A stretch of 64,000 nt of DNA from Eledone cirrhosa (taxonomy: Eukaryota), in assembly GCA_964016885.1 (NCBI GenBank), contig OZ024757.1, forward strand, positions 41,850,001 through 41,914,000, written 5' to 3'. Both the position numbers and the translations under genes were made by a program. Positions 1 through 64,000 of the stretch are shown here, in pieces. Positions within the stretch are counted from its first letter, which is position 1. Each line of letters opens with the position of its first letter. Below the pieces are notes generated by a model. That model was given only the letters and a program-made list of their open reading frames with translations, made no database searches and was not told the DNA's origin.

Positions 1-196
1 ATGTATGTATATATATATATATAGTAAGATCAACACAATCATGTTCCCTTTATCCTATAGTGGAATGTAGAGAGAATGAAGCAGTTTTCAGCAATAAGTG
101 AAATACATTAAATAAATTGACTTAACTTGGACAAATGTAATCTTTTTGATTCCAATGATTGAAGTGTTGAGGCAAGTAACAGGGAGAAAAAACAAT

Positions 197-253
197 TATA
201 TATATATATATATATATATATCTTGTGTATATTATATATATATATATCTTGTG

Positions 254-348
<95 letters not shown>

Positions 349-352
349 TGTG

Positions 353-396
<44 letters not shown>

Positions 397-757
397 TGTG
401 TATATAATATATATATATATATATATATATCTTGTGAATATAATATATATATATATATTGTGTATATATTATATATATTGTTGATAATATACAATGTGAA
501 CAATATATATAATATATATAGTACATGTAATATATACAATACATATGATATATATATAATATATAACTTAATATATATATAATATAATATATATAACATA
601 CTAGATATAATATATAACATAAAATATATATAATATATGAAATATACAGTATATACAATATATATATAATATATACAATATATATATATATATATATACA
701 CATACATTTAGGTATATACATTCATGTATGTGTATACATGAATGTATATACATTCAT

Positions 758-788
<31 letters not shown>

Positions 789-790
789 AT
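197..790. repeat. Compound (TA)n microsatellite with recurrent CTTGTG(T/A)AT interruptions
   Basis: Direct reading. The overlapping YIYIYI ORFs are translation artefacts. Similar (TA)n/(TG)n/(CA)n tracts recur throughout 1-27.6 kb (e.g. 8795-9220, 9590-9897, 14125-15305, 15607-16580, 19128-19600) and at 62625-62775. Confidence 0.97.
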
Positions 791-833
791 GCTGGTAATA
801 CTCAAATGTAAAACTCCATGATTAATCACTATA

Positions 834-1000
834 TAATCGATTTTCTCTCCACTCTCCCTCCCTCTCACCCTTCTCCTTCCCTCACTCCCCTCTCCCTCCC
901 TCACTTCCATTTCCCTCCCTCACCCCTCTCTCCCTCCCTCACCCCCTCACTCCCTCCTCCCCATAAATTACTGGCCCTGTGACAATGTTAGAAACAAAGA
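834..1000 (+). mobile_element. 3' end of tRNA-derived SINE with internally expanded pyrimidine (CT-rich) tract
   Basis: TAATCGATTTTCTCTCC...[CT tract]...AAATTACTGGCCCTGTGACAATGTTAGAAAC matches TAATCGATTTTCCCCTCC...AAATTGCTGGCCTTGTGCCTATAGTAGAAAG of the copy at 7514-7570. Confidence 0.6.
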
Positions 1001-1140
1001 AAAATTCTTCTTCTGACATATTATGTCATTGATGTCCCCTTAGTGGAACTCTTTTGTACTTGTTCCGCCTTCTTTCAATGGCACCACCATTACAGTGTCT
1101 AGTATTGTTGGTTATATTTTCTTGTCATGGTTTATTGTAG

Positions 1141-1270
1141 GAAGGGAATTAGCAGAGTCTGATGAGATTTAGTTAAGAATATCAACTGGGATATGATCTG
1201 TCTGTTGGTCTCTCTCACTTCTTCTGAATTCAATTGCTGCCAACAGCTGAAAATAACTTGGCTTTTCATG
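1141..1270 (+). mobile_element. Highly degenerate SINE head/core
   Basis: TTCTGAATTCAATT (B-box remnant) and TAACTTGGCTTTTCAT resemble TTCTGAGTTCAAAT and TAACTTTGCCTTTCAT of the intact copies. Confidence 0.4.
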
Positions 1271-1298
1271 TGAGTTATATATATATATATATATATAT

Positions 1299-1414
1299 AG
1301 AAAAAGGTTCAGGACCCCGACAGCAGAGCTCAAGCCGTTTCAACGGCTATTTGAGTTCAGAAATAGTCGTCAAAATGGCTTGAGCTCTGATGTTGGGGTC
1401 CTAAACCTTTTCCT
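1299..1414. repeat. Long palindrome (54-bp arms, 8-nt loop) made of two inverted hammerhead 3' halves, embedded in (TA)n
   Basis: Arms 1299-1352 and 1361-1414 are reverse complements with 8 mismatches by hand alignment. The minus strand of the left arm reads tGAAA-cggc-ttgagctct-gctg-TC-ggggt. Confidence 0.85.
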
Positions 1415-1690
1415 ATATATATATATAGAGAGAGAGAGAGGTTTAGGATCTTGTCGATTGATTCCATCAATATATATATATATATGTATATATATGTGTG
1501 TGTCCTCTTCCTGCTATATCAAGCATTAAACTAATATATCCCTTCCATATACTGTACCGATTGTGTTGTCATTTCTGTTTACCTTCTACATATATATATA
1601 TGAATGTATATGTATGTTTATATATGCATATGTATGTATATATATGTATATGTATGTATGTTTATATATATATATATATATATGTGTTTA

Positions 1691-1749
<59 letters not shown>

Positions 1750-2304
1750 TCATATATATGTATGTTTATAATATATAGGTGTATATGGCTATATCAATGT
1801 TTGCATTATTCCACTTTAAGTTCTCATCAACAACATCTCCATGGTAATATGTCATTGTATATTTACTTTAATATCTGCCATTAATATGACAGTGAAAGAG
1901 CTTCCCTTTTTCAATCCACCATTTTCAATCCATTTTCTCGTGTTTATAATTCCAGACATTCTCATCAAACTATTTAAAATTCCTTCTACAATCTTACAAT
2001 ATTTATTTAGCATTTTATTTTACATATATTTCATCTTGTAACATTTTTTTAAATCTTTTTTTTACATTATTTACACACATGTTTATATATATATATTTAT
2101 ATATATATGACACTCCATATATATATACATATATATATGTATATTATTTAGGCTTATATTTATATGCATTTACTGTTTATATGTATATATAAACATATAC
2201 ATATATATATTTATTTATCTAGCGTGCATATGTTTATATAAGCATTTACTGTTTATTTGAATATATATAGATATATATATAGATATATATATGTAGTATA
2301 TGTT

Positions 2305-2355
2305 AGTTTCAGAAGATCCCGTTAAGGGTGAAAGCAGCGATTCATTGCTTAAACT
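2305..2355 (+). ncRNA. Degenerate type I hammerhead ribozyme motif (core CUGAAGA mutated to CAGAAGA)
   Basis: agttt-CAGAAGA-t-ccc-gttaa-ggg-t-GAAA-gca-gcgattcat-tgc-T-T-aaact. Helices I (agttt/aaact), II (ccc/ggg) and III (Agca/tgcT) all pair. AATAAA lies about 15 nt downstream. Confidence 0.6.
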
Positions 2356-2475
2356 TTAATCTGTTATTTTAATAAATAGTTATATATATATATATATAGC
2401 GAGGGAAAAGTGGCAAGGAACCAGGTGGACCATAACGCACCAAAGTACTCAATACTTAGGGTAGTAGAGTGGGTA

Positions 2476-2592
2476 ATAGGAGTAAGTAAGACCCCGACGG
2501 CTGAGCTCAAGCCATTTCGACGGCTAATTCCAGTACAGAATTAGCCGTCGAAACGGTTTGAGCTCAGCCGTCGGAGTCTTACTTACTCCTAT
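2476..2592. repeat. Long palindrome (55-bp arms, 7-nt loop) of two inverted hammerhead 3' halves, related to 1299-1414
   Basis: Arms 2476-2530 and 2538-2592 have 3 mismatches. The plus strand reads cGAAA(2550-2553)-cggtt-tgagctc-agccg-TC(2571-2572)-ggagt. Confidence 0.9.
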
Positions 2593-3368
2593 ATATATAT
2601 ATATATATATATACAGATCTAAATTTCCCCATTATTTGTTGAGTATACTATGGTTTGGTTTGTTTGTTTTTTTGTAGTGTAGGTTGTTGTTGTTTGTGAG
2701 GGTGGGGACATATATTTACTCCCCCCCCCCTCCCTCACATCCCACCTTTTATTCCTTAGCCAAAATATGTCTTCCTTAATTTTTCTTAGTTTCAATATAT
2801 TTCATGACACTGCAAATTAGAATATACACATCTACCTTCACACACAAACACATATATATTTACACATACACACATACATCTATACACACACACACATATA
2901 TGTATATACATGCGTATATACACATACATATACATGTATATATACATATAGACAAAGACAAACATTTTTACACACACAAACAACATATGTGCATACGAAC
3001 ACATAAAAACACACACTCCCAATCACATACTTATACACAAGCATTCACACACACACACACTCAGAGAAACATCCACAAACATATGTTCCCTTATAAGCAC
3101 AAACATATTAGACAAACACACACTTATACACACACAAATAGACACACAAACGCATACAAAAATCTTTAAAAAGACCTCCTTATTTACTAAAGGGAAGTTG
3201 ATAGCCTGACAAACTCTGAATAAAATATAAAATTGGAACATTCCATATAAATAGAAAATAATTTCTAAATATATTTTAATATAAAATTCCGCAGAAGAAT
3301 ATCTTTAGAAAGATTGAACTTCACAAATTATTTAGCCTCAGGTCTTCAATTGTGACAGGGATCAGAGA

Positions 3369-4050
3369 TTAACTCTCAACGTCCTGCTCCACATGAAGCT
3401 GCATTAACAAGACATTGCTGAAAAGTACAAAACAACACTAGGACTGTATCACACTTTAACTCTTAACATCCTGTACCACATGAAGCAGCACTATGGCTGC
3501 ATCATATTAACTTTTTATGTCCTGTACCCACATGAAGCCACATTAAGAAAGACATTCTTGAAAAGTACAAAACAACACTATGACTGCATCACATTAATCC
3601 TTTAGCATTTACATTACTCTATATATACTATTGTATTTTCGTGGTTAAGGCTTTACCTCACATAATATCTCGCATTACTCTATATATACTATTGTATTTT
3701 CACTGTAAAGGCTTTACCTCACATAATATCTCACATAACATTTACATTACTCTATATATACTATTGTATTTTCGTGGTTAAGGTTTTACCTCACATAATC
3801 ATGTCACATAATATCGAATCTATGAGATTTTGATATTATTTATTTTGAGAAAAATACCTTAACATCAGTATGAGTGGCCAGTTACGGACAGTTTGAACAG
3901 AAAAAAGTGAGAGAATTCTGGCCGGATACAGCTGGTTTACATCCTGTACCACATGAAACCACATTAATAAGACATTCTTTAAAAGTACAAAACAACACTA
4001 TGACTACATCACATTAACTCTTAACATCCTGTACCACACGAAACCACATT
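3369..4050. repeat. Degenerate ~87-bp tandem repeat, interrupted by a MITE
   Basis: Units start TTAA(C)TC/TT at 3369, 3456, 3507 (after a short 51-bp unit), 3594 and about 4014. Shared blocks are CCTGTACCACATGAA and AAAAGTACAAAACAACACTA. Confidence 0.8.
3598..3939 (+). mobile_element. piggyBac-type MITE, right TIR lost
   Basis: TTAA followed by TCCTTTAGCATTTA. The body is colinear with the complete copy at 63190-63610, including the internal CATTACTCTATATATACTA repeats. It ends at CAGCTGGTTTA. Confidence 0.8.
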
Positions 4051-4529
4051 AGCAGGTCAGCTGCTGACTCATCAATGTCATCAACAGGCTTAGCTGCTTC
4101 AGCGAGGTTGGAATAAATTTGGTTTGAAAACTGACTCAGCTCAGACAAATCAAGATTCTTTATATTATAAAACCAAATGAGGTTTCAGGCAGTTTGGTCG
4201 TATAAAGGTTAAATAAAATGTTTTATAGACAAACTGATGGCATAAGTGAATGTTAGCTGTGAAAGGTTAAATAAATGGAGAATGTCTTGGAGGAAAATAA
4301 AATAAAAAATAAACAAATATAAAATAAATAAATAAAATGTATACAATCTTGAATAGAACCAATTCTACTGAAGTAGGTAAAATTCTGATTTTCTGATTTT
4401 CTCTGGCAAAACTACCTTGGAATTATTTCTAAATCAATATTGCTAAATGTGTGTGTCTGTGTGTGTATACAGGTGTGTCTATGTGCATGTGTATGTATAT
4501 GTATATATATGTATATATATATATATATA

Positions 4530-4602
<73 letters not shown>

Positions 4603-4695
4603 ATATATATACATCTGTGTGTTATTGAAAGCTGAGAGAAAAGAGTACTCAATACAGAAGTAGAGTTTTAATACACATTATTCAGGCTAAATAAT

Positions 4696-4758
4696 GAGTC
4701 TTGTTACTCTGGAGTTTCACCTGTTTATCACAGGTGAAACTCCAGAGTAACAAGACTC
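4696..4758. repeat. Perfect palindrome (29-bp arms, TTATC loop) of two inverted hammerhead 3' halves
   Basis: GAGTCTTGTTACTCTGGAGTTTCACCTGT-ttatc-ACAGGTGAAACTCCAGAGTAACAAGACTC. Each strand reads acagg-t-GAAA-ctc-ca-gag-T-A-acaag. Confidence 0.9.
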
Positions 4759-5450
4759 TGGGTTGTGTAGACATAATATCTCAAGGCCTGGGGTGGGGCA
4801 GATGTGGGCTGTGGGTAGGTGGGTGGGTGGTCAGCTGTAGACTTTAATGTTTCATGTCCTGAAGGGGGGGGCAGGTGTGTGTGGATGAGGGGGAGTATGG
4901 GGGGGTCTGAAGATAAACCGACAAAATTGCATTTTAAAACAGCTTTTTCTCTTTAAACTTTGCAAAGCAAAGCATACCGTACATTTTCTGAGTTTTGTGT
5001 GATATTAATCAATACCAATCTATAAAGATCTAAAAATATATTGATTCCGTGTATTTCCAGATCTATTAAAACAAAAAGACGCATTGGCTAGAAATAATGG
5101 TTAACATTTTCTGGGGTGGGGGTGTTTTTGTGGTGTGTTTTTGTGGTGTGTTTTTGTGGTGTGTCAGTTTTGGCAGTTTTACAATAGTAAAATAATTTGT
5201 TTCATTTGAATGGGGAAAATGTAAGACATACATACTATTATAAAAATTGGACAGCTATAAAATCTAGAGCAGTAAATAAATATATATATATATATACATA
5301 CGTATATATGTGTGTATATATGTATATATATATATATTTGTATATGTATGTATATATATATATATATGTATATATGTATATTTCTATATATATATATATA
5401 TATATATTTGTGTTTGTATATATGTATGTATATATATATATATATATACA

Positions 5451-5790
5451 TGGAGGCACATGGCTTAGTGGTTAGAGCATTGGCCTTTCAATCAAAAGGT
5501 TGTGAGTTCAATTCTCAGACCAGGTGATGTGTTGTTTCCTTGAGCAAGACACTTTATTTCACATTGCTCCAGTTTACTCAGCTGTAGAAATGAGATGGTA
5601 GGGACTGGGGTCCCTATTATTCCACTGCAAAGTGGTCGTGTAGGTGCCACGGCAAAAAAGCACCCAGCACTCACTGTAAATGAGGTCGGTGTTAGGAAGG
5701 GCATCCAGCTGTAGAAATCAAGCCAGAATCAGTTCCCATCCCACCCTTGCAAGCAGGGAAAAGTGGATGTAAAATGATGATGATGATGAT
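5451..5790 (+). mobile_element. tRNA-derived SINE with CORE-like middle and RTE-derived 3' tail ending in (GAT)n
   Basis: A box TGGCTTAGTGG and B box GAGTTCAATTC. Middle CCTTGAGCAAGACACTTTA. Tail GTTAGGAAGGGCATCCAGCTGTAGAAA...GATGATGAT is shared with the 3' UTR of the LINE at 20173-20345. Confidence 0.85.
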
Positions 5791-6105
5791 ATATATATAT
5801 ATATATGAATATATATATATATATATTTGTATGTGTATATATGTATATTTGTATGTGTGTGTATATATATATATATATGTGTGTGTATATTTGTGTGTAT
5901 ATGTATATATGTGTATGTGTATATAAATATGATAAATGAAATATAGTAAAAATAAAATTTAAAATATCTTTTTACTGCCAAAATATGGATGTTTTTTCTT
6001 CTGTTGAAAGTAATAAAATTTTATAGAATGCAAAACGAATTTGAATTGAAGTCGAAATGTATAAATTAATATATATACATTGATTAAATAATAAACATGC
6101 ATAGG

Positions 6106-6153
<48 letters not shown>

Positions 6154-6310
6154 ATATATGTATTGATATATCTTCATCATCATTGATTTTATGTCCGCTT
6201 TTTCCATGCTTATACAATCTGTATGCATTTAATAGACATATATATATATACACACACATATATAAATATATATATATATTTCTATACATACACATTTTAA
6301 TTGCATACAG

Positions 6311-6368
<58 letters not shown>

Positions 6369-6401
6369 AAAATGGAACGGGAACAAAACAGAGAGGCAGT
6401 A

Positions 6402-6445
<44 letters not shown>

Positions 6446-6625
6446 CAGTCCATGAGTTATTATAGCCATTGTGTTTAGACAGACAGGCAGACAGACAGAC
6501 AGACAGATAGATACGTGGACAGCTTTGTTCTATATAACTATGGATTACAATAACCTTTTGTTCTCTAATGATTTCACAACTTAGTTTTGACAAAAATCAT
6601 AAAAAATATGTTTTTTAGATATGTT

Positions 6626-6696
<71 letters not shown>

Positions 6697-6729
6697 GTGT
6701 TGCTATATCATATATATAAATTTTAATAT

Positions 6730-6971
6730 CATCATCACCGTTTAACGTCCATGTTTCCATGCAAGATATATATATATATATATATATATTATACAAGATA
6801 TATATATATATATATATTATACACGATATATATATATATATATATATATAGTAATAATAATAAATTTGAAGACTAAAATCCAAAAGAGGGCTTGATAAGG
6901 ATAAATATATATCAAATATATAAGAACTGTAGAGCAAAAGTATATATATATATATATATAGATATTATACA

Positions 6972-7043
<72 letters not shown>

Positions 7044-7110
7044 CAAGATATATATTATACAAGATATATAGATATATTATACAAGATATATATATATACA
7101 CAAGATATAT
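6730..7110. repeat. RTE/SINE tail fragment (minus) followed by (TA)n with TACAAGAT interruptions
   Basis: CATCATCACCGTTTAACGTCCATGTTTCCATGCAAG, then repeated ATTATACAAGATATAT. Confidence 0.7.
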
Positions 7111-7371
7111 GGCAGAAATGTTAAGTTTAATGGCTTCCCTTCTTTAAACAATATTTCTTACATTTATCTTAGCTTTTATTGTTGTTGTTGTTATGATCAC
7201 TGTTGTTGTTGTTGTGGTGATGGTTATTGTTGTTGTTGTTGTGGTGGTGGTTATTGTTGTTGTTGTGAATAAGAATATCATTTTGAAAAATATTTTTAAA
7301 ATGGTTTGTTTGATATTTTTTTTTCGGTTGCATAAGTTTTTAATTTCTCATATTGTTTGTGTTTATTTTAT

Positions 7372-7587
7372 TCGGTAGGGCATCAGACAACATGTTGTTT
7401 GGCATAGAGTCTGGCCCTTTACATTCTGAGTTCAAATCCTGACAAGGTTAACTTTGCCTTTCATCCTTACAGGGTCGATGAAACAAAGTACCAGTAATGC
7501 ACTGGGGTTGATTTAATCGATTTTCCCCTCCACCTTCAAATTGCTGGCCTTGTGCCTATAGTAGAAAGAATTATTATTATTATTATT
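7372..7587 (+). mobile_element. tRNA-derived SINE (MetaSINE-like core), (ATT)n tail
   Basis: B box GAGTTCAAATCC, core GCCTTTCATCCTTACAGGGTCGAT...AAGTACCAG, (ATT)n tail. Confidence 0.85.
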
Positions 7588-7785
7588 GCAGTGGATTGGC
7601 AGTATCAGTAGAGGGTCGGACGCCATGCTTTGACGCTTAGTTACGGCCCTTGCCATTCTGAGTTCAAATCCCGCCGAGGTTAGCTTTGCCTTTCATCCTT
7701 ACAGGGTCGATAAAATAAAGTACCAGTAATACACTGGATAATTGCTGGCCTTGCGCCTAACGTACAAACAATTATTATTATTATT
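7588..7785 (+). mobile_element. tRNA-derived SINE (same family), inserted at the tail of the previous copy
   Basis: A-box-like TGGCAGTATCAG, B box GAGTTCAAATCCC, same core and (ATT)n tail. Near-identical to 25476-25668 and 61329-61525. Confidence 0.9.
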
Positions 7786-8006
7786 GCGTGTGTGAGTGTT
7801 AGTGTGTGTGAGTGTGTGTGTGTGAGTGTGTGTGTGTGTGTGTCTATGTGTTCTTTGTTATTGCTTTATTTTTTAAACATTTATTTCTCAATTATTCCAT
7901 GGATATAGTTATACTGTTCTACAATTGAAGAGACGGAGAAGATGATACATATGTATGTATATATATATATATATATATATACACATGTATATACACACAC
8001 ACACAC

Positions 8007-8040
<34 letters not shown>

Positions 8041-8112
8041 GGGGAGAGAGAGAGAAAGAAGGAGGGTTGATAAGATATGTATATGTGCGTGTGTATATAT
8101 ATATATATACCT

Positions 8113-8385
8113 CCCATGGGTACAAGCTGAAGCATATAGACAATATGCCCCCACACCCCCCACTGTAAAGTGGACGTGTAGGCGCCACGGAAAAAGCAGC
8201 CAGCACTCACTGTAAATGAGGTTGGTGTTAGGAAGGACATCCAGCTGTAGAAATCAAGCCAAATCAGTTCCTGTATGAGCAAGGCATGGTCAGTCGACCA
8301 GACACTGCCCACAACAGGACAACCCGTCTAACCCATGCTAGCGTGGAAGAACGGACGTAAAACGGTGATGATGATGATGATGATG

Positions 8386-8387
<2 letters not shown>
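8113..8387 (+). mobile_element. 3' part of RTE-tailed SINE or LINE 3' UTR
   Basis: Colinear with 5620-5790. Ends AACCCATGCTAGCGTGGAAGAACGGACGTAAAACGGTGATGATGAT. Confidence 0.8.
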
Positions 8388-8417
<30 letters not shown>

Positions 8418-8535
8418 TATATATACACAAAGAATCTCTATGCCTGAAATGAGTGCGTTGGGTAGGAAGAGAGAGAGAGAGGGAGAGAAAGAGAGGGAGA
8501 AGATAAGGTAGAGAGATAAAATTATAGAGATAGAT

Positions 8536-8574
<39 letters not shown>

Positions 8575-8794
8575 ATGAGATGAGAGAGGAGGGGGAAGGG
8601 TGAGACAGGAGAGGTTGGATGAAAAAGAAGGAGAAATATTGGTTTTTTGACATATTCTAATAAATCCAATATTTCAAAACATTTTAAGAATGGTTTTAAT
8701 GAACATAAATATAAAATATTAAGTGGCAAGGAAGAACATAGACGAGACTACATAGACATATATATGTTATGTGGCTATTGTTACATATATTTAT

Positions 8795-8875
<81 letters not shown>

Positions 8876-8930
8876 TATGAGTGTGTGTATAGTATATATA
8901 TATATGTATGTATATATATATATATGTATG

Positions 8931-8961
<31 letters not shown>

Positions 8962-9092
8962 GCATGTATATACAGTATATATGCATGTATATACAGTATA
9001 TATGCATGTATATATATAAATGCTCGTATATATATATATATATGCTCATATATATATATATAGTTATATATATGTATATATATATGCATGTG

Positions 9093-9123
<31 letters not shown>

Positions 9124-9130
9124 GCATGTG

Positions 9131-9169
<39 letters not shown>

Positions 9170-9285
9170 GCATGTGTGTATGTGTATATATATATATATA
9201 TGTATATATATATGTGTGTGAACCTAATATAACTGTAAAAATTGCCTCCTGTGTTTCGTTTTTCATTTGTTAACTATATATATAT

Positions 9286-9369
9286 AGAGAGAGAGAGATA
9301 AAGCATGAGAGAGAGAGATAAAGCATGAGAAAGAGAGAGGGAGAGGTGAAGGAGAGAGAGATAAAGCAT

Positions 9370-9400
<31 letters not shown>

Positions 9401-9490
9401 GAGATAGAGAGAGAGAGAGGGGGAGATAGAGATAAAGCATGAAAGAGAGAGAGGGAGAGAGAGAGAGATAAAGCATGAGAGAGAGAGACA
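9286..9490. repeat. (GA)n microsatellite with ATAAAGCAT interruptions
   Basis: Five GATAAAGCATGA motifs separated by GA runs. Confidence 0.9.
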
Positions 9491-9588
9491 GTGTCAAAGC
9501 CAGAAAATTATTGTAAATCAAACCTTTAATATTATGGTAATTACTGTTGATTATATATCATTCTATTCTCTATATTGTTGTAACTGGG

Positions 9589-9675
<87 letters not shown>

Positions 9676-9721
9676 TATATAGATATATACATATATAGAT
9701 ATATACATATATATATATATG

Positions 9722-9767
<46 letters not shown>

Positions 9768-9807
9768 CATATATATATATGTATATATATATACATATAT
9801 ATATATG

Positions 9808-9867
<60 letters not shown>

Positions 9868-10289
9868 CATATATATATATGTATATATATATACATAAAG
9901 GTGATTGATTAATAATCAAACTCCTTTGAATACAAATATTGATTAATCATTGTTTAAAAACGATTGATTCATATGATGATGGCGGGGCGACGGAGGAGAA
10001 GGAGAAGAAAAGGAAGGAGAAGGTTTTATAAAAATACCCAAAGCTGATGATAAAATTATAGAAGTCTAAATAGTTGAATGGAGAACTAAGTTGACAAACT
10101 GCCGGAGATTGTAAGTTATATGAAATTTGAGGCCCTTCTCTGAAAATAATATAATTATTATTTTTTATATTAATGGTAATGATGAAGAATAACATATATA
10201 TATATAAGTATAGCTATATATATATATATATATATATACATATAGCTCAATGTAAAATAAAAAGTATACTACAGAGCCGAAATACTACT

Positions 10290-10328
10290 CTGATGATTCC
10301 AGTATTGTTTTAGGATGAAACGATTGTA
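10290..10328 (+). ncRNA. Hammerhead core with decayed helix I
   Basis: CTGATGA-t-tcc-agtattgtttta-gga-t-GAAA-cg-at-tg-T-A. The flanks do not form a good helix I. Confidence 0.5.
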
Positions 10329-10373
10329 ACTTATTAAATGTTTTAAACACTATTTGATTGTCATTTACATTGT

Positions 10374-10497
<124 letters not shown>

Positions 10498-23040: not shown

Positions 23041-24029
23041 GGGATTCCTCTGAAGTGTCTTTCGAGTAGATAGACAGAAAGTTATGGCACTGCCATCGTC
23101 TATATAGAGAAAGGAGGAGTGCCAAGCAAAAGAACATAAATAGAGAGAAAAATGTCATTTGATTAGAGAGAGAGGGAGAGTATGTGTGAGAGAGAGGGTG
23201 AGAGTGTGCATGAGAGAGAGGGTGAGAAGTCAATATCAATCTCATGTACTTCATTATAATATTTTAGGCCAAACAAATTGTTTTCCTTGATTCCAAGGAC
23301 AAACTTGTATTTAGTTTCTAATTAGATTGATCAAAATGTATCAAAACAATTTTACTGGGGTTTGCTAAAATCAATACAACCCCTCGAGTAGGTCTTTACA
23401 GGCCTCACCATTACGACAGTCATATTGCTGTAAAAGCAGTGAAATAATTAACCCCTTCCCATATCTTCTTTCGTTTCTTATTTAATTAAACAGACAAACC
23501 TGAAGTGAAACAATACATTAATGTTTTCTGTTTTATGTTCCTCTGAGTATTCCACTGTTCCCATAAAAACTTACTTCAGTGTAGTTATGTGCTGAAGTTT
23601 TCCTTTTGATCGTTTCTCAGATAAAATAATATAATCACTAAAGAGTTAGCTATAAAATTATTTAAATGCAGAATTCTAATGGATATAACAATATAGAAAA
23701 AAGAAAGTAAAAATGTCTCCTCCATAAAAATATACATAAAGTACCGTCTAAACCTAACTTTAAGCTGTAAATTATGTGTTTTTTTTTTTGCCTTTGTCAT
23801 TGCTAACGATAGGAGCAGTAAATGCATATATGTATGTTTAGGTATATATACACAATGATGGTGATGATATATATAATATATGTATATATGATGATGGTGT
23901 TTATATATACACGTATATATATATATATATAAAACAAATTAAGATGACAGAAAGAAGTTCTTTCCTAGGTTTAGTCCTACAATTGTTTCACTCTAAAGTT
24001 ATTCTTCAAACACAGAACTAGGTAAACAT

Positions 24030-24233
24030 AATCATTACCATTATCATCATTGTCACCGTTTAACGTCCATTTTTCCATGGGTTAGACAGGTCCTCCACAC
24101 TGGGAGGCAGCCTGACCAGAGTTGGCGATGCCACACCTTGCTCCGACGAGGACTGTAAATTTGGCTGGGTATTTTACAGCTGGATGCCCTTCCTAACACC
24201 AACCATGTTTACTGTGTGGAACTGGATGGTTCT
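24030..24233 (-). mobile_element. RTE-type 3' UTR/tail
   Basis: CACCGTTTAACGTCCATTTTTCCATGGGTTAGAC...TACAGCTGGATGCCCTTCCTAACACCAACCA. Confidence 0.8.
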
Positions 24234-24512
24234 GTTATGAGGAGGGACAAGCCAGTTGGCTGTACCGAACGCATCTCACAGCAGAACCATAGTTTTGGGG
24301 CCTGGTACTGAATGACACCGTTATGAGGAGAGCTAGGCCAGCCAGCCATGCCAAACCCATCTCACAACGTTACCATAGTTTTGGGGCCTGGTACTGAATG
24401 GCACCGTTATGAGGAGAGCTAGGCCAGCCAGCCATGCCAAACCCATCTCACAACGTTACCATAGTGTTGGGGGGCCTGGTACTGAATGGCACTGCTATGA
24501 GGAGGGACAGGT
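24234..24512. repeat. 86-bp tandem repeat, about 3.2 copies
   Basis: G(T/C)TATGAGGAG at 24234, 24320, 24406 and 24494. Confidence 0.9.
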
Positions 24513-25082
24513 GCAGAATCAGTGGCATCAGGTGTGTGTGTATAGGGGAAGAGAGAGAGAGAAATAACAGGTCCATTCATGTTGCCATATATATTGTGAT
24601 CATGATTTCATTATTCCATTCCTGTTTCAATCTTATCCAAGTTAATGGGATATCTGTTGTTCTAGTATCAATAATATACTTTGATTACCTACAATAGATC
24701 ATTTGATTGATTTTCAAGATGTCTTTAATTTTCTGTTTAATGTCAACATTAAATATTATTTGTAGATGATAAAAATAAAAACATTGATAATGAAGTTTAT
24801 TTCATTATATATAAATATATTTGTTGTGTATTGTAATAATTTTATTTAAATTATTTTTGCTTTGTTTTTTTTTATTTCTTGGGCAGTCAGTGATGGTAAG
24901 GTGGTGGTTGTGGTGTTGGTGGTGGTAGTAGTGGTGGTTGTGATGTTGGTGGTGGTGTGGTGGTGTTGGTGGTCTGTATTTTCAATTGTTCCAGGGTTTA
25001 TTATCTTTGGAAAATATATATATATATTTGTATTTATATATTTATGTATGTGTGTGTTTATATATATATTCACACACACACG

Positions 25083-25117
<35 letters not shown>

Positions 25118-25245
25118 GGATGAATTGTACTCATCTTTTATTTTCATGTTTAAATATTTAAGCAGAAATATATGTGTGTGTGTATTAAAGTATATATATA
25201 TATGTGTGTGTATTAAAGTATATATATATATATATATATATATAT

Positions 25246-25365
25246 TGTCTCCTTTCTGAGTCTCAGCTATTTGAGATCAGCTCTCACCATTTCTACCTCT
25301 TCCCAGGTCTTCCTTGGTCTACCTCTGCTGCAGTTTCCTTCCACTGGGATTTCCTGGCACATCTC
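25246..25365 (-). mobile_element. Short RTE ORF2 C-terminal fragment
   Basis: Minus-strand translation CQEIPVEGNCSRGRPRKTWEEVEMVRADLK*LRL. Confidence 0.7.
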
Positions 25366-25367
25366 AA

Positions 25368-25755
25368 TAAAATAAAGTAAGTACCAATCAGACACTCACT
25401 GGGATTTATTTAATCAACTTTTCTTTCCTCCTCCTCCACAAAATTGTTGACCTTGTGTCTAAATCAAAAACCATTGCGGTGAATTGGCAGTATCGGTAGA
25501 GGGTCGGACGCCATGCTTTGACGCATAGAGTTACGGCCCTTGCCATTCTGAGTTCAAATCCCGCCGAGGTTAACTTTGCCTTTCATCCTTTCAGGGTCGA
25601 TAAAATAAAGTACCAGTAATGTACTGGTTAATTGCTGGCCTTGTGCCAATAGTAGAAACAATTGTTATGAATAAAGTAGCAGTAATACACTGGGGTTGAT
25701 TCAATCGACCTCCCCCTCGTAAACTGTTGGCCTTGTGCCTAAACCAGAAACCAAT
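25368..25755 (+). mobile_element. Tandem cluster of SINE pieces (3' half, full copy 25476-25668, 3' half)
   Basis: Three successive AAGTA(C/G)CA...(G/A)CCTTGTG blocks. The middle copy has A and B boxes. Confidence 0.85.
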
Positions 25756-26234
25756 GTAACTGTAGCATGAATCATTATTCTCTCATGAGCAATTGTGTGA
25801 AGCTCATTGCAGTTTGTGTTTACTTGGTGACATGAAGATATATATAATAGATAAGAAATATCAAGGTAGAAAAAGGTGACAGGTGTAATAACAAAGAAAT
25901 AACTTTCTTAAGATCTTTTCTCTTAAGACTGAATCTTCTGTCAGGTATATCTGTGTCAACTTTACACCATGTCAACAATCAAACACTTTGTAAGAAAGAG
26001 AAACAAAATAAAAATGTCTTTTGAAAACATTTGAAAGGAAAACCTACAAAAAGAAAATTATCTTATTTTATTTTGTGTTTCTTTATGAAACTTTCAACAA
26101 TTTTATAGTTTTTTCCAAATAACCATAGAATTTTCTAAAATAATGATAGTTCTTTTCTGTTTTCAGGTAATCATGTGTTGTATCCAGTTAAGAATAGGTA
26201 CACCATACCCCTGGAGGTAGGGTGGTTGTAAGAA

Positions 26235-26490
26235 GTGATTAAAAGGGTTTGGTGTGATAAGGTACATGAAGCTGTAAAATATTACCTCATGAAATCTCGT
26301 CCAACCCATGTTAGCATGGAAATATCAATGTAAAGACAACAATGATGATGATATATATTTCATCATCATCATCGTTTAACGTCCATCTTCCATGCTAGGA
26401 TGGGTTAGACAGGTCGTCCCATTTGACGTGAGTTGGGTCAGGTGCCTGTTGGTGTCTGTAAATTTCCGGTTGGTTTGGTAACTGGATGGT
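26235..26490. mobile_element. Two RTE-type 3' tails arranged tail-to-tail
   Basis: Plus: GTCCAACCCATGTTAGCATGGAAA...GATGATGAT (to 26352). Minus: CATCATCATCGTTTAACGTCCATCTTCCATGCTAGGATGGGTTAGAC (from 26361). Confidence 0.75.
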
Positions 26491-26621
26491 TGTATATATT
26501 TTGTCAAAGCTCTTTTGTCACACATTCTGTGACCTCCTTAGTGACAAGGTTTTTATTTTGTGTCTCCCCTTTGTTCTGTCCTACATCATTTTGTTTTTGT
26601 GTGTACAAGATGTGTGTGTAC

Positions 26622-27062
26622 AATCATCACCATTTTGTGTGCGCTCTTCCCTGCTTGCAAGGGTGGGATGAGTCCTCTTCAGCACATCATCTCTCCATTT
26701 ATCACGGTCCTTTGTCATCTCCTCCGTGAGCTTTAGCGATCTAAGCTCAGCTCTCACCACCTGCGCCCATGTTTTTCGTCGTCTTCCTCCACTGAGATTA
26801 CTTGGCACTTCTTTACCCAACGGTCATCCTCCATGGGCATCACATGTCCATACCATCTCAGTCTTCTCTCCTGCACACTACAGTTTATCCCTCTTATACA
26901 CAGTTTCTCTCTCAACTCATCTATTCTTGGTCGTTCACACACATTGACATTGCACATCCAACGGAGCATGTTTGCTTCATTTCTCGCCAGCCATCACATA
27001 TCCTCCACAGTTGCTGCCCATGACTCACTTCCATGCAGCATCACGCATCTCACACAGGCATA
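26622..27062 (-). mobile_element. 5'-truncated RTE LINE fragment
   Basis: MLRWMCNVNVCERPRIDELREKLCIRGINCSVQERRLRWYGHVM...RKTWAQVVRAELRSLKLTEEMTKDRDKWR. Frameshifted. Confidence 0.9.
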
Positions 27063-27260
27063 TATTTGAATTATAGTCCTGGAATTCATTCATGTGTTGC
27101 CTCCCATAATAAATACTCCTAATATTTTTTATATGAGTTATCTCTCTTCGGTAAATCTATAGAGAGTTATCTCTCTTGGTAATTTTTTTCTTCCTACCAT
27201 AAAAAGAGAAATTATGTTTTTTGGAAGAATAAAGTACCGTAAATCCTAGGGATATATATA

Positions 27261-27315
27261 CAGTGTATCTTCGCTTATCCGGATATCGCTTTTCCGAAAT
27301 TCGATTTACCGGATG
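27261..27315 (+). mobile_element. Solo pogo/Tigger-like terminal inverted repeat
   Basis: TA|CAGTGTATCTTCGCTTATCCGGAT resembles CAGT...CTCG(C/A)TTATCCG termini. No partner TIR seen in the window. Confidence 0.45.
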
Positions 27316-27511
27316 GTTATTTCTATACTACTATTTATTCATTTTTAAAAAAGTTCTAACTTTTTATGGTTTGACTCAATTCAGTTTTACCAAGTTTTTA
27401 GTTATTCTTGTTTGTTTAATTAATTTTCTTATAAATTCTAGCTGTTCTTTTGTTATTCTAGATAGATGAGAGGAGAGCTGTGTGGTTACTTCCCAAACTT
27501 ATACTACTGTG

Positions 27512-27547
<36 letters not shown>

Positions 27548-28079
27548 TCATACACTTATAATGTATGCGCAACCAGTTATGGCCACCACTGTCTAGGATT
27601 GGCGGTTCCTTCACTTTATTTATTTAATTTTTTTTTATTGTATTATTTTCTATTGCAAAAAAATTATATCATTAAATAAAAAAAATTTGTTCAATAAACT
27701 TTACTTCATATCAATCTTACGTAATGAAAAAATTTCACTGCGAAAATACGAAAACGTAATTGAGAATGTGTGGCTAACTTTGAATTAAGCACGAGTTGTA
27801 AAGAAGACCGGGAAAATTCGAAGATTGACGTTCACGTAACTATTTCAACACTAAACTTTATTTTCTATATTATATTATTTCAACGTCCATAAGTTATTTA
27901 CAAATTAATATATATTGAGAGAAATTAATTATAGAAATAAGAAAAAGTAAAAATAACAAACAAAACGTGACAAGACAGACACACTCCTAATTACACTGTT
28001 GAAGAAAATATTGCGGTTGCCTTCTAAATATTTTTAATGGCTATTGTTTCACGACATTGTCCCAGGTAATAGTGAAGCT

Positions 28080-28505
28080 GTAATATTTTAGTACATATTT
28101 TAGTAATATTTTAGTACATTTATTAGTATAGTGTAATATGTTAGTACATTTATTAGTATTGTGTAATATTTTAGTATATATATTAGTATTGTGTATATTT
28201 TAGTATATTTATTAGTATAGTGTAATATTTTAGTATATTTATTAGTATAGTGTAATATTTTAGTATATATATTAGTATAGTGTAATATTTTAGTACATAT
28301 ATTAGTATAATGTGATATGTTAGTACATATATTAGTATAGTGTAATATTTTAGTATATATATTAGTATAGTGTGATATGTTAGTACATATATTAGTATTG
28401 TGTAATATTTTATTATTATTATATATTAGTATTGTGTAATATTTTCGTATATATATTAGTATAGTGTAACAGAAAGAAGTGGGAGAATTCTGGTCGGATA
28501 CAGTT
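28080..28505. repeat. 30-bp AT-rich tandem repeat (about 13 copies) ending in a piggyBac-MITE subterminal segment
   Basis: Unit TATTAGTATAGTGTAATATTTTAGTATATA, followed by ACAGAAAGAAGTGGGAGAATTCTGGTCGGATACAG, which matches 3897-3931 and 63556-63590. Confidence 0.85.
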
Positions 28506-28529
28506 AAATACATCATTTTTGTATCACAT

Positions 28530-29040
28530 AGCTCTCCCCAAGTAAACTCAACATAGGGACAGGCTGTAGAAGTCAGCAGTAGTATAGTAATTAAGGCAGT
28601 TGGACCTTCGGGGATAGTTGCAGAGATGCTGGGTCACACCTTAACCACTGGTATTGTAAACCAAGTTATACCAAATGGTGCTCTACCCAATGACTGGCAG
28701 TGTCATTCTCAACTGCTCAATGGAGATGTTTTAGACAGAAACTATAGAGTTGACCAGGTTATGAAGGTCACAGAAAGAGTTATAACACAGCTGATAAGGG
28801 ATCAAGTTAACCTTTAAGTGATGCAGTTTGGATTTGTGCCTGGTAAAAGTACCACAAATGCCCTCTTCCTTATTAGTATCTAGCTAAAAGAGAAACTGGG
28901 CATAAGAGGAATCAGATGCAGTGTGCAAGAGAGGAGACTGTGTTAGTATGGCCATGTAATGCATATGAAGGATGACAGCTGTATGAAAAGGTGCAGGGCA
29001 ATCAAAGTTAATAGAAACTATGGAGTAGGCAGACCTGGGA
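28530..29040 (+). mobile_element. Internally deleted RTE LINE relic
   Basis: KAVGPSGIVAEML...LPNDW...GDVLDRNYR...MKVTERVI...MQFGFVPGKSTTNALFLI is joined directly to LKEKLGIRGIRCSVQERRLC*YGHVMHMKDDSCMKRC...GRP. Confidence 0.85.
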
Positions 29041-29254
29041 TAAGGACACTGCCCATCTCCTCTCCAAATGTCCTACCCTCCACTAAGTTTAGCATACCAT
29101 CCATCACCTGGGTGTTGTTGAGAACCAGTGTACCTGTCCTAACATAATGAACACTAATAAAAAGAAAAAGTTTAATTAACTGTTTATACATCATGCACAT
29201 TTTTTAACATTTGTTATCTTCCACTTAGTAATATCATTAATGTGGCTGCATCAT

Positions 29255-31200
29255 CCATGCAAGGTTAGATGAAAAAAGCAGTTTCAGGGCATATACTTCT
29301 CATAGAATCTTCTACAGCCAAGGCAAACTCGGTGAATATGTTTCTCACATGATTCCCTATGACTTGATAAAACGTAGTCAATGATTCTTTAGCAAGCAAA
29401 AAAAGCTAGAGGCTCTCCTAAGGCGAGCTTAACTGTAATCAATACCATGTTGGTTTCATGCTGGCCCATCCCATACCACCAGGTTAGAGGGTGAAAGTAA
29501 CGGCTTTAGGGTGTGGTCTGCTAATAGGCTCTCCTAGGGCCAGCTAAACCCTGGTCAATCCCAGGGTAGAGGGTGAAAAACTGTATACATCTCATATGAT
29601 CTACGGGTAGCTAAACCCTGGACTATGCGATGTTAGAGGGTGAAAGGAGCAGTTTTAGGGTGTTTACTTCCCATAGGACCTCTTACAGTCATCTAAACCC
29701 TAGTCACCACAAGCTTAGAGGGTGAAAGAAGCAGTACAGCCACCTAAACTCTGGTCAATATCCAGCTTTACGGTGTATACGTCCCATATGATCTCCCACA
29801 GCCAGCTAAACCATAGTCAATAACAGGTATTTTCCATGGGTCATACATGCCATAACTTGCTCATATATGTGTGTGTTATAGTTGTCAATTGTAGATTCTG
29901 TACAGACAGGACAAAGGAATATTTGGTATTATAAGTTTCAATCCATGCCTGCATCACTTGGTAGTGTTGAGTTTATTTCACCTTCATCTTTTCAATAGCA
30001 AGAACACCCAAGAGGCACCTCGTTTACATTACAAGATGCAATTGTGGTCGATTTTAGGAGATCAATAAAGTATTGTCTCCAACGAAGATCCTATGGCTTA
30101 CTAAATGCAGGTGAGAGGGTGGAAGGAGCAGTTTCAGGGACTAAACTTATCGTAGGAACCTCTACGGCCTGTTAAACCTTGCATAATGCCAGGTGAGAGG
30201 GCGGAAGGAGCAGTTTAAGGGCCTAAACTTATCGTAGGAACCTCTACAGCCTCCTAAACCCTGCTTAATGCCAGGTGTAATGGCGAAAGGAGCAGTTTAA
30301 GGGCCTAAACTCTGGTTAATGCCGGGTGAGAGGGCGAAAGGAGCAGTTTAAGGGCCTAAACTTATTGTAGGAACCTCTACAGCCGCCTAAACCTTGCTTA
30401 ATGCCAGGTGTAATGGCGAAAGGAGCAGTTTAAGGGCCTAAACTCTGGTTAATGCCGGGTGAGAGGGCGAAAGGAGCAGTTTAAGGGCCTAAACTTATTG
30501 TAGGAACCTCTACAGCCGCCTAAACCTTGCTTAATGCCAGGTGAGAGGGCGAAAGGAGCAGTTTAAGGGCCTAAACTTATTGTAGGAACCTCTACAGCCG
30601 CCTAAACCTTGCTTAATGCCAGGTGAGAGGGTAGAAGGAGCAGTTTAAGGGCCTAAACTTCCTGTAGGAACTTCTACGGACTCTTAAACTCTGGTTAATG
30701 TCAGGTGAGAGGGCGAAAGGAGCAGTTTCATGGCCTAAACTTCCAGTAGGAATTTCTACCGTCGCCTAAACCCTCGTTAATGCCAGGTGAGAGGGTGAAA
30801 GGAGCAGTTTAAGGGCCTAAACATATCGTAGGAACTTCTACGGCCTCCTAAACCCTCGTTAATGCCAGGTGAGAGGGTGGAAGAAGCAGTTTAAGGGCCT
30901 AAACTTATCGTAGGAACTTCTACGACCTGTTAAACCCTGCTTAATGCCAGGTGAGAGGGCGAAAGGAGCATTTTCATGGCCTAAACTTATCCTAGGAACC
31001 TCTACGGCCTCCTAAACCCTGCTTAATGCCAGGTGAGAGGGTGGAAGGAGCAGTTTAAGGGCCTAAACTTATCGTAGGAACCTCATGCGACCCAGAACAG
31101 GTTAATGATCAGGTTAGAGTGACAGTTTTAGAGCGTACATTTCCTATAGTATCTCCTCCGGCCACCCAAACCTTGGTCAATACCAGGCTACAGGGCTAAC
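29255..31200. repeat. 82-bp satellite/minisatellite (conserved core about 30100-31085, degenerate flanks)
   Basis: Unit AATGCCAGGTGAGAGGGCGAAAGGAGCAGTTTAAGGGCCTAAACTTATCGTAGGAACCTCTACAGCCGCCTAAACCTTGCTT, with starts at 30185 and 30267. Two 51-bp truncated units. A unique insert lies at about 29830-30090. Confidence 0.9.
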
Positions 31201-31608
31201 ACTTTATTTGATAGTTACCTCCCTTGAAGAATGCAAACAAAAAATAAGAGTTATCTCCCTTGATAAGGCGATTACGGGAATGACCTTTCTGAAATTATTC
31301 ATAAGGGTGGGTAGTTATTTCAAGAATTATCTCCCTTATCAAGATGCCTGAGTTAATTCCCTTTATTATAAAGCCTAGTGGAGATACTGCTTTTTATTTT
31401 TATTGATTTAACTCTTGTTTACATCCTTTCATTATTCGTACTGGAAAGTGTTTTAGATACTTCCTCCTTTCGAAAGCGTTAATTAAAAGTAATTTCTTTT
31501 TTCATTATTATTGTCAGAGTAAACTGAACACAATTCGTATTTAGAAATATAAACTTTTTTATTAACAGATACTTCAGGACACTTGTAAACACTTTCACAA
31601 TAAAAGCA

Positions 31609-34600
31609 GCATTTTACTCATTTATGATGCCGTTTTAGTCATTTTCGTCATTTGTGATGCCGTTTGAGCCATTTTAAAATGACACTAAAATGGCTAAAAC
31701 GGCATCATAAATGACGAAAATTACACTAAAATGGCTAAAACGGCATCATAAATTATTAAAATGAGTCTAAAATAGCTAAAACGGCATCATAGATGGCTAA
31801 AATAACTCTAGAATGGCTAAAACGGCATCATAAATGAGTAAAGTGGCTAAAACGTCATCATGAATGACTAAAATGGCTAAAACGGCTTCTTAAATGACTA
31901 AAATGGCTAAAACGGCATCATAAATGACTAAAATGGCTAAAACGGCATAAATGTCATTCATGATGCCGTTTTAGACATTTTAGTCATATATGATGACGTT
32001 TTAGTTATTTATGAGGCCGTTTCAGTCATTTTAGTCATTTATGATACCGTTTTAGCCATTTTAGTCATTTATGATAACGTTTTAGCCATTTTACTCATTT
32101 ATGATGCCTTTTTCATGAATGACTAAAATGGCTAAAACGGCATCATTAATGACTAAGATCGCTAAAACGGCATCGTAAATGACTAAAATGGTTAAAACGG
32201 CATCATAAATGGCTAAATTGACTCTAAAATGTCTAAAACGGCATCATAAATGAGTAAAATAGCCAGAACGTCATCATAAATGAATAAAATGTCTAAAACG
32301 TCATCGTAAATGACTAAAATGTCTAAAGCGGCATCATAAATGACTAAAATGACTCTAAAATGTCCAAAAAGCCATCATAAATGAGTTAAATGGCTAAAAT
32401 GGCATCACAAATGAGTAAAATGGCTAGAACGTCATCATGAATGACTAAAATGGCTAAAACGGCATCATAAATGAGTAAAATGGGCTAAAACGTCATCATA
32501 AATAACTAAAACGTCATCGTATATGGCTAAAAATGCATTATAAATGGTAAAAACGTCATAATAAATGACTAAAATGGCTAAAACGGCATCATATATTACT
32601 AAAATGACTCAAAAATGGCTAAAACGGCATAATAAATTAGTACAATGACTCTAAAATGGCTAAAACGGCATCATAAATGACTAAAATGGCTACAAAGGCA
32701 TCATAAATGAGTAAAATGGCTAAAACGGCATCATAAATGACTAAAATGGCCAAAAAGGCATCATAAATGAGTAAAATGACTAAAACGTCATCATAAATGA
32801 CTAAAATGGCTAAAACGGCATTATAAATGAGTAAAATTACTCTAAAAAGGCTAATACGTCATCACAAATGTCTAAAATGGCTAAATGATGACGTTTTAGT
32901 CATTTATGATTACGTTTTAGCTTTTTTACTCATTTATGATGCCGTTTTAGCCATTTTTGAGTCATTTTAGTCATTCATGATGCCGTTTTAGTCATTTATG
33001 TTGACGTTTTAGTCATTTATGATGCCGTTTTAGCCATTTTTGAGACATTTTAGTAATTTATAATGCCATTTCAGTCATTTATGATGACGTTTTAATCATT
33101 TATAATGCCGTTTTAGCCATTTTAGAATGAATTTAGCCATTTATATTGCCATTTTAGTCATTTATGATGACTTTTGGTCATTTTACCCATTTATAATGCC
33201 GTTTTAGCCATTTAGTCATTTATGATGACGTTTTAACCATTTTACACATTTATGATGCCTTTTTGGCCATTTTAGAGTCATTCTAAAATGGCTACAAAGC
33301 ATCATAAATGAGTAAAATGGCTAAAACGGCATCATAAATGACTAAAATGGCCAAAAAGGCATCATAAATGAGTAAAAATGACTAAAAACGTCATCATAAA
33401 TGACTAAAATGGCTAAACGGCATTATAAATGAGTAAAATTACTCTAAAAAGGCTAATACGTCATCACAAATGTCTAAAATGGCTAAATGATGACGTTTTA
33501 GTCATTTATGATTACGTTTTAGCTTTTTTACTCATTTATGATGCCGTTTTTAGCCATTTTGAGTCATTTTAGTCATTCATGATGCCGTTTTAGTCATTTA
33601 TGTTGACGTTTTAGTCATTTATGATGCCGTTTTAGCCATTTTTGAGACATTTTAGTAATTTATGATGACGTTTTAGTCATTTATGATGACGTTTTAGCCA
33701 TTTTACTCATTTATGATGCCGTTTTAGCCATCTTAGTCATTCATGATGACGTTTTAGTCATTTTACTCATTTATGATGCCTTTTTACCATTCTAGAGTCA
33801 TTTGTGACTAAAATTTCTAAAACGGCATCATAAATGACTAAAATGACTCTAAAATGGCAAAAAAGGAATCATAAATGAGTAAAATGGCTAAAACATCATC
33901 ATAAATGACTAAAACGTCATTATAAATTACTTAAATGGCTAAAACGGCATCATAAATGGCTAAATTGACATTTTAAGTGAATAAAATGGCCAAAACGTCA
34001 TCATAAATGACTAAAATGGCTAAAACAGCATCATAAATGAGTAAAATGCCCAAAACGTCGTCATAAATGACTAAAACGTCATAAAAAATGACTAAAATGG
34101 CTAAAACGTCATCATAAATGACTCTAAAATGGCCAAAAAGGCATCATAAATGAGTAACATGACTCTAAAATGGCTAAAAGGCTATTACGTCATCACAAAG
34201 GACTAAAATGGCTAAAACGGCATCATAAATGTCTAAAATGGCTAAATGTTGACGTTTTAGTTATTTATGATTACGTTTTAGCTATTTTACTCATTTATGA
34301 TGCCGTTTTAGCCATTTTTGTGTCATTTTAGTCATTCATGATGCCGTTTTAGTCATTTATGTTGACGTTTTTGTCATTTATGATGACGTTTTAGCCGTTT
34401 TCCTCATTTATGATGCCGTTTTAGCCATTTTTGAGACATTTTAGTAATTTATAATGCCATTTTAGTCATTTAAGATGACGTTTTAATCATTTATAATGCC
34501 GTTTTAGCCATTTTAGAATGAATTTAACCATTTATGTTGCCGTTTTAGCCATTTTAGTCATTTATGATGACTTTTGGCCATTTTACCCATTTATAATGCC

Positions 34601-37600
34601 GTTTTAGCCATTTAGTCATTTATGATAACGTTTTAGTCATTTCTGATGACGTCTTAACTATTTTACACATTTATGATGCCTTTTTGGCCATTTTAGAGTC
34701 ATTTTAGTCATTTATGACTGTAAAACGTCATCATGAATGACTAAAATGGCTAAAAGGGCATCATAAATGACTAAGATGGCTAAAACGGCATCATAAAGGA
34801 CTAAAATTGCTAAAACTGCATCATAAATGGCTAAATTGACTCTAAAACATCTAAAACGGCATCATAAATGAGTAAAATGGCCAAAACTTCATCATAAATG
34901 ACTGAAATGGCTAAAACGGCATCATAAACTAGAATGACTCTAAAATGGCTAAAAAGGCATCATAAATGACTAAAACGTCATCATAAATTACTAAAATGAC
35001 ATTTTAGAGTCATTTTAGTCATTTATGACACCGTTTTAGTCATTTAGGATGACGTTTTAGCAATTTTACTCATTTATAATGCCTTTTTAGCCATTTAAGA
35101 TGCCGTTTTAGCCATTTAACTCATTTATGATGCCTTTTTTCCATTCTAGAGCCATTTATGACTAAAGTTACTCTAAAACGGCATCATGAATGACTAAAAT
35201 TACTCTAAAATGGCTAAAAAGGAATCATAAATGAGTAAAATGGCTAAAACGTCATCATCAATGACTAAAATGTCATTATAAATGAATAAAGTGGCTAAAA
35301 CGGCTTCATAAATGTCTAAAATTGCTAAAACGGCATCATAAATGACTAAATTGTCCAAAAACGCATGATAAATGAGTAAAATGGCTAAAACGTCATCATC
35401 AATGACTAAAATGGCTAAAAAGGCTAATACGTCATCAGAAATGACTAAAACGTCATCATAAATGACTAAAACGGCATCATAAATGACTAAAATGGCCAAA
35501 AAGGCATCATGAATGAAGAAAATGGCTGAAACGTCATGATAAATGACTAAAACGTCATTATAAATTACTTAAATGGCTAAAACGGCATCATAAATGGCTA
35601 AATTGACTCTGAAATGGCTAAAACGGCATCATAAGTGAATAAAATGGTTAAAACGTCATCATAAATGACTAAAACGTCATCATAGATGGCTAAAATTGCG
35701 AAAAAGGCATCATAAATGAGTAAAATGGCTAAAACGTCATCATAAATGACTAAAATGACTCTAAAATGGCAAAAAGGCATCATAAATTAGTAAAATGGCT
35801 AAAAAGGCTAATACGTCATCACAAATGACTAAAACGGCATCATAAATGTCTAAAATGGCTAAATGTTGACGTTTTATTCATTTATGATTACGTTTTAGCT
35901 ATTTTACTCATTTATGATGCCGTTTTAGCCATTTTTGTGTCATTTTAGTCATTCATGATGCCGTTTTAGTCATTTATGTTGACGTTTTAGTCATTTATGA
36001 TGAGGTTTTAGCCACTTTACTCATTTATGATGCCTTTTAGCCATTTTTGAGTCCTTTTAGTAATTTATAATGCCATTCTAGTCATTTATGATGACGTTTT
36101 AATCATTTATAATGCCGTTGTAGCCATTTTAGAATGAATTTAGCCATTTATGTTGCCGTTTTAGCCATTTTAGTCATTTATGATGACGTTTTAACTATTT
36201 TACACATTTATGATGCCTTTTTGGCCATTTGAGAGTCATTTTAGTCATTTATTATGACGTTTTAGCCATTTTAGTCATTTATGATGCCGTTTTAGCCATC
36301 TTTAGTCATTTATGATGATGTATTAGCCTTTTTATCCATTTTAGAGTCATTTTAGCCATTTATGATAATGTTTTAGCCATTTTCCTCATTTATGATGCCT
36401 TTTTGGCCATTTTATTCAATATGACGACGTTTTAGTCATTTAACTCATTTAAGATGCCTTTTTAGCCAATTTTACCATTTATGATGCTGTTTTAGTCATT
36501 TTAGTCATTTATAATGACGTTTTAGTCATTTACGATGGCGTTTTAGCCATGTTACTCATTTATGATGCCTTTTTCACCATTTTAGCCATTTATGATGACG
36601 TTTTAGCCATTTTACTCATTCATGATGCCGTTTTAGCCATTTTAGTCATTTATAATGACGTTTTAGTCATTTTAGCCATTTATGATGACGTTTTAGTCAT
36701 TTACTATGACGTTTTAGTCATTTAACTCATTTACGATGCCTTTTTGGCCATTTTAGTCATTTGTGATGCCGTTTTAGCCATTTTAGACATTTATGATGCC
36801 GTTTTAGCCATTTTACTCATTTATGATGCTTTTTCGCCATTTTAGCCATTTATGATGACGTTTTAGTCATTTATGATGCCGTTTTAGCCATTGAACTAAT
36901 TTATGATACCTTTTTTCGCCATTCATGATGATGTTTTAGCCATTTTACGCATTTATGATGCCGTTTTAGCCATTTCAGAGTTTATTTATCCGTTTATGAT
37001 GCTGTTTTAGCCACGTAAGTCATTTATGATGATGTTTTAGCAATTTTACTCATTTATGAAGCCTTTTTGGCAATTTTAGTCATTTATGATGCCCTTTTAG
37101 CCATTTTAGACGTTTATGATGCCGTTTTAGCCATTTTTAGTCATTTATGATGACAATTTAGTCATTTATGATGACGTGTTAGCCTTTTTAGAGTCATGTT
37201 AGTCATTTATGATGACGTTGTAGCCATTTTACTCATTTATGATGCCTTTCTGGACAATTTAGTCATTTATAGCGACGTTTTAGTCATATATGATGACGTT
37301 TTGGGCATTTTACTCATTTAAGATGCCGTTTAGAATCATTTATGATGACGTTTTAGTCATTTATGATGACGTTTTGGGCATTTTACTCATTTATGATGCT
37401 GTTTAGAATCATTTATGATGACGTTTTAGTCATTTACGATGACGTTTTAGCCATTTAACTCATTTATGATGCCTTTTTAGCCATTTTACCAGTTAATATG
37501 CTGTTTTAGTCATTTTTAATGACGTTTTAGTCATTTATGATGTTTTAGCTATTTTACTCATTTATGATGCCTTTTTGGCCATTTTATCATTTATGATGCC

Positions 37601-40600
37601 ATTTTATCATTTATGATGCAATTCTAGCCATTTTTAGTCATTTATGATGACGTTGTAGTCATTTATGATGACGTTTTAGTCATTTCTGATGACGTATTAG
37701 CTTTTTTAGCCATTTTAGTCCGTTAATGATGACGTTTTAGCCATTTTAGTCTCTCATGATGCCTTTTTGGACATTTTAGTCATTTATGGCCACGTTTTAG
37801 TCATTTATGATGACGTTTTGGGCATTTTACTCATTTATGATGCCGTTTTAGCAGTTTTAGTATTTTATGATGACGTTTTAGTCATTTACGATGAGGTTTT
37901 AGCCATTTAACTCATTTATGATGCCTTTTTAGCCATTTAATATGCTGTTTTAGCCATTTTAGTCATTTTTAATGACGTTTTAGTCATTTATGATGATGTT
38001 TTAGCTATTCTACTCATTTATGATGCCTTTATGGCCATTTTATTCAATTATAATGCCGCTTTAGCGATTTCAAACGTTTATGATGCAGTTTTAGCCATTT
38101 TTAGTCAATTATGATGACGTTTTAGTCATTTCTGATAACGTATTAGCCTTTTTAGCCATTTTACTCATTTATAATGCTTGTTTTGCCATTTTAGTCATTC
38201 ATGATGAGTTTTTGGGCATTTTACTCCTTTATGATGCCGTTTTAGCCATTTAAGTCATTTATGATGCTGTTTTAGACATTTTAGTCTTTTATAACGACGT
38301 TTTAGTCATTTATGATGACTTTTGGGAATTTTACTCATTTATGATGCCGTTTTAGCAGTTTTAGCATTTTATGATGACGTTTTAGTCATTTACGATGAGG
38401 TTTTAGCCATTTAATATGCTGTTTTAGTCATTTTAGTCATTTTTAATGACGTTTTAGTCATTTATGATGATGTTTTAGCTATTTTACTCATTTATGATGC
38501 CTTTATGGCCATTTTATTCAATTATGATGCCGCTTTAGCGATTTCAAACATTTATGATGCAGTTTTAGCCATTTTTAGTCAATTATGATGACGTTTTAGT
38601 CATTTCTGATAACGTATTAGCCTTTTTAGCCATTTTACTCATTTATAATGCTTGTTTTGCCATTTTAGTCATTCATGATGAGGTTTTGGGCATTTTACTC
38701 CTTTATGATGCCGTTTTAGCCATTTAAGTCATTTATGATGCTGTTTTAGACATTTTAGTCTTTTATAACGACGTTTTAGTCATTTATGATGACGTTTTAG
38801 CCATTTTACTCATTTATGATTGCTTTTTCGCCATTTTAGCCATTTATGATGAGGTTTTGGTTATTTATGATGACGTTTTAACCATGTAACACATTTATGA
38901 TGCCGTTTTAGGCATTTCAGAGGTTATTTAGCCATTTATGATGCCGTTTTAGTCATTTAAGTCATTTATGATGCTGTTTTAGCCATTTTAGTCATTTATA
39001 ACGACGTTTTAGTCGTTTATGATGACGTTTTAGCCATTTTACTCATTTATGATGGCGTTTATTTAGCCATTTACGATGCGGTTTTAGCCATTTAAATCAT
39101 TTATGATGCTATTTTAGCCATTTTAGTCATTTATATGACGTTTTAGTCATTCATGATGACGTTTTAGCCATTTTAATCATTTATGATGCTTTTTTGGCCA
39201 TTTTAGTCATTTATGATGCAGCTTTAGCCATTTTTAATCATTTATTTTACTTATTTATGTTGCCGTTTTAGTAATTTTATGATGACGTTTTAGCCATTTT
39301 ACTCATTTATGATGCCTTTTTCGCTATTTTTGCCATTTATGATGACGTTTTAGCCATTTAACTCATTTATGGTGCCTTTTTCGCCATTTCAGAGTTTAGT
39401 TAGCCATTTCTGAAGCCGTTTTATCCATTTAAGTCATTTATGATGCTGTTTTAGCCATTTTAGTCATTTATAATGACGTTTTACTCATTTATGATGCCTT
39501 TCCGGCCATTTTTAGTCATCATAAAATACTCTAAACGGCATAATAAATGAGTAAAATGCCCAAAACATCATCATAAATGACTAAAACGACGCCTTAAATG
39601 ACTAAAATGTTCAAAAAGGCATCATAAATGAGTAAAATGGCTAAAAATGGCTAAAACTGCATCATAAATGTCTAAAATGGCTAAAACGGCATCATAAGTG
39701 ACTAAAATGGCCAAAAAGGCATCATAAATGAGAAAAATAGCTAAAACATCATCATAAATGACTAAAACGTCATTAAAAATGACTAAAATGACTAAGCAGC
39801 ATATTAAATGGCTAAAATGGCTTAAAAGGGATCATAAATGAGTTAAATGGCTAAAACGTCATCGTAAATGACTAAAACATCATCATAAATGGCTAGAACG
39901 TCGCCATAAATGACTAAAATGTCCAAAAAGGCATCATAAATGAGTAAAATGGCTAAAATGTCATCATAAATGACTAAAATGTCAATAAAATGGCTAAAAA
40001 GGCTAATACGTCATCAGAAATGACTAAAAATGACTAAAACTGCATCATAAATGTCTAAAATGGCTAAAGCGGCATCATAAATGACTAAAATGGCCAAAAA
40101 GGCATCATAAATGTCTAAAATGGCCAAAAAGGCATCATAAATGAGTAAAATAGCTAAAACATCATCATAAATGACTAAAACGTCATTAAAAATGACTAAA
40201 ATGACTAAACAGCATATTAAATGGCTAAAATGGCTAAAAAGGCATCATAAATGAGTTAAATGGCTAAAACGTCATCGTAAATGACTAAAACATCATCATA
40301 AATGGCTAGAACGGCTAAAACGGCATCATAAATGAGTAAAATGCCCAAAACGTCATCATAAATGACTAAAACGTCGCCATAAATGACTGAAATGTCCAAA
40401 AAGGCATCATAAATGAGTAAAATGGCTAAAACGTCATCATAAATGACTAAAATGACAATAAAATGGCTAAAAAGGCTAATACGTCATCAGAAATGACTAA
40501 AAATGGATAAAACTGCATCATAAATGTCTAAAACGGCATCATAAATGACTAAAATGGCCAAAACGGCATCATAAACGTCTAAAATGGCCAAAAAGGCATC

Positions 40601-43600
40601 ATAAATGAGTAAAATAGCTAAAACATCATCATAAATGACTAAAACGTCATCGTAAATGACTGAAACATCATCATAAATGGCTAGAACGGCTAATACGGCA
40701 TCATAAATGAGTAAAATGCCCAAAACGTCGCCATAAATGACTAAAATGTCCAAAAAGGCATCATAAATGAGTAAAATGGCTAAAACGTCATCATAAATGA
40801 CTAAAAAGGCTAATACGTCATCAGAAATGACTAAAACGTCATCATAAATGACTAAAAATGGCTAAAACTGCATTATAAATGTCTAAAATGGCTAAAACGG
40901 CATCATGAATTACTAAAATGGCCAAAAAGGCATCATAAATGTCTAAAATGGCTAAAACGGCATCATAGATGACTAAAATGGCCAAAAAGGCATCATAAAT
41001 GAGTAAAATAGCTAAAACATCATCACGTCATTAAAAATGACTAAAACAGCATATTAACTGGCTAAAAAGGCATCAGAAATGACTAAAACGTCATTAAAAA
41101 TGACTAAAATGACTAAACAGCATATTAAATGGCTAAAATGGCTAAAAAGGGATCATAAATGAGTTAAATGGCTAAAACGTCATCGTAAATGACTAAAACA
41201 TCATCATAAATGGCTAGAACGTCGCCATAAATGACTAAAATGTCCAAAAAGGCATCATAAATGAGTAAAATGGCTAAAATGTCATCATAAATGACTAAAA
41301 TGACAATAAAAAGGCTAATACGTCATCAGAAATGACTAAAAATGGCTAAAACTGCATCATAAATGTCTAAAATGGCTAAAACGGCATCATAAATTACTAA
41401 AATGGCCAAAAAGGCATCATAAATGTCTAAAATGGCCAAAAAGCCATCATAAATGAGTAATATAGCTAAAACATCATCATAAATGACTAAAACGTCATTA
41501 AAAATGACTAAAACAGCATATTAACTGGCTAAAATGGCTAAAAAGGCATCATAAATGAGTAAAATAGCTAAAACATCATAAATGACTAAAACGTCATTAT
41601 AAATGACTAAAATAACTAGACAGCATATTAAATGGCTAAAATGGCTAAAAAGGCATCATAAATGAGTTAAATGGCTAAAACGTCATCGTAAATGACTAAA
41701 ACATCCACATAAATGGCTAGAACGGCTAAAACGGCATCATAAATGAGTAAAATGCCCAAAATATCATCATAAATGACTAAAACGTCGCCATAAATGACTA
41801 AAATGACTAAAACGTCATCATAAATGACGAAAAATGGATAAAACTGCATCATAAATTTCTAAAACGGCATCATAAACGTCTAAAATGGCCAAAAAGGCAT
41901 CATAAATGAGTAAAATAGCTAAAACATCATCATAAATGACTAAAACGTCATCGTAAATGACTAAAACATCATCATAAGTGGCTAAAACGGCATCATCAAT
42001 GAGTAAAATGCCCAAAACGTCATCATAAATGACTAAAACGTCGCCATAAATGACTAAAATGTCCAAAAAGGCATCATAAATGAGTAAAATGGCTAAAATG
42101 TCAATAAAATGGCTAAAAAGGCTAATACGTCATCAGAAATGACTAAAAATGACTAAAACTGCATCATAAATGTCTAAAATGGCTAAAGCGGCATCATAAA
42201 TGACTAAAATGGCCAAAAAGGCATCATAAATGTCTAAAATGGCCAAAAAGGCATCATAAATGAGTAAAATAGCTAAAACATCATCATAAATGACTAAAAC
42301 GTCATTAAAAATGACTAAAACAGCATATTAACTGGCTAAAATGGCTAAAAAGGCATCATAAATGAGTAAAATAGCTAAAACATCATCATAAATGACTAAA
42401 ACGTCATTAAAAATGACTAAAATGACTAAACAGCATATTAAATGGCTAAAATGGCTAAAAAGGCATCATAAATGAGTTAAATGGCTAAAACGTCATCGTA
42501 AATGACTAAAACATCATCATAAATGGCTAGAACGGCTAAAACGGCATCATAAATGAGTAAAATGCCCAAAACGTCATCATAAATGACTAAAACGTCGCCA
42601 TAAATGACTGAAATGTCCAAAAAGGCATCATAAATGAGTAAAATGGCTAAAACGTCATCATAAATGACTAAAATGACAATAAAATGGCTAAAAAGGCTAA
42701 TACGTCATCAGAAATGACTAAAAATGGATAAAACTGCATCATAAATGTCTAAAACGGCATCATAAATGACTAAAATGGCCAAAACGGCATCATAAACGTC
42801 TAAAATGGCCAAAAGGCATCATAAATGAGTAAAATAGCTAAAACATCATCATAAATGACTAAAACGTCATCGTAAATGACTGAAACATCATCATAAATGG
42901 CTAGAACGGCTAATACGGCATCATAAATGAGTAAAATGCCCAAAACGTCGCCATAAATGACTAAAATGTCCAAAAAGGCATCATAAATGAGTAAAATGGC
43001 TAAAACGTCATCATAAATGACTAAAAAGGCTAATACGTCATCAGAAATGACTAAAACGTCATCATAAATGACTAAAAATGGCTAAAACTGCATTATAAAT
43101 GTCTAAAATGGCTAAAACGGCATCATGAATTACTAAAATGGCCAAAAAGGCATCATAAATGTCTAAAATGCCTAAAACGGCATCATAGATGACTAAAATG
43201 GCCAAAAAGGCATCATAAATGAGTAAAATAGCTAAAACATCATCACGTCATTAAAAATGACTAAAACAGCATATTAACTGGCTAAAAAGGCATCAGAAAT
43301 GACTAAAACGTCATTAAAAATGACTAAATGACTAAACAGCATATTAAATGGCTAAAATGGCTAAAAAGGATCATAAATGAGTTAAATGGCTAAAACGTCA
43401 TCGTAAATGACTAAAACATCATCATAAATGGCTAGAACGTCGCCATAAATGACTAAATGTCCAAAAAGGCATCATAAATGAGTAAAATGGCTAAAATGTC
43501 ATCATGAATGACTAAAATGACAATAAAAAGGCTTAATACGTCATCAGAAATGACTAAAAATGGCTAAAACTGCATCATAAATGTCTAAAATGGCTAAAAC

Positions 43601-46600
43601 GGCATCATAAATTACTAAAATGGCCAAAAAGGCATCATAAATGTCTAAAATGGCCAAAAAGCCATCATAAATGAGTAATATAGCTAAAACATCATCATAA
43701 ATGACTAAAACGTCATTAAAAATGACTAAAACAGCATATTAACTGGCTAAAATGGCTAAAAAGGCATCATAAATGAGTAAAATAGCTAAAACATCATCAT
43801 AAATGACTAAAACGTCATTATAAATGACTAAAATGACTAGACAGCATATTAAATGGCTAAAAAGGCATCATAAATGAGTTAAATGGCTAAAACGTCATCG
43901 TAAATGACTAAAACATCATCATAAATGGCTAGAACGGCTAAAACGGCATCATAAATGAGTAAAATGCCAAAATATCATCATAAATAACTAAAACGTCGCC
44001 ATAAATGACTAAAATGACTAAAACGTCATCATAAATGACGAAAAATGGATAAAACTGCATCATAAACGTCAAAAATGGCAAAAAAGGCATCATAAATGAG
44101 TAAAATAGCTAAAACATCATCATAAATGACTAAAACGTCATCGTAAATGACTAAAACATCATCATAAGTGGCTAAAACGGCATCATCAATGAGTAAAATG
44201 CCCAAAACGTCATCATAAATGACTAAAACGTCGCCATAAATGACTAAAATGTCCAAAAAGGCATCATAAATGAGTAAAATGGCTAAAATGTCAATAAATG
44301 GCTAAAAAGGCTAATACGTCATCAGAAATGACTAAAAATGACTAAAACTGCATCATAAATGTCTAAAATGGCTAAAGCGGCATCATAAATGACTAAAATG
44401 GCCAAAAGGCATCATAAATGTCTAAAATGCCAAAAAGGCATCATAAATGAGTAAAATAGCTAAAACATCATCATAAATGACTAAAACGTCATTAAAAATG
44501 ACTAAAACAGCATATTAACTGGCTAAAATGGCTAAAAAGGCATCATAAATGAGTAAAATAGCTAAAACATCATCATAATGACTAAAACGTCATTAAGAAT
44601 GACTAAAATGACTAAACAGCATATTAAATGGCTAAAATGGCTAAAAAGGCATCATAAATGAGTTAAATGGCTAAAACGTCATCGTAAATGACTAAAACAT
44701 CATCATAAATGGCTAGAACGGCTAAAACGGCATCATAAATGAGTAAAATGCCCCAAACGTCATCATAAATGACTAAAACGTCGCCATAAATGACTGAAAT
44801 GTCCAAAAAGGCATCATAAATGAGTAAAATGGCTAAAACGTCATCATAAATGACTAAAATGACAATAAAATGGCTAAAAAGGCTAATACGTCATCAGAAA
44901 TGACTAAAAATGGATAAAACTGCATCATAAATGTCTAAAACGGCATCATAAATGACTAAAATGGCCAAAACGGCATCATAAACGTCTAAAATGGCCAAAA
45001 AGGCATCATAAATGAGTAAAATAGCTAAAACATCATCATAAATGACTAAAACGTCATCGTAAATGACTGAAACATCATCATAAATGGCTAGAACGGCTAA
45101 TACGGCATCATAAATGAGTAAAATGCCCAAAACGTCGCCATAAATGACTAAAATGTCCAAAAAGGCATCATAAATGAGTAAAATGGCTAAAACGTCATCA
45201 TAAATGACTAAAAAGGCTAATACGTCATCAGAAATGACTAAAACGTCATCATAAATGACTAAAAATGGCTAAAACTGCATTATAAATGTCTAAAATGGCT
45301 AAAACGGCATCATGAATTACTAAAATGGCCAAAAAGGCATCATAAATGTCTAAAATGCCTAAAACGGCATCATAGATGACTAAAATGGCCAAAAAGGCAT
45401 CATAAATGAGTAAAATAGCTAAAACATCATCACGTCATTAAAAATGACTAAAACAGCATATTAACTGGCTAAAAAGGCATCAGAAATGACTAAAACGTCA
45501 TTAACAATGACTAAAATGACTAAACAGCATATTAAATGGCTAAAATGGCTAAAAAGGGATCATAAATGAGTTAAATGGCTAAAACGTCATCGTAAATGAC
45601 TAAAACATCATCATAAATGGCTAGAACGTCGCCATACATGACTAAAATGTCCAAAAAGGCATCATAAATGAGTAAAATGGCTAAAATGTCATCATGAATG
45701 ACTAAAATGACAATAAAAAGGCTAATACGTCATCAGAAATGACTAAAAATGGCTAAAACTGCATCATAAATGTCTAAAATGGCTAAAACGGCATCATAAA
45801 TTACTAAAATGGCCAAAAAGGCATCATAAATGTCTAAAATGGCCAAAAAGCCATCATAAATGAGTAATATAGCTAAAACATCATCATAAATGACTAAAAC
45901 GTCATTAAAAATGACTAAAACAGCATATTAACTGGCTAAAATGGCTAAAAAGGCATCATAAATGAGTAAAATAGCTAAAACATCATCATAAATGACTAAA
46001 ACGTCATTATAAATGACTAAAATGACTAGACAGCATATTAAATGGCTAAAATGGCTAAAAAGGCATCATAAATAAGTTAAATGGCTAAAACGTCATCGTA
46101 ATGACTAAAACATCATCATAAATGGCTAGAACGGCTAAAACGGCATCATAAATGAGTAAAATGCCCAAAATATCATCATAAATGACTAAAACGTCGCCAT
46201 AAATGACTAAAATGACTAAAACGTCATCAGAAATGACTAAAAATGGATAAAACTGCATTATAAATGTCTAAAATGGCTAAAACGGCATCATAAATTACTA
46301 AAATGGCCAAAAAGGCATCATAAATGTCTAAAATGGCTAAAACGGCATCATAGATGACTAAAATGGCCAAAAAGGCATCATAAATGAGTAAAATAGCTAA
46401 AACATCATCATAAATGACTAAAACGTCATTACAAATGACTAAAATGACTAAAACAGCATATTTACTGGCTAAAATGGCTAAAAAGGCATCATAAATTAGT
46501 TAAATGGCTAAAACGGCATCATAAATGGCTAAATAAACTCTGAAATGGCCAAAACGGCATCATAAATGAGTAAAATGCCCAAAACCTCATCATAAATGAC

Positions 46601-49600
46601 TAAAATGGCCAAAAAGGCATCATAAATGAGTAAAATGACAATAAAATGGCTAAAAAGGCTAATACGTCATCAGAAATGACTAAAAATGGCTAAAACTGCA
46701 TTATAAACGTCTAAAATCGCTAAAACGGCATCATAATTGAATAAAATGGCCAAAAAGCATCGTAATGAGTAAACTGGCTAAAACATCATCATAAATGGCT
46801 AAAGCGTCATCGTAAATGACTAAAACATCATCATAAATGGCTAGAACGGCTAAAATGGCATCATAAATGAGTAAAATGCCCAAAACGTCATCATAAATGA
46901 CTAAAACGTCGCCATAAATGACTGAAATGTCAAAAAGGCATCATAAATGAGTAAAATGGCTAAAACGTCATCATAAATGACTAAAATGACAATAAAATGG
47001 CTAAAAAGGCTAATACGTCATCAGAAATGACTAAAACGTCATCATAAATGAATAAAAATGGCTAAAACTGCATCATAAATGTCTAAAATGGCTAAAACGG
47101 CATCATATATGACTAAAATGACCAAAAAGGCATCATAAATGAGTAAAATAGCTAAAACATCATCATAAATGACTAAAACGTCATTAAAAATGACTAAAAC
47201 AGCATATTAACTGGCTAAAATGTCTTAAAACGGCATCATAAATGAGTATAATGCACAAAACGTCATCATAAAAGACTAAAACGTCGCCATAAATGACTAA
47301 ATTGTTCAAAAACGCATCATAAATGAGTAAAATGGCTAAAGCTTCATCATAAATGACTAAAATGGCTAAAAAGGCTAATACGTCATCAGAAATGACTAAA
47401 AATGACTAAAACTGAATCATAAATGACTAAAATGGCCAAAGAGGCATCATCAATGAGTAAAATAGCTAAAACATCATCATAAATGACTAAAACAGCATAT
47501 TAACTGGCTAAAATGGCTAAAAAGACATCATAAATGAGTTAAATGGCTAAAACGTCATCGTAATTGAATAAAATGGCCAAAAAGGCATCGTAAATGAGTA
47601 AAATAGCTAAAACATCATCATAAATGACTAAAACGTCATTAAAAATGACTAAAACAGCATATTAAATGGCTAAAAAGGGATCATAAATGACTAAAACGTC
47701 ATTAAAAATGACTAAACAGCATATTAAATGGCTAAAAAGGCATCATAAACGAGTTAAATGGTTAAAACGTCATCGTAAATGACTAAAACATCATCATAAA
47801 TGGCTAGAACGTCGCCATAAATGACTAAAATGTCCAAAAAGGCATCATAAATGAGTAAAATGGCTAAAATGTCATCATAAATGACTAAAATGACAATAAA
47901 ATGGCTAAAAAGGCTAATACGTCATCAGAAATGACTAAAAATGGCTAAAACTGCATCATAAATGTCTAAAATTGCTAAAACGTCATCATAAATGACTAAA
48001 ATGGCCAAAAAGGCATCATAAATGTCTAAAATGGCCAAAAAGGCATCATAAATCAGTAAAATAGTTAAAACATCATCATAAATGACTAAAACGTCATTAA
48101 AATGACTAAAACAGCATATTAACTGGCTAAAATGGCTAAAAAGGCATCATAAATGAGTTAAATGGCTAAAACGTCATCGTAAATGGCGAAAAAGGCATCA
48201 TAAATGACTAAAATGGCGAAAAAGGCATCATAAATGAGTTAAATGACTAAAACCTCATCATAAACGACTAAAATGGCTAAAAAGGCATCATAAATGACTA
48301 AAACGTCATTAAAAATGGCTAAAATAACTAAACAGCATATTAAATGGCTAAAATGGCTAAAAAGGGATCATAAATGAGTTAAATGGCTAACACGTCATCG
48401 TAAATGACTAAAACATCATCATAAATGGCTAGAACGTCGCCATAAATGACTAAAATGTCCAAAAAGGCATCATAAATGAGTAAAATGGCTAAAACGTCAT
48501 CATAAATGACTAAAATGACAATAAAATGGCTAAAAAGGCTAATACGTCATCAGAAATGACTAAAAATGGCTAAAACTGCATCATAAATGTCTAAAATGGC
48601 TAAAACGGCATCATAAATGTCTAAAATGGCCAAAAAGGCATCATAAATGAGTAAAATAGCTAAAACATCATCATAAATGACTAAAACGTCATTAAAAATG
48701 ATTAAAGCAGCATATTAACTGGCTAAAATGGCTAAAAAGGCATCATAAATGAGTTAAATGGCTAAAACGGCATCATAAATGGCTAAATAAACTCTGAAAT
48801 GGCCAAAACGGCATCATAAATGAGTAAAATGTCCAAAACCTCATCATAAATGACTAAAATGGCCAAAAAGGCATCATAAATGAGTAAAATGGCTAAAAAA
48901 GCTAATACGTCATCAGATATGACTAAAAATGGCTAAAACTGCACCATAAACGTCTAAAATCGCTAAAACGGCATCATAATTGAATAAAATGGCCAAAAAG
49001 GCATCGTAAATGAGTAGAATAGCTAAAACATCATCATAAATGACTAAAACGTCATTAAAAATGACTAAAACAGCATATTAAATGGCTAAAAAGGCATCAT
49101 AAATGAGTTAAATGGTTAAAACGTCATCGTAAATGACTAAAACATCATCATAAATGGCTAGAACGTCGCCATAAATGACTAAAATGTCCAAAAAGGCATC
49201 ATTAATGAGTAAAATGGCTAAAATGTCATCATAAATGACTAAAATGACAATAAAATGGCTAAAAAGGCTAATACGTCATCAGAATGACTAAAAATGGCTA
49301 AAACTGCATCATAAATGTCTACAATTGCTAAAACGTCATCATAAATGACTAAAATGGCCAAAAAGGCATCATAAATGTCTAAAATGGCCAAAAAGGCATC
49401 ATAAACCAGTAAAATAGCTAAAACATCATCATAAATGACTAAAACGTCATTAAAATGACTAAAACAGCATATTAACTGGCTAAAATGGCTAAAAAGGCAT
49501 CATAAATTAGTTAAATGGCTAAAACGTCATCGTAAATGGCGAAAAAGGCATCATAAATGAGTTAAATGACTAAAACCTCATCATAGACGGCTAAAAAGGC

Positions 49601-52600
49601 ATCATAAATGACTAAAACGTCATTAAAAATTGCTAAAATAACTAAACAGCATATTAAATGGCTAAAATGGCTAAAAAGGGATCATAAATGAGTTAAATGG
49701 CTAAAACGTCATCGTAAATGACTAAAACATCATCATAAATGGCTAGAACGTCGCCATAAAGGACTAAAATGTCCAAAAAGGCATCATAAATGAGTAAAAT
49801 GGCTAAAACGTCATCATAAATGACTAAAATGACAATAAAATAGCTAAAAAGGCTAATACGTCATCAGAAATGACTAAAAATGGCTAAAACTGCATCATAA
49901 ATGTCTAAAATGGCTAATACGGCATCATAAATGTCTAAAATGGCCAAAAAGGCATCATAAATGAGTAAAATAGCTAAAAATCATCATAAATGACTAAAAC
50001 GTCATTAAAAATGACTAAAACAGCATATTAACTGGCTAAAATGGCTAAAAAGGCATCATAAATGAGTAAAATAGCTAAAACATCATCATAAATGACTAAA
50101 ACGTCATTAAAAATGACTAAAGCAGCATATTAACTGGCTAAAACGGCATCATAAATGGCGGAATAAACTCTGAAATGGCCAAAACGGCATCATAAATGAG
50201 TAAAATGCCCAAAACCTCATCATAAATGACTAAAATGGCCAAAAAGGCATCATAAATGAGTAAAATGGCTAAAAAAGCTAATACGTCATCAGAAATGACT
50301 AAAAATGGCTAAAACTGCACCATAAACGTATAAAATCGCTAAAACGGCATCATAATTGAATAAAATGGCCAAAAAGGCATCGTAAATGAGTAAAATAGCT
50401 AAAACATCATCATAAATGCCTAAAACGTCATCGTAAATGACTAAAACATCATCATAAATGGCTAGAACGGCTAAAATGGCATCATAAATGAGTAAAATGC
50501 CCAAAACGTCATCATAAATGACTAAAACGTCGCCATAAATGACTGAAATGTCCAAAAAGGCATCATAAATGAGTAAAATGGCTAAAACGTCATCATAAAT
50601 GACTAAAATGACAATAAAATGGCTAAAAAGGCTAATACGTCATCAGAAATAACTAAAACATCATCATAAATGAATAAAATGGCTAAAACTGCATCATAAA
50701 CGGCTAAAATCGCTGAAACGGCATCATAAATGAGTAAAATAGCTAAAGCATCATCATAAATGACTAAAACATCATTAAAAATGACTAAAACAGCATATTA
50801 ACTGGCTAAAATGTCTAAAACGGCATCATAAATGAGTAAAATGCACAAAACGTCATCATAAATGACTAAAATGGCAAAAAAGGCATCATAAATGAGTAAA
50901 ATGCCCAAAACGTCATGTTTTAGCTATTTTTCTCATTTATGATGCCTTTTTGGCCATTTTAGTCACTTATTATGCCGTTTTAGCCATTTTAGACATTTAT
51001 GATGCAGTTTTAGCCATTTTAAGCCATTTTACACATTTATGATGCCTTTTTGAACATTTTAGTCATTTATGGCGTCGTTTTAGTCATTTATGATGATGTT
51101 TTGGGCATTTTACTCATTTATTATGCCGTTTAGAGTATTTTATGATGACGTTTTAGTCATTTACGATGACGTTTTAGCCATTTAACTCATTTATGATGTC
51201 TTTTTAGCCAGTTAATATGCTGTTTTAGTCATTTTTAATGACGTTTTAGTCATTTATGATGATGCTTTAGCTATTTTACTCATTTATGATGCCCTTTTGG
51301 CCATTTTAGTCATTTATGATGCAGTTTTAGACATTTTAGCCAGTTAATATGCATTTTACTCATTTATTATGCCGTTTAGAGTATTTTCTGATGACGTTTT
51401 AGTCATTTACGATGACGTTTTAGCCATTTAACTCATTTATGATGTCTTTTTAGCCATTTTAGACAGTTAATATGCTGTTTTAGTCATTTGTAATGACGTT
51501 TTAGTCATTTATGATGATGTTTTAGCTATTTTACTCATTTATGATGCCTTTTTGGCCATTTTAGTCATTTATGATGCAGTTTTAGTCATTTTTAGTCATT
51601 TCTGATGACGTATTAGCCTTTTTAGCCATTTTATTGTCATTTTAGTCATTTATGATGACGTTTTAGCCATTTTACTCATTTATGATGCGTTTTTGAACAA
51701 TTTAGTCATTTATGGCGACGTTTTAGTCTTTTATGATGACGTTTTGTGCATTTTACTCATTTATGATGCCGTTTTAGACATTTTAGCCAGTTAATATGCT
51801 GTTTTAGTCATTTTTAATGACGTTTTAGTCATTTATGATGATGTTTTAGCTATTTTACTCATTTATGATGCCTTTTTGGCCATTTTATTCAATTATGATG
51901 CCGTTTCAGCGATTTTAGACATATATGATGCAGTTTTAGCCATTTTTAGTCATTTATGATGACGTTTTAGTCATTTCTGATGACGTATTAGCTTTTTTCG
52001 CCATTTTACTCATTTATGATGCCTTTTTGGCCATTTTAGTCATTTATGGCGACGGTTTAGTCATTTATGATGAGGTTTTGGGCATTTGACTCATTTATGA
52101 TGCCGTTTTGGCCATTTCAGAGTTTATTTAGCCATTTATGATGCCGTTTTAGACATTTAAGTCATTTATGATGCTGTTTTAGCCATTTTAGTCTTTAATA
52201 ACGAATTTTTCGTCATTTATGATGAGATTTTAGCCAATTTACTCACTTATGATGCGTTTTTGAACAATTTAGTCATTTATGGCGACGTTTTAGTCTTTTA
52301 TGATGACGTTTTGTGCATTTTACTCATTTATGATGCGTTTTAGACTTTTTTAGCAGTTAATATGCATTTTTAGCATTTATGATGAGGTTTTAGTCATTTA
52401 AGATGAGTTTTAGCATTTAATTTATTTATGCGTTAATTTTNNNNNNNNNNNNNNNNNNNNNNNNNNNNNNNNNNNNNNNNNNNNNNNNNNNNNNNNNNNN
52501 NNNNNNNNNNNNNNNNNNNNNNNNNNNNNNNNNNNNNNNNNNNNNNNNNNNNNNNNNNNNNNNNNNNNNNNNNNNNNNNNNNNNNNNNNNNNNNNNNNNN

Positions 52601-55600
52601 NNNNNNNNNNNNNNNNNNNNNNNNNNNNNNNNNNNNNNNNAACGTTTTAGTCATTTCTGATGACGTATTAGCCTGTTTAGCCATTTTACTCATTGATGAT
52701 GAGGTTTTGGGCATTTTGCTCATTTATGATGCCGTTTTTGCCATTTCAGAGTTTATTTAGCCAATTATTATGCCATTTTAACCATTTAATATGCTGTCTT
52801 AGTCATTTTAGTCATTTATGATGACGTTTTAGTCATTTATGATGATGTTTTAGCTATTTTATTCATTTATGATGCCTTTTTGGCAATTTTAGTCATGTAT
52901 GATGTCGTTTTAGCCATTTTACTCATTTATGATGCTTTTGGGCCATTTTAGTCATTTATGGCGAGGTTTTAGTCATTTATGATGAGGTTTTGGGAATTTT
53001 TCTCATTTATGATGCCGTTTTTAGCCATTTCAGAGTCAATTTAGCCATTTACGATGGCGTTTCAGCCATTTCAGTCATTTATGTAGCTGTTTTATCCATT
53101 TTAGACATTTATAATGACGTTTAAGTCATTTATTATGACGATTTAGCCATTTTAAACCATTCATGATGCCCTTTTTGGCCATTTTAGACATTTATCATGC
53201 CGTTTTATTAATCATAAATGACTAAAACGTCATCATAAATGGCTATAAAGGCATCATATATGAGTAAAATGGCTAAAACATCATCGTAAATGACTAAAAC
53301 GGGTAAAACGGCATCATAAATGAGTAAAATGCCCAAAACGTCATCATAAATGACTAAATGGCTTAAAAGGCATAATAAATGAGTAAAATGCGCTAAAACG
53401 TCATTCATAAATGACAAAAATGACTCTAAAAAGCCTAATACGTCATCATAAATGACTAAAAATGGCCCAAAAGGCATCATAAATGAGTAAAACATCATTA
53501 TAAATGGCTAAAACGACATCATAAATGGCTAAAACGGCATCATAAATGACTAAAAATGGCTAAAATTGCATCATAAATGTCTAAAATGGCTTCATAAATG
53601 ACTAATATGGCCAGAAATGCATCATAAATGAGTAAAATCGCTAAAACGTCATCATAAATGACTAAAACGGCATCATAAATGACTAAAAATGGCTAAAACT
53701 GCATCATAAATGTCTAAAATGGCTTCATAAATGACTAAAATGGCCAGAAATGCATCATAAATGAGTAAAATCACTAAAACGTCATCATAATCGTCTAAAA
53801 TAGAGAAAAAAGCATCATAAATAAGTTAAAATGGCTAAAACCGTGATCGTCAATGACTAAAACGTCATCATAAATGACTAAAAAATGGCTAAAACTGCAT
53901 CATAAATGTCTAAAATGGCTTATAAAACGGCATCATAAAATGAATATAAATGGCCAAAAAAGGCATCATAAATGAGTAAAATAGCTAAAACATCATCATA
54001 AATGACTAAAACGTCATTAAAAATGACTAAAATGATTAAAACAGCATATTAAATGGCTAAAATGGCATCAATAAATGACTAAAACGTCATCATGAATGAC
54101 TAAAAAATGGCTAAAACTGCATCATAAGTGTCTAAAATGGCAAAAAGGCATCATAAATCAGTAAAATAGCTAAAACATCATCATAAATGACTTAAACGTC
54201 ATCATAAATGAGTAAAAATGGCTAAAACTGCATTATAATTGTCTAAAATGGCGAAAAAAGCATCATAACTAAGTAAAATGGCTAAAACGTGATCGTCAAT
54301 GACTAAAACGTCATCATAAATGACTAAAAAATGGCTAAAACTGCATCATAAATGTCTAAAATGGCGTAAAACGGCATCATAAATGAATAAAATGGCCAAA
54401 AAGGCATCATAAATGAGTAAAATAGCTAAAACATCATCATAAATGACTAAAAACGTCATTAAAAATGACTAAAATGATTAAAACAGCATATTAAATGGCT
54501 AAAATGGCATCATAAATGACTAAAACGTCATCATGAATGACTAAAAATGGCTAAAACTGCATCATAAGTGTCTAAAATGGCAAAAAGGCTTAATCAAATC
54601 AGTAAAATAGCTAAAACATCATCATAAATGACTTAAACGTCATCATAAATGAGTAAAAATGGCTAAAACTGCATTATAATTGTCTAAAATGGCGAAAAAA
54701 AGCAGTCATAAATAAGTAAAATGGCTAAGAAACGTGATCGTCAATGACTAAAACGGCTTAAAACGGCATCATAAATGAGCTAAAATGATCAAAACCTCAT
54801 CATAAATGACTAAAACCGTCGCCATAAATGACCTAAAATGGCCAAAAAGGCATCATAAATGAGTAAAATAGCTAAAGCATCATCATAAATGACTAAAACG
54901 TCATTGAAAATGACTAAAATGACTAAAACAGCAAATAACTGGATAAAACGGCATCATAAATGACTAAAATGGCCAAAAAGGCCTCATAAATGAGTAAAAT
55001 GGCTAAAACGTCATTATAAATGATAAAAATGACCCTAAAAAGGCTAATTACGTCATCATAAATGACTAAAAATGCCGGAAAGAGCATCATAAATGAGTAA
55101 AACGTCATTCTGAATGACTAAAATGGCTAAAACGTCATCATAATGACTTTAATGGATAAAACGGCATCAGAAATGGCTAAAATGGCCAAAAAAGCATCAT
55201 AAATGATTAAAAATGGCTAAAACGTCATCATGAATGACTAAAACGTCACATAAATGACTAAAATGGCTAAAATAATAGCATCATAAATGATTTAAATGGC
55301 TAAAACCGCATCGTAAATGGCTAAATAAACTCTGAAATAGCTAAAACGCCATCATAAATGAGTAAAATTGGCTAAAAACGTCATCATAAATGATAAAAAT
55401 GACCCTAAAAGGCTAATACGTCATCATAAATGACTAAAATGGGTAAAACAGCATCATAAATGGCTAAATAAACTCTGAAATGGCTAAAACGGCATCATAA
55501 ATGAGTAAAATGCCCAAAACCTCATCATAAATGACTAAAACGACGCCATAAATGACTAAAACGGCCAAAAAGGCATCATAAATGAGTAAAATGGCTAAAA

Positions 55601-58600
55601 TGTCATCATAAATGACTAAAACGTCATCATAAATGGCTAAAATGGCGGAAAAGGCATCATAAAGGAGTAAAATGTTCCAAAAAGGCATCATAAATGAGTA
55701 AAATAGCTAAAACATCATCATAAATGACTAAAACGTCATTAAAAATGACTAAAATGATTAAAAGAGCATATTAAATGGCTAAAATGGCATCATAATGACT
55801 AAAACGTCATTATGAATGACTAAAACTGCATCATAAGTGTCTAAAATGGCTAAAAGGCATCATAAATGAGTAAAATAGCTAAAACATCATCATAAATGAG
55901 TAAAAATGGCTAAAACTGCATTATAATTGTCTAAAATGGCGAAAAAGCATCATAAATAAGTAAAATGGCTAAAACGTGATCGTCAATGACTAAAACGGCT
56001 AAAACGGCATCATAAATGAGTAAAATGATCAAAACCTCATCTATAAATGACTAAAACGTCGCCATAAATGACTAAAATGGCCAAAAGGCATCATAAATGA
56101 GTAAAATAGCTAAAGCATCATCATAAATGACTAAAACGTCATTGAAAAATGACTAAAATGACTAAAACATCATTTAACTGGATAAAACGGCATCATAAAT
56201 GACTAAAATGGCCAAAAAGGCATCATAAATGAGTAAAATGGCTAAAACGTCATCATAAATGATAAAAATGACCCTAAAAAGGCTAATACGTCATCATAAA
56301 TGACTAAAAAATGGCCGGAAAGGCATCATCAAATGAGTAAAACGTCTTTATGAATGACTAAAATGGCTAAAACGTCATCATAAATGACTCAAATGGATAA
56401 AACGGCATCAGAAATGGCTAAATAAACTCTGAAATGGCGAAAAAGGCATCATAAATGAGTTAAATGGCTAAAACTCATCATAAATGACTAAAACGTCATC
56501 ATAAATGGCAAAAATAGCGAAAAAGGCATCATAAATGAGTAAAATGGCTAAAACGTCATCATAAAATTACTAAAACGGCATCATAAATGAGTAAAATGCC
56601 CAAAACGTCATCATAAATGACTAAAAATGGCTAAAGCTGCATCATAAATGACTAAAATGGCCAAAAAAGCATCATAAATGATTAAAATGGCTAAAACGTC
56701 ATCATGAATGACTAGAAACGTCACATAAATGACTAATAATAGCATCATAAATGATTTAATATGGCTAAAACCGCATCGTAAATGGCTAAATAAACTCTGA
56801 AATGGCTAAAAACCCATCATAAATGAGTAAAATGGCTAAAACGTCATCATAAATTGATAAAAATGACCCTAAAAGGCTAATACGTCATCATAAATGACTA
56901 AAATGGGTAAAAACGGCATCATAAATGGCTAAATAAACTCTGAAATGGCTAAAACGGCATCATAAATGAGTAAAATGCCCAAAACCTCATCATAAATGAC
57001 TAAAACGGCCAAAAAGGCATCATAAATGAGTAAAATGGCTAAAATGTCATCATAAATGACTAAAACGTCATCATAAATGGCTAAAATGGCGGAAAAGGCA
57101 TCATAAAGGAGTAAAATGTTCCAAAAAGGCATCATAAATGAGTAAAATGACTAAAACGTCATCATAAATGACTAAAACGGCATCATAAATTGGCTAATAT
57201 TGACTCTGAAATGGCGAAAAAGGCAACATAAATGAGTTAAATGGTCAAAACGTCATCGTAAATGACTAAAACGTCACTATAAACTGACTAAAACGTCATC
57301 ATAAATCACTAAAACAGATAAATCGGCATCATAAATGAGTAAAATGTCCAAAACGTCATCATGAATGACCTAAAATGTCGTCATAAATGACTAAAATGGC
57401 TAACGCGGTATAATAAATATGTAAAAAGACCCAAAACGTCATCATAAATGACTAAAATGGCTAAAACGGTAACATAAATGACTAAAACGACTCTAAAATA
57501 GCCCAAAAGGCATCATAAATGAATAAAATGGCTAAACCTTCATCATAAATGACTAGAAATGGCTAAAACGGCATCATGAATGACTAAAATGGCCAAAGAG
57601 GCATCATAACTGTAAAATAGCTAAAACGTTATCATAAATGACTGAAACATCATCATAAATGACTAAAATGGCTAAAACAGCATCATAAATGACTTAAATG
57701 GCGAAAACGGCATCATAAATGGCTAAAACGTCATCATAAATGACTAAAATGGCTAACACGGTATCATAAATGACTAAAACGTCATCATAAATATCTAAAA
57801 TGGCTAAAACGGCATCATAAATGAGTAAAATGCCCAAAACGTCATCGTAAATGACTAAAACGTCATCATAAATGATTAAAACGTCATCATAAATGACTAA
57901 AATGGCGAAAAAGGCATCATAAATGAGTTAAATGTCTAAAACGTCAACGTAAATGACTAAAACGGCATCATATATAGTAAAATGCACAAAACGACATCAT
58001 AAATGACTAAAAAGTCGTCATAAATGAGTAAAATGCCCAAAACGTCATCATAAATGACTAAAACGGTATATAAATGAGTAAAATGGCTTAACCTTCATCA
58101 TAAATGACTAAAACGTCATTATAAATGAATATAATGGCTAAAACGGCATCATAAATGAGTAAAATGGCTAAAACATCATCATTAATGACTAAAGTCACTC
58201 TAAAATGTCTAAAAAGTCAAATACGTCATAAATGACTAAAACGTCATCATAAATGAATAAAACGTCACCATAAATGACTATAACGGCATCATAAATGAGT
58301 AAAATGCCCAAAACGTCATCATAAATGATTAAAACGTCATTATAAACGTCTAAAATGGCTAAAACAGCATCATAAATGACTGAAATGGCTAAAACGGCAT
58401 CATAAATGAGTAAAATGCCCAAAACGTCATCATAAATGATTAAAACGTCATCATAAATGAGTAAAATGGCTAAAACATCATCATAAATGGCTAAAAAGGC
58501 TAATCCGTCATCATAAATGACTAAAGATGGCTAAAATGGCATCATGTCTCAAACGGCATCGTAAATTACTAAAATGGCCTAAAAGGCATCAAAAATGAGT

Positions 58601-61195
58601 AAAGTGGCTAAAGCATCATCATAAATGACTAAAACGTCATCATAAATGGCTAAAAAGGAATTATAAGTGAGTAAAATGCCCAAAACGTCATCACAAATGA
58701 CTAAAACGTCGTCATAAAGGACTAAAACGACATCATAAATCAGTAAAATGCCCAAAACGTCATCATAAATGACTGAAACGTAATTATAAATGAATAAAAT
58801 GGCTAAAACAGCATCATAAATGACTTAAATAGCTAAAACGGCATCATAAATGAGTAAAATAGCTAAAACGTCATCATAAATGACTAACATGACTCTAAAA
58901 TGCCTAAAAAGGCTAATAGGTCATCTTAAATGACTACAACGGCATCATAAATTACTAAAATGGCCAAAAAGGCATCATAAATGAGTAAAATGCCTAAAAC
59001 GTCATCATAAATGATTAAAACGTCATCATAAATGACTAAAACGTCATCATAAATGTGTAATATGGCTAAAACGTCATCATAAATGACTAAAATGGCTAAA
59101 AGGCTAAAACGTCATCAGAAATGGCTAAAATGGCATCATGTCTAAAACGGCATCGTAAATCACTAAAATGGCCTAAAAGGCATCAAAAATGACTTAAATG
59201 GCTAAAACGTCATCATAAATGGCTAAAACGGCATTAAAAATGAGTAAAATGCCCAAAACGTCATCACAAATGACTAAAACGTCGTCATATTGACTAAAAT
59301 GGCCAAAAAGGCATCATAAATTAGGAAAATGGCTAAAACATTATCATAAATGACTAAAATGACTCTAAAATGGATAAAAAGGCTAATACATCATCATAAA
59401 TGACTAAAAATGGCTAAAACGGCATAATAAATGACTAAAATATCCAAAAAGGCATAATAAATGAGTAAAATGGCTAAAACGTCATCATAATTGACTAAAA
59501 CGTCATCATAAATGACTAAAATGGCATCATAAATGAGTAAAATGCTCAAAACGTCATCATAATTGACTAAAATGGTTAAAGCGGCATCATAAATGACTAA
59601 ATTGACGCTAAATTGGCTAAAAAAGCTAATACGTCATCATAAAAGACTAAAACGTCATCATAAATGATTAAAACCTCATCATAAATGACTAAAACGGCAT
59701 CATAAATGACTAAATTGACTCTGAAATGGCTAAAACGGCATCATAAATGACTAAAATTACTCTAAAATGTCCAAAGAGGCATCATAAATGAGTAAAATGG
59801 CTAAAACGTCATCATAAACGACTAAAACGGCATCATAAATGTGTAAATGATGACGTTTTAGTCATTTATGATGACGTTTTAGCCATTTTACTCATTCATG
59901 AGTTTTAGCAATTTTTGAGTCATTTTACTAATTTATGATGCCGTTTTAGCCATTTATGATGGCTTTTTAATTATTTATAATGCCGTTTTAGCCATTTATG
60001 ATGCTGTTTTAGCCATTTTAGTTATTTATGATGCCGTTTTAGAGTCATTTTATTCATTTATGATACCGTTTTAGTCATTTTAGTCATTTATGATGGCGTT
60101 TTCGTCATTTTAGTCATTCATGATACTGTTTTAGCCATTTTAGTCATTTATGATGACGTTTTAGCCATTTTACTCATTTAGCATGCCTTTTTAGCCGTTT
60201 TAGCCATTTTCATCATTTGTGATGAGGTTTTAGCCCTTTTCCTCATTCATGGTGCCGTTTTAGCCATTTTTGAGTCATTTTAGTAATTTATGATGCCGTT
60301 TTACCCCTTTTAGTTATTCATGATGACGTTTTAATAATTTATTATGCCGTTTCAGCCATTTTAGAGTGAATTTAGCCATTTATGATGCCGATTTAGCCAA
60401 TTTAGTCATTTGTGATGGCGCTTTGGCCATTTTACTCATTTATGATGCCGTTTTAGTCATTTATGATGAAGCTTTATTCATTTATGATGACGTTTTAGTC
60501 ATTTATGACGACGTTCTAGCCATTTTACTCATTTATGATGCCTTTTTGGCCATTTTACTCATTTATGATGACGTTTTGGCCATTTTAGTCACTTATGATG
60601 ACGTTTTAGCCATTTTAATCAATTATGATGCCATTTCAGCCATTTATACTCATTTTAGTCATTTATGATGCCGTTTTAGACATTATACATATTTATGATG
60701 ACGTTTTAGCCATTTTACTCATTTATAATGCCTTTTTAGCCCTCTTAGTCATTTATGATGCCTATTTAGCCATTTTAGTCATTTATGATGATGTTTTAGC
60801 CATTTTACTCATTTATAATGACGTTTTAGTAATTTATGATGACGCTTTAGCCATTTTAGTCATTCATGACGCTGTTTTAGTCATTTATGATGTTTTAGTA
60901 ATTTATGATGCCGTTTTAGCCATTTTAAAGTCAATATAGCCATTTATGATGCCGTTTTAGTCATTTAAGATGACGTTTTACTCATTTATGATGCCTTTTC
61001 AGCCATTATGATGCCGTTTTAGCCATTTTAATCATTTATGATGACGTTTTAGTCATTTATAATGCCGTTTTAGCCATTTTAGAGTGAATTTAGCCATTTA
61101 TGATGCCGTTTTAGCCATTTTATTCCTTTATGATGCCGATTTAGCCATTTATGATGACGTTTTAGTCATTTATGATGACGTTTTAGCGATTTTCT
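31609..61195. repeat. ~29.6-kb complex satellite of 21/30/39-bp modules with alternating orientation
   Basis: Modules ATTTATGATGACGTTTTAGTC (21 bp) and ATTTATGATGCCGTTTTAGCCATTTTAGTC (30 bp), plus extra 9-bp ATTTTAG(C/T)C units. Both strands are used in alternating blocks. Confidence 0.98.
52441..52640. other. Assembly gap (200 N)
   Basis: Run of 200 N. Flanking satellite shows many 1-bp indels, consistent with low-quality contig ends. Confidence 0.99.
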
Positions 61196-61328
61196 TCCAT
61201 GCCATAACTACTTACATATTCAATACTACCAAATTATACAAAATAAATTAAATATTTTACAAACCTTAATTAAAAGTTTTTTTCCAGCATAGTTACGTAA
61301 GTATAATTAATTACATTATTATCAGAAG

Positions 61329-61525
61329 GGCGGTGGATTGGCAGTATCGGTAGAGAGTCGGACGCCATGCTTTCCAGCATAGTTACGTCCCTTTACGATC
61401 TGAGTTCAAATCCCGCCGAGGTTGACTTTGCCTTTCATCCTTACAGGGTCGATAAAATAAAGTACCAGTAATACACTGGGTAATTGCTGGCCTTGTGCCT
61501 AAAGTAGAAACAATTATTATCATAA
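61329..61525 (+). mobile_element. tRNA-derived SINE (MetaSINE-like core), full length
   Basis: GGCGGTGGATTGGCAGTATCGGTAGAG...GAGTTCAAATCCCGCCGAGGTTGACTTTGCCTTTCATCC...ATTATTAT. Confidence 0.9.
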
Positions 61526-61542
61526 TAATCAGTAGAAAACCT

Positions 61543-61855
61543 AGGGGTCAGTAGGTCCTTTTCCCATCTCAAAGGTTAGTAACTCCCTCTAAGGAGTCAA
61601 GAGCCTATGTGAGAGGTCAATAACTCCCCTGAAATTTTCAGAGGTCAGTCTGGGTTGACCTACCCAACCATTGCTAACAGGGAAAACATTCTAAGAGGTC
61701 GGTAGCTCCCCTGTCCATATGAAGTAAGTAGCTCACCTGTCCATCTGAGAGGTCAGTAGCTCCCCTGTCCATCTGAGAGGTCAGTAAGTCCCCTGCCGAT
61801 CTCAGAGGTCAGTAAGTCCCCTGTCCATCTAAGTGGTCAATAACTCCCCTGTTCA
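61543..61855. repeat. Degenerate 28-bp tandem repeat
   Basis: GAGGTCAGTAGCTCCCCTGTCCATCTGA at 61749, 61777 and 61805, with more diverged copies on either side. Confidence 0.8.
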
Positions 61856-62425
61856 CCATGTAAGTGTTCACCCAGTCTGTCATGGCCAACCTAACCCAGC
61901 AGAGAAACCATTAAAACATTAAAATGATGACAATGATGATGATTAAAAAAAAATCAAGGTAAAATAAAAACAAAACAATATTAAAAACAGATACCATTTC
62001 TTTTTTTTTTTTAGTTTGAGGTTTATTTATTTATTTATCTAATTTGCAAAATTTGACTTTTTACATCATATGGTAATATTTTTGAAAAAAAAAAAAATTC
62101 TGGTTCATAAAATAATTTTTTCTTTACGTTTGTCCATTAATCAATGCAAGCAAAGATAAAAAAAAAAAAGTTCCATATCATTTTTATCACACATAGCATT
62201 GATTAAATTCTTCTGATTGCTGGCTACCATTTTAATTTGGTCTATATTACACAGCAGTCTGTTGGAGACATGTTTGTTATAACTAGGCAGGTTCAATTAT
62301 TGCAGGCTAGCATGGAGTTTGTTTTCTCTTCTCTCTCACTCCTTGCTTTATAAACTCTACAATAACTACTACTGAAATAAGACTGGCTTCACAGCTGGAC
62401 AAATATACTTGGGCTGGAATAGAGT

Positions 62426-62636
62426 CAGACCTGTCAACTCTCTCCTGCCCCAACAGGGGAGATCTCTCACCCACTTTGAAGTGGGTGACAGATGTCTTCT
62501 CTTGTGAAAATGGGTATAGTTTTCATTATGTAAAAATCTCCCCATTTTGCCTCATTTCTCCCCGTTTTGGGGCACTTTTTTTCATGGTACTCCCCGTTTC
62601 AGTTCTTTGGGGTTGGCAGGTTTGTATATATATATA

Positions 62637-62706
<70 letters not shown>

Positions 62707-62739
62707 GATGTGTGTGAATGTATGATATATACATATGTG

Positions 62740-62779
<40 letters not shown>

Positions 62780-63019
62780 CCTGTCGACTCTCCCCATCCA
62801 ACAGGGAGATCTCCCATCCACTTCAGCATGGATGAGAGATGTCTTCTCTTGTGAAAATGGGTATAGCATTCATTATATAAAATCTCCCCATTTTGGTTTC
62901 AGGGGTTGGCAGGTCCATGTATAGATGTGTGTGTATATATAATATATATATTTGTGGGTGTATACAGACTTGCCAATTTAAAATCTCCCTGTTTGGGTTT
63001 TCAGAGGTTGGCAGGTCTG
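62426..63019. mobile_element. Cluster of three related MITEs (62426-62624, 62776-62917, 62965-63019) with CAGACCTGCCAAC-type TIRs
   Basis: Each starts CAGAC(C/T)TG(T/C)C(A/G)A and ends GTTGGCAGGT plus TTG, CCA or CTG. All share internal AAAATCTCCC. Superfamily uncertain. Confidence 0.8.
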
Positions 63020-63189
63020 TAGAGTGGGGCAGGAGAGGATTGCTTTTGGATATTTTAATGTTATATAAAACAAATCCTGGTTTTACTTCAAGTGGGGGAA
63101 GGAATACAAAATATGACAACGAAATCAAGAACAAACAACCAAGTGTTGTTGTTCTTCTTCTTGTTGCTTATATGAATTTAGTGGCTTAA

Positions 63190-63610
63190 CCCTTTAGCAT
63201 TTACATTACTCTATATATACTATAGTATTTTACCTCACATAATATCTCACATAACATTTACATTACTCTATATATACTATAGTATTTTACCTCACATAAT
63301 ATCTCACATAACATTTACATTACTCTATATATACTAAAGTATTTTACCTCACATAATATCTCACATAACATTTACATTACTCTATATATACTATAGTATT
63401 TTACCTCACATAATATCTCACATAACATTTACATTACTCTATATATACTATAGTATTTTACCTCACATAATATCAAATCTATAAGATTTTGATATTATTT
63501 ACTTTGAGAGCAATACTTTTATATCAGTATGAGTGGCCAGTTACAGCCGGTTTATACAGAAAGAGGCGAGAGAATTCTGGCCAGTTGCAGCTGGTTTAAA
63601 TGCTAAAGGG
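63190..63610 (+). mobile_element. Complete piggyBac-type MITE with internal 57-bp tandem array
   Basis: TTAA|CCCTTTAGCATTTA ... TAAATGCTAAAGGG|TTAA, i.e. a 14-bp perfect TIR with TTAA TSD. The 57-bp units start at 63198, 63255, 63312, 63369 and 63426. Confidence 0.93.
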
Positions 63611-63892
63611 TTAAGTGTAATTTAGAGTGTGTTGGGTGGAGGAATGGATGAAATGAGAAATCCCTGTTGAACAGTGGAGCACTTTTTAAAATAAATATTG
63701 TTTAGATAGTCAAAAGTAAAAAAACGAATAATATAAAAACAATGATAATATCGTTAGAAACATAAATATGTATGGTTATACTTTGGTAAGGTCATGTTGC
63801 CAATAAAAACACATGCACCAGTTCAGCTTCACTTTAGTTTTATTATTACTTCTTAGACAGCTCTTTTGGCCAATAAATTAAACATTAGTTAA

Positions 63893-64000
63893 GAGTGGTG
63901 GAGTGGCAGTATTGGTAGAGTGTTGAATAACATGCTTTGTGGCATATAGTTACATTATGACTTCTAATCCCACCAACATTAGCTTTTCCTTTCATCCCTA
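63893..64000 (+). mobile_element. Degenerate SINE head, cut by the window end
   Basis: GTGGTGGAGTGGCAGTATTGGTAGAG...TTCTAATCCCACC...CCTTTCATCC. Confidence 0.7.

Follow-up and report, generated by a model that had tools for sequence, protein, structure and literature searches.

Palindromic hammerhead fragments in Eledone cirrhosa as probable abortive insertions of Penelope-like elements

Three palindromes in a 64,000-nucleotide stretch of the Eledone cirrhosa genome (the window; assembly GCA_964016885.1, contig OZ024757.1, positions 41,850,001 to 41,914,000) and their relatives elsewhere in the genome are probably abortive insertions of Penelope-like elements (PLEs), in which two cDNAs were primed at two fixed sites on the RNA, ran off its capped 5' end and were joined head to head. 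The structure itself is of a known kind. The initial annotation had explained it by helix II of a hammerhead ribozyme serving as a fold-back point during copying, a mechanism that was found to be mostly wrong.

Palindromes in the window

P1 (1300-1413), P2 (2479-2589) and P3 (4696-4758) were found to be genuine palindromes, GC-richer than their surroundings; with microsatellites removed, the best palindrome score in the region was 43, whereas 40 shuffles gave no more than 10. By sequence the three fall into two families, A (P1 and P2) and B (P3), corresponding to two PLE families, with insertions of 145-190 bp. Every arm carries GAAA, a helix III, a GUC or GUA triplet and the 3' strand of helix I, AAAA standing in place of GAAA in the right arm of P1, and neither CUGANGA nor a complete type I hammerhead core was found on either strand of P1, P2 or P3. 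The initial annotation had described three real palindromes of two families, built of half-hammerhead arms without CUGANGA, and this description was confirmed by the sequence and by the shuffle test. An Rfam scan returned 211 matches; hammerhead was absent among the 150 listed, which were mostly matches of microsatellites and hairpins to miRNA models.

The features are collected in Table 1, in which arm positions are numbered from the G of GAAA. Tails, which the initial annotation does not mention, are one-sided: that of P2 runs left to 2399 (80 nt, 2399-2478), ending distally at +119 and followed by a (TA)n flank, and that of P3 runs to about 4615 (about 4615-4695) and bears a motif common to family A. 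The P2 junction is blunt, its short arm extending 5' by 7 nt more than its long arm, and the arms of P3 are joined through helix II complementarity (CCTG/CAGG). The host genome (3.0 Gb) is (TA)n-rich.

Table 1. Arms and junction base of palindromes P1, P2 and P3 in the window
Feature	Position	Strand	Description
P1 left arm, PLE end of a family A subfamily variant	1300..1352	-	Outer end short (about +40); inner end -11
Untemplated G before P1 right arm	1353..1353	+	Position -19; parent columns C or T; candidate cap copy
P1 right arm	1354..1413	+	Begins at -18 (A of initiator-like motif); GAAA changed to AAAA; outer end short
P2 long arm	2399..2530	-	Inner end -12; GAAA at 2518, helix III, GUC, helix I 3' strand
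P2 short arm	2531..2589	+	Inner end -19; GAAA at 2550; proximal end (+39), (TA)n flank
P3 long arm, family B	4615..4734	-	Helix II both strands, GAAA at 4718, helix III, GUA, helix I 3' strand
P3 short arm, family B	4730..4758	+	GAAA at 4736; outer end +22, earlier than the usual short end

Parent element of family A

A 29-mer from the family A arm gave 23,267 exact matches in the genome and a 30-mer from the tail gave 19,949, and 3,634 arms continue into parent sequence. Hammerhead and tail run on into the ORF at 11 of 30 RT-anchored family A loci, and the family A sequence is therefore the pLTR/ORF junction of an RT and GIY-YIG element. One long copy (L204) comprises an inverted short-ended arm, RT, EN, a 1.3-kb 3' UTR, the hammerhead region and the long tail. 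The parent has the inverted pLTR arrangement and the tail at one end only that characterize EN+ PLEs, and a single ORF with RT motifs and VIY..YIG was read by inspection on the minus strand of L204. The RT and EN frames of L204 gave no match in Pfam. The family A RT is 48% identical to the RT of a second PLE (that of locus L203), which lies nested within a family A copy and whose homologs carry RT-related Pfam families; since the L203 RT belongs to the nested element, its homolog search touches family A only through this identity. A Pfam GIY-YIG match in a further locus (L205) came from an unrelated piece and was rejected.

The family A motifs are DKT, RWR, a CNCPDRSSC linker, one Cys between VIY and YIG, CNLC and CKH. 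Like the Hydra-clade PLEs described in PMC8557442, Hydra-1_Obim included, the element has a DKT RT, an RW-basic (RWK-like) motif, a CxCx5C linker, a C-terminal GIY-YIG domain without CCHH and with CxxC and CxH motifs around the catalytic E/N, and insertion in (TA)n targets. Family A is accordingly classed by motif match as a probable Hydra-clade PLE, and by eye it also resembles the Hydra alignments in the supplement of that paper.

Among 22 long family A copies the core reads TTGATAA in 12, TTGAGAA in six, CTGAGAA in three and TTGATAT in one; canonical CUGANGA was found in none of the 22 and U3-A8 in 18. This U3-A8 variant occurs in Schistosoma PLEs (PMC4209133). Helix II of the predicted hammerhead has a loop of ~33 nt, and a three-way fold was the minimum-energy structure in two of the five copies folded. 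Helix III is a hairpin of 6-7 bp, and the short minimal helix III of the initial annotation does not apply to this family. Twenty-two CUGANGA matches that were sought as the family A parent proved on inspection to be incidental junction or flank sequence, the true parent core being the variant. With U3-A8 and the long helix II loop, the family A hammerhead differs from the one listed for Hydra-1_Obim in PMC8557442, and the 3'-half motifs of families A and B were not found in the supplement text of that paper.

Parent element of family B

The intact parent hammerhead of family B gave 434 exact matches. It has the sequence of a predicted type I hammerhead, with CUGANGA, helix II, GAAA, helix III, NUH and a helix I that pairs TCTTGT with ACAAGA, and by eye hammerhead and tail resemble a Hydra record in the supplement of PMC8557442. 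Similarity to PLE RT or EN was detected within 4 kb in 3 of 20 long family B loci and was collinear in one only (L371). The L371 ORF gave no DNA match to the two other RT/EN-similar loci of the family, and none of 66 family B tails continued into an ORF; a link of family B to an RT/EN ORF is only suggestive.

The PLE hammerhead origin that had been proposed for the palindromes is supported, and parent copies exist. Copies with CTGANGA 5' of the same helix II, which the initial annotation expected of both, exist for family B and were not seen among the 22 long copies of family A.

Arm ends, pairing and junctions

Sampling took the first matches on the largest contigs and was not random, and searching with exact patterns is biased toward young copies. 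Outer ends are fixed at about +40 and +120, 80 nt apart, where the parent continues with TAT and the insertions with (TA)n. A long arm is paired with a short one in 89 of 97 family A palindromes, the other eight having an atypical end and none being long/long or short/short, and in 27 of 29 palindromes of a core-anchored, unbiased set. For family B the count is 37 of 43, with five short/short and one long/long. Exceptions to this pattern include P1, which is short/short and sits in (TA)n, locus L185 with two long ends, and P3, the short arm of which ends early. Long inverted copies have the same two outer ends as the palindromes.

Family A inner ends were counted with 33 of the 97 palindromes, those obtained from junction-biased queries, left out. 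In the resulting 64 palindromes none of 128 arms has templated sequence beyond -22; most inner ends lie from -12 to -22, with 10 of 128 at -18 and 19 at -17. Once past -30, arms end at scattered positions between -32 and -1302 (38 alignments). In family B, palindromic arms end near -33, at the A of TTAGTT, and the inner-end wall of both families falls at TYAGT, which matches the initiator consensus TCAKTY.

An untemplated G is frequent at this wall. In exact counts of family A genome-wide, G exceeds A at -19 (3,256 vs 624) and A exceeds G at -20 (336 G vs 882 A). Local family A loci have G in 12 cases, nine of them not attributable to the partner arm, and A in three, and G was found in none of 28 long copies. 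Counted by eye among 100 matches listed, family B has 26 G and 9 A. In a like count by eye (27 G and 6 A among 100 matches listed), about half of the G cases could be the last base of the partner arm.

The two arms share a subfamily haplotype in 58 of 67 palindromes, with 14.6 expected at random. In 22 of 61 palindromes the short arm extends 5' beyond the long arm by 3 nt or more. With L185 (two long ends) and the indel artefacts L217 and L259 set aside, the difference is 10 nt or more in 12. Family A has 55 distinct junctions among 64, and the six repeated ones each occur in at least two subfamily haplotypes. Microhomology of 1-4 nt is present at 23 of the 64, and a small imperfect palindrome of the parent at -22..-9 accounts by itself for the -22/-12 junction class.

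Origin of the palindromes

In the explanation that we consider probable, the enzyme would cut both strands of a (TA)n target, and each target 3' end would pair with UAU in the RNA, at +40 for one strand and +120 for the other; the TAT that follows both outer ends in the parent would be the trace of this pairing with the cut target. Both cDNAs would then be extended as far as the capped 5' end of a transcript initiated in the pLTR, often copying the cap, and would usually derive from one RNA molecule, the distal cDNA displacing the proximal one. After trimming, the cDNA ends would be joined bluntly, with short fills or through 1-4 nt of microhomology (which lies in helix II in some cases, P3 among them). 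The TYAGT motif is read here as a putative transcription start and the extra G as a probable copy of the cap, both from DNA sequence. A search of sequencing runs listed no RNA run with the sequence, which speaks neither for nor against this reading. Given how close the priming sites are to the 5' end of a promoter-initiated mRNA, such transcripts would give stubs only; read-through RNA from an upstream copy would give the long inverted copies.

Published work on other elements bears on several of these steps. The Penelope promoter and start lie within the pLTR (PMC2377424), and full-length L1 insertions carry at the 5' junction an additional G that marks the cap (PMC11702581). The anole element Poseidon PAc (PMC11167929), of another clade, agrees with the steps proposed here: both target strands are cut and extended, reverse transcription starts at either of two internal sites, between which the tail lies, and uncleaved RNA is used. 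As in family A, its hammerhead is at the pLTR/ORF junction; its enzyme is a predicted dimer and ribozyme cleavage is not required. The same enzyme showed no start-site difference between strands in vitro, which is a point against the model, and the available text of that paper does not address inverted junctions, the pairing of sites per insertion or run-off at the start site. Also against twin priming are the scatter of inner ends, the exceptions P1, L185 and P3, the nine palindromes with discordant haplotypes, the junction class accounted for by the small parent palindrome and the approximately half of the listed G cases that is ambiguous. As the inner ends are spread over -12 to -22 and not fixed at -18, trimming or several starts are needed.

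Haplotype sharing favours one RNA, though two RNAs of a single locus or subsequent conversion would also produce it. We regard it as unlikely that two RNA molecules, one per subunit of an asymmetric dimer, supplied the long and the short cDNA, with run-off at the start as described above. Such an arrangement fits the pairing of long with short arms, the extra G and the discordant haplotypes, some of which differ at two diagnostic sites (L206, L216). The concordant majority would, however, require one active source locus per cell, and long arms that stop near the short-arm priming site (L243 at +49, L255 at +59) fit a collision on one RNA.

The findings on the short arm bear on a further account, already disfavoured and in our judgement improbable, in which a single cDNA, or an antisense template, primes itself and is copied back, fold-back at helix II being a special case. 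Self-priming on an antisense template was put forward for PLE junction palindromes in PMC3846280, and the shared haplotypes, the microhomologies and the helix II junctions of P3 and six other family B loci all agree with it. The short arm, however, often has sequence that is absent from the long arm; where it reaches further 5', copying of one arm from the other is excluded, which counts against self-priming of a single cDNA. Junctions without any spacer exist, as does one with both arms complete plus the G (L150), helix II junctions are lacking in family A, and self-priming does not explain why the second arm should stop at +40 or why an extra G should appear on the sense strand.

The variety of junctions tells against the spread of a few master palindromes as a non-autonomous family, which we think very improbable. 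Palindrome centres are prone to deletion, and on this account later asymmetric deletion of unstable centres would have diversified the junctions of what are thousands of near-identical copies (the best 40 of 2,262 candidate loci are 96-100% identical). The repeated junctions nevertheless lie in different haplotypes, the untemplated G and the fills are not deletion products, and the long inverted copies share the two outer ends. The self-propagating palindromic family suggested by the initial annotation is not supported, with 55 distinct junctions in 64 palindromes and the repeated ones crossing haplotypes, and the descent from a master with one junction that marks MITE- or SINE-like repeats was likewise not found. 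An assembly artefact from fold-back reads is hardly credible given the decay-type substitutions between arms, the outer ends fixed at two sites and the position-specific G at junctions.

Helix II and the ribozyme

Fold-back at helix II predicts a junction that retains the whole loop. Such junctions were found in family A neither genome-wide (0) nor among 65 sampled palindromes. For family B, exact patterns of similar length gave seven loci with a helix II junction, P3 included, vs 54 with CUGAUGA on both arms, and CUGANGA is present on at least one strand in 20 of 34 sampled palindromes. P3 fits the helix II idea but is a minority form, and helix II as the usual fold-back point was not borne out, being a minority junction in one family and absent from the other. 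The placing of the apex at helix II is correct for P3, where it is the parent helix II; in P1 and P2 the apical hairpin results from self-pairing of the inverted arm, and the apex sits inside the ~33-nt loop of the parent helix II, the 5' strand of which differs. That the inversions arise during copying and recur is supported.

On the twin-priming model, loss of the CUGAUGA half would be incidental, with the family A start inside the helix II loop and the family B start just 5' of helix I; with the start at the latter position, most family B palindromes would keep the core. Two other sources of the inner ends were considered and rejected: the helix II stem as a stop for RT, as the ends fall in the loop rather than at the stem, and cleavage by the ribozyme as what sets the 5' end, as there is no pile-up of inner ends at +23 (+22 to +24 in 2 of 80 long arms).

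Comparison with known elements

The inverted pLTR with a one-sided tail (PMC8557442), junction palindromes (PMC3846280), PLE hammerheads and nearby pairs of hammerheads on opposite strands (PMC4209133) are in print. The palindromes resemble the inverted, 5'-truncated pLTRs of EN+ PLEs (PMC8557442, PMC3846280) in the head-to-head inverted repeat, the tail at one end only, the AT-rich or (TA)n targets and the hammerhead in the pLTR. They differ in consisting of two ends only, in the piling up of inner ends, often with an extra G, at an initiator-like motif and, for family A, in a tail of about 80 nt vs 30-40 nt.

In twin priming of L1, the two primings start from the two target strands, the second primer being used at variable internal sites and the pieces being non-overlapping. 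Here, in contrast, both priming sites are fixed and both cDNAs would copy the same stretch, giving a palindrome; alike are the inverted junction formed via microhomology and the extra G at capped 5' ends (PMC11702581). Non-LTR retrozymes (10.64898/2026.07.22.740005) are likewise short non-coding repeats that derive from PLEs and contain type I hammerhead sequence. They consist of direct repeats in tandem, each unit with a complete ribozyme, whereas P1-P3 are inverted, single insertions without the core.

A twin-priming and run-off model for PLEs was not found in the literature searched, nor were obligate pairing of long with short arms or an initiator-like wall with an extra G, although supplements, figures and subscription papers may contain them; the text supplements of PMC11167929 hold no mention of the model.

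Significance

The formation of PLE inverted repeats and of the one-sided tail is named as unsettled in PMC8557442. Twin priming with run-off would account for Penelope structure better than ribozyme fold-back. We would give even chances to the broader proposition that twin priming at two fixed positions of a single RNA is an obligate part of PLE integration and that thousands of run-off ('strong-stop'-like) cDNA pairs in the genome record the capped start to the base. If true, one mechanism would cover the inverted pLTR, the one-sided tail and the production of full-length copies only from tandem read-through transcripts. The stubs would be thousands of natural reaction products with countable signatures (pairing, haplotype, wall and extra G), the predictions are directly testable in the existing in vitro PLE system, and the approach would map PLE start and priming sites from DNA alone. 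Separately, thousands of young hairpins with arms of ~60 bp may be a source of dsRNA where they are transcribed.

Stub clusters and hammerhead-like sequences

Stubs of different families, which are short insertions made of Penelope-like element (PLE) ends only, often lie side by side in one (TA)n tract, as at sampled loci L113, L139, L190, L293, L328 and L358, and the palindromes P1–P3 of the window are likewise adjacent stubs of different families in (TA)n. A decayed hammerhead-like piece of a family other than A or B lies immediately left of P2, and the same piece also flanks the copy at L036. By eye, positions 1502-1583 (+) are similar to the tail 3' of an intact hammerhead, of one further family, in sequence flanking L019, and the segment at 1440-1458 (+) resembles a short arm fragment, which would be the third from the subfamily that P1 belongs to. 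The two CUGAUGA..GAAA cores are probably the ends of other PLEs. The tRNA-like head probably belongs to a SINE. In the 21/30-bp satellite, strand inversions occur repeatedly and create long palindromes.

Hammerhead-like sequences and other repeats in the window
Feature	Position	Strand	Details
Hammerhead-like piece	2308-2378	+	CAGAAGA, helix II, GAAA, long helix III
tRNA-like head	5461-5518	+	29.2 bits
CUGAUGA..GAAA core	10290-10340	+	plausible helix II
CUGAUGA..GAAA core	19886	-	plausible helix II
Satellite	31600-35100, 50800-51020, 59780-59900		21/30-bp units
Tandem arrays	30100-31084 and 17668-18549		82/51/133-bp and 49-bp units

Nested copies, junctions and inner ends

At L203, a second Hydra-like PLE (3425-900, minus strand) is inserted within the family A copy, and its RT is 48% identical to that of family A. 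At least four tandem copies of one family B junction, spaced at 41 bp, were observed at G000:C294:66407-66604 (a genome contig), with CUGAUGA on both strands. Family A inner ends, at the palindrome centre, carry runs of 10–17 T/A at L151, L155, L205 and L236, which suggests slippage or tailing at the cDNA 3' end.

Follow-up and report, generated by a model that had tools for sequence, protein, structure and literature searches.

The perfect palindrome at 4696-4758 of the window analysed here, a stretch of 64,000 nt from Eledone cirrhosa (contig OZ024757.1), was traced back to a real and abundant family of hammerhead ribozymes that the Rfam models miss, and its inversion point was placed on helix II of that ribozyme to single-base precision. 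The locus itself is inactive debris. We lean towards reading it as the 3' stub of a repeat whose mirror half was made at insertion, when a presumed Penelope-like reverse transcriptase folded back at helix II. A fold-back stub is likely a known sort of genomic debris, the mechanistic detail in this case being that the mirror turns at a ribozyme hairpin.

The palindrome comprises 63 bases with arms of 29 bp (4696-4724 and 4730-4758), which are exact reverse complements of each other around the 5-nt loop TTATC, as the first-pass annotation had claimed. About 1.6e-10 inverted repeats of this quality would be expected by chance per 64 kb, and the fold reached -53.3 kcal/mol (z -12.4), with none of 200 shuffles being equally good. 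Each arm represents the 3' half of a type I hammerhead and runs from a helix II strand (ACAGG) via U, GAAA, a 4-bp helix III with the 2-nt loop CA and the triplet GUA to a helix I strand (ACAAG); the first-pass annotation had already read the arm correctly in this way, yet it had overlooked that the centre of the palindrome is helix II of the parent and that the copy continues for about 85 nt more to a (TA)n tract. Of the 29 paired bases, five (4720-4724 with 4730-4734) belong to this native helix II, leaving a duplicated part of 24 nt. In the native 3' half on the minus strand, the U lies at 4719, GAAA at 4718-4715, helix III at 4715-4706 with its loop at 4711-4710, and the GUA triplet at 4707-4705, so that the would-be cut falls between 4705 and 4704, followed by the helix I 3' strand at 4704-4699. 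Shuffling of the arm produced a half-hammerhead in 28 of 20,000 cases. Since a relaxed scan gave 15 matches in the window, mostly with weak helices, the half motif by itself is not diagnostic. Sequence search and blastn revealed no second copy of the arm in the window. A microRNA identity of the hairpin was rejected, as only sub-threshold matches of the miRNA type were obtained (Rfam mir-2041, 43.6 bits against a cut-off of 70), which we attribute to the fold.

The locus cannot be a ribozyme, because its CUGAUGA half has been replaced and neither the palindrome nor the roughly 280 nt upstream of each arm contain a CTGANGA box. The CUGANGA box that defines a type I hammerhead upstream of helix II is accordingly missing, and the 24-nt duplicate occupies the place that this box and the helix I 5' strand hold in the parent. 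If transcribed, the locus would be expected to form a 29-bp hairpin burying the remaining half-core, and self-cleavage would not be expected. The features of this copy, together with those of other elements discussed below, are compiled in the table.

Table. Features of the 4612-4758 copy, its flanks and comparable elements in the window.
Feature	Position	Strand	Basis
(TA)n-rich microsatellite adjoining the 3' end of the element	4492..4611	.	tandem repeat, period 2
3' tail of the repeat family, downstream of the hammerhead	4612..4695	-	contig depth
Native hammerhead 3' half	4696..4719	-	sequence; peak family depth in bin 4700-4721
Helix II of the parent (stem 5 bp, loop 5 nt), palindrome centre and turning point	4720..4734	-	contig ends
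24-nt inverted duplicate of 4696-4719	4735..4758	+	exact reverse complement
Unique flank	4759..5270	.	depth 8.6 (X1), 4 (X2), 0 (X4) in bins 4766-4985
Second element: (TA)n, tail, palindrome 2479-2589	2399..2589	.	3 mismatches in 55-bp arms
Third, older palindrome related to 2479-2589	1302..1411	.	82% self-inverted identity
Intact-looking type I hammerhead, other sequence family	16773..16854	+	only complete descriptor match in the window

Public contigs and reads of four of seven listed runs, representing at most three samples, were aligned to 4612-5270 at 80% likeness. Runs X1 and X2 derive from one sample and X1-X3 possibly from the source sample of the assembly itself, X4 represents a second organism, and X5 consists of raw reads from another sample under the same species label. 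Altogether, 3459 (X1), 3401 (X2), 1421 (X4) and 1437 (X5) records were aligned. High depth was confined to 4612 to about 4760, with single-copy depth from 4766 on; over the tail, the summed X1 contig depth ranged from 2,580 to 57,070, compared with 8.6 in the unique flank, which contained no family sequence. A contig of 572 nt (4729-5270), present in X1 and X2, connects the right arm to this flank with 0 differences; as it begins at 4729, it spans the right arm only and not both, and no contig bridging both arms with 0 differences was found among the listed pieces. Other copies of the family also enter (AT)n at the opposite end, as seen from loose ends before 4631 in X1 and X2, and the (TA)n tract at 4492..4611 is likely the insertion target. 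No target-site duplication was visible at the 4612-4758 copy, the compared flanks having no repeat in common.

Contigs and reads of all four runs stack on 4612-4734 and depart from the window at 4723-4734. In total, 469 loose-end rows were obtained; of the 24 listed, 11 lay behind 4723-4734, and ten of these contained the reverse complement of CTGATGA, the remaining row showing a one-letter variant, while most of the box-bearing rows continued with helix-I-like letters. Behind 4734, where 148 (X1), 154 (X2) and 124 (X4) contigs as well as 319 reads (X5) left the window, the loose ends represent the reverse complement of CTTGT, CTGATGA and C, directly continuing the letters of the window. The helix I partner of ACAAGA is present there in X1, X2 and X4, and the X5 row diverges after the box. 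Among the listed contig pieces, 13 of 24 terminate at 4734-4735. Because the family copies agree with the window as far as 4734 and continue into the CTGATGA box, 4720-4734 was identified as the parent's own helix II. A stemless parent with CUGAUGA inside the loop region was ruled out, since the loose ends put the box outside helix II.

A further set of loose ends behind 4723-4724 (52, 60 and 48 contigs in X1, X2 and X4, respectively) represents the reverse complement of CTGATGA, T and CCTGT with a different loop, and one contig, found in X1 and X2, reads CTTGT-CTGATGA-T-CC directly. It was in this set that the parent predicted by the first-pass annotation, close to CTTGT-CTGANGA-T-CCTGT-(loop)-ACAGG-T, was recovered, the upstream sequence examined containing both CTTGT-like letters and CTGANGA. 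The single unseen parent that had been envisaged gave way, however, to a family on hundreds of contigs and in a second organism too.

The parent is plainly a multi-copy family of type I hammerheads, abundant and occurring in two organisms, with the reservation that contig counts do not equal copy numbers. Its boxes CUGANGA and GAAA (4718-4715) flank helix II, and, paired by eye, helix I matches ACAAGA past the cut site, helix II comprises 5 bp, helix III 4 bp, and the cut site is GUA (NUH). At the base of helix II, the family lacks the G10.1-C11.1 pair, with C or U after the box and C (58% of the X1 depth) or U before GAAA. The hammerhead core lies about 100-125 nt from the (TA)n end of the family, and at about 9 nt upstream of this core the consensus fades out. 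Two X4 contigs nevertheless reach about 1.3 kb beyond the core on that side. Opposite-strand joints deduced from the mapping were excluded, since the palindrome lets one record align to either arm. Single contigs displayed other junctions of the family, with turns at or slightly upstream of the CTGATGA box, as well as a junction of two arms through a short (TA)n. A metagenome scan for box and arm yielded two loci, one a repeat in a coding-like stretch and the other in DNA of 57% G+C; neither had a family context, and both were discarded as chance matches. Viral contigs gave no match to the 4696 arm or to the 2479 family, and no match was found in prokaryote genomes.

Self-comparison of the non-satellite part of the window revealed five palindromic stretches, three of which (4696-4758, 2479-2589 and 1302-1411) possess a central hairpin followed by GAAAC, helix III and GTH and lack CTGANGA. 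In 2479-2589 and 1302-1411 alike, the hairpin stands directly before GAAAC, helix III and GTC. As a global alignment of the elements at 4612 and 2399 was uninformative, an anchored comparison was used instead: both contain an exact 12-mer located 71 nt from the antisense GAAA box, and this 12-mer has only two copies in the window, one per element. Alignment of 1302-1411 with 2470-2600 resulted in a mean column identity of 76% with the centre in common; the older palindrome has (TA)n on both sides, and the two elements differ at their ends. In shuffles of the arms of these two longer palindromes, the half motif appeared in 206 and 203 of 20,000 cases (about 1%). From their letters, both palindromes appear to follow the layout of 4696-4758, which would thus occur in at least two sequence families. 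Moreover, further loci that turn at this point are suggested by six of the 24 listed pieces, one of them from the second organism, which cross the centre to 4750-4758 and each show 12-18 differences to the window; two of these pieces extend 31 letters to either side of the loop centre, and none has 31 aligned letters past 4734. The other junctions seen in single contigs include head-to-head ones near the core.

The motif at 16773-16854 had been described as having the same geometry as the 4696 arm. The GUA triplet, the U ahead of GAAA and the length of loop III (2 nt) do agree, but helix III comprises 3 bp rather than 4 bp, and kinship is unsupported, since blastn found no similarity between the motif and 4612-4734. 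No Rfam match to the region 16740-16900 was obtained at E<=10, and no hammerhead family was present among the best 150 of 211 Rfam matches to the window. The fold of the motif gave a z of -0.51. It has a 4-bp helix II and a long loop II, and its helix III, ACC-GT-GGT, could pair fully as a dimer via G-U pairs. The motif is an analogy to the 4696 arm, neither its parent nor its relative.

Overall, the window is AT-rich and microsatellite-rich and has the look of animal DNA. A satellite of about 30 kb (c. 31650-61000) with units of 21-30 nt and higher-order periods shows several orientation switches, visible as sign changes of the AT skew, and contains a 200-N gap near 52440-52640. A homogeneous minisatellite with 18 copies of a 49-bp unit (96% identity) is located at 17668-18549. 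At 26299-26410, an imperfect palindrome (75%) about a (ATG)n/(CAT)n centre resembles two opposed short-repeat ends, and no half-hammerhead was seen in it. A tRNA-like head (Rfam tRNA, 29.2 bits, 5461-5518) beside a microsatellite at 5450-5570 is probably part of a tRNA-derived SINE. Decayed reading frames occur on the minus strand at 20540-21300, the upstream one with a weak PHD-finger match; the second has no Pfam match and resembles what we take to be the C-terminal part of a LINE protein.

For the origin of the palindrome, we infer a route of five steps. A nick in the (TA)n tract would prime cDNA synthesis along the plus strand from about 4612. The template would be uncut RNA, because the copy continues across the GUA cut site (4705/4704). 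Once both helix II strands had been copied, the cDNA end at 4730-4734 would pair with 4720-4724, self-templated synthesis would lead back across 24 nt, and the cDNA end would finally be joined to the other end of the target at 4759. The layout is in support of this route, with 4612-4734 on the minus strand standing head to head with 4720-4758 on the plus strand. Features of Penelope-like elements (PLEs) found here include 5' truncation with an adjacent inverted head-to-head copy, a hammerhead near the 3' end, and abutment on (TA)n in the window, X1 and X2. Membership of the family in this group is likely, judged from these features; none of the 150 window ORFs scanned (156 selected) matched a reverse transcriptase or GIY-YIG domain in Pfam, as expected for a stub. 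Against fold-back by such an element stand a seed stem of just 5 bp, the lack of a reverse transcriptase or GIY-YIG sequence linked to the family, and the fact that neither a target-site duplication nor an empty site was seen. The tail departs from the X1 majority at 8 of 73 places (4623-4695), and if these differences arose after insertion, the identity of the arms would speak against an origin at the time of insertion. The inverted arm stops 9 nt past the cut site, approximately where helix I of the parent ends, which a DNA event with two switches would give likewise.

The age of the palindrome bears directly on this point. With zero differences between the arms, the 95% upper bound on their divergence is 9.8% if all 29 sites are counted and 11.7% for the 24 copied ones. 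The recent event that the first-pass annotation had deduced from the identical arms is therefore not established, as up to about 10-12% divergence is allowed and the tail differs as stated. Compared to the X1 majority, the left arm differs at 1 of 29 places, and the contrast with the tail is not significant (Fisher p 0.44; 40 of 101 rows listed). If the palindrome were as old as the insertion, identical arms would have a probability of about 0.005 at 11% divergence and of 0.09 at 5%. If the tail differences post-date the insertion, the arms probably formed later than it or were homogenised; as subfamily traits, those differences would not conflict with identical arms.

Identical arms beside a more diverged tail are accounted for by a later correction of a quasi-palindrome, i.e., insertion of an intact short copy, followed by a strand switch during replication or repair that left at helix II, returned at helix I and perfected the repeat. 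A type I hammerhead is by nature an imperfect inverted repeat, this class of mutation is documented in yeast (available text of PMC3820800), and the arm ends at about the end of the parent's helix I, its outer bound lying within about 3 nt of it and its inner bound being helix II. Since the family consensus decays beyond helix I (agreement of 0.45-0.55 in the X1, X2 and X4 rows behind 4733-4734), unique flank past 4758 would be expected on this account as well. However, the roughly 34 kb of the window outside the satellite contain three such palindromes but just one intact hammerhead, a high number for what would be a rare error of replication; PLEs are known to leave this head-to-head product on insertion, according to the available text of PMC3846280 and PMC8557442; and the arms of 1302-1411 have decayed to 82%, so that homogenisation is not ongoing there. 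We consider such a correction unlikely. We would rate only slightly lower a single fold-back in a master copy, followed by amplification of a short palindromic non-autonomous subfamily that includes the 4696 locus. Of the six pieces crossing the centre, three end at 4757-4758, as such a subfamily would predict, and the palindromes 1302-1411 and 2479-2589 are related and have a common centre. Yet pieces with longer arms would stop at 4758 regardless, the window being unique beyond, most of the listed pieces and all 11 listed loose-end rows at 4723-4734 are non-palindromic, and the ends of the 1302 and 2479 elements differ.

By far the least probable is a misassembly in which two family copies of opposite orientation were joined at the 5-nt helix II strand. 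The only listed contig with 0 differences does start at 4729, which also fits an intact copy of a subfamily whose loop ends in C, and X1-X3 may stem from the assembly's own sample; but assemblers do not make 5-nt joins, the resolved satellite of about 30 kb and the 200-N gap would point to a long-read scaffolded assembly, other contigs cross the centre, and two further palindromes of this kind lie in the window. Alternatively, the turn at helix II may be correct and the family be a non-LTR retrozyme or another short passenger repeat instead of the terminal repeat of an autonomous PLE, which would be compatible with fold-back and which we regard as improbable to the same degree as the quasi-palindrome correction. 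No ORF is linked to the family, and its consensus fades just upstream of the core; animal retrozymes include some with type I hammerheads whose short helix III is stable and whose helix II has a U-U pair at its base (PMC7229834, available text), and animal retrozymes have been proposed as derivatives of PLEs (10.64898/2026.07.22.740005, available text). On the other hand, the tandem units of 150-450 bp are absent at the 4612-4758 locus, where, as in the window as a whole, the copy is single, and single copies that are scattered over (TA)n sites and accompanied by an inverted partner resemble the PLE insertions described in the available text of PMC8557442.

Building on fold-back at insertion, helix II of a Penelope hammerhead might act as a built-in turn-around signal, with the cDNA snapping back and priming an inverted copy. 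We put this forward tentatively and think it rather doubtful. If true, it would give weakly cleaving ribozymes a non-catalytic job, explain the palindromes at PLE head-to-head junctions and agree with the reported in vitro result that insertion tolerates mutations of the core, and each such insertion would seed a family-specific hairpin RNA. Were the turn at helix II general, both the role of PLE hammerheads and the junction palindromes would become testable.

According to the available text of the studies concerned, PLE insertions frequently lack their 5' part, lie next to an inverted copy and show a preference for microsatellites, with a (TA)n bias in the Naiad, Hydra and, by hypothesis, Neptune clades, and the role of their hammerheads is called unclear (PMC8557442); their target-site duplications are variable and often not discernible. 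Palindromes at head-to-head inverted junctions have been interpreted as self-priming on an antisense template, with no hairpin named in that text (PMC3846280). PLEs carry type I hammerheads, some as opposite-strand pairs (PMC4209133), and in vitro, uncut RNA was the main substrate for insertion, mutants of the core not being impaired (PMC11167929). The available text of PMC13282606 and PMC6431247 contains nothing on junctions, and in the titles, abstract openings and passages of the literature searched, helix II was not found named as a turning point of PLEs.

Like the dispersed hammerhead group described before, the parent family has type I topology, single motifs in large families and a near-palindromic helix III suited to dimers. 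While the consensus of that group combines a helix II of 7-8 bp with a G10.1-C11.1 pair and one additional base following A9, the parent family has 5 bp in helix II, pyrimidines at 10.1 and 11.1 and 4 bp in helix III, and the locus lacks the CUGANGA box. The parent is also similar to the axolotl retrozyme hammerhead HHR_Amex2, a type I motif with a tolerated U-U pair at the base of helix II, whose cleavage, according to the available text, is weak in the monomer and improves in the dimer (PMC7229834). Unlike retrozymes, described there as tandem units of 150-450 bp expressed as circles, 4612-4758 is a single inverted stub. With the template switches at quasi-palindromes (PMC3820800, available text), it has in common that an imperfect inverted repeat was perfected by copying one arm from the other; in contrast to those, described as rare errors, the product recurs here in a retroelement family and matches an insertion signature. 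The closest resemblance in layout is to endonuclease-bearing PLE insertions (Arkhipova et al. 2013, PMC3846280; Craig et al. 2021, PMC8557442; available text), which likewise display a short 3' stub with a shorter head-to-head inverted partner, a microsatellite target and no clear target-site duplication, although no ORF or second direct repeat was seen at 4612-4758 and the inverted partner comprises just 39 nt, overlap included. Where the two copies overlap at the junction, by 15 nt at 4720-4734 compared with 15 bp in the PLE Pen2a_Av, the shared stretch is in our case helix II of a hammerhead, a link that the available text of these two studies does not draw.
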